A DNA stretch of 64,000 nucleotides. Source: an uncultured Gammaproteobacteria bacterium. Its GTDB lineage: Bacteria; Patescibacteriota; Patescibacteriia; Magasanikbacterales; UBA922. Shown one piece after another: positions 1-64,000 of the stretch. The translations under genes were made by a program, and so were the position numbers. The notes below the pieces were generated by a model. It was not told the origin of the DNA. It did not search any database and was given only the letters and a program-made list of their open reading frames with translations. The stretch is from the NCBI GenBank assembly GCA_964597575.1, contig CAZQXB010000001.1, forward strand, positions 128,964 to 192,963, in the 5' to 3' direction. The stretch's first letter is position 1, and the number at the start of each line of letters is the position of its first letter.

Positions 1-69
1 ATTGTGTGTAGGCCGCGGAAGTGGCCAAGTACGATGTCGGGCGTTTTTTCTTACCGAGCATATAAGAAG

Positions 70-636
70 TTATTTAACATACACACGGGCTGCAAATCCG
101 AGAGTGAGGTCAGTTGGACTGCCACCTTTTCGTTTTGCCCAGGTCGTGCTGTCGATAAAAAGAAACTGAGGAAGGCGCTCCAAGGCTCCTAAAAATGCCA
201 TGTGTTCTTCAAGTGTGCCGTGGTTTAAAAAGGTGAACGTGCATGACGGGAGTCCGACAGGGTCAGGTTTTTGCCCTTTGCCACGTACGGGTTTTTGGTC
301 GGTACAAGAAACATCGATATTTTGCTCCACGCCTTTTTCGGTGGCAATTTTTTCAAAAAGAGTAACCAGATCAAGGGCGTCAGTTACTTTTGTGGTGGCA
401 GTTCCGTACATTTCGAGGCGCTCAGAAATTTCTGGGGCCTCACGAATAGAGCGTCGTACAAGAGTTGCTTCTCGGTACTGTTTTTCAAACAGAGTTTGGG
501 TATCCGTAATTTGTTTCTGTAAGCTGAGGATTCTTTTGACCGATGGGATAACGACACCAATGGTAATAAGAAGAATGCCTAAAAAGGAAATAGCGAGGAA
601 GATTGCTGAGTGAATTTTAAAAGGTACCCCGCGCAT
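70..636 (-). CDS. pilO: type IV pilus assembly protein PilO-like
   Basis: 188 aa with an N-terminal TM helix followed by a coiled-coil. It is the last gene of a pilB-pilC-pilM-pilN-pilO operon and sits 3 nt after pilN. Confidence 0.55.
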   Translation of the reverse strand: MRGVPFKIHSAIFLAISFLGILLITIGVVIPSVKRILSLQKQITDTQTLFEKQYREATLVRRSIREAPEISERLEMYGTATTKVTDALDLVTLFEKIATEKGVEQNIDVSCTDQKPVRGKGQKPDPVGLPSCTFTFLNHGTLEEHMAFLGALERLPQFLFIDSTTWAKRKGGSPTDLTLGFAARVYVK

Positions 637-638
637 AG

Positions 639-1169
639 TTATTTGAGGGTAAAGGTAAGCGAGTAGGTCAGGTTGGCTTTTTGTTGAACAAGTTGGTCAA
701 TCGGAATGGTCGCTTCGGCGACAGAAGGGAGTGAGCGGAGGGCGGTTTGAAGTGCAAGAAGATCATCTCGTGTTTTTGCTGCGCCTGAAATGGTGCAGGT
801 TTTTGTATTCCGAGCGAGGGAAAGATTCTGAACCGTGATTCCAGGAGGAATGGCTTCAAAAAATTCTGCCAGAAACGGGGTCCAGGGGGTGTATGCACTT
901 TGAATTCCTTTTAGCTCCTTAACCGTGGCGTTGATGTTCTCAATAAGCGCAATTTTGTCTCGGTTGCGACGGGTGGTGTTTTCCACGCGACTGAGGAGTG
1001 TTTGTACGTGGGTCTCTAGGACCCAGTATCCACCAAGACAGGCGATAGCGATAAATGAAAGAACAATGAGACAGATTTCAAAAACACTTTTGGCGAATTG
1101 TAAATTCGCCAGCTGCTTGAGGTGGCCTCTCTTTTCATTGGAAAGAAGGTTGAGACGGGTAGGAAGCAT
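639..1169 (-). CDS. pilN: type IV pilus assembly protein PilN-like
   Basis: 176 aa with a single N-terminal TM helix. It lies between pilM and pilO, and the size and topology are typical of PilN. Confidence 0.6.
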   Translation of the reverse strand: MLPTRLNLLSNEKRGHLKQLANLQFAKSVFEICLIVLSFIAIACLGGYWVLETHVQTLLSRVENTTRRNRDKIALIENINATVKELKGIQSAYTPWTPFLAEFFEAIPPGITVQNLSLARNTKTCTISGAAKTRDDLLALQTALRSLPSVAEATIPIDQLVQQKANLTYSLTFTLK

Positions 1170-1180
1170 AGGAATGGAAA

Positions 1181-2272
1181 CTAGACGCTGTCACTCATGA
1201 AAAACGGATTGTCTGCTGCCCGAATGGCAAGGCCGATGCCCGTTGCATAGGATGACTTGATCGGTCGAGTCGGTTCTTTTTTAAGTCTGAGGTTTTTATG
1301 AACGATACCGGGTTTTGCCACAATTTTTAGTTTCAAAGAAAGAATCGCATCAAGTTTTTTTAAAAGTGAAGCACCTCCACACATTGTAATGTGCGTAATT
1401 TTGTTTGGTTTCGGAAAATGGGAATAGTAAAATTGAATCGCCTTTTCAATTTCAATGGTAAGCCGGTCTGTAAGTTCGGCCATGACTCCCCATGCTTCCC
1501 CTTTTTGGTATTCTAAACCATCGTCAATTTTTTTTCGTTCTGCCTCGTCGTGCGAAAGATGGAGGCGTTGAGCAATGGCGGTCGTCACAATTTCTCCAGA
1601 ATACGGAAGGGAAATACTAAATTGAATATGGCCATGATCGTAAATAATAAGGCTCGATCGGGTTGCGCCAAGATCAAGTACGGCACGAGCTTCGTTTTCG
1701 TAGGTTTTACTTGCGGTAATCATAGCGCGAGCCGTTGCCAGAGCCTCAATTTCAAGGGCAATGACACCAAGCCCCAAGCTCTCAAACAGGTAGGTGTACA
1801 TGTCAGCAATTCTTTTTGGGGCGGCTCCAATGAGAATATCGGTGGTGCCTTCACCTAAGGAATGTTCTGGCATGATTTGCCAATCAATATAGTAGTCTTC
1901 GGTATCAAAAGGTAAATGACGTTTCGCCGCATAGAGAATATCCTCTTCAATGATGTCATCCTCTTTCTTTTCAATGTGAATGAGTTTGATAAATCCCTGA
2001 GTATCAGGAATAGATGCGGCGACCCACCGGCTTTTAACCGGTTTGTGTTGTTTGCTCCCGGCTAAAAGGTGCTGGATATATTTGCGCACTTGTTCTGGTT
2101 GCTCCAATTCTCCATTCACAATAAGCCCCGCAGGAAGTGACGTATCTCGCATGTTCAAAATTTCGTACGAGGCCGTCCGTGCATTTCTCGTGATATTCCG
2201 AAGTTGCACTAATTTGAGAGACAAGTCTCCGATATCAAGGGCAAAAGCATGGGGAAATGGCGACGAGAACAT
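1181..2272 (-). CDS. pilM: type IV pilus assembly ATPase-fold protein PilM
   Basis: Actin/FtsA-like PilM sequence (ALDIGDLSLKLVQL … DLGATRSSLIIYD). The start was trimmed to the internal Met (MFSSPF…), 7 nt after the pilC stop, because the longer ORF would overlap pilC by 65 nt. Confidence 0.85.
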   Translation of the reverse strand: MFSSPFPHAFALDIGDLSLKLVQLRNITRNARTASYEILNMRDTSLPAGLIVNGELEQPEQVRKYIQHLLAGSKQHKPVKSRWVAASIPDTQGFIKLIHIEKKEDDIIEEDILYAAKRHLPFDTEDYYIDWQIMPEHSLGEGTTDILIGAAPKRIADMYTYLFESLGLGVIALEIEALATARAMITASKTYENEARAVLDLGATRSSLIIYDHGHIQFSISLPYSGEIVTTAIAQRLHLSHDEAERKKIDDGLEYQKGEAWGVMAELTDRLTIEIEKAIQFYYSHFPKPNKITHITMCGGASLLKKLDAILSLKLKIVAKPGIVHKNLRLKKEPTRPIKSSYATGIGLAIRAADNPFFMSDSV

Positions 2273-2279
2273 AAGCGTT

Positions 2280-3395
2280 CTAAAAACTTTGCGTGAGCGA
2301 GTAAATGGGCATAATGACGGCGACTGCAACCCCGGCCACAGCAACCCCGAGCGTCAAAATAATCACCGGTTCGATAATGACCGTAAAGTTTTTCATGGTT
2401 TTGTCGACTTCTTCACTATAAAACTCCGAAAGTTCGGCAAGGAGGCGATCCACTTCACCGGTGCGTTCACCCACCATCACCATTTCTGTAACCATCGGTG
2501 GAAAGAGTTTAGGGTAGGCAGAGAGAATTTCGGAAAAAGGAGTACCTGATTTTATTTTGACCGAAGTTTCTTTGAGTGCGTCTTGGAAAGTCATGTTTGA
2601 ACAGGTCTGCGATGTAATCTCTACGGCATCAATAATGGGAATGGTACTCTTTAAAAGCGATGAGAGTGTAAGGGAGAAACGAGCTAAGTTAATTTGTTTA
2701 ATCACTGGGCCAAAAATTGGGAGACGCAGTGTTGTTCTGTGCACTGCGCGGTGAAACTTAGGAAATTTTTTCAAAGCAAAAATATACGCCACGACGAGCA
2801 CGATGCCTCCGCCAATCGTGATAATAAGGTTGAGCGGGTTACTCAGAAAGTGCACCACAGCAATTAAAATTTGTGTAGCCAGAGGGAGTTCGGCTTCAAA
2901 CTCATCAAAAATCTCAATAAGCTTTGGTAAAACCACGGTCGCCATCACAATCCCAATGACGCCCATGGCACTTAAAATAACCCCAGGGTAAATAAGAGCG
3001 CCACGAATGCTTGAGCTGAGGGCGTATGATTTTTTGAGTTGGGTAACAATTTGTGAGAGTGCTTCGTCCAGTCGTCCGGAAATTTCTCCGGAGTGAATCA
3101 TGCTGACCGCCATGGCCGGGAATACCTTCGGATATTCCGCTAAGACCTCGCTGAGCTCACGGCCTTTTTCTACCTCGGTTTTTACTTGCCCCACAATACG
3201 TCGAAGTTTCGGATTCTCCATTTCTTTTTCTAGAATGCTGAGTGCCTCAACTAACGAAAGACTCGCATGAATCATGGTGCGCAAGTGGTCGAGAAAAAAT
3301 ATTTTATGCACGAGCGTAATTCGTGAAAATTTTTCCACGAATTGATTCAATTTCTGAATAAATTTTGGTTCGGCTTTTTTTGTTACCATACACAT
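2280..3395 (-). CDS. pilC: type IV pilus inner-membrane platform protein PilC (GspF family)
   Basis: 371 aa polytopic protein with two GspF-type repeats (…ILSAYPKLFPPMVTEMVMVGERTGEVDRLL…). Its start overlaps the pilB stop. Confidence 0.85.
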   Translation of the reverse strand: MCMVTKKAEPKFIQKLNQFVEKFSRITLVHKIFFLDHLRTMIHASLSLVEALSILEKEMENPKLRRIVGQVKTEVEKGRELSEVLAEYPKVFPAMAVSMIHSGEISGRLDEALSQIVTQLKKSYALSSSIRGALIYPGVILSAMGVIGIVMATVVLPKLIEIFDEFEAELPLATQILIAVVHFLSNPLNLIITIGGGIVLVVAYIFALKKFPKFHRAVHRTTLRLPIFGPVIKQINLARFSLTLSSLLKSTIPIIDAVEITSQTCSNMTFQDALKETSVKIKSGTPFSEILSAYPKLFPPMVTEMVMVGERTGEVDRLLAELSEFYSEEVDKTMKNFTVIIEPVIILTLGVAVAGVAVAVIMPIYSLTQSF

Positions 3396-5125
3396 TAATC
3401 ACGGGTTACACGAAGCACTTCTTCAATTGTGGTAATGCCTTGTTTGGCTTTAATAAGACCATCTTGAAGCATGGTAATCATGCCACTCTCTACGGCAAAC
3501 TTTTTAATTTCTTGGGCATTTGCCCGGTTGTTAATGAGCGTAATCAGATCTTTATCAATTTCAAGCACCTCATAGATTCCCATGCGCCCCTTATAGCCAG
3601 AGTCACCACAGCGACTACAACCTTCTCCGTGAAAAAACGTCATGGATTTTACGTCTTCTTCTTTTTTATCGAGGTTGATACCTTGATCCGTAAAAAGTTT
3701 GATGATTTTCTTTACATCAAACGTTCGTTCCAATTCCTCAATCGCCGGAGCTTCAAGCGTAAATGGCTTTTTACAAAATTCGCAGATTTTACGCACTAAC
3801 CGTTGAGCCACAATAATGTTTGCGGTAAAGGCGACCAAAAAAGGAGGAATATCCATGTCGAGCAAACGAGGAAGGGTGGTAGGTGCATCGTTCGTGTGGA
3901 GGGTAGAGAGCACCGAGTGTCCGGTCATAGCGGCGTGAATGGCAATTTCGGCAGTTTCTTTGTCGCGAATTTCTCCGACCATGATAATATCCGGGTCCTG
4001 ACGGAGAAAAGCACGCAGCCCTCCGGCAAAGGTAAATCCAGCTCGCGGGTTGATCTGGCTCTGGTTAATACCTTTGACATGGTATTCAATCGGATCTTCA
4101 ATCGTACAGATATTCACGTCTGGCTGATTCAAAATTCCAAGAAGGGAATAGAGTGTTGTGGTTTTTCCACTTCCGGTTGGCCCAGTAACCAGAATCATGC
4201 CGTGGGGTTTTTCAATGGCGATTTCAACGAGCTTTCGTGGGCCGGGTAAAAAGCCTAATTGGTCGAGGGTAAGCGGTTTTTGCCCTTCATGGAGGAGACG
4301 CATGACGATCTTTTCGCCGTCGTATACGGGAATAATAGACACGCGGAAGGAAAGGCGTTCGTCTTGGACTTTAATCTTGAATCGTCCGTCTTGCGGAACC
4401 ATGTGCTCATCGATTTTGAGATTCGAAAGAATTTTAATACGAGCCATGATCCCATTTTGAACCGTCTTGGGGAGAGCCATGACACTTCGGAGTACTCCGT
4501 CTACACGGTAACGCACCACCACTTCTTTTTCTGTCGGTTCGATGTGAATATCACTCGCTCCTTCAAACACGGCATGTTCAAGAATGCTGTTTACAATGTT
4601 AATGATTGGGAGTTCCTGCGCCGCTTTTTTGAGATCGCTGTCCTCGGTTTGGCCTGTCGCATCGCTCAACTGTTCAATATTAAACGTGCTTTCAAGATCA
4701 GCGTGGTATCGGCGAAGCGCATCTTTGATGTCGGTTGGTGTGGTCAGGAACACTTTTGGGGAGAGACCTGTTTTTCGCTGGATAAACTCGATGGTTTGAA
4801 TATCCTCCGGATCAAGCATGGCGAGCGAAATGTCGGTTTTTGTTGTTTCAAACGCCACGATATTATGCGTTTGAGCGAGCGGGGCGGTAATGGTATTTAA
4901 AACATCCTTTCCAATATCCTTTCCCTTAAGAGGGGTAAACGGAACATTCATGGCCGCAGCCGCCGCGCGATAGAGCTCGGTTTCGTCGATAATGCGCTCA
5001 TCGACCAGGTACTGCTCGAGATCCTTGCGAGCGCTCTCGGCCTTTTTTTTGTAAGCAACAACGTCTTTTGAAGACATCTTTAAAGGGCCTACGAGAAGGT
5101 TTTCGATGAGGGTGACAGGCAGCAT
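3395..5125 (-). CDS. pilB: type IV pilus assembly ATPase PilB (GspE family)
   Basis: 576 aa with Walker A GPTGSGKTTTLYS, a GspE N-terminal domain and the tetracysteine motif CSRCGDSGYKGR. Confidence 0.9.
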   Translation of the reverse strand: MLPVTLIENLLVGPLKMSSKDVVAYKKKAESARKDLEQYLVDERIIDETELYRAAAAAMNVPFTPLKGKDIGKDVLNTITAPLAQTHNIVAFETTKTDISLAMLDPEDIQTIEFIQRKTGLSPKVFLTTPTDIKDALRRYHADLESTFNIEQLSDATGQTEDSDLKKAAQELPIINIVNSILEHAVFEGASDIHIEPTEKEVVVRYRVDGVLRSVMALPKTVQNGIMARIKILSNLKIDEHMVPQDGRFKIKVQDERLSFRVSIIPVYDGEKIVMRLLHEGQKPLTLDQLGFLPGPRKLVEIAIEKPHGMILVTGPTGSGKTTTLYSLLGILNQPDVNICTIEDPIEYHVKGINQSQINPRAGFTFAGGLRAFLRQDPDIIMVGEIRDKETAEIAIHAAMTGHSVLSTLHTNDAPTTLPRLLDMDIPPFLVAFTANIIVAQRLVRKICEFCKKPFTLEAPAIEELERTFDVKKIIKLFTDQGINLDKKEEDVKSMTFFHGEGCSRCGDSGYKGRMGIYEVLEIDKDLITLINNRANAQEIKKFAVESGMITMLQDGLIKAKQGITTIEEVLRVTRD

Positions 5126-5179
5126 ACGAGATTCAAGTAGACATAGTATAACACATGTTCAGAAAATTGACCTTCTAGC

Positions 5180-5208
5180 TTGACAAGACAGAAGAGTTTT
5201 GCTACAGT
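5180..5208 (+). promoter_or_regulatory. sigma70-like promoter (TTGACA-17-TACAGT) upstream of rpsF
   Basis: A consensus -35 TTGACA, an exact 17-nt spacer and a -10 TACAGT lie about 80 nt upstream of the rpsF ATG. Confidence 0.5.
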
Positions 5209-5289
5209 ACGCCTAAATTACGACTCGAAAGCGCACAGGTCACGTCTTTTGGTTGGTCGACCACGAGAATCGATGACCGTAACATCCTT

Positions 5290-5814
5290 ATGAAACACTA
5301 CGAAATTTTATCGATTTTGGCCGGAACAATTTCAGAAGAAGAAGTTCCAGCTCGTCTTAAGGTGATTGAAGAAATCATGGAAAAAGGTGGTGGCAGTCAT
5401 GCTACCTTAGAACACATGGGGAAAAACCGTTTGGCCTACCCTATGAAGCATATTCGCTACGGATACTTCCTTCTCGGTCGTTTCCAGGCAAAACCAGAGG
5501 CCGCTGACGCGATTCGCGCCAAGATCGCTCTTCTCGAAGGCGTTCTTCGTGTGGTCGTTCGCACCTATAACCCAAAGACTCCTCCGCATGCAACTATTGC
5601 CTTTGCTGGCATGAGCATTGCTGCTTCACGAGAACGTGAAGATGGAGAAGAAAACAGCACCGTATTTCCTTCTGCTCCAGCTCCTCGAGCTGTGGCGGCA
5701 AAGAAAGAAGCCGAAGCGCCGAAAAAAGGCGAAACCAAGGCTGATGAGGTAGATATGGCTCAGATTACAAAAAAACTTGATCAGATTCTTGAAGAAGACA
5801 TCACTGCTGTCTAA
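5290..5814 (+). CDS. rpsF: 30S ribosomal protein S6 (with acidic C-terminal extension)
   Basis: The N-terminus MKHYEILSIL… is S6-like. The gene sits in the conserved rpsF-ssb-rpsR arrangement. Confidence 0.85.
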   Translation: MKHYEILSILAGTISEEEVPARLKVIEEIMEKGGGSHATLEHMGKNRLAYPMKHIRYGYFLLGRFQAKPEAADAIRAKIALLEGVLRVVVRTYNPKTPPHATIAFAGMSIAASREREDGEENSTVFPSAPAPRAVAAKKEAEAPKKGETKADEVDMAQITKKLDQILEEDITAV

Positions 5815-5833
5815 TTCACTTTACTATTCTGGT

Positions 5834-6271
5834 ATGGATTTGAACCGCGCCACCATCATTGGGCGACTCACCCGAGATCCGGAAATGCGTACAACGCCAA
5901 ACGGACGCTCAGTGACCACGCTCTCAGTTGCCACGAACCGTTCCTGGACTGACCAGGCCGGAGCAAAGCAAGAAAAAGTGGAGTATCATAACTGTGTGCT
6001 TTGGGGGAAGCTCGCGGAAATCGCGGGGCAGTATTTGGCCAAGGGTCGTCGAGTGTATATTGAGGGTCGTATTGAAACACGCGATTGGACTGACCAGGCC
6101 GGAGTCAAAAAATACCGTACAGAAATTATTGCCGAAAACATGATCATGCTCGACGGTGCGAAGGGCGCGCCGATGAGTGGCCAACCTATGGGTGCTGCCT
6201 CCGGAAGCACATCCACTCCTCCAAAAGAAGAAGAGGTTCCCGAAATTCGGGTTGAAGATATTCCGTTTTAA
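5834..6271 (+). CDS. ssb: single-stranded DNA-binding protein
   Basis: OB-fold SSB sequence (LNRATIIGRLTRDPEMRTTPNGRSV…) with the C-terminal acidic tail ending DIPF. The start is set at MDLNRA. Confidence 0.9.
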   Translation: MDLNRATIIGRLTRDPEMRTTPNGRSVTTLSVATNRSWTDQAGAKQEKVEYHNCVLWGKLAEIAGQYLAKGRRVYIEGRIETRDWTDQAGVKKYRTEIIAENMIMLDGAKGAPMSGQPMGAASGSTSTPPKEEEVPEIRVEDIPF

Positions 6272-6290
6272 TCGTTTGTAATACATTGGT

Positions 6291-6515
6291 ATGCCAGGTG
6301 AAGTTGTTCGTAAAAAACGCCCGTGCCATTACTGTGTAAACAAGGCCGAAGTCGTTGACTATAAAGATGTCATGACCCTTCGACGTTTTGTTTCCTCATT
6401 TTACAAAATTGCCCCACGCCGCCGCAGCGGTTTGTGCGCAAGTCATCAGCGTAAGGTTGCTCGCAGCGTTAAGCAGGCGCGCATTCTTGGGCTCATGGCA
6501 TTTGTACCAAAGTAA
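6291..6515 (+). CDS. rpsR: 30S ribosomal protein S18
   Basis: 74 aa with the S18 motif (…YKDVMTLRRFVSSFYKIAPRRRSGLCASHQRKVARSVKQARILGLM…). Confidence 0.9.
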   Translation: MPGEVVRKKRPCHYCVNKAEVVDYKDVMTLRRFVSSFYKIAPRRRSGLCASHQRKVARSVKQARILGLMAFVPK

Positions 6516-6534
6516 ACGCACGAAACACGTTCAA

Positions 6535-6565
6535 AACACACCCTCAATTGAGGGTGTGTTTTGTT
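6535..6565 (+). terminator. intrinsic terminator after rpsR
   Basis: Stem ACACACCCTC / GAGGGTGTGT with loop AATT, followed by TTTTGTTT. Confidence 0.7.
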
Positions 6566-6600
6566 TCTGTGGTATACTTGAGACATATTTGCCTGTCATT

Positions 6601-8379
6601 ATGCCTCGAAAAGGCTTTTCTTTAATTGAAATTATTGTTGCTATTGGGGTATTTGCGCTTCTTACGGTTGGGCTCTATAGCTTGCTCCAATTTGTTTTTA
6701 AATCAGTCTACCAGTCGAGACTGCGCATTTTAGAAACGAGCATTTTGAATGAACAGATCGAGTTGATACGGAATCTCACCTTTTCCGATGTCGGTATTTT
6801 AAATGGAAGTCCGCCTGGTGTTCTTACGCGAACCATAACAACAACACGTGATGGAATCCCTTTTATCATTACAAGAACTATTCGCAATGTTGATGATCCG
6901 GCCGATGGGACGATTGGCGGGGATCCAAACGATACGGCCGCTGCCGATTATAAATTCGTTGATGTTTCAATCATTTGTACCCGTTGCACACAAAATACTC
7001 CTCTTACACTCTCAACGATCGTGGGCCCTCGGTATCTAGAGGGTGACCCAACGCATGGAGCTCTTTTTATTGATGTATTCGACCCACTTGCAAACCCAAT
7101 TGTGGGGGCAGATGTGCATGTGGTGGCAACTTCAACTAGTCCCACATTTGATTTTACTGAAACGACAGATAATAACGGGCGAGTAAGCCTCGTCGATTTG
7201 CCAAGTGGAGTAACGGCGTATCATATTACTGTAACAAAAGCCGGCCATACCACCGATGGTACAGTGGCCGAGAGTGCACTTGTACCAAACCCAACGAAAC
7301 CCCCAGCAACGGTCGTGGCGCAGGATCTGACCGAGATTAGTTTTACGATTGAACCGATTGGGGTGGTTGATCTCTCTACACTTTCGTATACCTGCCAGCC
7401 TATCGGAGGAGTGGATGTTGATATGGACGGCACAAAACTCATTGCGACAAATCCAGATATTCTGCTCATTTCGACAAGCACCGTTACTTCGGCGGGTGGA
7501 CTTGGTCAGTTTTCCCCCCTTATTAGTGATGCGTATGGTTTTGGAGTTTCAGGCTACGATGTCATTGGAACAATTCCTCAGACACCGGTAACAATTTTAA
7601 CCGGAACAACGCAGCCAGTGAGTCTTATTTTGGGGGCAAACACAACACACTCTCTTCTTGTAAATGTCCGAGATGGGGTAACCCGGCAACCGCTTCCTGG
7701 TGCTACGGTTACCGTTACGACAAGCCTTGGTTATAATGTAAGCCAGCAAACAGGTGTTGGTTTTCTTCGTCAAACCGATTGGTCGGATGGTTCGGGCCAG
7801 GAATTGTTTGTAACAGGTACAATGTACTGGCAAGATGATAGTAATGTGGACGCAGTCGTTGATCCAGGAAATGTGCTTTTGCGGGCAGTGGGTTTAGGGT
7901 ATACCGGAGCCGGAACTCTGGAATCTTCCATTTTCGATTTCGGGAGTTCATCCAATTACGGAAATATTATTTGGGAACCGGTTCTTCAATTACCAGCGAC
8001 CGGTACGAGTTCGCTCAAGTTTCATATCGCAACGTCAAATTCTTCAACCCCGGCATCGTGGAATTATTATGGTCCAGACGGTACCCCTTCTACCTACTAT
8101 GATGTGAGTGATACGGTTATTTCCAGTCTTCATGATGGTGAACAGTTTTTGCGGTATAGGATATATTTAGAAACTGCCTCATCGACAGTAACCCCAGTGC
8201 TTTCCGACCTCGTGTTTACCTATACCAATAGCTGTAGCCCTCCAGGTCAGGCATTTTTTTCTTCGCTTAGTGCCATAAGCCACGGGATTCAGGTCACAAG
8301 AGACGGGTACCAAACACAGGAGGTATCTGTTACCCCGAGTGGGGATAGTGCGGTTACGATCGACCTTCTTGCTTTATGA
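6601..8379 (+). CDS. large prepilin-type (class III signal peptide) minor pilin / pilus-associated adhesin-like protein
   Basis: The N-terminus MPRKG|FSLIEIIVAIGVFALL is a prepilin cleavage/methylation motif. Beta-rich Thr/Val-rich domains of about 550 aa follow. The start was set at this Met because the upstream part of the ORF overlaps rpsR in another frame. Confidence 0.65.
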   Translation: MPRKGFSLIEIIVAIGVFALLTVGLYSLLQFVFKSVYQSRLRILETSILNEQIELIRNLTFSDVGILNGSPPGVLTRTITTTRDGIPFIITRTIRNVDDPADGTIGGDPNDTAAADYKFVDVSIICTRCTQNTPLTLSTIVGPRYLEGDPTHGALFIDVFDPLANPIVGADVHVVATSTSPTFDFTETTDNNGRVSLVDLPSGVTAYHITVTKAGHTTDGTVAESALVPNPTKPPATVVAQDLTEISFTIEPIGVVDLSTLSYTCQPIGGVDVDMDGTKLIATNPDILLISTSTVTSAGGLGQFSPLISDAYGFGVSGYDVIGTIPQTPVTILTGTTQPVSLILGANTTHSLLVNVRDGVTRQPLPGATVTVTTSLGYNVSQQTGVGFLRQTDWSDGSGQELFVTGTMYWQDDSNVDAVVDPGNVLLRAVGLGYTGAGTLESSIFDFGSSSNYGNIIWEPVLQLPATGTSSLKFHIATSNSSTPASWNYYGPDGTPSTYYDVSDTVISSLHDGEQFLRYRIYLETASSTVTPVLSDLVFTYTNSCSPPGQAFFSSLSAISHGIQVTRDGYQTQEVSVTPSGDSAVTIDLLAL

Positions 8380-8990
8380 TAAGAGATACGTCTTCGCGAG
8401 GATTTACCATACTTGAGGCCCTTTTTGCCATAAGCATTTTTGCGCTTTTGGCGATGTCGATGGTTTGGGTTCTTATTACCGGCCTTCGTACTCAGCGCAT
8501 TGTGTGGGATCAGCTGAGTGGTCAAAATGATGTTCGGAGAGTGCTTCAACAGGTGGTCGATGATGCACGTCGAGCAGAGCCGTCAAGTGTGGGTGCCTAC
8601 CCCATTGTCGTGGCGTCGTCGACTGAATTTACTTTTTACGCCAACATTAATAACGACAATTTGCGTGAACGAGTCCGCTTTTGGGTTCAAAACGAAGAAC
8701 TTCGAAAAGGCGTTATTACCCCGACCGGTTCTCCGCTTACCTATGAAAGTGCGAATGAAGAGGTAACCGTGCTCGCGCATGATGTGAAGAACATTACCCT
8801 GAACATTCCTCTCTTTTCGTACTATGATGATACATTTACTGGTACTGAAGAGGCGCTTTCGCAGCCGGTAACCACGACCGCGGTACGCCTGCTTAAGGTT
8901 GATCTTGTGGTGGACGTGAATCCTATTTCTTCTCCGGTACCAGTGCGGGCAGAGACATTCGTTCAAGTGCGAAATGTAAAGTTAAACTAG
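8376..8990 (+). CDS. prepilin-type minor pilin (pseudopilin)
   Basis: The N-terminus …SSRG|FTILEALFAISIFALL is a class III signal peptide carrying E5. The gene overlaps the preceding one by 4 nt. Confidence 0.7.
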   Translation: MIRDTSSRGFTILEALFAISIFALLAMSMVWVLITGLRTQRIVWDQLSGQNDVRRVLQQVVDDARRAEPSSVGAYPIVVASSTEFTFYANINNDNLRERVRFWVQNEELRKGVITPTGSPLTYESANEEVTVLAHDVKNITLNIPLFSYYDDTFTGTEEALSQPVTTTAVRLLKVDLVVDVNPISSPVPVRAETFVQVRNVKLN

Positions 8991-9009
8991 ATTTTCTTGT
9001 TCGTAGGAT

Positions 9010-10377
9010 ATGTTCCATTTTTTTTCGAAACGGCACAGATTAGAAAAAAAGAATTCCTCAGACCGTCGAGGAGTTATTTTGGTCTACCTCCTTATTTTTG
9101 GTTCGCTCGTAACCACCATGCTTGTGACCGGGCTTGCAAGCTATACGTTATTTGAACACCGTGTTTCCATGCGAAAACACGATCGCGATTTAGCCTTTCA
9201 TATTGCAGAGGCGGGAATTAATTATTATCGTTGGCACTTGGCGCATTACCCAGATGATTTACAAAATGGTACGGGGCAGCCTGGGCCATACGAACTCCCG
9301 TTTCGCGATAAAGACGGAAATACGTTAGGGTACTATTCTTTAGACATAACACAGCCTTTGATTGGTTCAACGATTGTTCAGATTCGCTCAACCGGCTGGA
9401 CCACTGAAGAGCCAGACAGACCAAGAACTCTTGTGGTTCGCCTCGGCTTTCCGGCGCTAGCTGATTACACCTTCCTCCAGAATGCAAACATGCGTTTTAG
9501 TAGTACGACGGTTGTTCATGGGCCTGTGCACTCTAATGGTGGAATTCAGTTTGATGGTACAACAGACGCCGAAGTTACTTCAGCTCGGCAAACGTATGAC
9601 CCAGGTGATGGTATTCAGCATCCTGGGGTTTGGGGGGTAGGGGGGCCGACGAATTTCTTTACTTATCCAGTTCCGGCGCAAGATTTTAATGCGGTAACAG
9701 TGGATTTAGCAAATTTACAGGCCGATGCAATTAGCGGGGGCACCCGCCTTCTCTCCTCTGGTCGAGAAGGTTGGCATATTACGTTTCGTACAGACGGGCG
9801 CTACGACTTACGTCGTGTGAACAGTCGATCTTCGTATGATGGCAACGCCTACGACATTAATGGTCAAACATTTTGGGGAACATATGATCCTCCAGCAAAC
9901 GGAGCGCTATTTGTCGAAGATAATGTGTGGGTGGACGGAATCGTCGATGGCCGTATTACGGTCGGAGCCTCAAATTTTCAAGGCGCCCCTGATCGCGATA
10001 TTATTATTTCTGGAAATTTAATGTACGAAACCCAGGTGGGGGATGATGTGCTAGGGCTCATCGCTGAACGGGATATCGTGGTACCAAGAAATGTTCCTGA
10101 TACGATGACGATAAACGCGGCTGCTTTGGCTCAAAATGGACGTATTTTTCGCCCGTACTACACCGGAACAAATAGTATCCGGACAAACTTAGTATTTTCT
10201 GGATCCCAAATTGCTTTTAGCGGAGGAGGCTGGAAGTATCTCGGTGGTTCTGGGACGGTCATCTCTGGTTTTGTGAATACGAACCATAGTTACGATGGAA
10301 ACTTGCGGTTTTACCCACCCCCAGGCTTCCCTACCTCCGGAGTGTACGAATTATTGAGCTGGGCTGAAGAAGAGTAA
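9010..10377 (+). CDS. PilX-like large minor pilin / pilus tip-associated protein
   Basis: An N-terminal basic region and hydrophobic helix (RRGVILVYLLIFGSLVTTMLVTGLA) are followed by a large beta-rich domain. It is the third gene in the minor-pilin cluster. Confidence 0.5.
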   Translation: MFHFFSKRHRLEKKNSSDRRGVILVYLLIFGSLVTTMLVTGLASYTLFEHRVSMRKHDRDLAFHIAEAGINYYRWHLAHYPDDLQNGTGQPGPYELPFRDKDGNTLGYYSLDITQPLIGSTIVQIRSTGWTTEEPDRPRTLVVRLGFPALADYTFLQNANMRFSSTTVVHGPVHSNGGIQFDGTTDAEVTSARQTYDPGDGIQHPGVWGVGGPTNFFTYPVPAQDFNAVTVDLANLQADAISGGTRLLSSGREGWHITFRTDGRYDLRRVNSRSSYDGNAYDINGQTFWGTYDPPANGALFVEDNVWVDGIVDGRITVGASNFQGAPDRDIIISGNLMYETQVGDDVLGLIAERDIVVPRNVPDTMTINAAALAQNGRIFRPYYTGTNSIRTNLVFSGSQIAFSGGGWKYLGGSGTVISGFVNTNHSYDGNLRFYPPPGFPTSGVYELLSWAEEE

Positions 10378-10446
10378 GAAATAGGCGCTCCTTCTTTGCT
10401 TTTCGATGCTTTTAAATGCAAAAACTTCGTGTTATACTGTACTTGT

Positions 10447-11322
10447 ATGCAGAAAGTCCGTAAGGGAGTCATTATTGTTGCGGGGCTCGGGACCCGTTTT
10501 TTGCCTGCAACAAAAGCCATGCCAAAAGAAATGTTGCCGGTACTCGATAAGCCAGTACTTCAGTTTATTGTTGAAGAAATGTGTGCCAGTGGCATTACGG
10601 AGATCATGTTTGTGACGAGCTCACAAAAGCGGGCAATTGAAGACCATTTTGACCGTGATCGTGATTTTGAACGGTATTTAGAGGAAAAAGGGAAGTTATC
10701 TGCTATTCAATCTTTGCTTGATTTAACTAAGAAAGTCCGTTTTTTTTATACTCGGCAGTCAGAACCTTTGGGCAATGGCCATGCTCTGCTTTGTGCTAGA
10801 GAGTTTGTTGGGAATGAGCCATTTGCTTTTTCAGATGGCGACAGCATTATTGATGCTAAAACACCGGTTATTACACAGCTTTTGAGAATTTTTCAAAAAG
10901 AAGAGGCTACGGTGATCGGGGTGCAGAGGCTTACCGACCCAAAAGCTATGACTGTATATGGTAATGTCTACGGAGAGCCTACCAAGACAAAAAAGACGTA
11001 CCGGGTAAAAAAACTTGTAGAAAAACCAGTAGTTTCGGCGGTTTCCCCAGAAGGGCTCATTATTGGTGGAATGCGCTATATTTTAACCAAAGACATCTGG
11101 CCTTTTCTTGAAAGCAGTTCTCGAGGAAAGGATGGAGAAATATGGTTAACCGATGCGGTGCACGCTATGGCTCAAAAGAAGCGGCTGTACGCATATGAAT
11201 ATGAAGGTACCTATTTCGATACCGGAAATAAACTGGCTTTGCTTAAAACCACTATTCATTTCGCCATGAAAGACGAGGCAATGAAACAAGAATTGTGGAG
11301 AACTTTACAAAAGTATGCGTAA
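10447..11322 (+). CDS. galU: UTP--glucose-1-phosphate uridylyltransferase
   Basis: Nucleotidyltransferase motif VRKGVIIVAGLGTRFLPATKAMPKEMLPV…. A TGn-extended -10 (gtgtTATACT) lies just upstream. The start is set at MQKVRKG. Confidence 0.85.
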   Translation: MQKVRKGVIIVAGLGTRFLPATKAMPKEMLPVLDKPVLQFIVEEMCASGITEIMFVTSSQKRAIEDHFDRDRDFERYLEEKGKLSAIQSLLDLTKKVRFFYTRQSEPLGNGHALLCAREFVGNEPFAFSDGDSIIDAKTPVITQLLRIFQKEEATVIGVQRLTDPKAMTVYGNVYGEPTKTKKTYRVKKLVEKPVVSAVSPEGLIIGGMRYILTKDIWPFLESSSRGKDGEIWLTDAVHAMAQKKRLYAYEYEGTYFDTGNKLALLKTTIHFAMKDEAMKQELWRTLQKYA

Positions 11323-11908
11323 TTTTCGCCTCTTGAAGATTGTATTTGCCGGAAGCTTTATTTTGGGAAATATTGTTCCGAGTTTTCTTTTTGCCCAAGA
11401 AAACATGAGTCCAGGGCCGGTTATGAGTGAGCCGGGCGACAGAGCGGTAAACGAAACGGTAACAGCATACTGCAATGAAAAATATGAGAAAGATATAAAA
11501 TACGGATGTGAATTAACAACGTTTAGTGATAGCCCGAACGCGCCAGCCGAGTGTAAAGCCTCTTTTTTAAGAGAGTGTATTGCTCAGAGAAACGAACTTG
11601 AGCATGATATAGAAGTCGCAGGTGAAGCGCCGGCTGCGTATGTTCCACGAGGGGCAGGTAGCCTTAATATTCTACAAACCACAAGCTTGACCGGTGCATT
11701 GGGAAAAATTTTAACGACCATCATTGGAATTGTTGGTTCCATAGCGCTTGTCATGTTCATCTATGGCGGGTTTTTGTGGATGACGTCTCAGGGGAACAGC
11801 GATAAGGTAAGCCAGGCAGTGCGAATTATGGTTTGGTCTTCGCTTGGGGTCATGGTTATTTTATCGAGTTACGCCATTGTCGACTTTTTGTTTGGAGCTT
11901 TTGGCTAA
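11315..11908 (+). CDS. array paralog 1: secreted two-TM protein of the TrbC/VirB2-like (T4SS-pilin-like) family
   Basis: A signal peptide is followed by a 4-Cys extracytoplasmic domain and a C-terminal conserved module IALVMFIYGGFLWMTSQGNSDKVSQA…ILSSYAIVDF. The gene overlaps the galU stop by 8 nt. Confidence 0.6.
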   Translation: MRNFRLLKIVFAGSFILGNIVPSFLFAQENMSPGPVMSEPGDRAVNETVTAYCNEKYEKDIKYGCELTTFSDSPNAPAECKASFLRECIAQRNELEHDIEVAGEAPAAYVPRGAGSLNILQTTSLTGALGKILTTIIGIVGSIALVMFIYGGFLWMTSQGNSDKVSQAVRIMVWSSLGVMVILSSYAIVDFLFGAFG

Positions 11909-11921
11909 TCTACTCAAGCTT

Positions 11922-13298
11922 ATGTATAAACGTCTTGTCAGTTTCTTTCTCCTTATCGCCACGCTTGTGGTTGGTGGTTTGGGGTGCAAAGGGCTCACTC
12001 AAGAAGAGGTACAGGCGGTTCGCCCAGTTCGTTTGCAATACTGGACCGTATATAACAATGTAGAGGAGCTCCGGGCACTTGCAGCAGAGTATAAAACACT
12101 CCGTCCCCATGTGACCGTCGATATTCGACGTCTTCGATTTGATGAATTTGAACGGGTACTCTTGAACGCTCTTGCTGATGATGCTGGCCCAGATATTATT
12201 TCTGTTCGGAATACCGATCTTCGAGGAAAGGTGTCACGTCTCTCAGCAATGCCAGCGAGTGTTACCATGGCTCGCCTTGAGGTAAAAGGGCAGTACGCAA
12301 AAGAAACCGTGGTCACTCAAGAGGTAGTTCCCATGCCAACAAAACAAACCATTGAGAGTGTGTACGTTCAGGCCGTTCCACAAGATGTGGTGATAAGTAA
12401 CAAAATCTACGGGCTGCCCCTGGCCATAGATACACTTGCACTTTATTATAATAAAGACCTTCTCGATGCGGCCGGCGTGCCTCTTCCTCCAAAAACCTGG
12501 CCAGAACTATTCGAGGCGGTAAAGAAGGGGACAAAGTATGATGCCGACGGAAATATTGTGCAGGCAGGCATAGCCATGGGAACAGGGGCAAATATCGACA
12601 ATGCCTTTGATATCATCTCCCTTCTCATGCATCAAACGAATGTTACCATTGCCGCAGGCCGTGAGGTACAATTCGCCAAAGGACTCGATAATCGGGCGGC
12701 GCCCAATCACCCGGCTATGCAAGTTCTTCGTTTTTATACTGATTTTGCCAGAAATTCCAAAGAAATCTATTCTTGGAATACCAGCATGCCAAATGCGTTC
12801 GAGTCATTCGTGCGCGGGCAAAGTGTGTTTTACTTGGGGTTTGCTTTTGATCGTGAGCGTATTCGAGCAGCAGCTCCACAGATGAATGTTGAAGTTGTGG
12901 CCGCGCCCCAACTTCCCGATGCTACTCCGGTCAATGTTGCAAACTACTGGGTTGAGAGCGTTCTTAAAAAATCAAAGCGCCAGAATGAAGCTTGGGATTT
13001 CATTCGGTTTATTACAAGTCCGCAAAACGTACTTCGGTATACCAAAGCATCACTTCAGCCATCACCCCTTCGAGCTCAGTTAACCGAACAGCTTTCCAAC
13101 CCGCTTTTAGTGCCGTTTACGAGTCAGGTTCTCACCGCAAAGAATTGGTATGAAGGGCGGAATATCGACGCGGTCCGAGCAGCTTTTGCAGATATGGCTG
13201 ATAAGTCGGTTGCGCCTCTTAAAGAAGAGGAAGATCAGTTGGTACGCGACGCAGGCCTGCTTCTTCGTACGGCTCAGATAACTCAACAAACGTACTAA
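11922..13298 (+). CDS. ABC transporter solute-binding lipoprotein (family 1, sugar-type), orphan
   Basis: The lipobox LVVGGLG|C is followed by a periplasmic-binding-protein fold sequence of 459 aa. No permease or ATPase gene is adjacent. Confidence 0.75.
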   Translation: MYKRLVSFFLLIATLVVGGLGCKGLTQEEVQAVRPVRLQYWTVYNNVEELRALAAEYKTLRPHVTVDIRRLRFDEFERVLLNALADDAGPDIISVRNTDLRGKVSRLSAMPASVTMARLEVKGQYAKETVVTQEVVPMPTKQTIESVYVQAVPQDVVISNKIYGLPLAIDTLALYYNKDLLDAAGVPLPPKTWPELFEAVKKGTKYDADGNIVQAGIAMGTGANIDNAFDIISLLMHQTNVTIAAGREVQFAKGLDNRAAPNHPAMQVLRFYTDFARNSKEIYSWNTSMPNAFESFVRGQSVFYLGFAFDRERIRAAAPQMNVEVVAAPQLPDATPVNVANYWVESVLKKSKRQNEAWDFIRFITSPQNVLRYTKASLQPSPLRAQLTEQLSNPLLVPFTSQVLTAKNWYEGRNIDAVRAAFADMADKSVAPLKEEEDQLVRDAGLLLRTAQITQQTY

Positions 13299-13301
13299 GA
13301 T

Positions 13302-14243
13302 ATGAAATATTTTTTACGAAAATGTTGTGTTATCGCACTGTGCGTACTCGGTTTTTTCACAACTTCTTCTTTTGTTCGCGCAGTAGGGGAAGACTGTTGT
13401 GTTCTCTATGAGGCTGACCGAGCTGTGAGTTGTCGCGTAAGTGGGGTTTGTAATGCTCAGACCACTGCTCAATACCCTGCAAGTACGAGTGAGATCGGAA
13501 ATCCGGGTGTTAGTTGCCGTTCGGAAAACGACGGTCAAGCGCGTATCAGGGTTTGCACCAAAGAAATAATTATATCGGAACGCTCTACGTCATGTGGCGC
13601 CGAAGCTTTATGTAACGAGGCTCTTGTTGAGTATGATAACTGTGAAAATTTATCTGTTTCAGGAGAATCAAATTCTTCATGCGCAAGAAATCCGAGATGT
13701 TTCGTCCTCCCTGGTGCGAACGGGATTACTTGTGTAAGTAAAGAAGACAGAAATCTCTGTAGTAAAATCACCGATGCCTCGCTCTGTGGGCCTGCGAGTG
13801 ATAACAGCATAAGAGGGGCGCGATTTTGCCGTTGGTTAAGTGGTCCAGAAGGGGCACGATGTGTCGGGGATGCTGAAGCCGCTGCTGCCGGGCGTTTATC
13901 AGGGGTAAAAAGCAGTGTCTTGCCCCAGTGCGCCATCCAAGGTACATGTCGAAGCATTCGCGATTTAGAAGATCTGGCTTTTAAAGTAGTTGAGTTGCTG
14001 TTTAGCATTATTGGTGCAGTCTCCTTTGCCTTTTTCATCTACGGAGGGGTGGTTATGATTTCTTCGTTTGGGAATAGTGATCAATTTTCGAAAGGAAAGG
14101 CAATCTTAGTGGCAGCGGTAACTGGTATTATCATCTCCTTCAGCGCGTATCTCTTAATCGGCTACTTGTTTACTCTGCTTGGTATTGAAGCGGGGTTACG
14201 AGGCGGTATCCAAGTAAGTTTTCTTTCCCATCTATGGCTCTAA
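13302..14243 (+). CDS. array paralog 2: Cys-rich secreted domain + C-terminal TrbC/VirB2-like two-TM module
   Basis: An SPI-type signal peptide is followed by an extracytoplasmic domain of about 200 aa with more than 25 Cys. The C-terminal module reads FAFFIYGGVVMISSFGNSDQFSKGKA. Confidence 0.6.
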   Translation: MKYFLRKCCVIALCVLGFFTTSSFVRAVGEDCCVLYEADRAVSCRVSGVCNAQTTAQYPASTSEIGNPGVSCRSENDGQARIRVCTKEIIISERSTSCGAEALCNEALVEYDNCENLSVSGESNSSCARNPRCFVLPGANGITCVSKEDRNLCSKITDASLCGPASDNSIRGARFCRWLSGPEGARCVGDAEAAAAGRLSGVKSSVLPQCAIQGTCRSIRDLEDLAFKVVELLFSIIGAVSFAFFIYGGVVMISSFGNSDQFSKGKAILVAAVTGIIISFSAYLLIGYLFTLLGIEAGLRGGIQVSFLSHLWL

Positions 14244-14824
14244 AACGCACCTCAAAGACATTTTTTATTTTGGTTTTAGGGCTCATTACCCTTAGTATTC
14301 CTTCCCAAATAGAAGCGGCAGTTTGTCGATATACGGAACGAGTATATATTGGAGTAGCGGGAACTCCAACTCGAGATGAGGCACGTTGCCAACCCCTCCA
14401 GGTAGGGGATACCACTGCCCAAAGTAACGAGTGTAGTAATCTCTGTGCCCCGGCAGGCAACGGCCTTCCTGGTACTTGTGTTGTTGATCAAACGGCATGC
14501 GATTCTGCTCCTTCAGGGGTTCAAGACGATAAACTAAAGGCGTACGTTATCTCCCTCCAAAACCCTCTGGGGTCAAAATATCAAAAAGATGCCGGGGTAC
14601 TCATTCCGGAACTCCTCGGAACCCTTATTAGTAATGCTCTTGGGCTGGTCGGCACTTTAACGCTCGTTGTATTCATTTACGGAGGCTTTGTTTGGCTTAC
14701 TTCTGCGGGAAATGAAGAGAAGGTGTCCAAAGGGACGCATGCTATGATGTATGCTGCGATTGGGATCTGTATTATTTTTTCAAGTTATGCTATACTGCAG
14801 TTAGTCTTTCAGGCCTTCAGATAG
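14234..14824 (+). CDS. array paralog 3
   Basis: A signal peptide (…SQIEA|A) and a Cys-rich region precede the module LVVFIYGGFVWLTSAGNEEKVSKG. The gene overlaps the previous one by 10 nt. Confidence 0.6.
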   Translation: MALKRTSKTFFILVLGLITLSIPSQIEAAVCRYTERVYIGVAGTPTRDEARCQPLQVGDTTAQSNECSNLCAPAGNGLPGTCVVDQTACDSAPSGVQDDKLKAYVISLQNPLGSKYQKDAGVLIPELLGTLISNALGLVGTLTLVVFIYGGFVWLTSAGNEEKVSKGTHAMMYAAIGICIIFSSYAILQLVFQAFR

Positions 14825-14905
14825 AAACAGAAAAAGACTATCCATGTGATAATTTTAGGTAGTAAGGACTTTTATGAATCTGACTACACGAAAGGGGGTG
14901 AGTAC

Positions 14906-15355
14906 ATGACTCACGCAATGTCGAACGTCACTCGGTTTGGTTATATTCTTAGTACCATCGCCGTACTCGCCTTAGGAGTAGCGGTAACACCAGCTTTTGC
15001 TCAAGATAACACTGACCCACTCGGGGTTACTGCTTTTGAACAACCTGGAGTATCAAACCTCGGTAGCCGTCCTCTTGAACAAACAATTGGCGGTATTATC
15101 AACGTAGGCTTAAGCCTTCTTGGTATCGTCGCTGTCGTTATCATCTTAATTGGTGGTGCGAAGTGGATGACCGCTGGAGGAAACGAAGATAAAGTTGGCG
15201 AAGCTCGTCAATTAATCGTTTCTGGTATTATCGGTTTAGCGATCATTATGAGCGCTTGGGCAATCGCCCGCTTCGTCTTAGTCCGCTTAGGACAACAGAC
15301 TGGAGTAGCCGGTGCAAACGAAAACTACCAACTTGACGGACCAGTAGCTCCGTAA
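14906..15355 (+). CDS. array paralog 4
   Basis: The Shine-Dalgarno sequence AAGGGGGTG precedes the ATG. Signal peptide …TPAFA|Q and module VIILIGGAKWMTAGGNEDKVGEARQ. Confidence 0.6.
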   Translation: MTHAMSNVTRFGYILSTIAVLALGVAVTPAFAQDNTDPLGVTAFEQPGVSNLGSRPLEQTIGGIINVGLSLLGIVAVVIILIGGAKWMTAGGNEDKVGEARQLIVSGIIGLAIIMSAWAIARFVLVRLGQQTGVAGANENYQLDGPVAP

Positions 15356-15380
15356 TCGTTTGTAGAAAATATGGTGTAGA

Positions 15381-15407
15381 GGGGCAGGGTTCCTGCCCCT
15401 TTCTACC
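15381..15407 (+). terminator. intrinsic terminator inside the array (after paralog 4)
   Basis: Stem GGGGCAGG / CCTGCCCC with loop GTTC, followed by TTTCTACCAAAATT. Confidence 0.55.
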
Positions 15408-15479
15408 AAAATTCGAGGGTTGAAATGTGGATACAGTCTACATTTTAGGACTTGAGCACTTTATACCTTCTCTTTCTCT

Positions 15480-15926
15480 ATGGTACGTGTGAAAACACTT
15501 TTTGGAGAGGCGAATAGAAAAAAAAGTTTTTTCCTTACTTTTTCTGCTCTCATTTTAGGTCTCGGCGTTTTTGTGTTTTCTGTTTCTCCGGTGTTTGCCG
15601 AAGGTGTTGATATTGGGATTGAGTATGCAGCCAGTTCCGGTTTACCCGATACCCCGCCCATTATCATTATTACCAACATCATCAATATCATTCTTGGGCT
15701 TTTGGGGATCATCACAACGGTTCTTATTGTGTACGCTGGATTTTTGTGGCTGACCTCTGCGGGGAATGAAGATAAAATTGATACTGCCAAACAGGTAATT
15801 AGCGCGGCTGTAATTGGGCTCATTCTCGTACTTTCTTCCTACACCATTAGCCGTTTTGCCCTTCGCGCAGTGTATAAGAGTACGACTGGAAATAACTACC
15901 CAACCCCGTATCTGTATAATCGCTAA
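15480..15926 (+). CDS. array paralog 5
   Basis: Signal peptide …SPVFA|E and module VLIVYAGFLWLTSAGNEDKIDTAKQ. Confidence 0.6.
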   Translation: MVRVKTLFGEANRKKSFFLTFSALILGLGVFVFSVSPVFAEGVDIGIEYAASSGLPDTPPIIIITNIINIILGLLGIITTVLIVYAGFLWLTSAGNEDKIDTAKQVISAAVIGLILVLSSYTISRFALRAVYKSTTGNNYPTPYLYNR

Positions 15927-15934
15927 GAGTTTGT

Positions 15935-16777
15935 ATGAAGCGCCATCTTCGATGGACAATGATTGGGGTGGTTACAATCGTGGTTTTGTTTGGTGTTTCA
16001 TTGTTTGGTGAAACCGTGTTCGGGCAAACGCAAGCAGTGGATAAGCTTCGTCAAGGCGCCACAGAGTTGGTGGGAAAAACGCCCTTGCCAATCAGTAATA
16101 CGAACATAAGCACGTCACAGCTGCCCACGCTTATTGGTCGAATTATTGGAAACATTTTGTCGCTTCTCGGAATTGTCTTTTTTCTTCTCACCCTCTATGC
16201 AGGTTTGCTGTGGATGTTTGCCCGCGGCGATGAGTCAAAGGCAGGGAAGGCAGCAGACATTATAAAGGGAGCTATCGCTGGTCTTATTGTGGTGCTCGGG
16301 TCGTACGCGTTGACGAACTTGGTTTTCGATATTGTCGGTTTCCCTAATTCACAGGAGCCATCAGTACAAGAATCGGCCGATGCACCTCTTAGAAATCCAG
16401 GGACACGGCCAACGGGTGATCGAACGACCCCGATCGGAGGGCTTTGTGTCACCGACGAAGAGTGTGTGAATTTAGCGGTATGCCAAAATTCACGTTGTGT
16501 GGATTTATGTACAGCACAGCCACCAAGTGCCGGAGGTGGGTATGCATGCCGAGATGTGGCTTTGTGTGATGAACCAAGTATTGTGCGAAATTTATGCAGC
16601 GGAGGGGTGGATCGTGTCTGCTGTCGTGAAGCCGTGGAATTTCCTGATGAAGCCTGTCGTCGCCGAATCACTAGCGGCTCATTCTGTGTTGATCCGAACG
16701 GACAGCCGCACAACTGTGATGTGCACTCCACACGACTCACCTGTGACGCAGACAATTGCTGCAATTGGGGCAACTAA
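15935..16777 (+). CDS. array paralog 6: N-terminal two-TM module + C-terminal Cys-rich domain
   Basis: The module LTLYAGLLWMFARGDESKAGKA sits near the N-terminus. A C-terminal domain of about 150 aa with about 24 Cys follows. Confidence 0.6.
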   Translation: MKRHLRWTMIGVVTIVVLFGVSLFGETVFGQTQAVDKLRQGATELVGKTPLPISNTNISTSQLPTLIGRIIGNILSLLGIVFFLLTLYAGLLWMFARGDESKAGKAADIIKGAIAGLIVVLGSYALTNLVFDIVGFPNSQEPSVQESADAPLRNPGTRPTGDRTTPIGGLCVTDEECVNLAVCQNSRCVDLCTAQPPSAGGGYACRDVALCDEPSIVRNLCSGGVDRVCCREAVEFPDEACRRRITSGSFCVDPNGQPHNCDVHSTRLTCDADNCCNWGN

Positions 16778-16783
16778 TAACCT

Positions 16784-17494
16784 ATGCGTATGATATTTCC
16801 TTCCCGTTTCATTGTATCGTTTTTCGCAGGCTTTGTGGGTGCAGGTGTAAGCACTGCTACCGCGGTGTTCGCTCAGAGTGCGGGCGGAAATTTTGGTTTG
16901 AATGCAACCGCGGGTTCAGCAGGTTTAGCAAGCGGGGGAGCTACGTCATTGCCAGATTTTATCGGAAACTTGGTTGGTGTCGGCCTGTCATTCATCGGTA
17001 TCGTTTTTTTCATTCTCATGCTCTATGGTGGATTTTTATGGATGACCGCCCGTGGGAGTGAAGATCAGACCAGTAAAGCCATTGGTACCATTACGGCCGG
17101 AGCGATTGGGATGATTGTCATTATGGCTTCGTATACCATAACCAGTTTCTTGTTTAATAGTCTAACCCCAGGTGGAAGTAGTGCTCCTGGTCAATCATCG
17201 CAAGTGCTCGGCTGCAGAGCAGGAGAAGTAGGGCGGTGCACTTCTATTGGCGGCTGTGGAGCAGGGCGCGTAGAACAGAATATAAATGCTTGTCCGGGAG
17301 CGGATGAGTACCTCTGCTGCAGTGAGGATTCTTCAACCAATGCTCGACAGGTGTGGTGCTGCGTCGTCGGTGGAGACAATCCAAACCAACCAAATGATCC
17401 GGTTCAGATATATACGGTTGGAGAACCGCAAGAATGTACCAGTCGAGGAGGTAACGCAAGTTTCATTCCATTTGAAGATTGCACCGCTTCTTAA
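16784..17494 (+). CDS. array paralog 7: N-terminal module + C-terminal Cys-rich domain
   Basis: Signal peptide …AVFA|Q, module ILMLYGGFLWMTARGSEDQTSKA, and a C-terminal Gly/Cys-rich domain of about 110 aa. Confidence 0.6.
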   Translation: MRMIFPSRFIVSFFAGFVGAGVSTATAVFAQSAGGNFGLNATAGSAGLASGGATSLPDFIGNLVGVGLSFIGIVFFILMLYGGFLWMTARGSEDQTSKAIGTITAGAIGMIVIMASYTITSFLFNSLTPGGSSAPGQSSQVLGCRAGEVGRCTSIGGCGAGRVEQNINACPGADEYLCCSEDSSTNARQVWCCVVGGDNPNQPNDPVQIYTVGEPQECTSRGGNASFIPFEDCTAS

Positions 17495-17509
17495 GGCGTA
17501 TACTGCTTT

Positions 17510-17872
17510 ATGAGAAAAACTGCCATTTCCTTGAGTACACTCTTCCTGACCTTGCCAGTTCAAGTTTTGGCTGCACCAAAAATTCAAGATGCACGCAATT
17601 TTCTCAATCAAACGCACGCGCCAACGGGGTTGTCGCCGACAAGAAACGCGGTTGATATTGCAGTGCAGGTGATTCAGGTCGGCTTTGGTCTTGTTGGTCT
17701 CATCTTCTTTTGCCTTATGATCTACGCTGGGTTTATGTGGATTCTCGATCGGGGGAATGAAGAACGGGCAGCGAAGGCAAAAGCCACCTTTACTGCCGCA
17801 ACAGCCGGTGTTATCGTTATTTTGGCGGCCTACGCTATTGCGTCGTTTGTCACAGACTTTGTTTCAGGGTAA
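17510..17872 (+). CDS. array paralog 8 (minimal, about 95 aa mature)
   Basis: Signal peptide …VQVLA|A and module CLMIYAGFMWILDRGNEERAAKAKA. Confidence 0.6.
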   Translation: MRKTAISLSTLFLTLPVQVLAAPKIQDARNFLNQTHAPTGLSPTRNAVDIAVQVIQVGFGLVGLIFFCLMIYAGFMWILDRGNEERAAKAKATFTAATAGVIVILAAYAIASFVTDFVSG

Positions 17873-17889
17873 GCTTAACCCACATTCAT

Positions 17890-18252
17890 ATGATGAAAAA
17901 TCTTAAAAAGATATTCGTAGCAGTACTAAGCTTTGCTCCTGTTTCTGTGCTTGCTCAAGGGAACTTAGGGGATGCATCTGCCCGTTTAGGAAATGTTGGT
18001 CGTCGTGTGGGGGTTTCGCAGCAAGATTTACCAACATTGGCTGGAAATGTGATTAGTACGGCGCTTACCTTGGTCGGTTTGATTTTTCTTATTCTCATGG
18101 TCTACGCAGGATACTTATGGATGACCGCCCGAGGAGACGAAGGTCAAGTAGAAAAAGCCCTCGCGATTGTAAAGACGTGCATTATTGGGCTTATTGTGGT
18201 TATGTCTGCATACGCCATCACCTTTTTTGTTCTTAGCCGCTTTGGACGCTAA
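17890..18252 (+). CDS. array paralog 9 (minimal)
   Basis: Signal peptide …VSVLA|Q and module LILMVYAGYLWMTARGDEGQVEKA. Confidence 0.6.
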   Translation: MMKNLKKIFVAVLSFAPVSVLAQGNLGDASARLGNVGRRVGVSQQDLPTLAGNVISTALTLVGLIFLILMVYAGYLWMTARGDEGQVEKALAIVKTCIIGLIVVMSAYAITFFVLSRFGR

Positions 18253-18253
18253 T

Positions 18254-18646
18254 ATGTTTCATTCTCTTTTAGCGCGGGTAACGGTAACTGTCGTTGCGCT
18301 TTCACTTTGGCTTGTGCCAGTCGCCTTTGCCCAAAATCTTGGGCTCGATAAAGCAAGAACTGCAGCCGGAAGTGCGGGGTATAATCAATACACCACAGAA
18401 ACGACTTTTGCGGAAACCCTGGGAACCGTAGTCAAAGCGGCTCTTTCGTTTGTGGGCGTAATCTTCCTTATTCTCATGGTTTACGCAGGATACTTATGGA
18501 TGACCGCCCGAGGAGACGAAGGAAAGGTCGATAAAGCGACCGACATTATTCGCGCGGCAATTATTGGTTTTATTATCACGATGGGCGCGTATAGCATTAC
18601 AGCATTTGTTGTGCCTGCAATTTTAGAGAGAACCGTTGCTAACTAA
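18254..18646 (+). CDS. array paralog 10 (minimal)
   Basis: Start set at MFHSLL, 2 nt after the previous stop. Module LILMVYAGYLWMTARGDEGKVDKA. A 56-nt tract is nearly identical to one in paralog 9. Confidence 0.6.
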   Translation: MFHSLLARVTVTVVALSLWLVPVAFAQNLGLDKARTAAGSAGYNQYTTETTFAETLGTVVKAALSFVGVIFLILMVYAGYLWMTARGDEGKVDKATDIIRAAIIGFIITMGAYSITAFVVPAILERTVAN

Positions 18647-18650
18647 TTTT

Positions 18651-19175
18651 ATGATGAACTGGGGACGTGGAAAAAAAATACTCTTCACCATCTGTGCTCT
18701 TTTTTTAATGCTCCCGGTTTTTGCACAGGCCCAATCACTCCGAACAAATATCATGGATCAAATTCGGGTGGGAGGGGAAAGTGCGAGTTATAATTCTTCA
18801 GTAGATAATCCGCAAACATTTGCGGCTGGGCTTATACAAATATTTTTAGGCCTCTTAGCCACTATTTTTCTCATTCTTATCCTCATGAGCGGATACTGGT
18901 TGATTACGGCCCGGGGAGATGAGAGTAAGTATGATAAGGCACTCTCTACGATCAAGCGGGCGATCATTGGATTTACGCTTGTCATTGCATCATATGCGCT
19001 TGTTAGTTTGATTGCTCGGGTTATAGTTTCGAGCACCGTGCCGGATGTTGATAGGGTGCGTTGTGTACCAGATCGAAGTGTTCCAGGTACAATCGACACC
19101 AGTGCTTGCGCTCGGTTTATTGATGAATCAAGTTGTTTAGCAGCAGACATGTCCGATTGCTTATGGATGCCATAA
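18651..19175 (+). CDS. array paralog 11 with short C-terminal 4-Cys tail
   Basis: ATG start at MMNWGRG; the longer ORF starts with TTG. Signal peptide …VFAQA|Q, module ILILMSGYWLITARGDESKYDKA, and the C-terminal tail …RCVPD…SACARFIDESSCLAADMSDC. Confidence 0.55.
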   Translation: MMNWGRGKKILFTICALFLMLPVFAQAQSLRTNIMDQIRVGGESASYNSSVDNPQTFAAGLIQIFLGLLATIFLILILMSGYWLITARGDESKYDKALSTIKRAIIGFTLVIASYALVSLIARVIVSSTVPDVDRVRCVPDRSVPGTIDTSACARFIDESSCLAADMSDCLWMP

Positions 19176-19180
19176 TTCGT

Positions 19181-19693
19181 ATGACCCACCCTATATCAAA
19201 AATACGTTGGCTTAGTACATTCGTAGGCTTTATCCTTTGTTGCCTCTTTTTGCCTACTTTTGTTTTGGCACAAAGCCCACTTTCTCCTTTTACTCCTCCG
19301 CCACCTGGTGCGCATATTGATACACAGACAGAAGCATTTCTCGGACAGCGTGGGGTTGGAACAGGAACAACGACGTATGATGTACGAAGTGTTGTCGCAA
19401 ACATTGTTCGGGGCGCAACCGGACTCCTTGGTATTATTTTTATTATATATGCCGTATACGGCGGGATGATGATTCTTACTTCTGCTGGGGATGAAGATAA
19501 AGTGGCTGTCGGAAAAAGTTCGATTCGCACTGCTACACTTGGGGTTTTAATTAGTTTTGGGGCGTATGCGATTACCACGTTTGTCACTTCAGCAATTTTG
19601 CGAAGTAGTGCGGCTACAAATGAACGCGAGAGCTTCATTGAGTTTAGTAGGGATCCTGATATAAATCTCGATCTTGATCCGAATGCACCATAG
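19181..19693 (+). CDS. array paralog 12
   Basis: Start set at MTHPIS after the paralog-11 stop. Signal peptide …FVLA|Q and module FIIYAVYGGMMILTSAGDEDKVAVGKS. Confidence 0.55.
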   Translation: MTHPISKIRWLSTFVGFILCCLFLPTFVLAQSPLSPFTPPPPGAHIDTQTEAFLGQRGVGTGTTTYDVRSVVANIVRGATGLLGIIFIIYAVYGGMMILTSAGDEDKVAVGKSSIRTATLGVLISFGAYAITTFVTSAILRSSAATNERESFIEFSRDPDINLDLDPNAP

Positions 19694-19720
19694 GTGTCGT
19701 TTCCTTAAATAGGAAAAAAT

Positions 19721-19750
19721 AAAAGAATCACCGAAAGGCGATTCTTTTAT
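19721..19750. terminator. bidirectional intrinsic terminator closing the array
   Basis: Stem AAAAGAATCACC / GGCGATTCTTTT with loop GAAA. It is flanked by A-rich sequence on one side and T-rich on the other, and sits between converging genes. Confidence 0.65.
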
Positions 19751-19759
19751 TTATGATTG

Positions 19760-20872
19760 TTATTGGAGGGAGGAGAGGATCGTGTCGACGGCAGGCAGTA
19801 AGGGTTTAGTGCCTTTGGGGGCGGTATACCCGTGCCCCAGCGCCTCTGGTTTCTGGCCGATATAGTAAAGAAGATCAGACAGCGAGCGAGCCACAACCCC
19901 ATACCCGTGTTCAAGAATAAACTCCACATTGTGTTCTTCTTGCCCAGGAATCGGTTGAATCGCAAGGATTGGTTTTTGGAGAACGATACATTCGCTTGTG
20001 GTGAGTCCGCCTGGTTTTGTAATAATGATATCGGCCATTTTCATATAGCTTTCGAGTTCATCCGTCCAGCCAAGGGCAGTGAGATGAATGTGAGGAGGAG
20101 GAGACATGGCGTTCAGTTTTTGAGCTAGCACCGTATTTTTTCCGGCCACTGCGATAATGGTTGTTTTTTTAGGGAGACGGAACAGTGTCTCTACAATTTT
20201 TGTGAGGTCAATGAGGCCCTCTCCCCCTGAGAGAACCAAAATAGTCTGCACTTCCGGGTCATACCCATACGCCTTTTTTAGGGCGTGAGCAGAATAGGGT
20301 TCATAGAAAGAAGTATTTATGGGGATTCCAGAAACAATGATCTGAGACTCCTTTAGCCCTGCTTCAATCAGTTTGAATTGCATTTTTTCTGTGGCGACAA
20401 AGAACTGATTAATATCATTTGATACAAACAGCGCGTGTTTGTCGTAATCAGTTAAGACGAGGCTTATTGGCACCTCTTTTAAAAAGTCCGGTCGGTCATT
20501 CCCGAGGGTCTGTGTTGGTAAATAATGGGTTCCAATGATATGTGTGGGTGCATATTCCTGCACATGCCGGAGAAAGGCCTTTGTGTTTACGTGTGAGAAG
20601 CGTTTGCTTAAGCGTGACCAGTGGGAGTCCTTCTTTTCTTTATTTGTTGAATTGTAGATCAGCCCCCATACTTGCGGTGCCTGCTTAATAAGCAAAGTAT
20701 ACGAGCGAGTAAATGCTGTTTTGTAGGCTTTTGAGACGTGGTCCATCATGTCAATGTGGGTAGCCTCAATTCCGAGTGCCCGCGCACGCGCTACAATCGC
20801 TTCTGCGGCCCGTACATGACCTGCACCAACAGAAACTGACACACAGAGGATTTTCTTTTGTGGGGAAGACAT
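19760..20872 (-). CDS. GT28-family glycosyltransferase (MGDG synthase / UgtP-like diacylglycerol glycosyltransferase)
   Basis: The N-terminal Gly-rich motif ILCVSVSVGAGHVRAAEAI and the C-terminal nucleotide-sugar-binding half are present. The start was trimmed to MSSPQKK because the longer ORF would run into tRNA-His. Confidence 0.7.
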   Translation of the reverse strand: MSSPQKKILCVSVSVGAGHVRAAEAIVARARALGIEATHIDMMDHVSKAYKTAFTRSYTLLIKQAPQVWGLIYNSTNKEKKDSHWSRLSKRFSHVNTKAFLRHVQEYAPTHIIGTHYLPTQTLGNDRPDFLKEVPISLVLTDYDKHALFVSNDINQFFVATEKMQFKLIEAGLKESQIIVSGIPINTSFYEPYSAHALKKAYGYDPEVQTILVLSGGEGLIDLTKIVETLFRLPKKTTIIAVAGKNTVLAQKLNAMSPPPHIHLTALGWTDELESYMKMADIIITKPGGLTTSECIVLQKPILAIQPIPGQEEHNVEFILEHGYGVVARSLSDLLYYIGQKPEALGHGYTAPKGTKPLLPAVDTILSSLQ

Positions 20873-20944
20873 ATAATCAATTGTAACACAGGGTCTATAA
20901 ACACAAAACACCCAAATTGGGTGTTTCGCTTCGTTTTCCCCTAC

Positions 20945-21021
20945 TGGGGTGACTAACGGGAATCGAACCCGTGATAAGGGTACCACAAACCCCTGTGTTA
21001 CCTCTACACCATAGTCACCCC
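20945..21021 (-). tRNA. tRNA-His (anticodon GTG)
   Basis: The reverse complement folds as a cloverleaf: acceptor stem GGGGTGA/TCACCCC with an extra 5' G, anticodon stem GGGGT/ACCCT with loop TTGTGGT, and T-arm ACGGG-TTCGATT-CCCGT. The 3' half closely resembles E. coli tRNA-His. Confidence 0.85.
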
Positions 21022-21092
21022 GCTAGAGAAAAACTAGGCCTAGTATACACGAGAAAAGGTACGGTGTCAATGGTGTGGCTCTGTGGAAGAGG

Positions 21093-21839
21093 CTACTTTC
21101 CCATGCGTTCAAAGGCACGGAGGATTTCGAGGGGTACGGCAAAAATAATCGTATTTGATTGGTCTGAACTCACATCATTAATTGTAGAAAGCGTTCGGAG
21201 GTGAAGTGCTCCAGGAGAACTTCCTAGAATATTCGCTGCTTCTGCGATATTTTTTGCTGCCATGACCTCACCTTCAGCCTTAATAATAACCGCGCGTTTT
21301 TCACGTTCTGCCTCTGCCTGTTTCGCAATAACGCGCTGCATGTCATCGGGGAGAATAATATCTTTCAATTCAACACTTTCTACTTTAATACCCCATGGAT
21401 CTGTAGCAAGATCGACAATAGAGCGAATTTTTTTGGCCGCAGCTTCACGATTTGCGAGGAGTTCATCGAGCTCCATTTCACCAACCACGTTGCGCATGGT
21501 TGTTTGGGCCAACTGAGACACAGCGTATCCAAAGTTTTCTACTTCAAGAAATGCTCGAGCAGCATCACTTACTTTGTAGTAGATAACAGCATTAATCTTA
21601 GCCGAAACATTATCGCGAGTAATAGCCTCCTGAAGAGGAACGTCAACTGCTTTGGTGCGAATATCAACCTTGCGAAGTCCCTGAATGATCGGCAAAATAA
21701 CGTGCCAGCCTGGAGCAAGGAGCGTGGCGAACTTACCAAATTGGAATTTTACCCCACGTTCATATTGGTTCACTTGACGAATTCCAGAGATAACGATGAG
21801 TAAAACGACGAAACCAACAATTGAGATTATTTCGGGCAT
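21093..21839 (-). CDS. SPFH/band-7 (stomatin-like) membrane protein
   Basis: An N-terminal TM helix is followed by an SPFH domain (…YERGVKFQFGKFATLLAPGWHVILPIIQ…VDVPLQEAITRDNV…). Confidence 0.8.
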   Translation of the reverse strand: MPEIISIVGFVVLLIVISGIRQVNQYERGVKFQFGKFATLLAPGWHVILPIIQGLRKVDIRTKAVDVPLQEAITRDNVSAKINAVIYYKVSDAARAFLEVENFGYAVSQLAQTTMRNVVGEMELDELLANREAAAKKIRSIVDLATDPWGIKVESVELKDIILPDDMQRVIAKQAEAEREKRAVIIKAEGEVMAAKNIAEAANILGSSPGALHLRTLSTINDVSSDQSNTIIFAVPLEILRAFERMGK

Positions 21840-21865
21840 ATGCGAAAGAAAGAAATAATTTTTTG

Positions 21866-21937
21866 TGTCCCTGCTAGGAATCGAACCTAGATCTAGAGCT
21901 TAGAAGGCTCTCGTTCTATCCATTGAACTACAAGGAC
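21866..21937 (-). tRNA. tRNA-Arg (anticodon TCT)
   Basis: The reverse complement is GTCCTTGTAGTTCAATGGATAGAACGAGAGCCTTCTAAGCTCTAGATCTAGGTTCGATTCCTAGCAGGGACA. It has a 7-bp acceptor stem, D-stem GTTC/GAAC, anticodon stem AGAGC/GCTCT with loop CTTCTAA, and T-arm CTAGG-TTCGATT-CCTAG. Confidence 0.9.
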
Positions 21938-21979
21938 GTATGTAGGCTAAGAGTAGTGAATCCTGAGGCGTTTGTCAAT

Positions 21980-22981
21980 CTAGGACGACCGTGCCTTCCC
22001 ATGGAATTTCTTGTGAATATTGCGTAATTCCTTATCCGTAATGTGGGTATAGATTTGGGTTGTTGTAATAGAGGAGTGACCAAGCATAGTCTGTACACTT
22101 CGGATGTCGGCCCCATTATAGAGGAGGTCTGTGGCATAGGAGTGTCGCAGAGTGTGGGGGGAGACTCGTTTCGTAATCCCAGCAGCTTTGGCATACGAGC
22201 GAACGAGTCGTTGGATTGAGCGAACGGTGAACGGAGTATCTTCTTTTTCCATCTTTTTCCCTTTGACGAGTACTGATTTTTGCCTTCGGCTATCGTGGGA
22301 TACAAAAAGGTAAGGGTTAGGGTCAAATCGTCGGCTAAGGTACTGCTTCAGCCAATAGCGAGCTTGGTCAGAAAGGAATACGATACGTGTCTTTCTTCCT
22401 TTTCCTGTCACGGTAAACTCCTCTTTGCTAATATTGATACTCTCGCGCTTGAGATTCGCAAGTTCAGAAACACGGAGGCCCGTCGAAAAAAAGAGCTCCA
22501 GTATGGCCTTATCACGAAAAGCGATGCGCTCTTCATCAGAAACGGCCCCAGGGTCAGTGGGGGGCTTGGAATTGGCCTTTATGCCGTAGACTACAAACGG
22601 TGCCTCGAGGATTCTCTCTAAATCATTGCTCTCAAGAAAGCTCACTTCACGGTCGGGCATTTTCATGAGTTCAATTTTTTCCGGAGAAAGAGATTGAATG
22701 TCGCGTTTGGCGAGGTATTTTAAAAAGGTGCGGAGCGCAATCAAATGATAGTTCTGTGTATTCTTCTTAAGAGGGGTGCCGTGAACATCGACGAGGCGAT
22801 TTAACCACAATCGATACTTTCGTACGGCTTCATCGGTGATCGTGGCAGGGGATTTCTTCTCGCCGTGCCACTCAATAAATCGTTTTAAGTAAAAATCGTA
22901 ATTTCGTAGCGTTAAATTGCTTCGGTTTCGTTCAATTTCTAAATATTCTAAGAATTGTTGGTGTAATTTTTCGAGAATCAT
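21980..22981 (-). CDS. xerC: tyrosine site-specific recombinase XerC/XerD family
   Basis: The C-terminal catalytic motif …HTLRHSYATDLLYNGADIRSVQTMLGHSSITTTQIYTHI is present, together with an N-terminal SAM-like domain. Confidence 0.85.
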   Translation of the reverse strand: MILEKLHQQFLEYLEIERNRSNLTLRNYDFYLKRFIEWHGEKKSPATITDEAVRKYRLWLNRLVDVHGTPLKKNTQNYHLIALRTFLKYLAKRDIQSLSPEKIELMKMPDREVSFLESNDLERILEAPFVVYGIKANSKPPTDPGAVSDEERIAFRDKAILELFFSTGLRVSELANLKRESINISKEEFTVTGKGRKTRIVFLSDQARYWLKQYLSRRFDPNPYLFVSHDSRRQKSVLVKGKKMEKEDTPFTVRSIQRLVRSYAKAAGITKRVSPHTLRHSYATDLLYNGADIRSVQTMLGHSSITTTQIYTHITDKELRNIHKKFHGKARSS

Positions 22982-23003
22982 ACAAAAATATTATACGACA
23001 TAC

Positions 23004-23032
23004 TTGACAAAACGTCAAAAATGTGCTATACT
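23004..23032 (+). promoter_or_regulatory. near-consensus sigma70-type promoter TTGACA-17-TATACT
   Basis: Exact TTGACA, a 17-nt spacer and TATACT. It would drive a transcript of about 260 nt ending at the terminator at 23289. Confidence 0.55.
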
Positions 23033-23153
23033 GTGTATATGAAATGCTAAAGAAAGCGAAAAAATTGTAAAAATTTTCTCGAACAAAGCAAACAAAAATA
23101 TTTTCGAGAAAAAGTCGGTCAAAAAATAATAACACAAACATAAACACACATAT

Positions 23154-23297
23154 ATGCAAGGCAAAAAATTGTCGAGTGAATCTTTGTCGTGGTCAAAAGA
23201 AAATGTAGGAACATCGTTTGTCTACTACTATCTTTGCACTGGTTTGGTCGTTGCTGTCGCAGTATTCTTATTTTTACCTCGTATTTCAGCCGGTTGA
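23154..23297 (+). CDS. candidate small hydrophobic peptide (47 aa), unannotated ORF
   Basis: Sequence MQGKKLSSESLSWSKENVGTSFVYYYLCTGLVVAVAVFLFLPRISAG. The stop codon lies inside the terminator hairpin. The ORF is preceded by ACACACATAT and is below the 60-aa cut-off of the ORF track. Confidence 0.3.
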   Translation: MQGKKLSSESLSWSKENVGTSFVYYYLCTGLVVAVAVFLFLPRISAG

Positions 23298-23310
23298 TCG
23301 CCGGTTTTTT
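23289..23310 (+). terminator. intrinsic terminator
   Basis: Stem GCCGG / CCGGC with loop TTGATCG, followed by TTTTTT. Confidence 0.65.
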
Positions 23311-23490
23311 CGTCTGAATTTTTGTAAATATTATATTCTATCGGTAATATCGACCTAATATAACTGCCTGTCTATGTAAGTCGTACATCATACAAACATA
23401 CAAAGCCAAAACACAACAAAAAATCAATCGTTCTTTGAAAAAAGGTTAGAGCACTATTCATTCGTTTTATACATCTTTTAACACACACAT

Positions 23491-23598
23491 ATGAGTTTAC
23501 ACATGAAATATATTGGAGTATTGCCAATCGAAGATAACATGTTTATGTCCCTCGTTGCCCTTTTCGTTTCAATTGGGACATTTTGCGCAGTCTTGTAA
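23491..23598 (+). CDS. candidate small hydrophobic peptide (35 aa), unannotated ORF
   Basis: Sequence MSLHMKYIGVLPIEDNMFMSLVALFVSIGTFCAVL. It is also preceded by ACACACACATAT and followed by a terminator. Confidence 0.25.
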   Translation: MSLHMKYIGVLPIEDNMFMSLVALFVSIGTFCAVL

Positions 23599-23609
23599 GA
23601 GAAGAATGA

Positions 23610-23634
23610 GCGGCCAATTTTGGCCGCTTTTCTT
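23610..23634 (+). terminator. intrinsic terminator
   Basis: Stem GCGGCCA / TGGCCGC with loop ATTT, followed by TTTTCTT. Confidence 0.65.
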
Positions 23635-23696
23635 GTCTTAGAAGTGGGTGAGGTATATACTTAAAAAAAGAACATAACTTCTTATTTGTACGTTGT

Positions 23697-24968
23697 ATGC
23701 TCAAGTTGACAGTGGTGGCGGGTGCATTTGCCGGCTTTTTGGCGGCAAGCCCTGTTTTATCGCAGGGGGTACTTGTGGAAACAATACCGGTGGAGGCAAA
23801 TACCATGGCTACGGTTGAGGTTATAGAACAGGAATCAGCCGTTCAGGCTGAGGCTGCGGTTCAGGCAGATGTTGAAGGAGACACTTCTGCTGTGGCACCA
23901 ACGCCTGCGGCTTCTCCTACACGTCCCCCCGGTGGGCTCGGTCTCTTTTTCTTCGGACTTCGAGAGCGATTATCCATACTCACCACAGTTAATCCTATAA
24001 AAAAAGCAGAAAAGCAAGCCGCTTTTGCAGAAGAGCGTCTAAAGATTGCGGAACGTATTTTAGGTTCAAATCCGAACGAAGAGGCAAAAAATAAAGCGAA
24101 CGAAGTCATAAAACGAGCCGAAAATTTACTCTCAGCTGCAGAAAAACGAGAAGAATTTCTCAAAAATAATCCCGACGCTGCTTCATCTGCCGCCCTTCGT
24201 AATATTGCAAATAGTCAGGTGCGGGTGGGGCAGGTGCTTGATCGTATCGAGACTCGTTTACCTGAGAGTGCTCGTGAAACATTTCAAATTCGTCGTGAAT
24301 CGGTTGAAGACAAAAGTCGTGGGCTGATTCGCGCCATTCAAAATGACAATATGCCAGAGGAGGTAAAAGAGCACCTTAAGGAGGTCCAAGCCTCGATTGA
24401 GTTACGGGCAGAGGCAGCTAAAGAATTTCGCATTGAGCGCGAAGAGATTTTAAGAAAAGCCCAAGCCGGGGATGAGGCGGCTAAAAATGATCTTAAAGAG
24501 CTCTATGCTGAACGCAAGGCCACGCTCCAAGAGGTTCGAGAAGAGTATCTCGAAGCACGCGAGAGTTTAAAAGAAGCTGCAAAAAATGGAAATGCTACCG
24601 CAGAGAAGACACTAAAAGCGTTAAATAGAGTAGAAGGAATCCAAGGGGAGGTTCGTGATACGATGCGGGAAAAACAAGATGAACGTCGAGAAGAGGTAAA
24701 AGTTCGCCTCGAATCTGAGGTAAAGGCTGGGAATGTTGAGGCAGAAAAGAAGTTGGAAGTTATGCAAAAGGTGGACGACAGGCTCGACGCCCGTGATGTT
24801 CGTTTGGATGAACGTCGAGAAGAGGTAAAGCAAGTACGACCCCTTCGGGTAAAACCAGTGGAAGTGAAAAAAGAGTCATCTCTTCCGGCGGTACGAGCAA
24901 TACAGCGAGCCAAACAATTGCCGCCAATTGCTGAAGAACGAAAAGCTGGGGTTGAGGCCGAACTTTAA
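23697..24968 (+). CDS. secreted charged coiled-coil repeat protein (hypothetical)
   Basis: A signal peptide (…SPVLSQG) is followed by a Pro/Ala linker and a Glu/Lys/Arg-rich helical region with internal repeats of about 40 aa (…EAEKKLEVMQKVDDRLDARDVRLDERREEVK…). Confidence 0.5.
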   Translation: MLKLTVVAGAFAGFLAASPVLSQGVLVETIPVEANTMATVEVIEQESAVQAEAAVQADVEGDTSAVAPTPAASPTRPPGGLGLFFFGLRERLSILTTVNPIKKAEKQAAFAEERLKIAERILGSNPNEEAKNKANEVIKRAENLLSAAEKREEFLKNNPDAASSAALRNIANSQVRVGQVLDRIETRLPESARETFQIRRESVEDKSRGLIRAIQNDNMPEEVKEHLKEVQASIELRAEAAKEFRIEREEILRKAQAGDEAAKNDLKELYAERKATLQEVREEYLEARESLKEAAKNGNATAEKTLKALNRVEGIQGEVRDTMREKQDERREEVKVRLESEVKAGNVEAEKKLEVMQKVDDRLDARDVRLDERREEVKQVRPLRVKPVEVKKESSLPAVRAIQRAKQLPPIAEERKAGVEAEL

Positions 24969-25037
24969 AAATGTCCGTCCAGGGCATAGGGAGCAACCCG
25001 TAAGGGTTGCTTTTTTACTCTAAAGTTTCTATGATAC

Positions 25038-25529
25038 GTGAGCTTTATGGATGTTTTACCAAAACTTTCTATCCTTCTTCCGAATATCCGCTCGTGCCAT
25101 AACGTTGGCGCGGTTTTTCGTACCGCCGATGCGTGTGCTTTTGATAAGGTATATTTAGGTGGTTATACGGCATGCCCACCGAAGCCGCAAATCGACAAAG
25201 TGTCGCTTGGGGCAGAAAAAGTTGTTCCCTTTGAGCACATTTCTGATGTGTCGGCATTTCTTTTTCGTTTGAAGCAGCAAGGCGTTTCTATTATTTCTCT
25301 TGAAAAGACGAACGCGAGCATCCCACTTGAAGAAGTCCCGCTTCGTGAACCAACTCTTTTAGTACTTGGTAACGAGGTGGATGGGGTATCGGATGATGTG
25401 CAATCCATTTCCGACTATGCTGCTCATATTCCCATGTATGGCATCAAAGAAAGCCTCAATGTAAGTATTGCAGCCGGTATTGCCATGTATACGCTCCGCC
25501 GTCGACTTGGGCCTCCGGACCGTGTGTGA
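25038..25529 (+). CDS. SpoU/TrmH-family RNA 2'-O-methyltransferase
   Basis: SPOUT-fold motifs are present (LVLGNEVDGVSDDV…IPMYGIKESLNVSIAAGIAMY). Confidence 0.75.
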   Translation: MSFMDVLPKLSILLPNIRSCHNVGAVFRTADACAFDKVYLGGYTACPPKPQIDKVSLGAEKVVPFEHISDVSAFLFRLKQQGVSIISLEKTNASIPLEEVPLREPTLLVLGNEVDGVSDDVQSISDYAAHIPMYGIKESLNVSIAAGIAMYTLRRRLGPPDRV

Positions 25530-25545
25530 TATACTTTTGGTATGT

Positions 25546-26250
25546 ATGGAGTACTTGTCTATCCGTCATACCATCGATATTTTCGAACGGCTCTTTCGAC
25601 GCATGCCGCCTTTGGTTCCCGAAGGTGTGGTAACCGACATGGCTGCTGCTTTGGAACAGGTTCGTTTGAATAACACGCTCACGTTGGAACAGGTGGAAGA
25701 AACGGTTCTTTTGTTTGGTAAACGTTTGTGGCCGCATCGGAAAGCGTTTGCAGAATTTGTTGCCATTTTCGATGGAGAAATGGGGGAAGAGTATTTTCGT
25801 GGGCATCTTTCACAAGCCCTTTCTAAGCGATATCAAGAATTTTTAGCCTACGGTGGCACCTATCGAGATTTGCACACCGGGCGACCCGCAGCGTTTTTTA
25901 CTTCAGAAGAGCGAGGAAAATTGTGTGAAGCGCTTGTTGCTACAGAACAAGATATCCGTACCTATGCTAGGCAAGCTGTGGTGAGTACAGACCGTTTACG
26001 ATATAAGGCTCGAGTGCGGGAATTTGCTGATATTTTGGTTGATATTGAGCGGCAGCTTGATAGTTTGCGCATGATGGCCGATTTAGAACAGGAGCATCCT
26101 GCCCTTGCCACAGAAATTCGCGCCCAAATCCGATCGTTTGAAGAGGGCCTGTGCTTTTTAGGAGAAGAAACGCGATACGAAGCCGTGTGCCAGGCGTTTG
26201 ATCATTTTACGGGAAGAAAAGTAGAGAAGAAATTGCGGGTACGCATTTAG
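25546..26250 (+). CDS. hypothetical protein
   Basis: Helical cytoplasmic protein of 234 aa. The start is set at MEYLS to avoid overlap with spoU. Confidence 0.4.
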   Translation: MEYLSIRHTIDIFERLFRRMPPLVPEGVVTDMAAALEQVRLNNTLTLEQVEETVLLFGKRLWPHRKAFAEFVAIFDGEMGEEYFRGHLSQALSKRYQEFLAYGGTYRDLHTGRPAAFFTSEERGKLCEALVATEQDIRTYARQAVVSTDRLRYKARVREFADILVDIERQLDSLRMMADLEQEHPALATEIRAQIRSFEEGLCFLGEETRYEAVCQAFDHFTGRKVEKKLRVRI

Positions 26251-26253
26251 CAT

Positions 26254-27558
26254 TTATCCAACAACAATGTTGATCGCCTTCTCTACTCGCCGAATATCGG
26301 CGAGTAGTTTTTGTTTTTCTTTGTGAAAAAGGATGATATCGAACACACTGCTCCCGCCGTGTTTGGCAAAGCGGCAAAATTCCCCTATTTTTTTATGCGG
26401 CGCGATCGATTGGAAAGAACTCAGTTTTTGAATTTTTTTCAGACCTTGAATACTGGTGAGCTTTCCTTCTTTTTTAGCAAAAAATTTCATGGCAATGCTA
26501 TACCCTTTTATTTTTTTGGAAATGACCGGTTTCTCGCCCATACGAACGAGGATATCGTTCATGGTATGGTTAATTCCGTAGGACTTTTCATAAAGACTAT
26601 GACGAAATCCACCTATTCTTGCCCCAAGTTCAATCACTTTCCAGCCCGCTTCGGTTTTTAGAAGCTCTACATGGGCAACCGTCGAGCGAAGAGCAAGAGC
26701 ATAAATTGCTTCCTTGGCTACACTTTCTCCTTCAAGAACGCTTTTTTTTGAAAGACGGGTGGGCGTCATTTGTTTATAGCCAAAAAAGTCTTCAAACCCA
26801 ATAGATCGACCGGTCGTCACATGAACCATGGGGCAGAAATAAACCTTACCCCGGGCAGAAACGTAGGCATCAACCGAGTACATGTCTCCTTCAATAAACT
26901 GTTCAACTAAAACCTTTGGCTCCCAGTTTCCATCGGTTTTTTTGTACACACTTTTGATATGACGAAATACATGCCTGAGTGTTTTGGCTAATTCCTCCTT
27001 ATGGAAACAGAGGGTCACTAAGCGGCTTGCAGCCAGACCGGTTGGCTTCACCATAAGGGGGAAGCCAACTTTTTCCCCGATTTTTTTTAGTGATGCGTCA
27101 GAGGTGTCTTTGACAACCGTGTATTTGGGAGCGATTTTAGGGTTGTGTATACGCATGCGTCGTCGCATGAGAAGTTTATCTGATGACCAGAGAAGGGATT
27201 CGCTCGTTGGGGTGCGTAAATAAGGGACGTGGGGGATTATTTGAGATAAGAGAGGGATGTAATTTTCCCCCCGACAAGTGATAGCCACCAGTTCTCTTTC
27301 GTACGGAAGAAGTGCTTTTTGGATTGCACTTGGAGAAGAAGTGTCTACTCGAAGAACCAGATCAATTGTTTTAATTGATTCTTCTTCTTTCTGGTTAAAA
27401 GTATCTTTGTTATCTCGAAGAAGCGCAATGCGCATAGGCCGGCGTTGCTCCTTTGACCAAGTGCGAACAGCCTCAATCATCTGAGGAAATACTTTCCCTA
27501 CAAAGAGGATAATATTTTTGTCTTTTTCTGAGCCTAAAGAAGGGGATGTCTTCTTCAT
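26254..27558 (-). CDS. ATP-grasp domain protein (carboxylate-amine ligase-like), hypothetical function
   Basis: The central and C-terminal regions resemble the ATP-grasp fold (…VDAYVSARGKVYFCPMV…IELGARIGGF…). Confidence 0.45.
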   Translation of the reverse strand: MKKTSPSLGSEKDKNIILFVGKVFPQMIEAVRTWSKEQRRPMRIALLRDNKDTFNQKEEESIKTIDLVLRVDTSSPSAIQKALLPYERELVAITCRGENYIPLLSQIIPHVPYLRTPTSESLLWSSDKLLMRRRMRIHNPKIAPKYTVVKDTSDASLKKIGEKVGFPLMVKPTGLAASRLVTLCFHKEELAKTLRHVFRHIKSVYKKTDGNWEPKVLVEQFIEGDMYSVDAYVSARGKVYFCPMVHVTTGRSIGFEDFFGYKQMTPTRLSKKSVLEGESVAKEAIYALALRSTVAHVELLKTEAGWKVIELGARIGGFRHSLYEKSYGINHTMNDILVRMGEKPVISKKIKGYSIAMKFFAKKEGKLTSIQGLKKIQKLSSFQSIAPHKKIGEFCRFAKHGGSSVFDIILFHKEKQKLLADIRRVEKAINIVVG

Positions 27559-27608
27559 AAGAAAGAAAAGAATCGTGGGGTAGAGAGTAGCCTAAAAGAA
27601 GAAAACTG

Positions 27609-27896
27609 TCAACGCCGTTCCTCAGTTTTTTTAAGCCAGCCAAAATGGATTTCTACGGCTTCAATAAGAGAGCCTAAAGCCACCACCCCAAAGGTAAAGG
27701 AGAGAAAGTAGTTTGGAATAAGAAGGGTATAGGAAAGAAGCAGCAGCGCTCCGACAGCACGCATAATATCGGAGCGGTATTCAGTTTCAATAAAGATACT
27801 GTAGACCAAAAGAATGGTGCCGAGCATGCCGCCCACATACATATATACTTCCATCGCAGTCGTCGGAAGGGAAGGAAGAAGTGTTTCGAGAAACAT
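27609..27896 (-). CDS. small membrane protein (hypothetical)
   Basis: 95 aa with three predicted TM helices. It is preferred over the overlapping 27674..27946 frame, which is not protein-like. Confidence 0.35.
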   Translation of the reverse strand: MFLETLLPSLPTTAMEVYMYVGGMLGTILLVYSIFIETEYRSDIMRAVGALLLLSYTLLIPNYFLSFTFGVVALGSLIEAVEIHFGWLKKTEERR

Positions 27897-27949
27897 ACTC
27901 GTGATACTAAAGTGAAAGAAGGCTTCGAGTGAAGACTCTTTCTCAAAAA

Positions 27950-28915
27950 TTACATCGGTTTCCAGCGATTGATATAGTCGATAGCTGAAAGCATGGCAAT
28001 AACGCCAGTGCCGGCAGCAATGACAATTTGTTTGTAGGGAACAGAGCTTACGTCGCCAGCTGCATAGATACCCGGGATATTCGTTTCACAGCGGAGATTG
28101 ATCTCAATTTCGCCCTGAGGGTTTTTCGTGAGCCCATTCGCAAACGAGCTGTTCGGGATCATGCCCACATGAACCATAACTCCATTTGTGGTAATTTCTT
28201 TTGCTTCCCCGGTTACGGTGTCTTTGTAGCGAACCGCGGTGACGAAATCACTTCCTAAAATATCCGTGGTTTCTGCACTGTAAATAATTGTCACATTTTG
28301 ACGCTCTTTTATCTTTTTAACTAAAATCGTCTCTCCTTTTGGAAAGCCTCCCTTCGTCTCTTCGGTGTCGGGGTATTTGGTAATAAGGTAGACCTGTTTG
28401 GCAAGATCGCTCATCATGAGTGCTGATTCCAACGCCGAATTCCCAGCGCCAATAGTAGTTGTAATCTTGTTACGGTAAAGTGGTCCGTCGCATACGGTAC
28501 AGTAGGTGACCCCCTTACCCTTCAAGTCTTTTTCTCCCGGAACTCCAAGTTCGCGAGGGTGAATCCCACTGCCGATGACAATGGTTTTGGTGCGATAGAG
28601 TGCCTCTTCTCCGTTATCCTTCTTCGTCTTTAAAATATGAATATTTCCTTCTTGAAGGATTTCTGTCACATACACTCCGTTATGAATTGGTACATTATAC
28701 GATTCAACGTGTTTGTGAAATTGGGCCGCCAACTCAACCCCAGTGGTATGAATTGTTCCTGGCCAATTATCAACGTCCCCTGAAAGCGCAACTTCGCCAC
28801 CAATATCTTTTGTGACAATCACAGCATTCAACCCGCGTCGGGCAGCGTACACGGCGGCTGCAGAGCCTACGGCAGCGGCGCCAATAATAACAACATCGTA
28901 GAGCGTATCATTCAT
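27950..28915 (-). CDS. trxB: thioredoxin-disulfide reductase
   Basis: FAD motif VVIIGAAAVGSAAAVYAARRG, redox-active CTVCDG, and NADPH motif GAGNSALESA. Confidence 0.9.
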   Translation of the reverse strand: MNDTLYDVVIIGAAAVGSAAAVYAARRGLNAVIVTKDIGGEVALSGDVDNWPGTIHTTGVELAAQFHKHVESYNVPIHNGVYVTEILQEGNIHILKTKKDNGEEALYRTKTIVIGSGIHPRELGVPGEKDLKGKGVTYCTVCDGPLYRNKITTTIGAGNSALESALMMSDLAKQVYLITKYPDTEETKGGFPKGETILVKKIKERQNVTIIYSAETTDILGSDFVTAVRYKDTVTGEAKEITTNGVMVHVGMIPNSSFANGLTKNPQGEIEINLRCETNIPGIYAAGDVSSVPYKQIVIAAGTGVIAMLSAIDYINRWKPM

Positions 28916-28969
28916 ATAATGAGAATAGTCGTTCTATGGTAGCAAGTGAAAAAATACCGGTCAAGAATT

Positions 28970-29617
28970 TTACCCCAAAAGAGCACGCAGGTTCTTCATA
29001 TTCTCTTCTGGACGCAAATCATTTTTAAAAATTGCACTGCCAGGGCACACGGCCGATACGCCAGCGCCTGCGAGGGTAGGAAGAGTTTTTTCATTGACCC
29101 CGCCATCAACTGCAATGCGAAGCGACGGATGCATTTGGCGAAGTGCCCGCACTCGTTCAATAGTTTCATCCACGAATGGCTGGCCTTGTAAGCCTGGGGT
29201 AACACCCATGAGCATGACTCCAGAAATGTGTGACAGAAGAGGTTCTATGACTGAAAGAGGGGTGTCTGGTTTAAGAACAATGTGAACAGGAAGACCAAAA
29301 TCTTTGGCCCGAGTAAGTTCGGTGACCGGGTCAACCAAAGATTCCACATGAAGTAAAACCCGTACTAAGCGTTTTGTTTTTACCCATACTTCAAGATCAC
29401 GCACAGGGTTCGCAGTCATGAAATGAAGCTCCACATCTGTGGTTCGAAGCAGGGCCATAGCTTCGGTGGGGTGTTCATAGGCCCAGGTAGGCTGTGGAAC
29501 AAAAACACCGTCAGCAAGGTCAATTTGAACGGTTTGGGCGACACCTTTAATTCCTTCAATACAGAGAGTAAAAAAAAGCTTATCGCTCGCAAGAATTGAG
29601 GGGATAATTTCGACCAT
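28970..29617 (-). CDS. rpe: ribulose-phosphate 3-epimerase
   Basis: TIM-barrel Rpe motifs are present (IIPSILASD…DLADGVFVP…HVMLMGVTPGLQGQ…VDGGVN). Confidence 0.85.
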   Translation of the reverse strand: MVEIIPSILASDKLFFTLCIEGIKGVAQTVQIDLADGVFVPQPTWAYEHPTEAMALLRTTDVELHFMTANPVRDLEVWVKTKRLVRVLLHVESLVDPVTELTRAKDFGLPVHIVLKPDTPLSVIEPLLSHISGVMLMGVTPGLQGQPFVDETIERVRALRQMHPSLRIAVDGGVNEKTLPTLAGAGVSAVCPGSAIFKNDLRPEENMKNLRALLG

Positions 29618-29620
29618 ACG

Positions 29621-30064
29621 CTACGAGAGAAGGGATTCCACCTTTTTAAGGCGTCTTTTGTGCCGTTCTTCGTTTGAAAACGAAGCTGCCAGCCAGTGTT
29701 TTACAACCGCGATGGCATGGTCTTCGGACCCTAATTTTGCCGCTAAACACAGCACGTTGGTGTTATCGTCAGTCTTCATGGTTTCGGCGGCCATAATGTT
29801 ATAACCAAGACCTGCTCGAACACCAGCTACCTTGTTCGCGACCATACACACCCCAACACCATTCTGGCAGATAAGAATTCCAAGGGCTTTCGGGTCAGCA
29901 GCGACTTTTTTTGCAAGGGGAATGGCGTAATCCGGGTAATCATCGTCTTCCTTGTATTCGGCTGGACCAAGGTCCGCTACTTCAGTTTTTTGCTCGTTCT
30001 CAAAAAAGCGAAGAAGGCGTTTTTTCAGGTGATAGCCGGCGTGATCAGAAGCAATATAGAGCAT
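29621..30064 (-). CDS. rpiB: ribose-5-phosphate isomerase B
   Basis: RpiB/LacAB motifs are present (IASDHAGYHLK…GILICQNGVGVCMVANKVAGVRA). The gene is adjacent to rpe. Confidence 0.85.
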   Translation of the reverse strand: MLYIASDHAGYHLKKRLLRFFENEQKTEVADLGPAEYKEDDDYPDYAIPLAKKVAADPKALGILICQNGVGVCMVANKVAGVRAGLGYNIMAAETMKTDDNTNVLCLAAKLGSEDHAIAVVKHWLAASFSNEERHKRRLKKVESLLS

Positions 30065-30145
30065 AGGAAATCATAAAGGAAACACCTTTTTAGTATAGCA
30101 AGGAGTGTTTGGGAAAACAAAGGGGGGAGATTTTCGCAGAAACGA

Positions 30146-30174
30146 TTGACAAAATCGTTTTTTTCGACTATAAA
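30146..30174 (+). promoter_or_regulatory. sigma70-like promoter TTGACA-17-TATAAA
   Basis: Exact -35, a 17-nt spacer and an A/T-rich -10. The RBS AAGGAG lies 9 nt before the ATG at 30198. Confidence 0.5.
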
Positions 30175-30197
30175 AATGAAGAAGGAGAAACGGAAAA

Positions 30198-30500
30198 ATG
30201 GCCGAAGAATCAATAACCAGAAAAAGAATCACAGTGCTCGATAGTTTCGCACGCGCTATCCGCCCTGCTTCAGGAGCAAAGGAGCTCACCCGTGAGCAAG
30301 CAGGTCTGAAGGAGGCGCTGCAGAATCTCATCGTCCGGAGTAGTAGGGATACCGGGTTGTTCAGGAATCTGTTCATGCCCGGTTTTCTCGAGGTACTCTT
30401 GAAGGTGAGAGATGATGTGCAGCATGGGGCTGAGCCAGCGCCGGTGGAGACGCCTGCGGCAGTGCGGCAGAACGACGGTGAGGTCGATAGCGGCCGCTAG
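30198..30500 (+). CDS. GC-rich ORFan (100 aa), hypothetical
   Basis: It has its own promoter, a strong Shine-Dalgarno sequence and its own terminator. Its codon usage and GC content are clearly higher than those of neighbouring genes. Confidence 0.45.
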   Translation: MAEESITRKRITVLDSFARAIRPASGAKELTREQAGLKEALQNLIVRSSRDTGLFRNLFMPGFLEVLLKVRDDVQHGAEPAPVETPAAVRQNDGEVDSGR

Positions 30501-30521
30501 TACGCGAACATCAGCTCGAAT

Positions 30522-30562
30522 GCCGGCCAGGGTTCATCCTCTGGCCGGCGTCTCTCTTTTTC
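30522..30562 (+). terminator. intrinsic terminator
   Basis: Stem GCCGGCCAG / CTGGCCGGC with a 10-nt loop, followed by GTCTCTCTTTTTCTT. Confidence 0.65.
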
Positions 30563-30804
30563 TTGACAGCACACCCATTCTCTCGTACAGTACCTCTATT
30601 CATGTACGCATTTGTACGCTCTGCTATCAACAGAGTCCCGTAGGGAATGGAGAGAAAGAAATCCCCTCAAAAGGAGAGTAAAATCTCTCGGGTCGGCCCG
30701 TTATAGCCTTAAAGTAAGTGTCTTTGTCCCAAGCAAAGAAAGTGAGATGGTACCATCCCGTAAACAGGGATTCTCGCACGACCAACGTGTTTTTTTGTTT
30801 TTTT
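30563..30804 (+). promoter_or_regulatory. ileS leader: promoter (TTGACA-17-TACAGT) plus T-box-like antiterminator element
   Basis: An untranslated leader of about 240 nt. At 30744-30775 the sequence is GAGA|UGGUACC|AUCCC-guaaaca-GGGAU|UCUC. This reads as helix A1, a 7-nt UGGNACC bulge and helix A2. A small hairpin plus a U-run lies immediately before the ATG. Confidence 0.5.
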
Positions 30805-33729
30805 ATGCCCTATAACGCGAACGAAGAAGAGAAAAAAGTCCAAAAATTTTGGGAAGAAAAGCAGATTTTTGAAAAATCCGTTTCTTTGCGACCAGAAAAC
30901 AAACCCTATACGTTTTACGATGGTCCACCATTTGCAACCGGATTGCCCCACTATGGGCATATTTCTGTAAGTGTTATTAAAGATATTGTCGGTCGGTATT
31001 TTTCCATGAAAGGATATCGAGTAGAGCGTCGTTGGGGTTGGGATTGCCACGGACTCCCAATTGAAAACCTTGTAGAAAAAGAAAAAGGTTTTTCGGGTCG
31101 GCCAGACATTTTGGCGTATGGAGTCGACAAATTTAACGAAGCCTGCCGCGACACTGTTTTGCGCTACCGCGAAGAGTGGAAATTGACCATCAAGCGTATG
31201 GGTCGTTTTGTCGACATGGAAAATGACTACAAAACCATGGACACGCCCTTTATGGAGAGTGTCTGGTGGGTATTTTCTGAGCTATATAAAAAAGGGCTTA
31301 TCTATGAAGGGCATAAAGCCATGCATATTTGTCCGCATTGCGTGACCCCACTTTCTAATTTTGAAGTGACCGACGGTTATAAGGATGTCAAAGATATTTC
31401 AGTATATGCGTCGTTTAAGTTAAAGAATCCAGAAAAGGTTTTGGCAGTAACAGGTGATGTGTATGCGATTGCCTGGACAACGACACCGTGGACATTGCCG
31501 GGAAATGTGGCCTTAGCCGTAAACAAAGAAGTGGTATACGTGGTTGTGAGTATTGAGGGCGATGAAAAGAAATATCTTTTAGCGAAAGAATTGGTCAATG
31601 CGGTTATCGATAACAAGGTGTACCAAGTACTTGAAGAGGTGACGGGGGCAGCACTTCAGGGCGTAGAGTATGAACCACTTTTTCCTTATTTTAAGGATAC
31701 CGAAAATGCATTTCGTATTGTCGCTGCTGATTTTGTCTCAACCGAAAGTGGCGCTGGAATTGTACATATCGCACCAGCGTTCGGTGAAGACGATTATAAT
31801 TTGGGAAAGCGTGAAAAAATACCTCTTGTGCAACATGTTGGAATGGACGGAAAGTTTACCAAAGACGTGACCGATTTCGTAGGGATTGATGTGAAGCCAA
31901 AAGATGACCCTACGGCGACCGATGTTCTTGTTATTAAATGGCTGGCCGGGAAAGGACAGTTATTTGCAAAGAAAAAAATTGAACATAGTTATCCACATTG
32001 TTGGCGCTGTGATACCCCGCTTTTGAATTATGCCACCTCAAGTTGGTTTGTGAAGGTGGAACACATGAAAAAGCAGCTTCTTGAAAATAATCAAAAAACA
32101 TCATGGGTTCCGAATCACATGCGCGATGGCCGATTTGGGAACTGGCTTGAAGGGGCTCATGATTGGGCAATTTCTCGAAACCGATTTTGGGGAACGCCAC
32201 TCCCTGTTTGGAAAAGTGAGGACGGGGAAGTGCTTTGCGTAGGTTCGGTTAAAGAATTGGAAACACTGACAGGAAAAACAGTAACTGATCTTCATAAACA
32301 CATTGTGGACGATTTGGTGATCGAGAAGAACGGAAAAACATTTAAAAGAATTCCTGAAGTGCTCGACTGTTGGTTTGAGTCAGGTTCAATGCCATACGGG
32401 CAAATGCATTACCCGTTTGAAAATAAGGAAAAATTTGAAGCAGGATTTCCAGCGAATTTTATTGGTGAAGCTCAAGATCAAACTCGTGGTTGGTTCTACA
32501 CCTTGCATGTGCTCGCTACGGCGCTCACACTTGGTGATAAGCCGTCTATTCCTGTGCGTGAGTCGGTTCCAGCGTTTCAAAATGTGATTGTGAACGGAAT
32601 CGTGCTTGCAGAAGACGGAAAAAAGATGAGTAAAAAGTTAAAAAATTATCCTGATCCGAATGAAATTATTGCTAAATACGGAGTTGATGCAGTCCGCTAT
32701 TATTTAGCAGTCTCACCGGTGATGCATGCAGAAAATTTGAATTTTTCCGAAGCCGGAGTACGAGAGGTATATAACAAAATCGTAAACACGCTTGCAAACG
32801 TGCTCGTATTTTACGAATCATTTGCCGAAGATGCCAAAGAATCTTCGAAGCCAAGTCTACATGTGCTTGATATTTGGATTCATGCCAAACTTCGCGAGTG
32901 TGTTCGTGAGGTGTCTCGTGGGCTTGAAAGTTATGCTCTTGCAGAAGCCGCTCGGCCAATCGGTGCGTTCGTTGATGTACTTTCAACCTGGTGGTTGCGT
33001 CGTAGCCGTGATCGTTTTAAGGGAGAGGACGAAGCAGATAAGCAGCACGCACTTTTAACACTCAAATCGATTCTCCAAGAATTCTCTAAAGTGTTAGCTC
33101 CTTTTGCTCCGTTTATGGCAGAGGTGTTGTATCAAAAAACAAACGGTGCCATGGAAAGTGTTCATTTGGAATTATGGCCTTCTGTTTTAGAGAATGAGAC
33201 GGCTGAGGTTCAGAAAGTGATCGATACAATGAGTCAGACCCGTATTTTGGTCGAATTAGGGCTTTCCCTTCGAGCTGAGGAAGCCGTAAAAGTGCGTCAG
33301 GTGCTTCAAAGTGTTGCCACGACTCCAGAATTGCCGTCAGAATTCGCCGCGATTCTTCTTGAAGAATTGAACGTGAAAGAAATGAAAAAGATCGACGACA
33401 TGCGTGAGCATTCTTCTTCCTGGAAGGAAAAAGAAGGGGAGGGTTGTCGTGTCATTCTCGATACTGAAATAACAGAAGCACTTCGTATTGAAGGATTTCT
33501 TCGTGATCTCATTCGTACAATTAATCAAAAAAGAAAAGAAATGAAATTAACGCGAGAAACCGCGATTCATTTGGGGATTACCGGGGGCGAGATGACAAAA
33601 AAGGTTGTGTCTCAATATGCAGAGGAACTCATGCGTCAAGTTATCGCAAAAGAAATACAAGACGCCGTGGACGAAGACACTGTTGATGTGGCCGGGGAGT
33701 CTGTGAAAATACATATTCAGGCCGTGTAG
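30805..33729 (+). CDS. ileS: isoleucine--tRNA ligase
   Basis: HIGH-region PHYGH, KMSKS-type KMSKKL, editing domain and C-terminal domain are present. The start is set at MPYNANEEE. Confidence 0.95.
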   Translation: MPYNANEEEKKVQKFWEEKQIFEKSVSLRPENKPYTFYDGPPFATGLPHYGHISVSVIKDIVGRYFSMKGYRVERRWGWDCHGLPIENLVEKEKGFSGRPDILAYGVDKFNEACRDTVLRYREEWKLTIKRMGRFVDMENDYKTMDTPFMESVWWVFSELYKKGLIYEGHKAMHICPHCVTPLSNFEVTDGYKDVKDISVYASFKLKNPEKVLAVTGDVYAIAWTTTPWTLPGNVALAVNKEVVYVVVSIEGDEKKYLLAKELVNAVIDNKVYQVLEEVTGAALQGVEYEPLFPYFKDTENAFRIVAADFVSTESGAGIVHIAPAFGEDDYNLGKREKIPLVQHVGMDGKFTKDVTDFVGIDVKPKDDPTATDVLVIKWLAGKGQLFAKKKIEHSYPHCWRCDTPLLNYATSSWFVKVEHMKKQLLENNQKTSWVPNHMRDGRFGNWLEGAHDWAISRNRFWGTPLPVWKSEDGEVLCVGSVKELETLTGKTVTDLHKHIVDDLVIEKNGKTFKRIPEVLDCWFESGSMPYGQMHYPFENKEKFEAGFPANFIGEAQDQTRGWFYTLHVLATALTLGDKPSIPVRESVPAFQNVIVNGIVLAEDGKKMSKKLKNYPDPNEIIAKYGVDAVRYYLAVSPVMHAENLNFSEAGVREVYNKIVNTLANVLVFYESFAEDAKESSKPSLHVLDIWIHAKLRECVREVSRGLESYALAEAARPIGAFVDVLSTWWLRRSRDRFKGEDEADKQHALLTLKSILQEFSKVLAPFAPFMAEVLYQKTNGAMESVHLELWPSVLENETAEVQKVIDTMSQTRILVELGLSLRAEEAVKVRQVLQSVATTPELPSEFAAILLEELNVKEMKKIDDMREHSSSWKEKEGEGCRVILDTEITEALRIEGFLRDLIRTINQKRKEMKLTRETAIHLGITGGEMTKKVVSQYAEELMRQVIAKEIQDAVDEDTVDVAGESVKIHIQAV

Positions 33730-33753
33730 TTTCGCACGGGTACTTTACTTATA

Positions 33754-33791
33754 CAAGACGCACGAAAAGAGTACGTCTTGTGTTTTTGTTT
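33754..33791 (+). terminator. intrinsic terminator after ileS
   Basis: Stem CAAGACG / CGTCTTG followed by TGTTTTTGTTT. Confidence 0.55.
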
Positions 33792-33860
33792 ACCTTGACA
33801 AAAGCCACTTTTTACGGTACGGTTAATTTCGCCAAATTTACTGGTACAACAGGAGGAACA

Positions 33861-34454
33861 ATGAGCAGTCTGCTCGTATCGCGTGTGGGACTTCAGCGCG
33901 GGTTCTGCGGAAAACCTATCTATTCGCTGAATAGTGGTGCTACGATGCGTGCCTTGTGCCATTTGAAATATAAGTCGAAGGGTGTTGCTGTCGAAATTTG
34001 TAGGGATAGCTGCGGTGAGGGGCTTGTGAGTGTTTCTGCGGTTCCTGGAATGTGGCTCCCTCTTCTTTCCCCGTGGTTTGTCCTTTTCTCGAGAATTACC
34101 TGGCACAGTCCAGCTCAGGGAGTACCTTCTTCTTGGGGTATGAAAGAGGTGCTTGGATTTACCGAAATGCACCTGCGGTGGATGGCCACCTCGAGGGTGC
34201 CGGGGGAGATAAGTTCTCGGAGAGCCGATTTATCGACAGGCGTAGGGGCGACGGTTTTTCTCCGCCTTCTGCGCTGTGATCCGGAACTCATGATCACCCG
34301 TGAGATTCTTGATCCCTTCTGCGATGTCTGGTCTGATTACCTTGACAGGTATAATGGGCAGTGTATCGATGGCCTCCTTGAACGGGTTCGCGGGAAGATA
34401 GAGAGGTCCTTCTCGTTGCCAACCGCTACTTCAGGCCGCGTGAATTCGGAGTGA
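33861..34454 (+). CDS. GC-rich ORFan, hypothetical protein
   Basis: The Shine-Dalgarno sequence AGGAGG lies 5 nt before the ATG, and a TTGACA-17-TACGGT promoter lies upstream. GC content is about 55%. Confidence 0.4.
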   Translation: MSSLLVSRVGLQRGFCGKPIYSLNSGATMRALCHLKYKSKGVAVEICRDSCGEGLVSVSAVPGMWLPLLSPWFVLFSRITWHSPAQGVPSSWGMKEVLGFTEMHLRWMATSRVPGEISSRRADLSTGVGATVFLRLLRCDPELMITREILDPFCDVWSDYLDRYNGQCIDGLLERVRGKIERSFSLPTATSGRVNSE

Positions 34455-34605
34455 TCGGAACCAGGGGGGTCCGCTCACTTCTTTTGTTTTACTGCTTTGA
34501 AGTGCATAACTTTTCTTGACAGTGGGTATTTGGAGTGGTGTACTACTGTTGCCCCGCATAATCGTTTTTTACCTACCAAGAAAAAGAAAGTGAAAGAGGT
34601 GAGCC

Positions 34606-35193
34606 ATGAGTGCGTTGGAGCCTCGGCAAAAGAAAATGTGGGAGTTGTCCACGGACGCTGTCTACGGCTACCTGTTCTGCGAAGAGTTTGATCGGGCCGC
34701 ACAGTACTTGGTGAGGTATAGACATCTGGTCAACCTCAAGCTGCGGAAAGTACGGATCTCCAAGAGAGATCAACGAGACGCGGTGGAAGTCAAGGCGTGT
34801 GAAGGGAGGCTACCCTTTCTTACCCCCGTGTACCTCCTGTTCGGAGAGAGCCTGTGGTGTCTTGGAAGAACACCCCTTGTTGCCCCTGTGCGCCAAGAGA
34901 CTCTCATCCTGGCCGGGCTCGACCTTCTTTCATGTTTGCGTGCGCACAAAGACCCCCCTTCGCCGGGCAGCTACTGGCATGATCTGGCAATACAGACGCT
35001 GTACTTCTTCAAGTGCCTCACGGTCGACCTGAGCCGCGTGCCTGAACACCCGATGCATCCTTTCTTGCGCGGATGGCAGCAAGTGTTGGGGAACTGTGAT
35101 GGGGCCGTGAGCGAGGCAATAATCTGGGGTGAACGGTTTTTAGATCGGTCTGTCGAAACAGGTGATCTGAGAGTCGTACCCGAGATTTGGTAG
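34606..35193 (+). CDS. GC-rich ORFan, hypothetical protein
   Basis: The RBS GAGGTG precedes the ATG and an upstream TTGACA motif is present. GC content is about 55%. Confidence 0.4.
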   Translation: MSALEPRQKKMWELSTDAVYGYLFCEEFDRAAQYLVRYRHLVNLKLRKVRISKRDQRDAVEVKACEGRLPFLTPVYLLFGESLWCLGRTPLVAPVRQETLILAGLDLLSCLRAHKDPPSPGSYWHDLAIQTLYFFKCLTVDLSRVPEHPMHPFLRGWQQVLGNCDGAVSEAIIWGERFLDRSVETGDLRVVPEIW

Positions 35194-35333
35194 TGGTTGG
35201 TGGGGGGTTCAGGAAGGGAAGCGTTGCATCGCCTCGTGCAACGTTTTCTTCTTTTTAGGCGTATAGAATGAGAGGTGGATATATGATAAACTAGAATAAA
35301 AGTGAGTGGTCAAGGTTCTACACATCACAACAT

Positions 35334-35909
35334 ATGATCAGTTTGATTTCCGGAAAAATTATAAAAAAAATAAAGCAACAGGTTATTATTTTGACTGCAG
35401 GGGGGGTAGGGTATACCGTCATGGTGAGTCCTAAAACACTTCTCGAACTCCCGATTGGTTCTGAACAGACCCTCGAAACATACCTTAAAGTGAGTGACTC
35501 GTCTCTAGAATTATTCGGCTTTCAGGCTGAGGGAGAACGGTTTTTTTTCGAAGAACTTCTGAGTGTCTCAGGTGTTGGCCCAAAAACTGCGATGAGCATT
35601 CTTTCTTTAGGTTCCATTGATAAAATGAAGCAGGCTATTGCTCGAGGTGATGTAAAATATCTTACTGCAGTTCAGGGTATGGGAAAGAAAACCGCCGAGC
35701 GTCTAGTAGTTGAACTGAAAGGAAAAATGGCCATTCTTGGTGATGGAGATAGTTCTCCTGTGCAAGATGGTGTTATGGGTGAGGTCATTGAGGCACTTTT
35801 CTCTCTTGGATATGATAAAGACGAGGCAAAGCAGGCGGTTGAGCAGATAGAGGGAGAGGGTAGATCAACTGAGGAACTTCTTCGTGAGGCATTAAAAAAT
35901 TTACGGTAA
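35334..35909 (+). CDS. ruvA: Holliday junction branch-migration complex subunit RuvA
   Basis: OB domain, tandem HhH motifs (LLSVSGVGPKTAMSIL…LTAVQGMGKKTAERLVVELK) and a C-terminal domain III are present. Confidence 0.85.
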   Translation: MISLISGKIIKKIKQQVIILTAGGVGYTVMVSPKTLLELPIGSEQTLETYLKVSDSSLELFGFQAEGERFFFEELLSVSGVGPKTAMSILSLGSIDKMKQAIARGDVKYLTAVQGMGKKTAERLVVELKGKMAILGDGDSSPVQDGVMGEVIEALFSLGYDKDEAKQAVEQIEGEGRSTEELLREALKNLR

Positions 35910-35914
35910 TCGTT

Positions 35915-36328
35915 ATGCAAGAAAATTTTTCTGGGCGTGATATATCAAAAAGAGAAGGAGAAGCTCGTGCTGAGATTCTGCAGCAAGGGAGAAATTTTCG
36001 AGGAGAGGCTGACGAGCAGGAGCAAGTGCATGAATTAAATAGCCGTATTATTCGTGCCCTTGAAGAAAACAACAGTACTCCGCGGGAGCGTGAGCAAGCT
36101 ATAACGTGGGCAAGAATCGGCCTGCGGTTTATTGCCCGAGCCGGTTTGTCTGTGAGTGAAGTGCAGCAGGATCGAGATTATGTACGGTTTACCCCTGTTC
36201 CAAAGAGTATCGATTTGTACCTTAACCTTCATGATGGGCGCTTGTATGCGAGAGAGGTGCAAGGGTACGCGACCGCACCCACACATCTTCAGAGTTATGA
36301 AGACGTACAGACCGTTCTCGAGATCTAG
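35915..36328 (+). CDS. hypothetical protein
   Basis: 137 aa charged helical protein located 6 nt after ruvA. Confidence 0.4.
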   Translation: MQENFSGRDISKREGEARAEILQQGRNFRGEADEQEQVHELNSRIIRALEENNSTPREREQAITWARIGLRFIARAGLSVSEVQQDRDYVRFTPVPKSIDLYLNLHDGRLYAREVQGYATAPTHLQSYEDVQTVLEI

Positions 36329-36336
36329 ATAAATAA

Positions 36337-36362
36337 AAATAGCCCATATGGGCTATTTTTTA
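36337..36362. terminator. bidirectional intrinsic terminator
   Basis: The sequence AAATAGCCCATATGGGCTATTTTTT is palindromic, with A-tracts on one side and T-tracts on the other. It lies between convergent genes (the preceding gene and gyrA). Confidence 0.7.
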
Positions 36363-36374
36363 TGACGGACTTTT

Positions 36375-38852
36375 TTATACCATGGTCATGTTGGCGACCA
36401 CGTCTCCTTCTTCCTTGAAGCGCATAATTCGAACACCCTGTGTAGCGCGACCAAGTGAAGAGACGGATGAGAGTGGGGTGCGAACAACTTGCCCTTTCAT
36501 TGAGATCACCATAATATCAGTTGCGTCGTCAGCAGTGTTCACAATGCGGGCCCCCATAATACGACCCGTTTTTTCGGTTACGGCCATGGTTTTAATGCCG
36601 CTCCCACCACGTCCCTGAACCTTATATTCGCCAACCGGCGTGCGTTTTCCGAGCCCATGGGTTGAGATAACCAGAAGTTCAATAACACCTTGTTTAATGA
36701 GGTCTGGTGAAATAATATCCATGCCAACAATTTCATCGCTCGATTTTATTTTCATACCGCGAACCCCGGCTGCGGTGCGGCCCATCGCCCGAACATCAGC
36801 TTCACGAAAACGAATCGCTTGGCCCTCTGCCGTCACGAGTACAATGTCGTCTTTTCCTGTGGATGGGCGAACCCACTCTAACATGTCGTCTGGTTTAAGT
36901 TTTAAGGCAATAAGACCAGATCGACGAACATTCTCAAAGTCTTCAAGCGGGGTTTTCTTAATCGTTCCTTTGTTAGTTACCATGACCAAGAATTTGTACT
37001 TCGTAATGTCATCCATTGAAAGCATGGCAGACACTTTTTCATTTGGAGCAAGCTGTAAAAAATTCACCATGGCCTGACCTTTCGAGGTACGAGAGGCGAG
37101 TGGTACATCGTAAGCACGAAGTTGGAATACGCGACCGCGGTTCGTAAAGAATAGAAGGTTATCGTGAGTGTTTGTCGTAATGAGCTGATCAATAACATCT
37201 TCTTCTTTTGTGGTGAGCCCGACCACTCCTTTTCCGCCGCGATGCTGTGTTTTGAAGGTGTCTGTTGGGATACGTTTGATATACCCATCTTTGGTTGCCA
37301 TGACGATGGTGGGTTCGTTCGGTACCAAATCTTCGATGCTGAACTCCTTCACTCCATGGGCGATAATTTGGGTACGTCGCACGTCGCCAAAGCGGGCTTT
37401 AATATCAAGCGTTTCGGTTTTAATAAGCGCAAGGATTTTTTTCGCACTTCCAAGAATGGATTCAAGTTCTTTTATAAGCGCAAGTTTTTCTTTGAGCTCA
37501 TCTTCGATTTTCTGTCTTTCGAGGTTTGCGAGTTGCTGCAGGCGCATTTCAAGAATGGCGACCGCTTGGCGATCACTGAAATCAAACTTGCTCATGAGGT
37601 TTGCTTTGGCCTCATCTTTATCTTTTGATTTTCGAATGAGCGCAATAATGAGATCGATTTTGTCGAGTGCTTTTTTCAACCCCTCTAAAATATGAGCTCG
37701 ATCCTTGGCTTTGTTGAGGTCAAATTCCGTACGACGGCGCACTACGACTTCACGGTGTTTAATGTGTTCTTCAAGAACGTTTTTAATGTTTAAGACACGT
37801 GGCTGGATACCATCAATAAGCGCCAACATGTTCACGTGGAAGGTAGTCTGGAGCTCGGTCATTTGGTAGAGTGCATTTTGCACTTTTTTCGGATAAGAAT
37901 CTTTTTTGAGTTCAATCACAATGCGAACACCATCTTTGTTTGACTCATCGCGCAAATCTTTAATACCCTCAAGTTTCTTTTCCTGTACCAAATTCGCAAT
38001 TTTTTCAATGAACGTCGCTTTGTTCATTTGGTAAGGAATTTCCGAAATAATAATGCGAAAGGTTCCGGTTTTTGATTCCTGAATTTCGGTCTTTCCTCGA
38101 AGCACAATTCCTCCTCGGCCTGTTGCGTAGGCGGTGAGGATATCTTTTTTGTTGTAAATAATACCACCGGTTGGGAAGTCTGGGCCTTTGATAAACTCCA
38201 TGAGTTCTTCCACGGTAATTTTAGGGTTTTCAATTACCGCGGCCACACCATCACACAATTCTCCCAAATTATGAGGGGGAATGTTTGTGGCCATACCGAC
38301 CGCAATACCCATGCTTCCGTTTAGTAGCAAGTTTGGAATTTTGCTTGGGAGAACACGAGGCTCTTTTTGTGAGCCATCGTAGTTTGGGCCGAAATCGACG
38401 GTCTCTTTTTCAATATCAAATAACATTTCTTCGGCAAGTGCATGAAGTTTCGCTTCGGTGTAGCGCATGGCTGCGGCGCTGTCACTATCCATCGATCCAA
38501 AGTTTCCCTGCCCGTGTACAAGAGGGAGGCGCATGGAAAAATCTTGCGCCATGCGAACCAAAGAATCATAAATTGCCGTATCTCCGTGAGGGTGGTACTT
38601 ACCCATCACGTCTCCGACAACACGAGCGGATTTGAGGTACTTCGCAGTATGGCGAAGACCAAGAAGCCACATCGCGTAGAGAATACGACGATGTACTGGC
38701 TTTAAGCCATCCCGCACATCGGGGAGGGCACGGGCCACGATAACACTCATGGCGTAGTCGAGGTACGACGTTTGCATTTCTTGAACCAAAGCAATTGGCT
38801 CTACTCTACCGAATGTACGGGGAAGAAGTTCTGGGGTGGATTTGTCTTTCAT
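36375..38852 (-). CDS. gyrA: DNA gyrase subunit A
   Basis: The N-terminal breakage-reunion domain with the QRDR-like region (…[22 protein letters not shown]…) is present, plus a C-terminal beta-pinwheel; 825 aa. Confidence 0.9.
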
Positions 38853-38871
38853 AAAATTTTTTTGAACGGTC

Positions 38872-39405
38872 TTAGCGTATCACGGCAGTACTTGTTGTCG
38901 CAAGCGAGCTCGTCGTTGAAGTCCCTGTAGCAGGGGGCTCTTCACCTCCAAAAAGGACGGTGAAACTTTCGTTGAGAGCCGTGGTTGTATTCGTCGTTGA
39001 AGCCGCGGGAACTGTTTGCAGCTCTTGTGTTTGGTCGATTTTTTCAAAAAAGGAACTAATGTCGCGCCGCGTTTTGGGAAAAAGATTTTCCCCGTTGGTG
39101 TGAGAAAAGGCATCAGTGATAAACGTTCTTGCATTCCACCCCCACATGAGGATGATGAGGCCAATAAAAACCCCAACGCCGGTAAAAAGAAGTTTCTGCT
39201 TCTTTCGGTGCACTCCATCTGCAACCATGCGGAGGCTTTTTTTGGGCTCTTCGGAGCGATATTCTGACATCACTTTTTCCGGTACGCGCTCTACGGCCGC
39301 GGCAATTTCACGGGCGATTTCCGCAGAAACGCCAGGGTAATTGGCGTTTTCTTGGGAATTGGCTTTTTTCGATTTTTTTGTGGTTCGCGGACGCTTTGAG
39401 GGCAT
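38872..39405 (-). CDS. hypothetical single-pass membrane protein
   Basis: A basic N-terminus, one TM helix and a Thr/Ser-rich C-terminus. Confidence 0.4.
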
Positions 39406-39417
39406 ACGCCGAGAGGG

Positions 39418-40032
39418 TTATTCTTTGGCTAAAACAACGACACGAGTTTCTTCCTGAGGTAAATCTTTTTTCTTGATAATGAGCTTTTTTTCTGGAGTTT
39501 GTGGCCCCATGCCAAACGATTTGAGAAATGTTTCCACTGGGGCAGCTGTGGGATCGGTGTCTGATGCAAAGGCAACGGGGATCACCATCCGAGGTTCAAG
39601 CGTATTCGTAATTTCCACTGCTTGCTCTGCATCAAGTGTTTTTCCTCCGCCTGTTGGGACACAGAGAATGTCTACCCCACCGAGTACGTCAAGTTCTTTT
39701 TCTGATAATTTCCCTTTCTTTTTGCCGAGGAAACCAACAGACAACCCTTCCGCGTCCAGTCGGCACACTAACTGGCCCGGAGTAGAGGAGCTTGCCATAG
39801 TCACAAGCACCCCCTTAATTTCGTACTCTCCAGAAGTTGCAACGACAAATGGTTCCCCAGAAAGCGTGATACTCCCTTCTTCGCCTTCGGTGTAAATTGC
39901 AATGTGAGGAGTCAGACTTCGTGGAAACGATCCGGTTGCAGGTTTATACGGGTCGATCACAATGGTAATGTCGTCTTCAAAAGGTTTTGCCTGAATTTTT
40001 ACTGCTGTTCCGCCGAGCCACGAAAAATGCAT
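39418..40032 (-). CDS. metallo-beta-lactamase-fold hydrolase (hypothetical)
   Basis: MBL-like beta-sandwich sequence of 204 aa, without a complete HxHxDH motif. Confidence 0.45.
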   Translation of the reverse strand: MHFSWLGGTAVKIQAKPFEDDITIVIDPYKPATGSFPRSLTPHIAIYTEGEEGSITLSGEPFVVATSGEYEIKGVLVTMASSSTPGQLVCRLDAEGLSVGFLGKKKGKLSEKELDVLGGVDILCVPTGGGKTLDAEQAVEITNTLEPRMVIPVAFASDTDPTAAPVETFLKSFGMGPQTPEKKLIIKKKDLPQEETRVVVLAKE

Positions 40033-40106
40033 ATGTGTATATATTCAATCAATATGTGATAGACAGAAGTATACTCTAAAAAATTTGCCTTGCCAACTCG
40101 TATGCC

Positions 40107-40973
40107 TTGTATTTTCGTGAAAAAAATTCTATGCTTCTTTTGGTAGAAAAGGGGTTGAATGCGGTATTTCATTTTTTGAAACACATGTTTAAGCGAATTC
40201 TTCGAAAACACTTTTTGACACTGAGTGTTTTGCCTCTCGTTTTTTTACTCATGGCCGTAAAATGGCTTTTGGTTTCTTTTGGGCTAGAAATTATGCCCAT
40301 GAGTCCGCTTGTCGCGGCGATGGTATCGGCCAATGTCTTTTTGCTCGGTTTTCTTATCTCTGGCCTTCTTCCCGATTATAAAGAGGCGGAAAAAATTCCT
40401 GGGGAAATGTCCGCTTCTCTCGATGTTTTGGCTGATGAAAATCTTATTATCTGGAAACGACAAAAAGATCCAGCAGTTCAGGCATTTTTAGTGCATATTG
40501 CGGGTTTGGCCGGGAATATTGACCGATGGCTGCATAAACAAGAGCGCACTCAGGTAATCATGGCAGCCATTCGTGAATGTAATACGCACTTTGTGGCCAT
40601 GGAAACACTGACTCAGGCAAATTTTATTACCCGTCTCAAACAAGAGCAAAATGCACTCCGTAAATTCGTGATTCGCGTCCATTCCATCCGTGAAACCACG
40701 TTTATTGCAACCGCGTATGCGATTGCAGAGAGCTTTACTTTTCTTGTCATTCTTCTTCTCCTTTTTGTTCAAATGGGGCCACTCGGAGAATCGATCTTTT
40801 TTGTGGGGGCCATTAGTTTTCTTCTGACCTACATGATTGGGCTTATTAAAGATTTAGACAACCCCTTTCATTACCATGAAAATCGTCATCTCGACGATGA
40901 AATAGCGGTGGAGCCAATTCGCTTAGTTCAGCAAAAAATAGAGCGTGAATTGGAAAACATGAAGCAGGGGTAG
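40107..40973 (+). CDS. hypothetical polytopic membrane protein
   Basis: Four or more predicted TM helices; no recognisable motif. Confidence 0.45.
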   Translation: MYFREKNSMLLLVEKGLNAVFHFLKHMFKRILRKHFLTLSVLPLVFLLMAVKWLLVSFGLEIMPMSPLVAAMVSANVFLLGFLISGLLPDYKEAEKIPGEMSASLDVLADENLIIWKRQKDPAVQAFLVHIAGLAGNIDRWLHKQERTQVIMAAIRECNTHFVAMETLTQANFITRLKQEQNALRKFVIRVHSIRETTFIATAYAIAESFTFLVILLLLFVQMGPLGESIFFVGAISFLLTYMIGLIKDLDNPFHYHENRHLDDEIAVEPIRLVQQKIERELENMKQG

Positions 40974-41108
40974 GATTTCATAAAAAATAGGATGGTAAAG
41001 CCCTTGACATGGTTCATTTTTCTGCTATACTACGCGCACATTTATTCATATCCCAAAATTTGGGATGCCGACTCCTTTTAAGGGTTCTGGCTAAAGGGGG
41101 ATTATAAT

Positions 41109-42293
41109 ATGGTCGCAAAAGCAAAAAAACAAGATGCCGCAATGGAGAGTGAGTTTGGAAAACTTTTGAAAGAATATTTTCAAATCTTGCCAAAAGTAGG
41201 CGATATCGTGTCAGGAACAGTTATTTCGATTGGAAACGGTATTGTCCGCTTGGACATTCAAGGGCTCACCACTGGTATCGTTCGTGGCCGTGAATTGTTC
41301 GGCGAATCAAGTGAATTTTCACATATTAAGGTGGGCGAGACCGTTGAAGCCACCATTATTGAACAGGAAAACGAAAATGGCGAAATGGAACTCTCGTTCC
41401 GTTCCGCTGGTCACCAGCGTGTCTGGGACCGCATGACAAAGCTCATGCAAGATGGTTTGACTCTTACTGCAAAAGTACTTCAGGCGAACAAAGGTGGGCT
41501 TATGATGCAGGTGGATGCGATTTCAGGCTTTATGCCAGTGTCGCAACTTTCTCCTGAGAACTACCCACGTGTTCCAGGCGGAGAAAAGAATCGTATTTTG
41601 GAAAAACTTCGTGAACTGATCGGCAAAGAAATGCAGGTAAAAGTGATCGATGTCAACCAAAAAGAAGAGAAATTGATTGTTTCTCAGAAAGCCGTGTGGG
41701 AAGATGAGCAGAAAGCTGTTCTCGATTCATATAAGATCGGCGACACCATTAAAGGGGAAGTGGCTGCGCTTACTTCATTCGGTGCATTCGTGAAATTTGG
41801 CGAAGGCTTAGAAGGTTTGGTCCATATTTCAGAAATTGCATGGCAGAGAATCGATCATCCGAAAGATGTACTTAAGGTTGGTGATCGCGTTGAAGCTCAA
41901 ATTATTGACCTCAACAAATCAAAAATCTACCTCTCCATGAAGCGCCTCGTGAATGACCCATGGAAGAGCGTGAAAGAGAAGTATAAGGTCGGCGATGTAG
42001 TAGAGGGTGTGGTTCACAAAATTGAACCGTTTGGCCTTATGGTCAAACTCGATAACGATATTCATGGTTTGGCTCATATCTCTGAACTTTCAGACACTCC
42101 AATGAAGGATGTTGAAGAAGTAAAACAGAAGTTTACCGTAGGGCAGCCATATGCCTTCGAAATTGTGAACATTGAACCTGCTGATCATCGGTTAGGTTTG
42201 AAACTCGAAGGGGTAAAAGGAAAACAAAAACGTGCTAAAAAGGATGCTCCTAAGAAAGAAGAAGGAAAAGAGGAAGCACCTGCACAAGAATAA
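41109..42293 (+). CDS. rpsA: 30S ribosomal protein S1
   Basis: Four S1 domains are repeated (GDIVSGTV…, GDTIKGEVAALTSFGAFV…, GDVVEGVVHKIEPFGLMV…). The Shine-Dalgarno sequence AAGGGGGA precedes the start. Confidence 0.85.
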   Translation: MVAKAKKQDAAMESEFGKLLKEYFQILPKVGDIVSGTVISIGNGIVRLDIQGLTTGIVRGRELFGESSEFSHIKVGETVEATIIEQENENGEMELSFRSAGHQRVWDRMTKLMQDGLTLTAKVLQANKGGLMMQVDAISGFMPVSQLSPENYPRVPGGEKNRILEKLRELIGKEMQVKVIDVNQKEEKLIVSQKAVWEDEQKAVLDSYKIGDTIKGEVAALTSFGAFVKFGEGLEGLVHISEIAWQRIDHPKDVLKVGDRVEAQIIDLNKSKIYLSMKRLVNDPWKSVKEKYKVGDVVEGVVHKIEPFGLMVKLDNDIHGLAHISELSDTPMKDVEEVKQKFTVGQPYAFEIVNIEPADHRLGLKLEGVKGKQKRAKKDAPKKEEGKEEAPAQE

Positions 42294-42305
42294 TGAAGCA
42301 AAAAA

Positions 42306-42334
42306 TCCGACCGCAAGGTCGGGTTTTTGTTTTG
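42306..42334 (+). terminator. intrinsic terminator after rpsA
   Basis: Stem CCGACC / GGTCGG with loop GCAA, followed by GTTTTTGTTTT. Confidence 0.7.
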
Positions 42335-42408
42335 ACAGGACCCTACCCCAAACGATTGACAAGCTCAATTTTTCCCTCTATACTGAAAAAACGACTTGAT
42401 CTTATTTT

Positions 42409-44238
42409 ATGAAGCAACTTTTGAAACAATTTTTCCTTGTTATTGCAGTCTTAACGCTTGTGGCGTACGGGCTTAGTTTCGCAGCAAATCGTGCGGAAAA
42501 ACCACAAGATGTGGGCATTAGTAAGCTTGTTGAGCAGATTGAAGCAGAGGAGGTAAAGAGCATCGAGGTGAGAGGGGATTACATGTATGTAACCCTCAAA
42601 AAAGAAGGTGAAAAACAGGAAAAGGTGCGCAAAGAATATACGCAATCATTTTCTGAACTCATGACCGACTACGGTGTGGCCGGAGAAAAACTTCAAGGTG
42701 TTGAGGTGTCAGTGAAGGATGAAAGTGGTGTTGCTTTTTGGGTAAAATCACTCGCACCTTACTTGCTTCCATTTCTTCTTTTGGGAGGCCTTCTTTTCTT
42801 CATGACCCGCCAGGTAAACGGAGCAAACAGCCGGGCGATGGGTTTTGGTCAAAGCAGCGCAAAAGAAGTAAAACCAGAAGAAAGCAAAGAAAAGAAAACC
42901 TTTAAAGATGTTGCAGGTGCCAAAGAAGCGAAGGAGGAGCTTGAAGAAGTCGTGGATTTCTTAAAGAATCCGAAAAAATTTGCAGACATGGGTGCAAAAA
43001 TCCCTAAGGGGGTGCTTCTCATGGGGTCTCCTGGTACCGGTAAGACACTTCTTGCAAAAGCCGTTGCCGGAGAAGCCGGAGTCCCATTTTTCCACATGAG
43101 CGGTTCTGAATTCGTAGAAATGTTTGTGGGGGTCGGTGCGTCACGGGTACGTGATTTATTTCAAAAGGCGAAAAAATCTGCTCCAGCGATTATTTTCATC
43201 GATGAAATTGATGCGGTAGGTCGGAAACGTGGTGCGGGTTTAGGTGGAAGCCATGATGAACGTGAACAAACCTTGAACCAAATTCTCGTTGAAATGGACG
43301 GGTTTGATCCAAACATTGGGGTGATCGTTATGGCGGCAACGAATCGCCCAGATGTACTCGATCAGGCACTTCTTCGCCCTGGTCGTTTTGATCGTCGAGT
43401 CGTCATCGATAAGCCAGACTTAGCGGCGCGTTTAGAAATTTTACAGGTGCATGCAAAAAACAAGCCGTTCTCTCCTGAGGTGTCTATGCAGCGGTTAGCA
43501 GAACGCACCCCTGGATTTACCGGGGCAGATTTGGCGAATCTTCTCAATGAAGCGGCCATTCTTGCGGTGCGCCGCGGAAAGAAAATTATTGATCAGACCG
43601 ATGTTTTGGAGAGCATTGATAAAGTAATTTTAGGGCCAGAAAAACGTTCACGGGTGATGACTGATAAAGAACGTGAAATGACCGCGTACCACGAAGCTGG
43701 CCACGCGATTGTAGGTCACTTTATGCCAAAATGCGACCCTGTGCGTAAGGTGTCGATTATTGGTCGTGGTATGGCCGGGGGTTACACCTTGTCGATGCCA
43801 GAAACCGATAAACGTTACGAAACACTCGGCGACTTTAAAGACGACATGGCTATGGCTATGGGCGGCTACGTGGCTGAAGTGATGATGTATGGCCGTGACA
43901 ACCTTTCAACTGGCCCATCGAGCGATTTGAAAAAAGCGACTCAGATGGCAACTGCCATGGTCGTGCGCTATGGTATGAGTGAAAAATTGGGAACGCGTGT
44001 GTTTGGAGAGAATGAAGAACTTATTTTCTTGGCACAAGAAATTCATGAAAAGAAAAATTATAGTGAAAAGACTGCTGAAATGATTGACAGTGAAATTGCC
44101 GCAATTTTAGAAGAAGCAAAACAACGCGCAGAAAAAGTACTACAAGAAAAGAAACACAAGATGGATGCGCTTGTAAAAGTACTCATGGCCAAAGAAACCG
44201 TAGAACAGGATGAGTTTAAAAAGATCATGGAGGCGTAA
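42409..44238 (+). CDS. ftsH: ATP-dependent zinc metalloprotease FtsH
   Basis: N-terminal TM helices, AAA+ Walker A GSPGTGKT, the second region of homology, and the zinc motif HEAGHAIVG. Confidence 0.95.
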
Positions 44239-44250
44239 AAGTGGATATAA

Positions 44251-44280
44251 AAAAGACCCTTTCTAAAAGGGTCTTTTTTG
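44251..44280 (+). terminator. intrinsic terminator after ftsH
   Basis: Stem AGACCCTTT / AAAGGGTCT with loop CTA, followed by TTTTTTG. Confidence 0.7.
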
Positions 44281-44411
44281 TAACTCAACTCACATAAGCT
44301 CTATAGAACATTCGCGCCAATTGACGAGTGGCAAAACCCAATTTCTTGGGGGGAGAGAGTGCCAATGATCAGATAGTGAAAAGTAGGTATAGAGCTTGTG
44401 TGAAATGATTG

Positions 44412-44458
44412 TTTTTTCTCTCACCATATTCTTTAAGAAGAATATGGAATTGAGAAGG
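44412..44458. repeat. 48-bp nested-palindrome repeat, copy R1
   Basis: Sequence TTTTTTCTCTCACC-ATATTCTT-TAAG-AAGAATAT-GGAATTGAGAAGG. An outer inverted repeat (CTCTCA…TGAGAAG) encloses a 10-bp stem with a 4-nt loop. Confidence 0.7.
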
Positions 44459-44508
44459 TAATAGGGTCATTATAAACCCCATTACCATCCCTCCTGTTTG
44501 TGTGTTGT

Positions 44509-45003
44509 TTACTCCTTGATCGCCTTGAAGATGGCGAGGGTTTCGTCACACCACCAACCTGCATCGATGGTGCGACCAAAGAACTTCTTCTTCCAGCGAT
44601 CTGCCGGCTCGGGCCAGGGCTCGCGCACATCGAGAGAGGGTGCGAGAGAGCTCATCCGCCTATCGAGAGCCTCGAGGCGGAGAACCAGCTTTTTCAGCTG
44701 CGTCGGCGCGCCCTTTCCGAGCGTGTTTCGCACCTCGATCAAATCGTTCAGTTCATCTCTCTTTTTTGCCGCTCGCAACCATCGCGTCGGCCACTTTCCC
44801 TGGGGCGGAGGAGTCTTCTCGAAGAACTCTGCCGTTTTTTCGAGACCTTTGATCTGCGTCTCGAAGAAGGAGACGAGCTCCACTTTCTCCAGATCGAACA
44901 GACTTGTGATCATTTTCGCGATTTTTTCGAAGTCCTTCCCTGTCATCATCATTGTTTTCTCACTGAGGAGAAAGAGGGTCTTGGCCAAGTGGTTCGTCTT
45001 CAT
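44509..45003 (-). CDS. hypothetical protein (island ORFan)
   Basis: Helical and charged. Start set at MKTNHL, preceded by the RBS AAGGAG. GC-rich. Confidence 0.4.
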   Translation of the reverse strand: MKTNHLAKTLFLLSEKTMMMTGKDFEKIAKMITSLFDLEKVELVSFFETQIKGLEKTAEFFEKTPPPQGKWPTRWLRAAKKRDELNDLIEVRNTLGKGAPTQLKKLVLRLEALDRRMSSLAPSLDVREPWPEPADRWKKKFFGRTIDAGWWCDETLAIFKAIKE

Positions 45004-45204
45004 GGTTGTAGCTCCTTTTTTCTCTTTCATCGCTACAAATGAAAGAGGTAACGTGGGCATGGTTGCCACACAAATTAAAGGTTTTTGTTTACCTCGGGTG
45101 AGGTAAACATATCCTTCTCTCATCCACTCTTTTTGCAAAGAGGGGAAATTGAGAAGCCAAGTATCGTACGGACTTGGCCACCGTTTTTTTAGAAATTTAC
45201 TTTT

Positions 45205-45831
45205 TTATACCTCCTTTTTAGCCTGCATAAGCAATTGCCCCCACCATCCATGGGTACACTGCACACCCGTGACCATCTCGAGCGTCTCCCTATCGATATT
45301 CAAAGGGAAAGTGAGATAGTTCGGATGCTTTTGAGCAAACTCCGTAAAGATAGTGTCGAGGTCTGCCCCACCCTGCAGTTGGGTTTTCAGCCACTCGATT
45401 TCATCACTATTGTAGCGTACACTCCTTTCGTCGCACGCAGCCTGTCCTTGAACAATAGCCTCGTGCAATATTTCAAACCAAAGCCTGTAGAGCGCCACCA
45501 CTACGAGTGGGCTGTTTTCATTAGCCCAATCCTCCTTTTTTTCGCTTACCGCGAGCCTCAACGCTTCGGCACCGCTTTCTCTGATCTGACAGGTGTACGC
45601 ATCGAATACGTACGGGTCAGCCGCCAGCTGCAGAATTCGAAGGGGTATGATTTTTTCGACCTCCTCTCCCATAGCCCTGAGTTCGGGGATATTTTTCCCC
45701 GCTTGGCTGACCATTCCGGCGGCGATCCACCCGAATATGTCTTGGTTTCCCGTTCCAGCGATCCACGCTGCGATGCTGGTCGGGATCCATGAGGGAAGAG
45801 CGTTAATTTTGTCGTTCATCGTGTTCTCCAT
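45205..45831 (-). CDS. hypothetical protein (island ORFan)
   Basis: Start set at MENTMNDK, immediately downstream of repeat R2. On the minus strand the repeat ends GGTGAGAGGAAAAAAATG, which acts as the RBS and start. Confidence 0.4.
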   Translation of the reverse strand: MENTMNDKINALPSWIPTSIAAWIAGTGNQDIFGWIAAGMVSQAGKNIPELRAMGEEVEKIIPLRILQLAADPYVFDAYTCQIRESGAEALRLAVSEKKEDWANENSPLVVVALYRLWFEILHEAIVQGQAACDERSVRYNSDEIEWLKTQLQGGADLDTIFTEFAQKHPNYLTFPLNIDRETLEMVTGVQCTHGWWGQLLMQAKKEV

Positions 45832-45879
45832 TTTTTTCCTCTCACCACATTCTTTGTGAAGAATATGGAATTGAGGAGG
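45832..45879. repeat. 48-bp nested-palindrome repeat, copy R2
   Basis: Sequence TTTTTTTCCTCTCACC-ACATTCTT-TGTG-AAGAATAT-GGAATTGAGGAGG. Confidence 0.7.
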
Positions 45880-46032
45880 CGAACAGTGTTGATACAACCG
45901 TTCGCCAACTTGTCCGAATGCTTTGGACTTTTTTCTCAAAACAGATACAGAATGTATCCGGAAACGCATCAAGAATGGCGCGGATCTTCACCGATAGTTT
46001 TGAAATTTCGGCGCTTTTATTTTTTTACTTCT

Positions 46033-46311
46033 CTACTCCACCAGTTCGTGGTGGAGATAGTCCTCGTCCCAGTTGGGCCGGGGACGGACTTCGATGAACC
46101 GGGCCCGTAGGCCCGAATCCGTAACCACCTCCTTTCTATAGTATGAGTCGAGCCCCTTGTGGGGCTTAGAGGAGCGAGCACCCCAGATGGGACGAGTGAC
46201 GAGCGACACTCGCCCATCACTTTCAATCATGTAATACGTCCACGTCTTCACGACGAGGACGTTTGCTCCCTCCTTTTTGTCGACGTCGCTTTCCTTGACG
46301 TCGACTTTCAA
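46033..46311 (-). CDS. small hypothetical protein (start uncertain)
   Basis: The ORF begins with TTG. An internal AAGGAGG…ATG (MIESDGRV…) would give 65 aa. Confidence 0.3.
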   Translation of the reverse strand: MKVDVKESDVDKKEGANVLVVKTWTYYMIESDGRVSLVTRPIWGARSSKPHKGLDSYYRKEVVTDSGLRARFIEVRPRPNWDEDYLHHELVE

Positions 46312-46343
46312 GCTTCTTTCGTTGTGCAGCTGTTTATTTGTTC

Positions 46344-46921
46344 TTATGAAGTAGCTACTTTCACGAGAATCTCGGCGAGCGCCCGAATGGTCGGACGCTC
46401 TGCGACCGGTTCACCACGTTCGAGGTGGTGAACCGAGCCCTTATAGACACCATCCTCGCCGAGCAAAGGAGTGGTGTCACTGGATCCGTGGTAGTCACTG
46501 TGAACTTCGGCCAGTACCGAAATCCCCAGCTCCTCGCAAAATGCCCGCCACTCAGGCAGGCGGCCCATGTCACCTGCGAGGAGGATGGCATGGGTGGCAG
46601 AGGCACAGATCTCTCTGTTCTCTGCCGATGGAATTCCCCCGATGTCTACCAACGTCAGGGGAAGCGCGACATTTTTCACCGAGTCTGCGATGCGCCGCAC
46701 AAACTCGGGGGTGAACTTTGATTTATAGGCGGCCTTGAGTTCGGCCGCCCGTTCTGGGGATGTGTTCACCGTCTCCTGGAACCAGGAGCCCTCCCCATCC
46801 GGACACGCCGTAACCACGTATGGGTACGGCGCGCCCGGGATGGCCCGGATCGCGTCTTTGAGGCCCTGCCTGAGGCAGGATTTGCCAGAACGCGGCGGGC
46901 CACACAGTACCACTTTCATGG
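46344..46921 (-). CDS. P-loop NTPase, hypothetical function
   Basis: Start set at MKVVLCGPPRSGKS (Walker A), preceded by GGAGG. A putative Walker B is LTLVDIGG. 192 aa. Confidence 0.5.
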
Positions 46922-47255
46922 TTGCCCTCCTGAGGATTGTTACCGAACACTGCATGAATCTCTTTAGATTATGCGTGCGTGGTTTTGGTTTCCTCAATTG
47001 ATATTCCGATAAAATTCAGCGTATCAATCGAGGATCCTATAGCTGTTTGTGTGCCAAACAACTATAGGTCTCGAGTGCTTTGCCATTTATGTCCGGCGGA
47101 CAGGAGCTCTGCTTCTCCAAGGCTCACACAGTTTTGGTTGTGTGACCACCAGCCTGTCGTTTTCTAGAGTCAGGTATCTTCTTTTCCTAATGAAGAAAAA
47201 GAATCTTTACTCCAACCTGATAATCAATCAGGGAATTTTATCTAGAGGAAGTTGA

Positions 47256-47601
47256 TCAGACCTCCTTGACCTCCGTGGCCGGGATGACCTGCCCCAGGGC
47301 GAAGGTCGGGTTGTGGGTGATCGAGATCACGTACCCCCCCATCTTGGGGTCGAAGACCCCAACCGCACCGAACTTGTGGCACACCCCGTGCGCGATGACG
47401 CAGGCCGCGGGGAGCGAGGCCGGACCGTTGAGGAGGGCGATCTCCCCGCCCTGGAGCGCCAGGGCCTCGAGGGACGCCTTCGCGTCCCTCACGATCGCGT
47501 CGTTCTGGGCCGGGGTGCCGAAACCGATTTTCAAGAGCTTGCCGCTGCTGTTGCTGTTGTTGATGGTGATGGCGGTCGCGGTGACGTTGTAGGTCGACAT
47601 T
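47256..47601 (-). CDS. small Gly/Ala-rich protein, possibly GlcG/DUF336-like
   Basis: Start set at MSTYNV after GGAG. The motif …LALQGGEIALLNG…AACVIAHGVCHKFGAVGVF… is reminiscent of DUF336, but the family call is weak. Confidence 0.3.
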
Positions 47602-47930
47602 TTGAAACTCCTCCACACTTTTAACGAGTCGTGGTCTCTCGTTTTGTAGCAGTGCTTTACTGCGAAAGCGTGTTCGTTTACCCTGGTACGAACCAACCAG
47701 TGTTTCATTATTGTTTCTTTATCTGCATGTTTTTTAATCACATGGATAAAGGAATGGGCTGAAACAACTACCCAGTGGTACACCACCATGATGACAGAAG
47801 AAAAGTAATGAACGGGTTTGCACTCATGCATCCATCATCTGTTTTTCTTGTGTCTATATCAGGAAATTTCTTCCTGCTACTCCTTTCCTGTACATACAAG
47901 CAGTACACGAATAGAGTGGTAGAAAGATAT

Positions 47931-47979
47931 TTTTTTCCTCTCACCCGACTCTTCGTAAAGAGTAGGGAATTGAGGAGGC
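47931..47979. repeat. 48-bp nested-palindrome repeat, copy R3 (diverged stem with compensatory changes)
   Basis: Sequence TTTTTTTCCTCTCACC-CGACTCTT-CGTA-AAGAGTAG-GGAATTGAGGAGG. The stem is ACTCTT/AAGAGT where R1 and R2 have ATTCTT/AAGAAT. Confidence 0.7.
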
Positions 47980-48141
47980 GATCGATTGTTGTGCAAACAA
48001 ATCAATCGCCGTTCTCGAGTTGCAGCCAGGCATTTTGCCCAGCGAACCGAACAGACGTTCGGATCTTTCGCGCCGTTTTTTGAAGACGCGACTTTGGTTG
48101 GTGTGGACTATTTGTTGAGCGCGGTCCGAGCGCCTTTTTTC

Positions 48142-48423
48142 CTAAGTGGTGGCCATTTCGAATGCTTTTGCTCGCTCGGCGAGCCACTCTCGCGGACTGT
48201 CTCGCTTGAAGTGGCTTAGTGCCTCCTTGAACTTGCTTTCTGCGTGCTCGGCCGCCGTTCGGGCGGCTTGATACTCCTTCTCTACCTCCTCAAGGGAGGC
48301 CGAATCATAGAAGTCTTGCCTCCCTCTTTTTTTTGCCATCAGCCGTCTGAACATTAATTCCGATCCGGCTATCAACGAATTGGTCTCTTTTTCGACTTCG
48401 TTAAACTTTGCCTTGGTCATCAT
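48142..48423 (-). CDS. small charged helical protein (island ORFan)
   Basis: Start set at MMTKAKF after GGAGG. 93 aa. Confidence 0.35.
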   Translation of the reverse strand: MMTKAKFNEVEKETNSLIAGSELMFRRLMAKKRGRQDFYDSASLEEVEKEYQAARTAAEHAESKFKEALSHFKRDSPREWLAERAKAFEMATT

Positions 48424-49395
48424 CGTTTTGTCCGTTCTGCCTCCATGTGAGGCGGTTGTGTTCGTGCCACTCTGGCAGCGAATGGTTTTTCGGCGCACGA
48501 ACTTTCATTCCTGCGCTCGTTTTGAAAAACAACTTCCTGTGTTATTTTTCAGAACGAAATAAATTGTAATGATCATCGGCTCTCTATACAGCATTCGTTT
48601 CTCTCGCAAGCTGCACAGCGACCTGTATTTTCCGTGTGTCGGCTGTAGGCCCACACCATACTTCTACAAGTCAGCTGCTTCCTCTGTCGTAGTGCCGACT
48701 GTCCCTACCTCAAGTCATCTTGCGACGAGTTTGAGAAAGGACGCACTCGGTACTACCGTGTCTCGAAAAACACGTGTAGGGATATCGCGGGCGGGGGAGT
48801 GGCGTATTGCTACACCACTCGACCACACTCCCCATATCCACTCCTACCACGTGGGCAAGAGGGAGAATTTGTCGAGATCGAGGTGGGAAACCGCGTTACC
48901 GCAGTTGACCACACTCGGGTACTCATCTGGCGAAAAGGACTCTCTCCGTCTCACTTTCGTCATACTCGTACAGTTGTCTTGCGTTCGCTACAACCCTCAT
49001 TAAAGAGGGGAACTTGCGCCGACAATCGAAGGTAGGTAGGTGCTTCAGGCCTAGTCGTAACTGTATCCTGGCTTTACGCTTCCCTCGATTGTTGGAACAA
49101 AAACGCGCTCTATCCTGCGAGTACCATAAGGTACGTCTGTGGGAGAGAGCGCGTGTAGATTCTATATCTATATATGTACTGTGGTCTCCCGTAGGCTCTC
49201 TCCTTCCCTTGGGTGACCGGTTAAATTGTAAGGTGTTTAGCTTGGGTTACGTCCTCTTGGTCTTTCATCGTAACAGCACAGTATACCCGGTTTTGGTAAA
49301 TTTGTCAATATATGGCGTATGTATTATATATTTATATACTTTAATTTTGCTATATAAAGCTAAATAATGAAATATAAATATACGTCTATAAAAAC

Positions 49396-49424
49396 TTGAC
49401 AAATACAGTAAAGTATGCTATACT
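49396..49424 (+). promoter_or_regulatory. consensus sigma70-type promoter TTGACA-17-TATACT
   Basis: Exact hexamers with a 17-nt spacer, about 125 nt upstream of the trmB-like gene. Confidence 0.55.
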
Positions 49425-49549
49425 TTTGCTATAGTAAGCACAAAAAGATGTCTTCGTACGGGCAACGTACGAATGAGAGACATAAAAAAATGGCTTAAAT
49501 AAGCCAAGCTGTGGATAGTATTTTTCTACTCATTATATATAGGTTGATT

Positions 49550-50302
49550 ATGTCGACACTCAAAGATACGCTCGTCAAAGCCGGGCTACCTGAGCACCAA
49601 GCCGAGGTGTATGTAATTTTAGCGAGTGGAGGAGAAATGCTCGTGCCACAGATTCTTGCCAAAACGGAGCTCTCTCGGGCTACGGTGTACGATGCCCTTC
49701 CAGAATTATTGGTCCGCGGGTTATTGGAGTACCGAAAAGAGGGGAGAGAGGCATACTACAAACCGGTGCATCCAAACAAGCTGTTTGATTTACTGGAACA
49801 AAAAAAGCGCGATACCGCACTTCTTGAAGATGAAATGAAAACGACTATTAAAACCCTCGAAGGATCGTTTAGTTTGGCACAGAATAGAGCCGGGGTGCGT
49901 TTTTTTGAAGGGCTCGATGGTTTGCAAGTTGCGTTGAATGAATCACTCGATGCGAAAGATACGATTTATACGTTCGCTGATAGTAAAACCGTTGATGCCT
50001 ATTTAGCGCAAATTGATAAAGAGTATATCTCCAAGCGACTAAAAAAGCAGATTAAAAAGAAACTCATTTTAACAGACAGCGAAGAATCGAGAAAATATGT
50101 GGCTTCGATGAATACAGAATTCACTGAGGCAAAATTAATTGACCCGGCAAAATACCCATTCACCGTTGCGGTTGAAGTATATAATAACGATGTTTCATTT
50201 TTGTCGGTCAAAGATGGGCACGTGGTTTCCTTTGTTGTCACTCATGAAGAAGTGGCGCGATTTCATCGCTCACTCTTTGAGTTTTTGTGGGACAGGCTCT
50301 GA
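49550..50302 (+). CDS. TrmB-family transcriptional regulator
   Basis: N-terminal winged HTH (LKDTLVKAGLPEHQAEVYVILASGGEMLVPQILAKTELSRATVYDALPELLVRGLL) plus a C-terminal sensor-like domain. Confidence 0.6.
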   Translation: MSTLKDTLVKAGLPEHQAEVYVILASGGEMLVPQILAKTELSRATVYDALPELLVRGLLEYRKEGREAYYKPVHPNKLFDLLEQKKRDTALLEDEMKTTIKTLEGSFSLAQNRAGVRFFEGLDGLQVALNESLDAKDTIYTFADSKTVDAYLAQIDKEYISKRLKKQIKKKLILTDSEESRKYVASMNTEFTEAKLIDPAKYPFTVAVEVYNNDVSFLSVKDGHVVSFVVTHEEVARFHRSLFEFLWDRL

Positions 50303-52690
50303 AACTTTCTCAAAGCCATAGAGTCGTTCAACTTTGCGTTCCCCTAGTTCAAAATGACGAACAAGCTGGTATCCATTTTCCGTGAGTTTTGAAAAAGTCT
50401 GAGAGAGAATGGGAAGATCTTTTGGTACAGTGGCAATAAAAACAATTTGATTTTTTCCATCAAGAGGGAAGTCTCGGGGGGCTTGATGGGCTAGAGCCAT
50501 AAGATCTTCTTTGGAGAGCTTACGCAGTACACTGCTTTTTTCATCTTTGGGAATTTCTATTTCAAACCAACCATGCTTTGTGCCAGGGGCTTCTTTGTCA
50601 TATTTTACTCCTCTAAAACCAAGTTTTTCAACATAATGCGTAAGGGCTAGATTTTCCGGCACCCCTAAGGCCTCAATGGTTTGGGATCCATGATAAGATC
50701 GAATTGTCTCAGCTAAAAACTGTTCGCCAATAGCAGCACTTTTCAGATCGGGCGAAACATTCAGGCTACCAAGATATACACGGTCATCCCCTTTTTCTTC
50801 AGCACGAAGAAAAGCCGCAATACTTTTTTCGCCCTTATCATTTTGTCGCCAAAGTATTCTAAAGTCATTTTTTTGAAGAGCGTCTGAATCTTTTCCAGTC
50901 TGAGGAAAAAGCATAGACCGTACTTCTTTCGGAACTTCTGGCTCATCAGGATAGTTAGCTTCAGAAATAGTTATCATTTCTTCTTTTTCTTCTTCCGTCA
51001 AAGTTTTTCCAGGTTTTATTTCTAAAGAGAGGCCTTGGACAAGGTTCCAATCTACGCCTTCTTTCCCTTTGAAGGTTGCTTTAAAAATAGCGGCCAAGGC
51101 GACGGTCGAGGCTTCAATGCGTTCAAGTTCTTTAAGAAGTGTCTCAGGGTCCTTATCTTCTGCCTCTGCAAAGTGTTGGAGAAGCTGTGCTGCCCGTGCC
51201 GCAGCCTCTTTTGCTGCCACAGCGTGAATATTTGTATCTGAATGGCGAGGAAGAATCGAAGTGACGTATTCATCAATTCTTTCCGAGACGGTCATGACAT
51301 TGCTGTAGGCCGAAAATACTCGTTTGGCCGTTTCTTTTGGTAGGGTTTTGGCAATGGCAAGTGGAGTTTCTAGTCCCGTTTTTCCTGTCGTTGCAAAAGA
51401 CAACGCAGCTCGCGCACCATATTCTTTGAAGTGAAAGAGGAAAGCTGGAACCAATTCTTTACTATCTTCGGGAAGATTTTTTTGCCAGGAAAGGAACCAT
51501 TGTTGTTCGGCAAAAGAGAGGGTTCTCCATGGAACAAAAGGAAGTTCTTTTTCAAGCGCAAGAAGATCATGAGTGTATGATTCAGGAGTGCTTGCATCCG
51601 TTGGAAGAGGAAGAAATTGTCCAAGCTCCAGTAAGCGTTCTTTTGGGGTTACCGTGATCCTCTGACTCTCTCCATGAGGTAACGAGAAAATACCTTTGGT
51701 TTCTCCATGACCATCAACAATGGCAAAGGTGTCATTTTGGGCAATTCGTTCAACGGTGAACTCGGGGCGGTTGTATGCTCCCAAATCCCATGTTTGTCCG
51801 TAACAGGAAAAACCATCTTTCTCTATTTTGTAGGTGTTCTTGGTATTGAGAAAAAGAAGGGTGGTTTCAATATTTTTTTCACCCATGCCTGGAGCATGAA
51901 GTTCGGGGTCAGCTAGTCGTTCTCTGCGTAATTCTTGTTTTGCTTTGAAAAGGGATTGCTCAGTGTAATCTTTATCAATTTTTTTCAGAGCAGTCGATGG
52001 AATGAAAAAAATGCCATCTTGCTTGGCCAGATTGACCACATAATCGATAGTTTTTTTACTTCCAAAGGAGCCTAAGAGATCAGTAATTTTTGCGAGCATG
52101 ACCATGTGTGGGTCAAATGAAGTGTGAAACCCTGATTCAAATTCAGCTTGCATATTGTCTGACTCCTGATCATTCCGAAAATATTCAAGAACCACTTTGT
52201 TTGAGAGTGATAAGTCTGCTGTGTTTTCTTCATCATAAAGCAAGCTTGGGTTTTTTTCAGCAGACTGAGGATTTCTATTTTGGGCATTAATAATCTTCCT
52301 CCTTCGTTCAAGAATAGCCTCTGAAAGTTTTTGGTATGTGGCATCAACCCATTCTTTTGGAAGGTGATTCTGCAGTTTCTGGTCATGAGATATTTTTTGC
52401 AAAATACAATATAGAAAAAAGTCGTCGCCCCGTTCTGGGGAACGTTCGGTATCGTTGTCTTGAAGTTCAGGGAGGGTATCTTCTGGATTTGAGTAGTCGT
52501 ATGTCTCAATTGCAGTAGTGGCGGCAACGCAAAATTCATCCACTGAACCGATCAGCTGAGAAAGAATACGTTTTTCGAGTTCCGGGCGAATTCTTCCTGT
52601 GGTATAGAAATAATCGTTCTTCCTCTTGGCGTAGTCAGTGGCCTCTCTCGCGTCATCTATAAGTTGTCTCTGATACTCAGATGCTTGCAT
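50270..52690 (-). CDS. large hypothetical cytoplasmic protein (806 aa)
   Basis: Long ORF with consistent codon usage. The C-terminal ~150 aa are weakly GNAT-like (…RVYLGSLNVSPDLKSAAIGEQFL…). Confidence 0.5.
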   Translation of the reverse strand: MQASEYQRQLIDDAREATDYAKRKNDYFYTTGRIRPELEKRILSQLIGSVDEFCVAATTAIETYDYSNPEDTLPELQDNDTERSPERGDDFFLYCILQKISHDQKLQNHLPKEWVDATYQKLSEAILERRRKIINAQNRNPQSAEKNPSLLYDEENTADLSLSNKVVLEYFRNDQESDNMQAEFESGFHTSFDPHMVMLAKITDLLGSFGSKKTIDYVVNLAKQDGIFFIPSTALKKIDKDYTEQSLFKAKQELRRERLADPELHAPGMGEKNIETTLLFLNTKNTYKIEKDGFSCYGQTWDLGAYNRPEFTVERIAQNDTFAIVDGHGETKGIFSLPHGESQRITVTPKERLLELGQFLPLPTDASTPESYTHDLLALEKELPFVPWRTLSFAEQQWFLSWQKNLPEDSKELVPAFLFHFKEYGARAALSFATTGKTGLETPLAIAKTLPKETAKRVFSAYSNVMTVSERIDEYVTSILPRHSDTNIHAVAAKEAAARAAQLLQHFAEAEDKDPETLLKELERIEASTVALAAIFKATFKGKEGVDWNLVQGLSLEIKPGKTLTEEEKEEMITISEANYPDEPEVPKEVRSMLFPQTGKDSDALQKNDFRILWRQNDKGEKSIAAFLRAEEKGDDRVYLGSLNVSPDLKSAAIGEQFLAETIRSYHGSQTIEALGVPENLALTHYVEKLGFRGVKYDKEAPGTKHGWFEIEIPKDEKSSVLRKLSKEDLMALAHQAPRDFPLDGKNQIVFIATVPKDLPILSQTFSKLTENGYQLVRHFELGERKVERLYGFEKVSEPVPQKLKE

Positions 52691-52797
52691 ATACTATCGC
52701 ATTCAGTGTATTTGTTTTTTCAAAAAAAGGCAATCATGCCGAATTTCTTTTTTTGTGCTATACTAATCACATATATTTTCTCTTCGCCTGTCATTGT

Positions 52798-53772
52798 ATG
52801 AAAAAGCAATCGCTGTATCGTCGCGCACTCTCACACGCGTTTGATCTTACTCGGAACCATAAAACACTATGGATATTTGGGTTGTTTGCAGCCATGCTTG
52901 GGCAAATGGGTTTTCTGGAATTTTTTAAACGAATTCATTTATTTGGTTATAGCGAAAGCATAATTCCGTTGTATTTTTCGTGGATTCCGGCGATCAAAAA
53001 TGTGCAATGGTCAAATGTCCATATTTCCATGGTTCCGGAAGGATTTATTTGGCTTTTGTGGCTTGTCATTATCATTTTGGCTCTCATGGCGATGCTTGTT
53101 TTTGCAGCGGTAAGTTCGCATGGTGCGCTTATTGCAGCGGCTGCTCAATCGACACTTCGAGCAAAACTTCCCAACTCAGAAACCGCATGGCATGTTGGGG
53201 TATACCATTTTTGGCGCTTACTCGGTGTTCATATTTTTCGTGTCCTTGTGTTTATCGGAGTAGGGTGTTCGATTATGTGGGCTATGTATAACGCATTGGT
53301 TGAGCCAACTGCACAAGACCTTCTTTTGTATATCTTTACTACGGTTTTGGCACTTACGATCGGGCTCGTGGTTGCGGTTTGGTCTATCTATACCGCCGGA
53401 TACATCGTTGTTGAAGATTACGGCTTTATTCCCTCAGTCCGAGCAGGATGGCGGCTCTTTACCGATCACTGGTTGGTGTCGGTAGAGGTAGGGTTTATCA
53501 TGGCGCTTTGTAACATTGCAGCCATTTGCCTAACCTTTTTTGGCGCGCTCCTGTTTTTCTTCCCAGCAGTACTTCTGTGGCTTGTGGCAATTGCGACGGG
53601 GAATGCTGCCATGTACGTTGCAGGATTCCTCTTGGCCGTGGTACTCTTTGTCGGGTTCCTCACGCTGCTCGCTGCAGCGTTCACCGTATTTTCAACATCT
53701 GTCTGGACGACTCTTTTTATGGCCATGCACAAGCAAGGGGTAAAAAGTCGAATTCTAATGTGGATGCGTTAA
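52798..53772 (+). CDS. hypothetical polytopic membrane protein
   Basis: Start set at MKKQSLYRR. Seven or more TM helices. Confidence 0.5.
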   Translation: MKKQSLYRRALSHAFDLTRNHKTLWIFGLFAAMLGQMGFLEFFKRIHLFGYSESIIPLYFSWIPAIKNVQWSNVHISMVPEGFIWLLWLVIIILALMAMLVFAAVSSHGALIAAAAQSTLRAKLPNSETAWHVGVYHFWRLLGVHIFRVLVFIGVGCSIMWAMYNALVEPTAQDLLLYIFTTVLALTIGLVVAVWSIYTAGYIVVEDYGFIPSVRAGWRLFTDHWLVSVEVGFIMALCNIAAICLTFFGALLFFFPAVLLWLVAIATGNAAMYVAGFLLAVVLFVGFLTLLAAAFTVFSTSVWTTLFMAMHKQGVKSRILMWMR

Positions 53773-53805
53773 GAGAATGAGGGGGTCCCGAATTCGTTTG
53801 TTCGT

Positions 53806-55515
53806 ATGTCCAATTATCCGTCTCTTGAAGACCTCACTAAAAAGAAAGAGGAGAAGGTCGACCCAAATGATGTCTCGGCCGGTGCTGTGTTTCACAAAAA
53901 AATGCAGGATTTAGGGCAAAAAGAATTAGAGGTGGATACGATGAGAAAGGCTGCGCAGACCGGTTTTCACCACATTGATCTACGTCATTTTCCGGTAAGT
54001 CAGCAAGCACTTCGCCAAGTTGAGCGTGAGCAAGCCCAGGCGCTTCAAGCGGTGTGTTTCTATTTTACTCAAGATGAGTTCCGTATCGGAGCCGTAAATC
54101 CGGAAGATCCAAAAATCGGAGAGCTGGTGTACGATATTGAAGAAAGAAATCATGCGCGTGGAGCGGTATATATGATTTCTGAGAGAAGTTTCGAATATGT
54201 CTATAAGCTCTATGATACTTTACCCGTTATTAAACCCGTCACAAAAGATGTGACGATTCAGGGGGAAGACCTCCTTAAGGTGCAGGCGGATATTACTGAT
54301 TTCCGTTCTTTACAGGCCCTTCTTTTGAAAGCGAATACAACCGATATTTTAGTATTTCTTCTTGCGGCGGCGCTAAAGCTTGATGCGTCGGATATGCATG
54401 TGGAATCAGAAGCCGAGCGTATCGTGGTTCGTTTTCGTTTAGATGGTATTTTGCATGATGCCGCCACTTTGCCGAAAGAAAGTTTTAAACAACTGGTGTC
54501 GCGGGTAAAATTATTTTCCGCACTCAAAATTAATATTACCGATAAGCCGCAGGACGGTCGTTTTACGGTTAAACTTCCGAACGGTGAGGTCGATATGCGT
54601 GTCTCAACCATGCCAACCGTGTATGGGGAGAGTATTGTGATGCGTATTTTGAAACAGTCGCGTGAAGGGTTAACGCTCGATCAAATTGGTTTATATGGAG
54701 ATGCATATACTCGTTTGAAATTTCAGATTGGTCGTCCAAACGGCATGATTATTACAACCGGTCCAACAGGAAGTGGTAAAACGACGACGCTCTATGCGAT
54801 TATGCAGCTCGTGAATGAGCCTGGGGTAAAAATTATTACCCTCGAAGATCCGGTGGAATACCGCATGTCTGGGATTAACCAAAGCCAGATTGATCGAAGT
54901 CGAGACTACACGTTTGCGAAGGGGCTACGATCAATTTTGCGTCAAGACCCTGACATTGCCATGGTTGGAGAAATTCGTGATTTGGAAACTGCTGACATTG
55001 CAATTCAGGGAGCCCTCACTGGTCACTTGATGCTCTCAACCATCCATACGAATAGCGCGTCCGGTGCTATCCCTCGCTTTTTATCAATGGGAGTAGCTCC
55101 GTTTTTACTCGCTCCTGCGCTTCACTGTGTGATTGGTCAGCGGTTGGTACGCCGACTCTGTGACGCCTGCAAAGTGCCGGCCGATATTCAGGGGGAATTG
55201 AAAGAGCGGCTCGAAAAAATATATGCTCTCATGAAAGAAAGTGAGCGTGTTTTATTTACTCCGGAGACCCCATTTTTTACCGGGAAAGGGTGTGCGAAAT
55301 GTAATGGGATTGGATATAAGGGCCGTATCGGTATTTATGAGGTGTTGACCATGAATCAAGAAATTGAGGCTATTATTTTATCCGGACAAATGAGTGAGTA
55401 CCAAATTGAGGCGAGCGCGGTGAAAAGCGGCATGATTACCATGGTGCAAGATGGAATTTTAAAAGCGCGAGAAGGGGTAACGTCTGTTGATGAAGTGTTT
55501 CGTGTCATTGAGTAG
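53806..55515 (+). CDS. second PilB/GspE-family secretion ATPase
   Basis: Walker A GPTGSGKTTTLYA, a GspE N-terminal domain and CxxC…CxxC (CAKCNGIGYKGR). 569 aa. It is a paralog of the pilB at 3395-5125. Confidence 0.85.
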   Translation: MSNYPSLEDLTKKKEEKVDPNDVSAGAVFHKKMQDLGQKELEVDTMRKAAQTGFHHIDLRHFPVSQQALRQVEREQAQALQAVCFYFTQDEFRIGAVNPEDPKIGELVYDIEERNHARGAVYMISERSFEYVYKLYDTLPVIKPVTKDVTIQGEDLLKVQADITDFRSLQALLLKANTTDILVFLLAAALKLDASDMHVESEAERIVVRFRLDGILHDAATLPKESFKQLVSRVKLFSALKINITDKPQDGRFTVKLPNGEVDMRVSTMPTVYGESIVMRILKQSREGLTLDQIGLYGDAYTRLKFQIGRPNGMIITTGPTGSGKTTTLYAIMQLVNEPGVKIITLEDPVEYRMSGINQSQIDRSRDYTFAKGLRSILRQDPDIAMVGEIRDLETADIAIQGALTGHLMLSTIHTNSASGAIPRFLSMGVAPFLLAPALHCVIGQRLVRRLCDACKVPADIQGELKERLEKIYALMKESERVLFTPETPFFTGKGCAKCNGIGYKGRIGIYEVLTMNQEIEAIILSGQMSEYQIEASAVKSGMITMVQDGILKAREGVTSVDEVFRVIE

Positions 55516-55611
55516 TATTTTTTTATTACAATTTGAGTGTCGCTTTTTTGTTGTGTAAAAAAATGGTATACTGAGGGTGATTTTATTCACGATGTTAGAA
55601 TCGTTGCTTGT

Positions 55612-56757
55612 ATGGTTCGTCGTTCACCTCCACGATCTTCTGTTGTTCACCCTGTTTCTTCATATCGTAAAATCGCGATTTCGTTTCTTTTTATCACGGT
55701 AGTTTTGGTTGTTCTCGTGGTGTCGATTTCTACCAAGCGTGCAACAATTATGATTGAAACACGAGAAGAGCCAAAAACAGTTGAAGGCGCGGTTACCTTT
55801 GTAGCGCGAGAGGGGAACGGGGGAATACCTGCACTTATTACCAGTACCGATGTGATTGTTACGGCAAATGTTGTGCCAACCGGCAGTAAAGATACGGTTG
55901 GTAAAAGTCGTGGTTCAGTCGTACTCATTAATAGCGGCACGACCCCACAGAGCCTTATTGTAAAAACCAGAGTACAAACAGACAGTGGATTGGTGTATCG
56001 CCTGGACACTGCCGCCCGAGTACCTGCGAAAGGCCGGGTAGAGGTCCCTGTTACGGCCGATGGAGAGGGTGGGGTATATGACATTGGCCCAGCCCGTTTT
56101 ACCATTCCTGGCCTCTCGAGCGCTCGTCAGGCCGTAGTGTATGCAGAAAGTATGAACCCTATGGCCGGAGGTGTCATTCGTTTGGGTGCAGTGGGTGAAG
56201 AAGATATAATGCAGGCCCGTGCCCTTTTACGTGAACGGGGTCTTGCTCTCGCTTCAGCTCAGTTCGGGGAAATAAAAGAAGGCGGACAAAGAGAGATGCT
56301 TGTGGAAAAAGAAGAGATGGTGTTTGGGGCAGCACTTGGGGAAAGCGTCTCATTGCTTACAGCCACAGCCACAATTCGCGTGGTCCAGGTTGCATTTACA
56401 AAAGAGAAACTTCGCGGAGCTTCTCTTGAGCTTTTGGCGAAGCAGGCATCGGCGGACACAACCATGCTCGTTCCAGAAAATGACCTGCCAGAAATTGCGC
56501 TTAAGGAATGTTCTGTTTCCGAAGGCACTTGTCGTGGAACGATGCATATCGACGGTACCCTTCGCGTAAACCCTGAGAGTGCTGTACTCCAGCCAAAAAA
56601 CTTTATTGGAAAAACAAAAGATGAAGTTCGGAAACAGATACAAACGATCCCGCTTGTTTCTTGGGTTCAGGTAACACTCACCCCTTCTTGGTTAAGCACT
56701 GTGCCGCAGTTTGCTGATAATATTACGATTCAGATTACCGAAGCCAAAAAACCATAA
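55612..56757 (+). CDS. hypothetical membrane-anchored extracytoplasmic protein
   Basis: Start set at MVRRSPP. One N-terminal TM helix (ISFLFITVVLVVLVVSI) followed by a beta-rich domain. Confidence 0.45.
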   Translation: MVRRSPPRSSVVHPVSSYRKIAISFLFITVVLVVLVVSISTKRATIMIETREEPKTVEGAVTFVAREGNGGIPALITSTDVIVTANVVPTGSKDTVGKSRGSVVLINSGTTPQSLIVKTRVQTDSGLVYRLDTAARVPAKGRVEVPVTADGEGGVYDIGPARFTIPGLSSARQAVVYAESMNPMAGGVIRLGAVGEEDIMQARALLRERGLALASAQFGEIKEGGQREMLVEKEEMVFGAALGESVSLLTATATIRVVQVAFTKEKLRGASLELLAKQASADTTMLVPENDLPEIALKECSVSEGTCRGTMHIDGTLRVNPESAVLQPKNFIGKTKDEVRKQIQTIPLVSWVQVTLTPSWLSTVPQFADNITIQITEAKKP

Positions 56758-56769
56758 AACCTAAACATG

Positions 56770-57028
56770 CTTGACAAAAAAGGTCGGCCGCAGTAATTTA
56801 CCTCTTGCAGAAAAGATACAGAAAGACGCAAACCCGAACAGGGAGAAATAACCGCGATTGAGAGTTATTTCACGGAAAGGCGTTTTCTCTACCACTTTTC
56901 CCATTTTCAAACAATCCATTAAAGAAAATAATCGGGTGGAACCGTCCTTCGCTTTTAAGGACCCCGATACATTGCTGATATGTGTATATCATCGATGTAT
57001 CGGGGTTTTTCTTTTTAACAATATTTGT
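56770..57028 (+). promoter_or_regulatory. thrS leader: candidate T-box riboswitch (antiterminator + intrinsic terminator)
   Basis: A TTGACA promoter lies at 56771. At 56931-56970 the sequence is AUCGGG|UGGAACC|GUCCUU-cgcuuu-AAGGAC|CCCGAU. This reads as helix A1, the canonical 7-nt UGGNACC bulge and helix A2. The mutually exclusive terminator CCCCGATACA…TGTATCGGGG+TTTTTCTTTTT (56962-57016) abuts the ATG. Confidence 0.65.
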
Positions 57029-58783
57029 ATGTCAGAACAACAAAGCCAAATGGATGCTCTGCGTCACAGCGCAGCTCATATGCTTGCCGCAGCAGTACTT
57101 AAATTGTATCCCGATACAAAGCTTGGTATTGGCCCTACCGTTGAAAACGGATTTTATTACGATTTTCTTTTTCCGGAAGGAGTGATGGTGGGTGAGAAGG
57201 AGCTCCAAAAAATTGAGAACGTGATGAGAAATATTTCGGGCGAGGGCCATGCATTTATTGGTAAGCCTGTTTCAGTCGACGAGGCGAAACAATTTGAGAA
57301 AAACCAACCATTTAAGCTCGAACTCATTGAAGAGTTTTCTCAGGAAGGAAAAGACCTGACCTTATATGAGTCTGGTCCATTTACCGACCTTTGCCGTGGG
57401 GGACACGCTGAAAATACAAAGGAAATTCCCATGGGCGGTTTAAAGCTTGATCGAGTGGCTGGCGCATATTGGCGCGGAGACGAGAAAAAACAAATGCTCA
57501 CACGTATTTACGGATATCTTTTTCCCTCAAAAGCTGAGCTCGATGCACACTTAACAATGCTTGAAGAGGCAAAGAAACGCGACCACCGTAAACTTGGCCG
57601 CGAACTCAAATTATTTACTATTTCAGAATTAATTGGACCAGGGCTTCCCCTTATGCAACCAAGGGGGATGATTGTGCGTAAAGCCGTTGAAGATTATTTG
57701 TGGGAACTCCATAAAGATTTGGAATATAGTCGTGTCTGGACTCCTCATATTGCGAAAGTTGCACTATACGAAACATCGGGTCATGCCGCGAAGTTTGGTG
57801 ATGAATTATTTCGTGTTCAAGGAAAAGAAGAAAGTTTCATCATGAAGCCAATGAATTGCCCGCACCACATGCAAATTTTTGCGGATAATCAGTTTTCCTA
57901 TCGTGATATGCCGGTTCGATATTTTGAACCAGCTACCGTGTATCGTGATGAAAAATCCGGTCAACTCGGTGGTCTTACTCGGGTACGTGCTATTACGCAA
58001 GATGACGGTCATTTGTTCTGTCGCAGTGTACAGATTGCTGAGGAAGTAAAAACGATTATCTCAGTTATTAAGAAGTTCTATACAACAATGGGCATGATGG
58101 AGGGATACTGGGTGCGCCTATCCCTTCGCGGTGATGATACGAGTAAGTATCTCGGTTCCGATGAAGTGTGGGCTATGGCTGAAAAGGCCTTAACTGATGT
58201 TTGTGAAAGTGAACAATTGCCATATAAACCAGCAAAAGATGAGGCGGCATTTTATGGTCCAAAGCTTGATTTCATGTTCAAAGATGCGATTGGCCGTGAA
58301 TGGCAGCTTGCCACAATTCAGTGTGATTTTAATTTACCAGAACGTTTCGACCTCTCATTTGTAAATGAGAAAGGGGATCGTGAACGTCCGGTAGTAATCC
58401 ACCGAGCTATCTCAGGGTCATTAGAGCGGTTTATGGGGGTGATGATTGAGCACTTCGCTGGAGCGTTCCCTGTATGGATGGCCCCAGTTCAAGTAGCATT
58501 CATACCGGTATCAGAAAAACACCAAGAAGGTGCGCACGAAATGATGAAACGATTTCGGAAAGAAGGAGTTCGTGTGGATATCGATATGTCGAATGAGACC
58601 GTCGGTAAAAAAATTCGTGCAGCTGCAACCGGCAAAATTCCTTACATTATCGTCGTTGGAGATAAAGAATTGTCAGGTGGGCCATTACAGGTTCGTGTTC
58701 GTGGGCAAGAAGAACCTCTTGTGATTTCTGAAACAGACTTTTTGACGCGAGTGGTACAAGAAGCAAAAGAGCGAGCTGCCTAA
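57029..58783 (+). CDS. thrS: threonine--tRNA ligase (lacking N-terminal TGS domain)
   Basis: Class II motifs, the editing/N2 domain starting HSAAHMLAAAV, and a C-terminal anticodon-binding domain are present. The start is set at MSEQQSQ just after the leader terminator. Confidence 0.95.
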   Translation: MSEQQSQMDALRHSAAHMLAAAVLKLYPDTKLGIGPTVENGFYYDFLFPEGVMVGEKELQKIENVMRNISGEGHAFIGKPVSVDEAKQFEKNQPFKLELIEEFSQEGKDLTLYESGPFTDLCRGGHAENTKEIPMGGLKLDRVAGAYWRGDEKKQMLTRIYGYLFPSKAELDAHLTMLEEAKKRDHRKLGRELKLFTISELIGPGLPLMQPRGMIVRKAVEDYLWELHKDLEYSRVWTPHIAKVALYETSGHAAKFGDELFRVQGKEESFIMKPMNCPHHMQIFADNQFSYRDMPVRYFEPATVYRDEKSGQLGGLTRVRAITQDDGHLFCRSVQIAEEVKTIISVIKKFYTTMGMMEGYWVRLSLRGDDTSKYLGSDEVWAMAEKALTDVCESEQLPYKPAKDEAAFYGPKLDFMFKDAIGREWQLATIQCDFNLPERFDLSFVNEKGDRERPVVIHRAISGSLERFMGVMIEHFAGAFPVWMAPVQVAFIPVSEKHQEGAHEMMKRFRKEGVRVDIDMSNETVGKKIRAAATGKIPYIIVVGDKELSGGPLQVRVRGQEEPLVISETDFLTRVVQEAKERAA

Positions 58784-58790
58784 AATGTAT

Positions 58791-58827
58791 AAAAAAAGAC
58801 TGACCGTTATGGTCAGTCTTTTTTTAT
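58791..58827. terminator. bidirectional intrinsic terminator
   Basis: The sequence AAAAAAAGACTGACC-gttat-GGTCAGTCTTTTTTT is a perfect palindrome with A- and T-tracts on either side, between convergent genes. Confidence 0.75.
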
Positions 58828-60374
58828 TTGGTTAGACGGTCAAGTATTTTTTGGTACTCTGCTTCCAATTTTTCTTCGGGTGTTTTTTCGCGGGTAAAAA
58901 AACGTACAAATTTTTTAGTAAAACCACGCTGAATATCTTGCTGAGTGTTTATCACCTCTAAACCCTGCAATCTCTCTGTGAGAGATTTTTGAAGAAGTGC
59001 TTCTGTGCTAAGCCCATCCCCACTATTTCGTGCAAGTATTTCCTCAAATCTCTGATCATTTCTCACGATAAGCTGTTCTTTTCCGGTAAGAATCCCTGTT
59101 CTGAGAAGAGAAGCCATTTCGTTCGAGAAGCGTCCATACCCTGTTTGTGGACGTGATTCCCAATCGTATTTTTTTAATTCCTGCTTTTGGTTTGGTACCA
59201 GCACTGGGGTTACGCGGGTATTGTAGATGCGAGTAGCTTCAACTTGCATCGGCGCAATTACGGAACTTTCTGACATTTTATACACGGGAGTTCGATCAAA
59301 TTTCGTTTTGTCTTTAGGGTTTTTCATTCCCAAACCCTCATTTTCGTCCGGTTCTTTTAAATCCTTATAAAATTGAAGAACCGGAGGGCTTTTTTCTCGA
59401 TCAGTAGTTTTTGAAGGAAGAGACGTCTCTACGGGATGTTCCGTGATACTCTGAGAAAGATATTGAACTAATTCTGACAACGAAGTTCTTGTGCCCTCAA
59501 ATTTTCTTCTTTCCTCTTCGGAAAGAGAGTGAATGTAATCAATGAAGGCCTGTGGATTGTCTGCAAGGGTTCCCTCTTTTATCATTGAATCTAATGTGGT
59601 GTGAAAATGTTCCGCATTGAGAAGTTCATGTAATGCGTATTTTCTCTGAAGCTCTTCTTGATTAAAGACCATCTTTTCGGGAGCTCTCCGAGGGGGAAGG
59701 GGAGGTGGGATTGCTCCGCTTTTTCTGAGAAGAGGTAGAGTGTTGATTGTGTGATTCAACGATTTAATTTTTTGGTAGATAGGATCATTTTGGTAGTCGG
59801 GTGTACCAGTACTTTCTTCTGAAAGAGGAACCGCAGCGACAAGAAGACGTTTCAGTTTTCTTTTATAGTTGTTGAGTTGAGGGTCATTTTTTTTCTCCAT
59901 GCGAGAAAATTCAGCTCGCGCCTCTTCTTCTGAAATGCCTTGAAGAATCATTCGAATATCGTCCGGAATGAATTCTTTGCCTGTCCCAAGAACATCGCGC
60001 CCCCCTTTTTTATTAAAAGAGATATAATTAAAAAGGTCGTGTATCGAGTATCTTTCTTTTTTACTCTCAATCACATCTTGTTCCTCAAGAAAAGACATAT
60101 GGTCTTCAAGCACGGGGCGTACAAGAACGTGCGAGTCAGTTTCTTGTATCAAAAGATCTTCGGGGGCAAGAGGTTTTTCGTCGTTAACCCGCGGTTGTTG
60201 TAGGTTTTGTATTTTTTCATTTTTGCGACGAACTTCACGCGTTACTTCAGCTTGTTTTTCAATGAGTGCACGCTCGTCTTCGCTCGGGTTTTGTTCGGCC
60301 GGAGGGGATGGGTGCCAGGATTCTAATCGATGGACCATAAAGAAGGAAATAAGATATCTATAGCATATCAACAA
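58824..60374 (-). CDS. hypothetical protein (516 aa), charged/low-complexity
   Basis: Long ORF, Lys/Glu/Pro-rich, with no TM helices. Confidence 0.45.
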   Translation of the reverse strand: MLICYRYLISFFMVHRLESWHPSPPAEQNPSEDERALIEKQAEVTREVRRKNEKIQNLQQPRVNDEKPLAPEDLLIQETDSHVLVRPVLEDHMSFLEEQDVIESKKERYSIHDLFNYISFNKKGGRDVLGTGKEFIPDDIRMILQGISEEEARAEFSRMEKKNDPQLNNYKRKLKRLLVAAVPLSEESTGTPDYQNDPIYQKIKSLNHTINTLPLLRKSGAIPPPLPPRRAPEKMVFNQEELQRKYALHELLNAEHFHTTLDSMIKEGTLADNPQAFIDYIHSLSEEERRKFEGTRTSLSELVQYLSQSITEHPVETSLPSKTTDREKSPPVLQFYKDLKEPDENEGLGMKNPKDKTKFDRTPVYKMSESSVIAPMQVEATRIYNTRVTPVLVPNQKQELKKYDWESRPQTGYGRFSNEMASLLRTGILTGKEQLIVRNDQRFEEILARNSGDGLSTEALLQKSLTERLQGLEVINTQQDIQRGFTKKFVRFFTREKTPEEKLEAEYQKILDRLTK

Positions 60375-60380
60375 TAGCCC

Positions 60381-60409
60381 CTTGACACAAGAATTTTTTT
60401 GCGCTATGC
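60381..60409 (+). promoter_or_regulatory. sigma70-like promoter TTGACA-17-TATGCT
   Basis: Exact -35 with a 17-nt spacer. Confidence 0.45.
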
Positions 60410-61010
60410 TATGCAGTCGCTTACAATAAACCTAAACCCATCAAGAAAGGGGGTTTCTGTGAGTGAAGAAGATAAAAAGATCGTACGCCTCTTCAGCACT
60501 CCTCGGAGTGCAAAAAAAGCTTCCTCAGTAGAGTCTGGTAGTGATCGCTCTTTATCTCCGGTAGTAGATTTCGCCGTCGCGCGTGCCAAAAAGGATCGGG
60601 AATACCCGATGGCGCAGCACTTCATCAATGTAAGTGATGTGAAGGCAACGCTTGAATACACGAAGACCGGTGAAAAAGGTTTCGCGCTCCTCCTCGTGAT
60701 CCATCATTGGGATCAGAAGTTAGCGGGTGCCGAAGAGATCGGGCAAGCCCTTAAAAATGACGTCCGTGCGCTCGTAAAGGACAATGGTTGTTTTAAGGTG
60801 AGCTTTAAACATCTCGAGCGCTCTAGTCCTTCGGAGTTGAGGATCGTCTATACGTGCCTCGGCCCCCGTGAGGAAAAAGCTCCTGGTTTTTACCCCAGGG
60901 ACATGATCACTTTTTTGGTGGCTAATCCAACCGGTGCGATCAAAAATCCGCGGATCATGATTCCGCGGTATGACGTACCTCCAGAGTTACCCCCACGCTC
61001 TGCAGGCTAG
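60399..61010 (+). CDS. hypothetical protein
   Basis: 203-aa ORF. The start is uncertain relative to the promoter. Confidence 0.4.
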   Translation: MRYAMQSLTINLNPSRKGVSVSEEDKKIVRLFSTPRSAKKASSVESGSDRSLSPVVDFAVARAKKDREYPMAQHFINVSDVKATLEYTKTGEKGFALLLVIHHWDQKLAGAEEIGQALKNDVRALVKDNGCFKVSFKHLERSSPSELRIVYTCLGPREEKAPGFYPRDMITFLVANPTGAIKNPRIMIPRYDVPPELPPRSAG

Positions 61011-61049
61011 CCCTGCCCCATGCTCCGGCCATGCGCCGTTCGAGCAGAA

Positions 61050-61087
61050 CGCCCAAAGTATTCTCCTTTGGGCGCTTTCGTTTTTTT
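61050..61087 (+). terminator. intrinsic terminator
   Basis: Stem CGCCCAAAG / CTTTGGGCG with loop TATTCTC, followed by CTTTCGTTTTTTT. Confidence 0.65.
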
Positions 61088-61760
61088 AAGCAGCTTTTTC
61101 TTGTTCGGTCTCTTCCTCCGGAGCCACATCTTCGTCTTCAGGAAGCCCTAGAATAACTGGCATCGGTGGTTTTTCTCGCAGGCTTTCCGGTAGCTCCTCG
61201 GTTTGAGGAACCGTACTTGATATAAAGTGCGCGAGCATCTCGAGCCCCTGGAGCCCATCACGCTCTTCCTGTGTTCTTCGTAGTTTTCCATCAAGCCGAA
61301 AGCTCTCTTCAAGAATTCTTTTATCAATAAGGGGCTGGACAATGCGCTTGAGTACTTCCCATGTCGGCCATTCTGGGCGAGTCGTGGCAGCGTCACTAAT
61401 AATGTTTTTGAGCCACGCAGCTTCCTTTGCCACTGCCTTTCGTTCGTTTATAGGCATGAGTCTGAACGCAGGAGTAAGTTTTTCGTACATATCGACGATC
61501 TTCCTTTCTCGTGCTTTTTCAACAAATTCAAAATCTTTTTTCGTAAGATCCTTATTTTGACTAGGAAGATTACGTCGATCAGAACCAAAATCCTTTTTTT
61601 CCATACCCTCTTCGGAAAGTTCCGGTGGCGCCTCGCGGTTTTGACGACGTTTTTTGGCGGCTACATCTTTTTGTTTCTCGATAAGCGGGTCATGATACCC
61701 CAGTGCTCGTAATTCATCAGGGTGAATTGCTCTAAGGGCATCTTTTTGAGTACGACGCAT
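61086..61760 (-). CDS. hypothetical protein (charged, helical)
   Basis: 224-aa ORF. Confidence 0.4.
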   Translation of the reverse strand: MRRTQKDALRAIHPDELRALGYHDPLIEKQKDVAAKKRRQNREAPPELSEEGMEKKDFGSDRRNLPSQNKDLTKKDFEFVEKARERKIVDMYEKLTPAFRLMPINERKAVAKEAAWLKNIISDAATTRPEWPTWEVLKRIVQPLIDKRILEESFRLDGKLRRTQEERDGLQGLEMLAHFISSTVPQTEELPESLREKPPMPVILGLPEDEDVAPEEETEQEKAA

Positions 61761-61816
61761 ATGATGAAGTTTAGTAAACTATAGTATATCACTTTTTTCT
61801 TATCCACGCATGTACC

Positions 61817-61845
61817 TTGATTCTATTCTTTCTTTTGGCTATACT
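61817..61845 (+). promoter_or_regulatory. sigma70-like promoter TTGATT-17-TATACT
   Basis: The -10 TATACT lies 10 nt before the miaB ATG, which suggests a leaderless or short-leader mRNA. Confidence 0.45.
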
Positions 61846-61855
61846 TGGGGAAATT

Positions 61856-63190
61856 ATGAAGGCAAATTCTCCCTTTCACTATCACATTCTGACCTTTGGC
61901 TGTCAGATGAACAAGAATGACTCTGAACGTCTCGAGAGTGTTTTGGCGCACATGGGGCTCAAAAAAACAGATACTCCAGAAACAGCTGATGTGATTCTTA
62001 TGAACAGTTGCTCAGTGCGCGAATCAGCCGAAAATCGTATTTTTAGCTTTACTAAAAATTTTGCCGAACTCAAAAAGAATAATCCTAATTTAGTAATTGG
62101 GGTTACGGGCTGTATGCCAGGAAGAGATAAGGATGGAAAAATGCAGGAAAAACTTGCTGGAGCAGATCTCTATTTTCCAACCCGCGACATGACCCGGCTT
62201 CCGAGCATGCTTGCGGCCCTGAACCCCGCCTTCCGTGATATGGAGGATCTCGAGGCCGACTATCTAAAACTCCAACCGACCTATGGCGCATCATTTCAAG
62301 CGTTTTTAACCATTCAAACCGGCTGCAACATGTTTTGCACGTATTGTGTGGTGCCGTACTCTCGGGGGCTTGAAGTGAATCGGTCGCTCAAAGATATTCT
62401 TGAAGAGGCGCGTTCTTTGGTTCTTCATGGGGTGATTGAAATAACACTCTTGGGCCAGATTGTAAATCACTATATTGCTCCTGATCCAGAACATTTTTCC
62501 CCAGAGAACCCGTATAGCAAAAATCATTTTGCTAAGCTTCTGTGGGAGCTGAATCAAATTCATGGGCTGGAGCGGGTTCACTTCACCGCTCCTCACCCGA
62601 TGTATATGGATGAAGAGGCGATTGATGCTTTAACTTTACCAAAACAGGTGAACTTTATTCATCTGCCCATGCAGTCGGGTGCGACAAACGTCCTGACGCG
62701 TATGAATCGCCGACATACGCGAGAATGGTATTTAGATACGGTGAAAAAGATTCGTGCCAAAAAACCAGAGATCGCGATTGGGACGGACATTATTGTGGGT
62801 TTTTCCGGAGAGACAGAAGAGGAGTTTGCTGAAACGTTGTCGGCCTATGAACTGTGTGATTTTGATATTTCATACCCCGCACAGTATTCGAAACGCTCAG
62901 GAACTCTTGGGGTGAAACTTTATAAAGACGACATTCCAAAAGAAGTAAAAAAAGAGCGTTGGGAAAGGTTGCAGGCGTACATGGAAAAAACAACCCAGCG
63001 GAAAAACCAAGCATATCTGGGGCGTACTGTTTCAGTGCTTGTAGATCAATTTGAAGACTCTTGGTGTACGGGAAATTCGAAGGAAATGAAACGGGTGCGG
63101 TTTAAGGGGGACGAAACGCTCGTCGGAACAATTCAAGATGTTTTGATTATAAAGCCCGATGTTTGGATGCTCTTTGGAAAGAAAACGTAG
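61856..63190 (+). CDS. miaB: tRNA-2-methylthio-N6-dimethylallyladenosine synthase (radical SAM methylthiotransferase, MiaB family)
   Basis: N-terminal MTTase domain (ILTFGCQMNKNDSE), radical-SAM CxxxCxxC (CNMFCTYCVVP) and a C-terminal TRAM domain. It is followed by miaA. Confidence 0.8.
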   Translation: MKANSPFHYHILTFGCQMNKNDSERLESVLAHMGLKKTDTPETADVILMNSCSVRESAENRIFSFTKNFAELKKNNPNLVIGVTGCMPGRDKDGKMQEKLAGADLYFPTRDMTRLPSMLAALNPAFRDMEDLEADYLKLQPTYGASFQAFLTIQTGCNMFCTYCVVPYSRGLEVNRSLKDILEEARSLVLHGVIEITLLGQIVNHYIAPDPEHFSPENPYSKNHFAKLLWELNQIHGLERVHFTAPHPMYMDEEAIDALTLPKQVNFIHLPMQSGATNVLTRMNRRHTREWYLDTVKKIRAKKPEIAIGTDIIVGFSGETEEEFAETLSAYELCDFDISYPAQYSKRSGTLGVKLYKDDIPKEVKKERWERLQAYMEKTTQRKNQAYLGRTVSVLVDQFEDSWCTGNSKEMKRVRFKGDETLVGTIQDVLIIKPDVWMLFGKKT

Positions 63191-63204
63191 TATACTACCC
63201 TTGA

Positions 63205-64000
63205 ATGGGTGATATTCAGTATCTTGGTTCTATGGTTCCTAAAAAACTCCCAAAAATCGTGGTCCTTCTTGGGCCAACTGCTGCCGGAAAGACCGAGTGG
63301 AGTTTGCGTTTAGCAAAGGTATTTAAAGGCGAGATTATTTCAGCTGATTCTCGGCAGATCTATAAAAAGATGGATATTGGAACAGCAAAACAACCCGGTG
63401 CCTGGGCACGGCAGGGGTTAAGTAAGGTCTACACGGTAAATGATATTCCTCATCACCTAATCGATTTTCTTGATCCAGGAAAGCCGTTTACGGTAGCTCA
63501 GTTCCGCGACCGAGCAGTGAAACATATAAAAATGGCCCACCGCAATCACCGTGTACCGTTTCTTGTTGGGGGGACTGGGCTTTATATTTCGGCGATTGTC
63601 GATAATTATCATATTCCTCGCATCTCGCCGAATAAAAAACTCCGAACGAGTTTAGAAGAAAAAACGAAAGAAGAATTAATGCAGCTTTTGGTGTCGCTTG
63701 ATCCGGAAACTGCGTCGGTGATTGATGCGAATAATACTCGCCGCGTGATCCGAGCTCTTGAGGTGTGTATTTTGACTGGGCAACCTTTTTCGACGCAGCG
63801 CGAAAAAGGAGAGGTCCTTTTTGACGTTCTCCAGATTGGTGTTGATGTTCCCCGGGAAACGCTTTATGAACGTATTCATAAGCGGGTAGACGGTATGATG
63901 AAGCAAGGACTCCTCCAAGAAGTAGAGGCGCTTATGAAACAAAAATATGCCTGGCATCTACCAAGTATGAGCGGGGTCGGATACCGTCAATTTAAAGAAT
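63205..64000 (+). CDS. miaA: tRNA dimethylallyltransferase (5' part; continues beyond window)
   Basis: P-loop VVLLGPTAAGKTEWSLRLA and the DSRQIYKKMDIGTAK motif are present. No stop codon occurs within the window. Confidence 0.8.
   Translation, partial: MGDIQYLGSMVPKKLPKIVVLLGPTAAGKTEWSLRLAKVFKGEIISADSRQIYKKMDIGTAKQPGAWARQGLSKVYTVNDIPHHLIDFLDPGKPFTVAQFRDRAVKHIKMAHRNHRVPFLVGGTGLYISAIVDNYHIPRISPNKKLRTSLEEKTKEELMQLLVSLDPETASVIDANNTRRVIRALEVCILTGQPFSTQREKGEVLFDVLQIGVDVPRETLYERIHKRVDGMMKQGLLQEVEALMKQKYAWHLPSMSGVGYRQFKE

Follow-up and report, generated by a model that had tools for sequence, protein, structure and literature searches.

What is the short palindromic element that recurs between the genes of one island in an uncultured member of Candidatus Magasanikbacteria (Patescibacteria; genome total, 913 kb), and does it act as DNA or as RNA? 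The original prediction had described three copies (R1, R2, and R3) and had offered a REP/MITE-like mobile unit, a shared operator, or a 5′-UTR regulatory hairpin as explanations. We followed the element through the window, that is, the whole stretch of 64,000 nucleotides analyzed here, and through related genomes. The element is previously undescribed and is most likely a structured mRNA signal; no such element from Patescibacteria turned up in our literature searches.

Copies and their genomic context

The elements lie within a strain-variable, 8.4-kb island between ftsH and pilus genes that encodes Csx3, an AAA ATPase, and unknown genes. R1, R2, and R3 stand where they had been predicted, and their common architecture was borne out by the sequence and by pattern search; a fourth copy, R4, at 45113 to 45157 had been overlooked, and R1 reads TCTCTCACC and not CCTCTCACC. 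In model coordinates, the conserved hairpin of each copy (hp2) occupies positions 47929 to 47978 (R3; 72.8 bits), 45830 to 45879 (R2; 72.6 bits), 45108 to 45157 (R4, also found by pattern match; 60.4 bits), and 44409 to 44458 (R1, the last copy; 67.1 bits). All four copies are intergenic, on the minus strand, and within 3.6 kb. The covariance model, built from nine copies, gives them 60 to 73 bits (E values of 1e-14 to 1e-18), and its next-best match in the 64 kb has 15.7 bits; a looser pattern, CTCTCAYC-N20-30-AATTGAG, has four matches in the window compared to 0.00 expected in shuffles. Beyond these four, neither the 64 kb nor roughly 6 kb of additional sequence (L112) yielded a copy. A 12-bp hairpin at 46985 to 47035 between the Csx3 and AAA genes, with a CCUC...GAGG logic, was not counted, being below the reporting threshold of the model. 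Rfam 15 at gathering thresholds detected two tRNAs only in the window, and a permissive Rfam search of 44200 to 49500 returned nothing on the elements. The start-to-start spacings of the copies (699, 722, and 2099 bp in model coordinates) hold whole genes instead of short, similar spacers, and on these grounds a CRISPR array was rejected.

The same-strand genes are bracketed by two predicted signals, a near-consensus promoter, TTGACA-17-TATACT, on the minus strand at 49308 to 49280 (11/12 matches) and a canonical bidirectional intrinsic terminator at 44246 to 44282 (I16, 17-nt arms at 94%, A/T-run flanks), the latter for ftsH on the plus strand and the island operon on the minus strand. Judging from the consensus scan, the promoter probably drives a minus-strand operon that includes all four elements. 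R3 is followed, as cargo, by the Csx3 gene (47256 to 47600, minus strand; Pfam Cas_csx3, 8.4e-07; PADLOC Csx3, 4e-15); the gene of the Csx3-AAA-type ATPase lies at 46344 to 46919 on the same strand (PADLOC Csx3-AAA, 4.8e-58). Two further minus-strand genes, g4 (45205 to 45831; 208 amino acids), whose start is supplied by R2, and g5 (44509 to 45003; 164 amino acids), located between R4 and R1, have no family match. No gene comes after R1; some 130 nt separate it from the bidirectional terminator downstream. Because this canonical terminator is present, the elements are not the terminators of this organism; an intrinsic terminator was also rejected on the elements' own features, which are the missing U-tract (an A-run comes after hp2 on the sense strand and a T-run before it on the other) and the terminator scan, which calls none of them.

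Searches of Pfam, PHROGs, NCBIfam, and PADLOC gave nothing for g3, g4, g5, orfA, and the 244- and 151-amino-acid proteins of the relatives L048 and L087, respectively. Homologue searches with orfA (93 amino acids) and an 806-amino-acid island protein retrieved the queries themselves only and no new loci; the latter, whose family carries a GNAT domain at the C terminus, had no matches in the PDB.

Architecture, covariation, and strand of the hairpins

Each unit is a double hairpin of about 80 nt, in which hp1, gene specific and unrelated in sequence between copies, directly abuts the conserved, two-tier hp2. This second hairpin beside every copy was absent from the original prediction. On the minus strand, the predicted hp1 folds lie at 47977 to 48010 (R3; GGCGAUUGAUU...AAUCGAUCGCC), 45878 to 45906 (R2; GGCGAACGGUUGUAUCAACACUGUUCGCC), 45156 to 45178 (R4; GCCAAGU...ACUUGGC), and 44457 to 44486 (R1; GGUAAUGGGGU...ACCCUAUUACC). 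In hp2, the outer stem (CUCA/UGAG) and the AAUU internal loop are invariant, and the inner stem above them measures 10 bp, for a total helix of 15 to 17 bp; in R3, the layout is CCUCCUCA-AUU-(CCCUACUCUU UACG AAGAGUCGGG)-UGAGAGG-A7. Its 5′ arm, CCUCCUCA, is pyrimidine rich, resembles an anti-Shine-Dalgarno sequence, and pairs with the purine-rich 3′ arm UGAGAGG, after which the A-run follows; this arm and the A-run together resemble a ribosome-binding site. The outer arms had been described as perfect CTCTCA/TGAGAG inverted repeats, but this exact pattern has 0 matches; they actually pair as CUCA/UGAG and, beyond a one-base bulge, by one to three additional pairs. In 9/9 copies, the outer arms and AAUU are identical, and this invariance implies recognition by a protein or the ribosome. 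A kink-turn at the AUU bulge was rejected by inspection, since no tandem G.A pairs follow the bulge.

The change from ATTCTT/AAGAAT to ACTCTT/AAGAGT that had drawn attention to the element is real and is one of many in the inner stem. Across the nine copies, double compensatory changes affect 7 of the 10 inner-stem pairs, and 93% of the inner-stem cells are paired compared to about 50% in a control with the partner column slid; the nine copies represent about three inner-stem types shared among paralogues, and therefore, the independent covariation events are fewer than these cell counts suggest. Despite this turnover, the energy of hp2 stays within −15 to −19 kcal/mol (−18.3 in R3 and −17.9 in R4), with folding z-scores of −5.3 to −6.2 in three window copies and −2.5 in R4. 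Furthermore, hp1 is kept by compensatory change between orthologues: the orthologue of R2 hp1 (L087b) has an A-U to G-C change (GGCGAGC...GCUCGCC), and R3 hp1 stays a hairpin in L048 and L083 despite sequence changes. The covariation gives strong support to the proposed selection on a hairpin, and the hairpin element is under selection. Around R3, a conserved noncoding block (47838 to 48140, minus strand) contains four further hairpins besides hp1 and hp2; conservation of this block exceeds that of the coding sequence next to it, the alignment to L083 (78%) is confined to the block, and the consensus fold of the block has compensatory pairs.

The covariation also bears on the proposed shared operator. 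The island encodes a TrmB/ArsR-like winged-helix regulator 1.5 kb away (a single-sequence AlphaFold model of it was unusable, with a pLDDT of 39), and the outer arms, as inverted repeats, could serve it as a double-stranded DNA operator. However, the half-sites would be about 27 bp apart, palindromes between divergent promoters (49327 to 49446) are better candidates, and a central compensatory change means nothing for double-stranded DNA; hence, we regard a duplex operator as highly improbable.

When the copies were folded both ways, as the original prediction had suggested, stable hairpins were obtained, and the sense (minus) strand fold was the more stable one in eight of the nine. The sense strand has 14 G.U pairs, compared to 6 on the antisense strand, and the loops UACG (R3), UGCG, GCAA (R4), and GAAA are of the UNCG or GNRA type on the sense strand only; with independent copies, at least 4 of 8 would carry such tetraloops by chance with a probability of about 3e-4, and when lineages are counted instead (2 of 5), the value is about 0.02. 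Since wobble pairs, folding energies, and tetraloops all favor the gene-sense strand, the functional form is likely RNA. A single-strand DNA role is also compatible with the strand bias, because folded single-stranded DNA tolerates G.T pairs as well. Among the three explanations offered originally, an RNA-level regulatory hairpin fits best with the sense orientation, the G.U bias, the stability, and the loops.

Placement relative to genes and in related genomes

A start codon directly follows the element in one of the four window copies and in two of the nine distinct copies. In R2, the predicted junction with the gene at 45831 was found as described, with GAGAGG and A7 leading into the ATG of g4 (45831 to 45829), and the ribosome-binding site is paired inside the stem, the arrangement looked for in a Shine-Dalgarno-sequestering hairpin of the expression-platform or thermometer type; the same holds for GAGAGGAAACAACAAUG at the start of a NUDIX gene in the relative L087 (copy L087a). 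No start codon comes after R1, R3, R4, or the copies L083 and L087b. R3, whose end is separated from the Csx3 start (47600) by about 330 nt, as had been noted, has AUA at the exact position of the R2 AUG. The notion of copies at the 5′ ends of genes thus applies to R2 but not to R1, R3, and R4, and a simple 5′-UTR element is not sustained. In contrast, all four window copies come after a gene and a variable hairpin, and therefore, "intercistronic" is the better label. With so few copies preceding start codons, a purely translational role fails to explain R1, R3, and R4.

These observations could also mean that the copies are decaying paralogues of one 5′-UTR/ribosome-binding module that is functional only at gene starts (R2 and L087a), the others being relics left upstream after homologous recombination had swapped cargo together with its own leader. 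The restriction of start codons to these two copies and the AUA in R3 are in line with such a history, and the inner-stem types common to paralogues within a genome are consistent with duplication or gene conversion. However, relics would gather disruptive changes instead, and R1, R3, and R4 retain full pairing, the AAUU, and the outer arms and fold as favorably as R2 (−16 to −18 kcal/mol); moreover, the R3 orthologue in L083 has altered its inner stem by compensatory substitutions and is still fully paired. We consider decay an unlikely explanation.

The element is real but narrow in distribution. A scan of 185,579 species-representative genomes with a stricter pattern gave 19 matches, and a scan of viral contigs with CTCTCAYC-N18-22-GRAATTGAG gave 46, all without inner-stem pairing and thus due to chance; among 34 matches in a metagenome scan, only L083 and L087 are genuine. 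Of the FtsH relatives at 75 to 78% identity, L102 has one copy, and L103 to L106 and L108 to L111 have none; relatives without the island are also without the element. In L048, L083, and L087, the copies are at orthologous sites; such sites are shared by genomes that have diverged to about 78%. A short, repeated palindrome with conserved ends may suggest a selfish REP, BIME, or MITE-type repeat mobilized by a transposase in trans, and the L102 copy, from the island of a relative with 78% FtsH identity, adjoins other palindromes and is flanked by a 55-nt direct repeat. This proposal does not agree well with a single cluster in one orientation, with orthologous sites in diverged genomes, or with the absence of true copies from the species genomes and viral contigs searched. 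In addition, reading of the flanks revealed no direct repeats beside the units that would indicate target-site duplications, and no recombinase, integrase, or transposase (Y1 and RAYT included) was found in the open reading frames scanned from 26.2 to 63.2 kb, which comprise the island and flanks of roughly 18 kb (upstream) and 10 kb (downstream). A mobile unit is therefore disfavored, and we judge it very unlikely.

What differs between the genomes is the cargo between the elements: Csx3, AAA, and g3 here, the 244-amino-acid protein in L048, the 151-amino-acid protein and NUDIX in L087, and another protein in L083. This variation would suit a DNA-level cassette boundary at which hp2 acts as a single-strand-folded, structure-specific recombination site, analogous to the attC sites of integrons, with promoterless foreign genes inserted or exchanged at hp2 downstream of a resident promoter. 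Like attC sites, the elements are imperfect palindromes whose outer arms are conserved and whose center varies in sequence but keeps its structure, and they lie between same-orientation, compositionally foreign genes: the 46- to 48-kb bin (Csx3, AAA, and g3) has 53% G+C versus 42 to 49% in other bins, and island genes have strong Shine-Dalgarno sequences, whereas the core genes inspected have none. The homology of L087b to R2 and of L087a to R3 stops at the A-run ending hp2, as expected for a recombination site, and the island itself is inserted between ftsH and the pilus genes. However, the attC core RYYYAAC/GTTRRRY is missing (the arms read CYUCUCAAUU...GRUGAGAG on the sense strand and CTCTCAYC...AATTGAGRAG on the other), no IntI was found in the open reading frames scanned, and the spacing contains leaders and multigene units. 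The only strain-to-strain replacement seen in full, window positions 47665 to 46027 versus L048, has its breakpoints outside the elements, one about 265 nt downstream of the R3 3′ end and the other about 120 nt upstream of R2 hp1, and the sense-strand tetraloops and G.U bias point to RNA. A cassette boundary is therefore improbable in our view. Its extension to an integron-like gene-capture platform without a recognizable integrase, made up of the promoter, a structured leader RNA of about 700 nt, a divergent winged-helix protein, and slots delimited by hp2, is more doubtful still; if true, its slots would load foreign, G+C-rich, Shine-Dalgarno-bearing genes at a new kind of folded recombination site, with a cargo that includes nucleotide-signal-degrading enzymes (Csx3 ring nuclease and NUDIX hydrolase).

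Possible function and meaning

Our best explanation, held with moderate confidence, is that the element works in cis as a structured RNA between the genes of a single minus-strand operon, in an island that was presumably acquired horizontally. hp2 would keep the ribosome-binding sequence closed and, as an intercistronic signal, would set translation, processing, or stability of the flanking cistrons. In its most concrete form, the model assumes endonucleolytic cleavage at the internal loop, as in phage T7. The T7 signals (R0.3, R1.1, and others) are intercistronic RNase III sites with two-tier hairpins, an asymmetric internal loop, and covarying stems; they can affect the ribosome-binding site that follows, and the RNA upstream of the cut can retain a 3′ hairpin. 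By analogy, after the putative cleavage the upstream RNA would end in a protective 3′ hairpin, and the Shine-Dalgarno sequence would become available to the downstream gene. Judged from predicted fold and placement, the element shares with the T7 signals the repetition between same-strand cistrons, the two-tier hairpin with asymmetric internal loop, the conserved loop-proximal sequence, and the covarying stems. In contrast to them, it has no sequence similarity, is accompanied by a variable hairpin, resides in an island of a Patescibacteria chromosome and not in a phage, and has a helix of 15 to 17 bp, while a typical RNase III substrate helix has roughly 20 bp.

Two other systems invite comparison. 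REP/BIME elements (e.g., in malE-malF), which act as intercistronic mRNA stabilizers, number in the hundreds, are dispersed in both orientations, and have a conserved stem sequence and an associated RAYT. Like them, the elements are repeated intergenic palindromes that are transcribed within an operon (here predicted) and could protect upstream mRNA; unlike them, they form a cluster of four copies in one orientation with variable stems. The put RNAs of HK022 mediate antitermination in cis within a long transcript. They resemble our unit in having two adjacent stem-loops 0 to 1 nt apart, in the cis action on a long transcript (here predicted), and in being present more than once per (here predicted) operon, but there is no sequence relation, hp1 is sequence variable here, and no bypassable terminators were identified downstream of each copy.

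Since the island genes use strong Shine-Dalgarno sites and the inspected core genes none, an element that hides such sites could keep foreign genes in check. The element also serves as a marker of a strain-variable island with different cargo in close relatives: the Csx3 ring nuclease accompanied by its AAA partner in this genome and a NUDIX hydrolase in a related one. Its practical value is modest, because it has been seen in a handful of related metagenomic genomes only. To our knowledge, almost no RNA regulation has been characterized in the Candidate Phyla Radiation; if the RNA reading is true, the element would be a new compact, well-covarying cis-regulatory or processing motif from this group.

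Copies of the element and their probable operon setting

Four copies of the element lie in the window. R1 (44412-44458), R2 (45832-45879) and R3 (47931-47979) were found where the original prediction had placed them, but its count of three overlooked a fourth unit, R4, at 45117-45153, and its search pattern, which matches R2 and R3, misses R1, whose start reads TCTCTCACC. With the looser pattern CTCTCAYC-N20-30-AATTGAG, four units were found in the window compared to 0.00 expected in shuffles, and the spacing from CTCTCA to AATTGAG is exactly 24 nt in all four. A covariance model built from a nine-copy alignment recovered exactly four copies in the 64-kb window (60-73 bits; next best hit, 15.7 bits). 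No Rfam family matches the element.

All credible genes at 44.5-48.5 kb are on the minus strand, and R1-R4 are intergenic, in sense orientation and most simply within one operon. A near-consensus promoter at 49308-49280 (minus strand; consensus scan) points into this gene set and diverges from a second promoter facing a TrmB/ArsR-like regulator. In minus-strand order, the first gene is orfA (48423-48142), followed by a second type of hairpin (hp1) and R3, a 330-nt leader, Csx3 (47600-47256; Pfam and PADLOC matches), a 336-nt spacer, an AAA ATPase of the Csx3-AAA type (46919-46344; PADLOC), g3 (46311-46033), hp1 and R2, g4 (45831-45205), hp1 and R4, g5 (45003-44509), and hp1 and R1. After a further spacer of ~130 nt, a canonical bidirectional terminator (44246-44282) serves both the island genes and ftsH (42409-44238, plus strand), which converges on it. 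Each copy is separated from the preceding stop codon by roughly 20-130 nt. As predicted, R2 supplies the ribosome-binding site and start of the gene at 45831, its 3′ arm being fused to the g4 start, and R3 lies ~330 nt upstream of the gene at 47601, i.e., Csx3. A general position at gene 5′ ends was not borne out, since a start codon follows R2 but none of the other three window copies.

Several further features were seen in this region. Directly downstream of the promoter at 49308-49280, ~700 nt of the minus strand (48560-49272) are devoid of a credible ORF and have no Rfam match; this stretch has patchy block conservation with L102, a relative whose FtsH is 78% identical (e.g., GGGAAGGAGAGAGCC, its complement GCGCUCUCUCC, and GUAGUACCGAGUGCGUCC), and is a candidate for a large non-coding RNA or for a long, structured operon leader. 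The divergent, also near-consensus promoter lies at 49396-49424 (plus strand), and AT-rich palindromes and direct repeats separate the two (49327-49382; 49335-49367 and 49414-49446); these palindromes and repeats in 49280-49446 probably serve as operators for the TrmB/ArsR-like regulator encoded next to them (49511-50302). Beside the hp1 of R2, a terminator-like hairpin with a T-run (GTCCGAATGCTTTGGAC TTTTTT; 45912-45937, plus strand) lies antisense and could be a stop for antisense transcription into the operon. The non-coding block around R3 (47838-48140; 1003-1328 in the metagenomic contig L083) is 78% conserved between lineages, more so than the neighbouring coding sequence of orfA, for which blastn gave no alignment; at least four more hairpins are predicted in it, two of them with compensatory changes.

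Pairing, covariation and the favoured strand

Folding revealed that each conserved two-tier hairpin (hp2) is directly abutted on its 5′ side (minus strand) by hp1, which the original prediction had overlooked, and the whole unit is thus a double hairpin of ~80 nt. The stem of hp1 has 8-12 bp, and its sequence is dissimilar among copies. The outer arms of hp2, described earlier as a CTCTCA...TGAGAG inverted repeat, do not occur in that exact form (0 occurrences); they pair as CUCA/UGAG plus 1-3 further pairs across a single-base bulge. Across the nine aligned sequences, neither the outer arms (CUCA, UGAGAG) nor the AAUU loop varies.

The inner stem, by comparison of the nine copies, has double-sided changes at 7 of its 10 pairs, which upholds the proposed compensatory change and selection on a hairpin. 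Indeed, 93.5% of the cells in the alignment pair, compared to 47-58% after sliding of the partner column, and the observed covariation score was reached by none of 500 shuffles. The copies have ~3 inner-stem types that are common to paralogues, and therefore, the independent events are fewer than the cell counts imply, yet several. In the R2 orthologue of the metagenomic contig L087, hp1 reads GGCGAGC...GCUCGCC in place of GGCGAAC...GUUCGCC, a compensatory change by which hp1, too, is maintained. Stable hairpins were predicted throughout, as anticipated: the folding energy of hp2 is −15 to −19 kcal/mol in all variants, and the folding z-scores of the copies are −5.3 to −6.2 for three in the window and −2.5 for R4.

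The sense (minus) strand is favoured by several signatures of RNA. The predicted folds have 14 G·U pairs in sense compared to 6 in antisense, and the sense-strand fold is the stabler one in eight of nine copies. Furthermore, four of eight distinct sense loops are of the UNCG (UACG, UGCG) or GNRA (GCAA, GAAA) type compared to none in antisense, for which the binomial chance is ~3e-4 assuming independent copies and ~0.02 by a conservative lineage count. These signatures are suggestive, not conclusive. A function as terminator was rejected, with no U-tract 3′ of the element and a canonical terminator nearby, and the element is not a CRISPR array.

Distribution and exchange of cargo

Among named FtsH homologues, those of Candidatus Magasanikbacteria (Patescibacteria) are the nearest. 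In L106, L108 and L109, whose FtsH is 75-77% identical, the pilus genes directly follow ftsH, and therefore, ~44.3-52.7 kb of the window is an insertion, spanning from ftsH to the pilus/T2SSE genes (~44300-52700). Its 46-48 kb bin (Csx3, AAA and g3) has a raised G+C content of 53%, the remaining 2-kb bins having 42-49%. Csx3 usually forms a fusion with its AAA partner, the arrangement of the PADLOC Csx3-AAA model, but the two are encoded separately here (46344-47600), and the 336-nt spacer between them carries a 12-bp hairpin (CCUCGAUUGAUA...UAUCAAUUGAGG; 46985-47035). Neither a CRISPR array nor any further cas gene is present in the window. Another island protein of 806 aa (50270-52690, minus strand) had no Pfam, PDB or PHROG match; its family is large (784 cluster representatives at E<=1e-3), and a C-terminal GNAT acetyltransferase domain is present in many of the matches scanned.

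With the covariance model, a strain with 90% identical FtsH (L048) was found to share all four copies and to have a fifth, degenerate one with its own hp1 (18.6 bits), and L102, in which the island is present, has one (63 bits); no copies were found in island-less relatives or in ~6 kb of sequence adjoining the window. When viral contigs and the representative genomes of 185,579 species were scanned with patterns, all matches lacked the inner stem and were due to chance; scanning of metagenomes yielded three true copies, which lie on the two short contigs L083 and L087.

The genes around the element vary. In L048, the Csx3/AAA/g3 segment (47665 to 46027) is swapped for unrelated genes: a G+C-rich 244-aa gene and a 73-aa gene (566-2346; JGI sample 3300045502) replace window 46027-47665, and the degenerate fifth hp1-hp2 unit (1885-1964) lies within the replacing segment. 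Downstream of the R2 orthologue in L087 lie a different leader and a 151-aa gene, and then a further hp2, with an R3-type stem, and a NUDIX gene; homology in the L087 comparisons ends at the A-run closing hp2. The R3 orthologue of L083 has a different, fully paired inner stem, and another gene follows. Such variable foreign cargo would be accounted for by the main rival reading, an attC-like recombination site. However, neither the island nor the other scanned ORFs (~18 kb upstream, ~10 kb downstream) yielded a recombinase or transposase, attC core motifs are absent from the element, and the boundaries of the only fully seen replacement, that of L048, do not coincide with elements but lie ~265 nt downstream of the R3 3′ end and ~120 nt upstream of R2's hp1.

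Related islands have other repeated sequences as well. The L102 island contains two other palindromes (GAUUUCUCCCUC...GAGGGAGAGAUC; 5371-5463, 6057-6335) with the same pyrimidine-arm/purine-arm logic, one of them 3 nt from the true hp2 copy, and a 55-nt direct repeat (6057-6111, 6280-6335) flanks the pair. A 152-nt leader segment (89% identity; L083 551-701, L087 923-1072, plus strand) precedes two unrelated genes; this second type of non-coding repeat in these islands is absent from the window.

Link to translation and proposed role

The 3′ arm of hp2 with its A-run (GGUGAGAGGAAAAAAA) is a strong Shine-Dalgarno sequence with an A-rich spacer and is the ribosome-binding site of g4 at R2 and of the NUDIX gene in L087 (GAGAGGAAACAACAAUG). 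The 5′ arm, CCUCCUCA, is anti-Shine-Dalgarno-like and pairs with the 3′ arm, which would close the ribosome-binding site inside a predicted hairpin of ~−18 kcal/mol. Strong Shine-Dalgarno sequences are also present at Csx3 (GGAGGAG), AAA (AGGAGGG) and g5 (AAGGAG); they are mostly absent from the inspected core genes (29 upstream regions in the window), e.g., at the starts at 42409, 41109, 53806 and 21980-22981. In some core genes, the ATG is preceded at a distance of a few bases by a −10-like box, such as TATAAT 8 nt upstream of the 22981 gene, which suggests leaderless mRNAs.

Three readings had been offered originally, of which the RNA-level regulatory hairpin is the best supported, as a cis-acting intercistronic element; the MITE/REP and duplex-operator readings are disfavoured. 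In our model, a gene-specific hp1 would be followed by the conserved hp2, which would occlude the ribosome-binding sequence and offer its invariant AAUU loop as a recognition feature. Mechanistically, the element is most like the RNase III sites between the cistrons of phage T7; cleavage, an inferred step, would leave the upstream RNA protected and the Shine-Dalgarno sequence of the downstream gene accessible. The element is genuine, selected, structured and previously uncatalogued; it is confined to one island in a narrow lineage of Patescibacteria and belongs, broadly, with the repeated hairpin elements of intergenic regions.

Follow-up and report, generated by a model that had tools for sequence, protein, structure and literature searches.

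The leader of thrS in the stretch of DNA analysed here (‘the window’, 64,000 nt; all positions refer to it and all features lie on its forward strand) is, at a probability that we put near 0.85, a threonine-specific T-box transcription attenuator in the Patescibacteria (CPR), of a structurally reduced kind. The features of a T-box-type attenuator are present at 56930–57016: this region can form two structures that exclude one another, its relatives display covariation, the specifier matches the synthetase encoded downstream, and the two tRNA-Thr genes found in CPR bacteria carry the expected U73.

The gene downstream, thrS (57029–58783), encodes a threonine–tRNA ligase of 584 residues (NCBIfam TIGR00418 thrS scores 639.5 bits, the cutoff being 383.65) with the Pfam domains tRNA_SAD, tRNA-synt_2b and HGTP_anticodon. 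It has no N-terminal TGS domain: the alignment begins at residue 68 of Staphylococcus aureus ThrRS and at residue 65 of the Escherichia coli enzyme. Relatives of this protein are named Pacebacteria, Nomurabacteria, Paceibacterota and Patescibacteria, and protein comparison places the lineage of the leader within the Patescibacteria/CPR and not the Firmicutes. An earlier reading of the letters (‘the sequence-only reading’) had noted that T-box control of thrS is classical in Firmicutes and that its presence here is informative about the lineage; with ThrRS relatives of the Patescibacteria type it does not point to Firmicutes, and the presence of a T-box should not be used as a Firmicutes marker.

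Upstream of the leader we find a putative promoter (56771–56799), in which a −35 hexamer TTGACA (56771–76; six of six consensus positions) and a −10 hexamer TAATTT (56794–99) are separated by a 17-nt spacer; a consensus scan missed this site because the −10 hexamer agrees at only three of six positions. Counterparts are found at the equivalent site in two relatives, L082 (TTGACT-17-TATAGT) and L086 (TTGACC-17-TAAACT), and the predicted transcription start is close to 56806. The antiterminator (56931–56968) can be read directly, and the Rfam T-box model RF00230 aligns the same stretch. The 5′ strand of helix A1 is AAUCGGG (56930–36), of which six bases are paired (AUCGGG, 56931–36, with CCCGAU, 56963–68); the 7-nt T-box bulge UGGAACC (56937–43) then leads into helix A2, also of 6 bp (GUCCUU, 56944–49, with AAGGAC, 56957–62). 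All of these elements stand where the sequence-only reading had put them, with one correction: the A2 loop, given as cgcuuu, is the 7-nt CGCUUUU (56950–56). The A2 pair that adjoins the bulge is G56944–C56962, and the G·U wobble that acts as a steric sensor is absent; we regard this as a minor departure, since streptococcal glyQS T-boxes are known to function with G–C at this place (PMC11404447).

The intrinsic terminator (56962–57016) comprises a hairpin of 13 + 6 bp (56962–57005), the outer strands being CCCCGAUACAUUG (56962–74) and CGAUGUAUCGGGG (56993–57005) around a 6-bp inner helix, and then a U-run, UUUUUCUUUUU, at 57006–16. The 3′ strand of A1 (56963–68) is contained in the 5′ strand of the terminator (56962–74), which makes the two structures mutually exclusive; the fold energies are −36.1 kcal/mol for the terminator state versus −13.3 kcal/mol for A1 + A2, and the leader is more stable than all of 200 shuffled sequences (z = −4.8). 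Both this exclusivity and the end of the terminator 12 nt ahead of the thrS ATG (57029) had been proposed earlier, and both are borne out. That short distance, together with the lack of a Shine–Dalgarno sequence between U-run and ATG, could instead suit a translational T-box, in which the hairpin and the U-run beside the start codon would hide the initiation region as in actinobacterial ileS; the known T-boxes with a short Stem I do act on translation (PMC7583486, PMC7778990). We nevertheless consider a translational switch very unlikely: a 13 + 6 bp hairpin with a G+C-rich base that runs into UUUUUCUUUUU is a textbook intrinsic terminator, and it leaves the ATG uncovered. Moreover, relatives differ widely in how far the core lies from where the ThrRS match begins (28 to more than 1000 nt), which means that the terminator keeps no fixed spacing to the start codon, and L093 has an intervening GNAT gene.

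The motif GGTGGNACC by itself is not significant, with two matches in the window versus 1.24 expected. The complete arrangement, with A1 and A2 each at least 4 bp long on either side of a 7-nt bulge, is found at only three of the window’s 28 TGGNACC sites; two of these immediately precede genes for aminoacyl-tRNA synthetases (thrS and ileS), and the third falls in the coding sequence of the ftsH Walker-A. It is conservation in relatives that tells us the geometry of the thrS leader is not due to chance.

The core and terminator recur upstream of thrS in relatives with ThrRS identities of 40–90% and in over 80 leaders from metagenomes. Three relatives that were found via ThrRS, independently of the RNA (L081, L082 and L084), have the same core, a variable A2, a terminator and a UACCAC block that precedes the core by about 45 nt; four others found via ThrRS (L013, L017, L039 and L086) have T-box cores with UGGA. 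Between the window and L081, its 90% relative, the sequences of A2 and of the terminator differ while their pairing is preserved. A core-anchored scan of metagenomes gave at least 120 loci versus about 17 expected by chance (our own estimate, for a 21-base pattern), and in at least 71 of them a ThrRS that is 40–58% identical to the window’s protein lies just downstream. Invariance of the core is built into this metagenomic family, since the window’s own core sequence was used to retrieve it. In 72 of 80 family leaders a stem of at least 7 bp begins in CCCCG, takes in the A1 3′ strand and leads into a T-run, and A2 is extended by at least three consecutive pairs in 48% of leaders versus 12% when the partners are mismatched. 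The ThrRS scan of genome contigs listed matches mostly from distant phyla, and these were therefore used as a control set.

Stem I shows the same kind of evidence in 21 relatives: pairing holds in 95.3% of cells versus 83.5% after shuffling (a value reached by none of 500 shuffles) and 31–51% when the partners are slid, 12 pairs are changed on both sides (again 0/500 shuffles), and all five pairs of the helix that adjoins the specifier covary. In these relatives the specifier itself stays single-stranded within an internal loop, on its 3′ side and beside the covarying helix. The conservation and covariation together lend support to the earlier suggestion of a T-box-type leader that would sense tRNA-Thr.

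For the window’s own leader, thermodynamic folding favours a ‘long’ Stem I (56810–56900). In this model a lower helix (GAAAAG, 56810–15, with CUUUUC, 56895–900) is followed by an internal specifier loop, in which AUAC (56816–19) faces ACCA (56891–94), by an upper helix (56820–29 with 56880–90; C56887 bulged) and by a three-way junction that carries the hairpins H1 (56833–43) and H2 (56845–71). It is calculated at −24.8 kcal/mol versus −19.2 for a short-hairpin alternative, with pair probabilities of about 0.99 versus about 0, and the upper helix is predicted to form already when the growing transcript has reached 56890. The alternative (GGAAAGG, 56874–80, with CUUUUCC, 56895–901) is improbable, being 5.6 kcal/mol worse with a pair probability near zero, but it keeps some weight because its segment ACGGAAAGGC is the same in L081. 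The long model draws on thermodynamics only, because a third sequence of the subtype was not found: a search by blastn and nhmmer across 213 loci for other members of the window’s Stem I subtype returned only an identical locus, L212, and the truncated L081.

We assign the specifier to 56891–56894: the threonine codon ACC (56891–93) and a conserved purine, A56894, which adjoin the 3′ strand of the lower helix on its 5′ side. It falls within the UACCAC block that is kept in L081, L082 and L084. Of 61 thrS-linked leaders 56 contain ACCA, where shuffling gives a mean of 14.8 and a maximum of 24; none of the six glyS-linked leaders does. In the latter, GGC or GGA and a purine occupy the aligned specifier slot, and the identity of their GlyRS was confirmed. 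A pairing of ACCA with UGGU across the specifier loop of Type A leaders was considered and dropped, as both natural variants (L082 and L112) disrupt it. The sequence-only reading had instead taken as specifier an ACC at 56851–53, within AAUAACCG (56847–54), a stretch that proves to be unconserved and to lie in the stem of H2. This hairpin is a perfect 8-bp inverted repeat, GAAAUAAC, loop CGCGAUUGAGA, GUUAUUUC, with its stem at 56845–52 and 56864–71 (pair probability 0.98–0.99); its sequence is not conserved in L081, and the folding model assigns it to the distal region of Stem I and not to the specifier. Likewise, the GAGAG string noted earlier (56860–64) is indeed there, but it sits in the loop of H2, outside any AG-bulge context.

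At the other proposed point of contact, the discriminator of tRNA-Thr is compatible with the bulge in the CPR relatives for which we have it: tRNA-Thr(GGU) of L033 and tRNA-Thr(UGU) of L087 both have U73, which fits UGGA. A tRNA-Thr gene of the window’s own genome was found neither in the window nor in one flank, where the only tRNA genes are those for tRNA-His, tRNA-Arg, tRNA-Gly and tRNA-Met. Those of the flank are tRNA-Gly(UCC), which also has U73, and tRNA-Met.

In Enterobacteria thrS is autoregulated: ThrRS binds to mimics of the anticodon arm in its own leader, as in E. coli. The leader studied here likewise precedes thrS, would regulate it by the economy of tRNA-Thr and ThrRS, and contains several hairpins; a protein-binding operator that resembles a T-box only by coincidence is extremely unlikely all the same. 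The E. coli operator mimics an anticodon arm and binds protein, whereas the window’s leader displays a codon and a bulge suited to the 3′ end of a tRNA; the triplet conserved in the loop is a codon, ACC, and not an anticodon (GGU, UGU or CGU), and it gives way to glycine and isoleucine codons upstream of glyS and ileS. In addition, a UGGNACC bulge whose N matches the tRNA discriminator has no role in an operator.

Returning to a T-box attenuator, we envisage the following sequence of events, in which tRNA binding, charge sensing and the exact Stem I fold of the window’s leader are what we infer. Transcription would begin near 56806, and Stem I would then offer ACC plus its purine to a tRNA-Thr with the anticodon GGU. 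An uncharged tRNA bound in this way would have a free 3′ end (U73-C-C-A) able to pair with UGGA (56937–40) in the bulge, which would stabilise the weak A1/A2 structure (about −13 kcal/mol) and allow RNA polymerase to continue into thrS. With a charged tRNA, or with none, the far stronger terminator (about −36 kcal/mol) would take the A1 3′ strand and transcription would stop at 57006–16.

The sequence-only reading had described this T-box as ‘canonical’, and that description has to be withdrawn: no RF00230 match reaches the threshold, and Stem III, the K-turn, Stem II and the distal motifs of Stem I are missing. RF00230 finds nothing at its gathering score on the whole window and nothing at E ≤ 10 on 501 nt. 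It is the top Rfam match on the thrS leader, with its antiterminator stretch aligned exactly to AAaUaGGGUGGUACC...CCCuuuu; on the 171-nt leader alone the score is 16.6 bits (E = 0.062) versus a gathering score of 93, and the match covers only the 3′ discriminator (model positions 108–219), leaving Stem I unmatched. None of 20 tested family members attains the gathering threshold (the highest scores below it being 32.7 and 24 bits), compared with 124 bits for a Firmicute thrS leader and 93.7 bits for one from Chloroflexota, which barely passes. The model also misses thrS leaders of other CPR bacteria and of Anaerolineae that have obvious cores, and for that reason we do not take its silence as a refutation. 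The sequence-only reading had named two grounds for its own rejection: no significant RF00230 match, which is what we obtained, along with an incompatible discriminator and no specifier structure, neither of which was found.

Stem III has been reported in every known T-box, and its flanks are defined by the motif RRRxG...AA (PMC7583486, PMC11404447). In the thrS leader no hairpin lies between Stem I and A1; a purine string, AAAGAAAA (56921–56928), corresponds to the two flanks, here directly adjacent. We rejected a vestigial Stem III (AUUUUC, 56903–08, with GAAAAU, 56924–29), which is worth about −0.6 kcal/mol, would bury the purine string and lacks conservation; the ‘Stem III’ forced by the Rfam model (GUUUUCU with AGAAAAU) meets the same objections. 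A hairpin at this position is present in only 14 of 81 relatives, the form lacking Stem III accounting for about 83% of those leaders, and the purine flanks read AAGUG|AAA-nnnn-CGGG without a hairpin and GAGCG-[hairpin]-AAAU-CGGG with one. As to the other parts, no tandem G·A motif of a K-turn stands beside the lower helix (56810–15/56895–900); at the K-turn place, Type A relatives have GUUUGUAC opposite UCGGAGC. The distal AG bulge and distal loop of Stem I, which form the platform for the tRNA elbow, are replaced by the three-way junction, and four relatives (L084, L133, L113 and L174) retain AGAGA and a GGCUGAAA loop. The 30-nt linker (56901–30) holds no Stem II with an S-turn and no IIA/B pseudoknot, while Stem II is normally required where Stem I is truncated or atypical.

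Losses of this extent might be read as decay in a reduced genome. On that account the leader would be a T-box relic, in which promoter and terminator fix a constitutive low readthrough into thrS and tRNA sensing has been lost: the missing elements are reported to be essential (PMC7583486, PMC11404447), and T-boxes are patchy among close relatives, several of which lack one despite the same gene order (L083, for example). We judge such a relic unlikely, because decay would not keep all that is conserved here. The Stem III-less form is common to the great majority of the 81 leaders, whose ThrRS is 40–58% identical to the window’s, and in these Stem III-less leaders the specifier fits the gene downstream; conservation furthermore extends to the bulge, the purine flanks and the overlap of antiterminator and terminator, and the pairing of A2, of the terminator and of the Stem I helices has been kept by compensatory changes.

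Taken as a T-box, the leader can be compared with the class I transcriptional T-boxes of Firmicutes (Bacillus subtilis thrS/thrZ; RF00230), with which it shares the target gene, an ACC-plus-purine specifier on the 3′ side of the Stem I loop, a UGGAACC bulge between A1 and A2 whose UGGA would match U73, and a terminator that uses the A1 3′ strand and ends in a U-run. Unlike them, it has no Stem II, IIA/B pseudoknot, Stem III, K-turn, S-turn (AGUA/GAA) or AG bulge/distal-loop platform, and G–C replaces G·U at the bulge. The glyQS-type T-boxes (Stem I, linker, Stem III, antiterminator) resemble it in having no Stem II, a short single-stranded linker, the bulge UGGAACC and a strong G/C-rich codon–anticodon pairing (ACC/GGU in the window, GGC/GCC in glyQS), a pairing that is thought to make Stem II dispensable in glyQS (PMC7583486); like the bulge-adjacent G–C, loss of the K-turn has streptococcal precedents (PMC11404447). 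The glyQS type nonetheless retains both Stem III and a long Stem I that bears the elbow-binding platform, neither of which is recognisable here. The translational ileS T-boxes of Actinobacteria (Mycobacterium, Nocardia) offer a natural truncation in their ‘ultrashort’ Stem I, but they rely on the S-turn of Stem II and on a IIA/B pseudoknot, still have Stem III and work by hiding the ribosome-binding site; the window’s leader shares none of these traits and uses an intrinsic terminator. Our literature search for T-boxes in connection with Patescibacteria, the candidate phyla radiation or Parcubacteria found no report.

We find it an evenly balanced question whether the Patescibacteria harbour a widespread, undescribed class of minimal T-boxes on thrS, glyS and ileS, with Stem III deleted and its flanks adjacent. 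In such a class Stem I would often have shrunk to a hairpin whose 7-nt loop reads YY-codon-R-N, the entire sensing part of some glyS leaders would occupy about 50 nt from promoter to discriminator, and the window’s thrS leader would be one member, with an unusual three-way-junction Stem I of its own. T-boxes are the best-understood RNA–RNA sensing switches, and structural work holds Stem III to be indispensable to the charge-sensing domain and a shortened Stem I to need compensation by Stem II. A clade that keeps codon, bulge and purine flanks without Stem III, and often without most of Stem I, would define a minimal sensor: if its leaders work, reading tRNA charge needs only A1, the bulge, A2 and the purine string. 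T-box control would also extend to CPR bacteria, whose genomes are very small and whose regulation is poorly known. Surveys by Rfam or TBDB would miss such leaders, as none of the tested members passes the curated threshold.

The window also contains a second T-box, upstream of ileS at about 30600–30805, with the specifier AUC plus A and the bulge UGGU. This leader has IIA/B-like and Stem III elements and, as in many relatives of the thrS leader, shows its codon in a small terminal loop.

The open reading frame downstream of the leader is thrS (TIGR00418, 639.5 bits, cutoff 383.65; Pfam agrees), and the elements of its discriminator and terminator all lie on the forward strand. As read from the sequence, helix A1 (AAUCGGG, 56930-36, with CCCGAU, 56963-68) encloses the bulge UGGAACC (56937-43) and helix A2 (GUCCUU, 56944-49, with AAGGAC, 56957-62; 7-nt loop CGCUUUU). 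The 3′ strand of A1 is also part of CCCCGAUACAUUG (56962-74), which pairs with CGAUGUAUCGGGG (56993-57005) around an inner 6-bp helix to build a terminator; the U-run UUUUUCUUUUU (57006-16) follows, 12 nt 5′ of the thrS ATG (57029). The strings listed in the sequence-only reading are present where it placed them, save that its A2 loop was short by one U. The leader folds better than 200/200 shuffles (z = -4.8), and across 56930-57016 the terminator state reaches -36.1 kcal/mol versus -13.3 kcal/mol for A1 plus A2, so termination is the predicted default. Readthrough would need a ligand that holds the antiterminator together; as in T-boxes, this would be the uncharged 3′ end of a tRNA already docked on the specifier. 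We infer that the leader binds tRNA and senses its charge.

The 9-mer GGTGGNACC is not significant by itself (2 matches in the window versus 1.24 expected). The full A1-bulge-A2 geometry occurs at only 3 of the 28 TGGNACC sites in the window, two of them directly upstream of synthetase genes; the third is the ftsH Walker-A coding sequence (CCTGGTACCGGTAAGAC, 43027-43073, forward strand), a chance mimic and a false positive to watch for in motif-based T-box scans. The A2 pair adjoining the bulge is G-C rather than G·U, a substitution with which streptococcal glyQS T-boxes are known to function (PMC11404447) and which is also present in Chloroflexi thrS leaders fetched through ThrRS. There is no Shine-Dalgarno sequence between the U-run and the thrS start codon (AACAAUAUUUGU-AUG, 57017-57031).

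The host of this leader is a CPR bacterium, not a Firmicute. Its closest ThrRS relatives are named Candidatus Pacebacteria, Nomurabacteria, Paceibacterota or Patescibacteria group (‘Candidatus Paceibacterota’ is now placed by NCBI in phylum Minisyncoccota), and the neighbourhood contains type IV pilus genes and many open reading frames without a Pfam family. The 584-aa ThrRS aligns to the E. coli and S. aureus enzymes only from about residue 65-68 onward, and thus the protein has no TGS domain; this short form without the N-terminal domain (57029-58783) is common to all of the best 120 relatives (546-615 aa).

The competing structures are conserved in relatives that we retrieved through the ThrRS protein, independently of the RNA. 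The locus with 90% ThrRS identity (L081) and two with 71% (L082 and L084) carry CGGGUGGAACCGUC, GACCCCGG and a terminator with a U-run; their A2 hairpins differ in sequence with pairing kept, and all three share the window's gene order of T2SSE, hypothetical gene and thrS. Related cores occur in four further ThrRS-anchored loci (L086, L013, L017 and L039). No T-box core is found upstream of thrS in L083, L087, L089, L090, L001, L002, L004 and L007, so presence of the T-box is patchy; since close relatives are among those without it, the element has been gained or lost repeatedly. Some of these core-less close CPR relatives keep the same gene order around thrS.

A metagenome scan with the pattern CGGGTGGAACCGTC N5-35 GACCCCG returned at least 120 loci, against a chance expectation that we estimate ourselves at about 17. 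Because retrieval used the window's own core, core invariance in this family is by construction, and the independent evidence is everything outside the core. ThrRS lies just downstream in 71 of the matches listed, with only 40-58% identity to the window's protein; about 25 of those listed are G+C-rich coding DNA without a T-run, which we take as chance matches, and the rest lie upstream of GlyRS or of a GNAT gene, or run into a contig end. Our statistics draw on the 83 non-redundant A+T-rich leaders among the matches listed. Within that listed set, a stem of at least 7 bp from the CCCCG of A1 and then a T-run is present in 72 of 80 leaders, and A2 shows at least 3 further consecutive pairs in 48% of leaders versus 12% with mismatched partners, in 47 different sequence combinations. 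In five loci (L093, L094, L132, L137 and L144), the first gene after a Thr-specific T-box leader encodes a small GNAT acetyltransferase (Pfam Acetyltransf_3); because thrS comes after that gene in L093, the T-box there appears to control a GNAT-thrS operon.

The ACC triplet first proposed as specifier (56851-53) is buried in an 8-bp stem (pair probability 0.98-0.99) and is not conserved. The window, L081, L082 and L084 share a UACCAC block about 45 nt 5′ of the core. Across 21 relatives with Stem I of Type A (among the matches listed), RNAalifold leaves an invariant ACCAC unpaired in the 3′ strand of an internal loop; it directly precedes the 3′ strand of a 5-bp helix in which 5/5 pairs covary. 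On this structure 95.3% of cells are paired, versus 83.5% in shuffles (0/500 reach 95.3%) and 31-51% in slid-partner controls; 12 pairs are changed on both sides (0/500 shuffles), with a covariation score of 0.370 versus 0.165. Among the matches listed, 56 of 61 thrS-linked leaders have ACCA between -100 and -25, where shuffles give a mean of 14.8 and a maximum of 24, and 0/6 glyS-linked leaders have it; three of the five thrS leaders without it read ACC-G, ACC-C or ACU-A. When aligned on the K-turn-like UUGGAG, thrS leaders read GGU-ACC-A-CUC, and glyS leaders (GlyRS identity confirmed by NF003211) read AGU-GGC-U-UCC, GGU-GGA-A-UCC or GUU-GGC-A-ACC. The triplet in this slot therefore matches the amino acid that the regulated synthetase uses, the signature of a T-box specifier. 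In 24 thrS leaders of Type A, the specifier loop has on its 5′ side an invariant AACCAGCCCAG (alignment A1 columns 17-27; e.g., L198, L178, L119), which may replace the S-turn that normally shapes this loop.

For Stem I of the window itself we considered two models that share the 3′ strand CUUUUC(C). The long model pairs GAAAAG (56810-15) with CUUUUC (56895-900) as a lower helix, followed by a 4x4 internal loop (AUAC opposite ACCA), an upper helix (56820-29 with 56880-90) and a three-way junction bearing two hairpins; the short model pairs GGAAAGG (56874-80) with CUUUUCC around a 14-nt terminal loop. The long model is more stable by 5.6 kcal/mol (pair probabilities ~0.99), starts about 4 nt after the predicted transcription start, and has an upper helix that forms during transcription, ahead of synthesis of the 3′ strand; its layout, in which ACC-A borders the lower helix and the upper arm is long, matches the long Stem I of L133, L174, L126 and L084. 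It does not account for ACGGAAAGGC (56872-56881; L081 24-33), which is identical in the window and L081 while flanking leader sequence has diverged. The loci collected contain no other sequence of the window's Stem I subtype, so the long model stands as a prediction of its fold. In L084 (1994-2029, identical in L085), a perfect 16-nt inverted repeat, CCGGTCATCCGACCGG-ACAC-CCGGTCGGATGACCGG, sits in Stem I just 5′ of the specifier and looks like a small mobile or palindromic insert tolerated by the riboswitch.

Described T-boxes carry 5′-RRRxG-Stem III-AA-3′ ahead of A1 (PMC7583486, PMC11404447). The 30-nt linker of the window (56901-30) contains no hairpin, only marginal A-U pairing (~0.6 kcal/mol), and its purines form a single run, AAAGAAAA (56921-28), 2 nt 5′ of A1. 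By a simple hairpin rule, 14 of 81 family leaders among the matches listed fold a G+C-containing hairpin where Stem III would sit, and most of these hairpins lie between GAGCG (or AAGUG) and AA(A)U; the remaining leaders read AAGUG|AAA-nnnn-CGGG with nothing between, and in L189 just 16 nt separate Stem I from CGGG. The ThrRS-anchored L086, whose core differs, likewise has no hairpin at this position. Stem III thus looks cleanly deleted with its working flanks kept, and a discriminator of this kind would surprise a specialist.

The tRNA genes in the window are limited to tRNA-His and tRNA-Arg (20945-21018 and 21865-21937, reverse strand), and flanking sequence of the same genome adds tRNA-Met and tRNA-Gly(UCC) with U73. 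In CPR relatives, tRNA-Thr(GGU) of L033 and tRNA-Thr(UGU) of L087 both have U73, complementary to the A of UGGA, and 10 of 11 thrS T-box cores found independently of the pattern read UGGA. Bacterial tRNA-Ile usually has A73, which the UGGU in the bulge of the window's ileS leader would fit. CCA is not encoded in either tRNA-Thr gene or at the 3′ end of the tRNA-Gly gene (L213, 11751-11824), and so the CCA read by the T-box must be added post-transcriptionally.

RF00230, the Rfam T-box leader model, gives no match on the whole window at its gathering threshold and none at E≤10 on 501 nt. When the 171-nt pre-terminator leader is searched alone it is the top match, at 16.6 bits (E = 0.062; gathering score 93), spanning model positions 108-219 with AAUCGGGUGGAACC...CCCGAUA aligned to the consensus discriminator and Stem I unmatched. 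Among thrS loci fetched via protein, the model gives 124 bits to a Clostridium leader and 93.7 to one from Chloroflexota, and misses L013 and L017 (both CPR), L039 and an Anaerolineae leader despite their obvious GGUGGAACC cores; its failure therefore says little in these lineages. Of 20 family leaders tested, none reaches the threshold (best scores 32.7 and 24 bits). TBDB was built from RF00230 plus an Actinobacteria model (PMC7778990).

With its bulge, competing terminator, cognate specifier and compatible discriminator base (U73 in CPR relatives), the leader shows the core features that define the T-box family and would work like a class I member. It departs from the family in several accessory features, having no Stem III, no K-turn, no Stem II and no distal platform and scoring below the Rfam threshold, so that the earlier description of it as canonical does not fit. 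Its logic is nearest to that of the glyQS T-boxes, which likewise lack Stem II and have a strong, G/C-rich codon-anticodon pair; in its reduced Stem I it most resembles the actinobacterial ileS T-boxes, which, unlike the thrS leader, keep Stems II and III and act on translation. In the literature that we searched, no paper links T-boxes with Patescibacteria, CPR or Parcubacteria, an absence that is no proof that the clade is undescribed.

A second T-box leader lies upstream of ileS (30563-30807, forward strand; TIGR00392, 883.7 bits; ATG 30805). It has a promoter-like TTGACA (30563-68), and its Stem I, GCAUUUGUACG-CUCUG-CU.AUC.AA-CAGAG, shows the Ile codon AUC plus A in a 7-nt terminal loop (30624-30). 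An IIA/B-like element, a Stem III and an antiterminator (A1 GUGAGA, bulge UGGUACC at 30748-54, A2 AUCCC/GGGAU) are also present, and RF00230 scores 31.3 bits (E = 1.7e-5), under the gathering score. The terminator hairpin is small (30776-90) and overlaps A1 by only ~2 nt; the ileS ATG comes directly after a U-run.

We also observed glyS leaders with the same discriminator core in CPR metagenomes (L099, L102, L125, L150, L177 and L188; also L129, L140, L152, L197 and L199). Some have a Stem I of only ~17 nt (UCUCC-CC.GGC.AC-GGAGA), ~35 nt 5′ of the discriminator, and no Stem III, and could be the smallest natural T-boxes; a NUDIX open reading frame separates leader and glyS in some of the loci.
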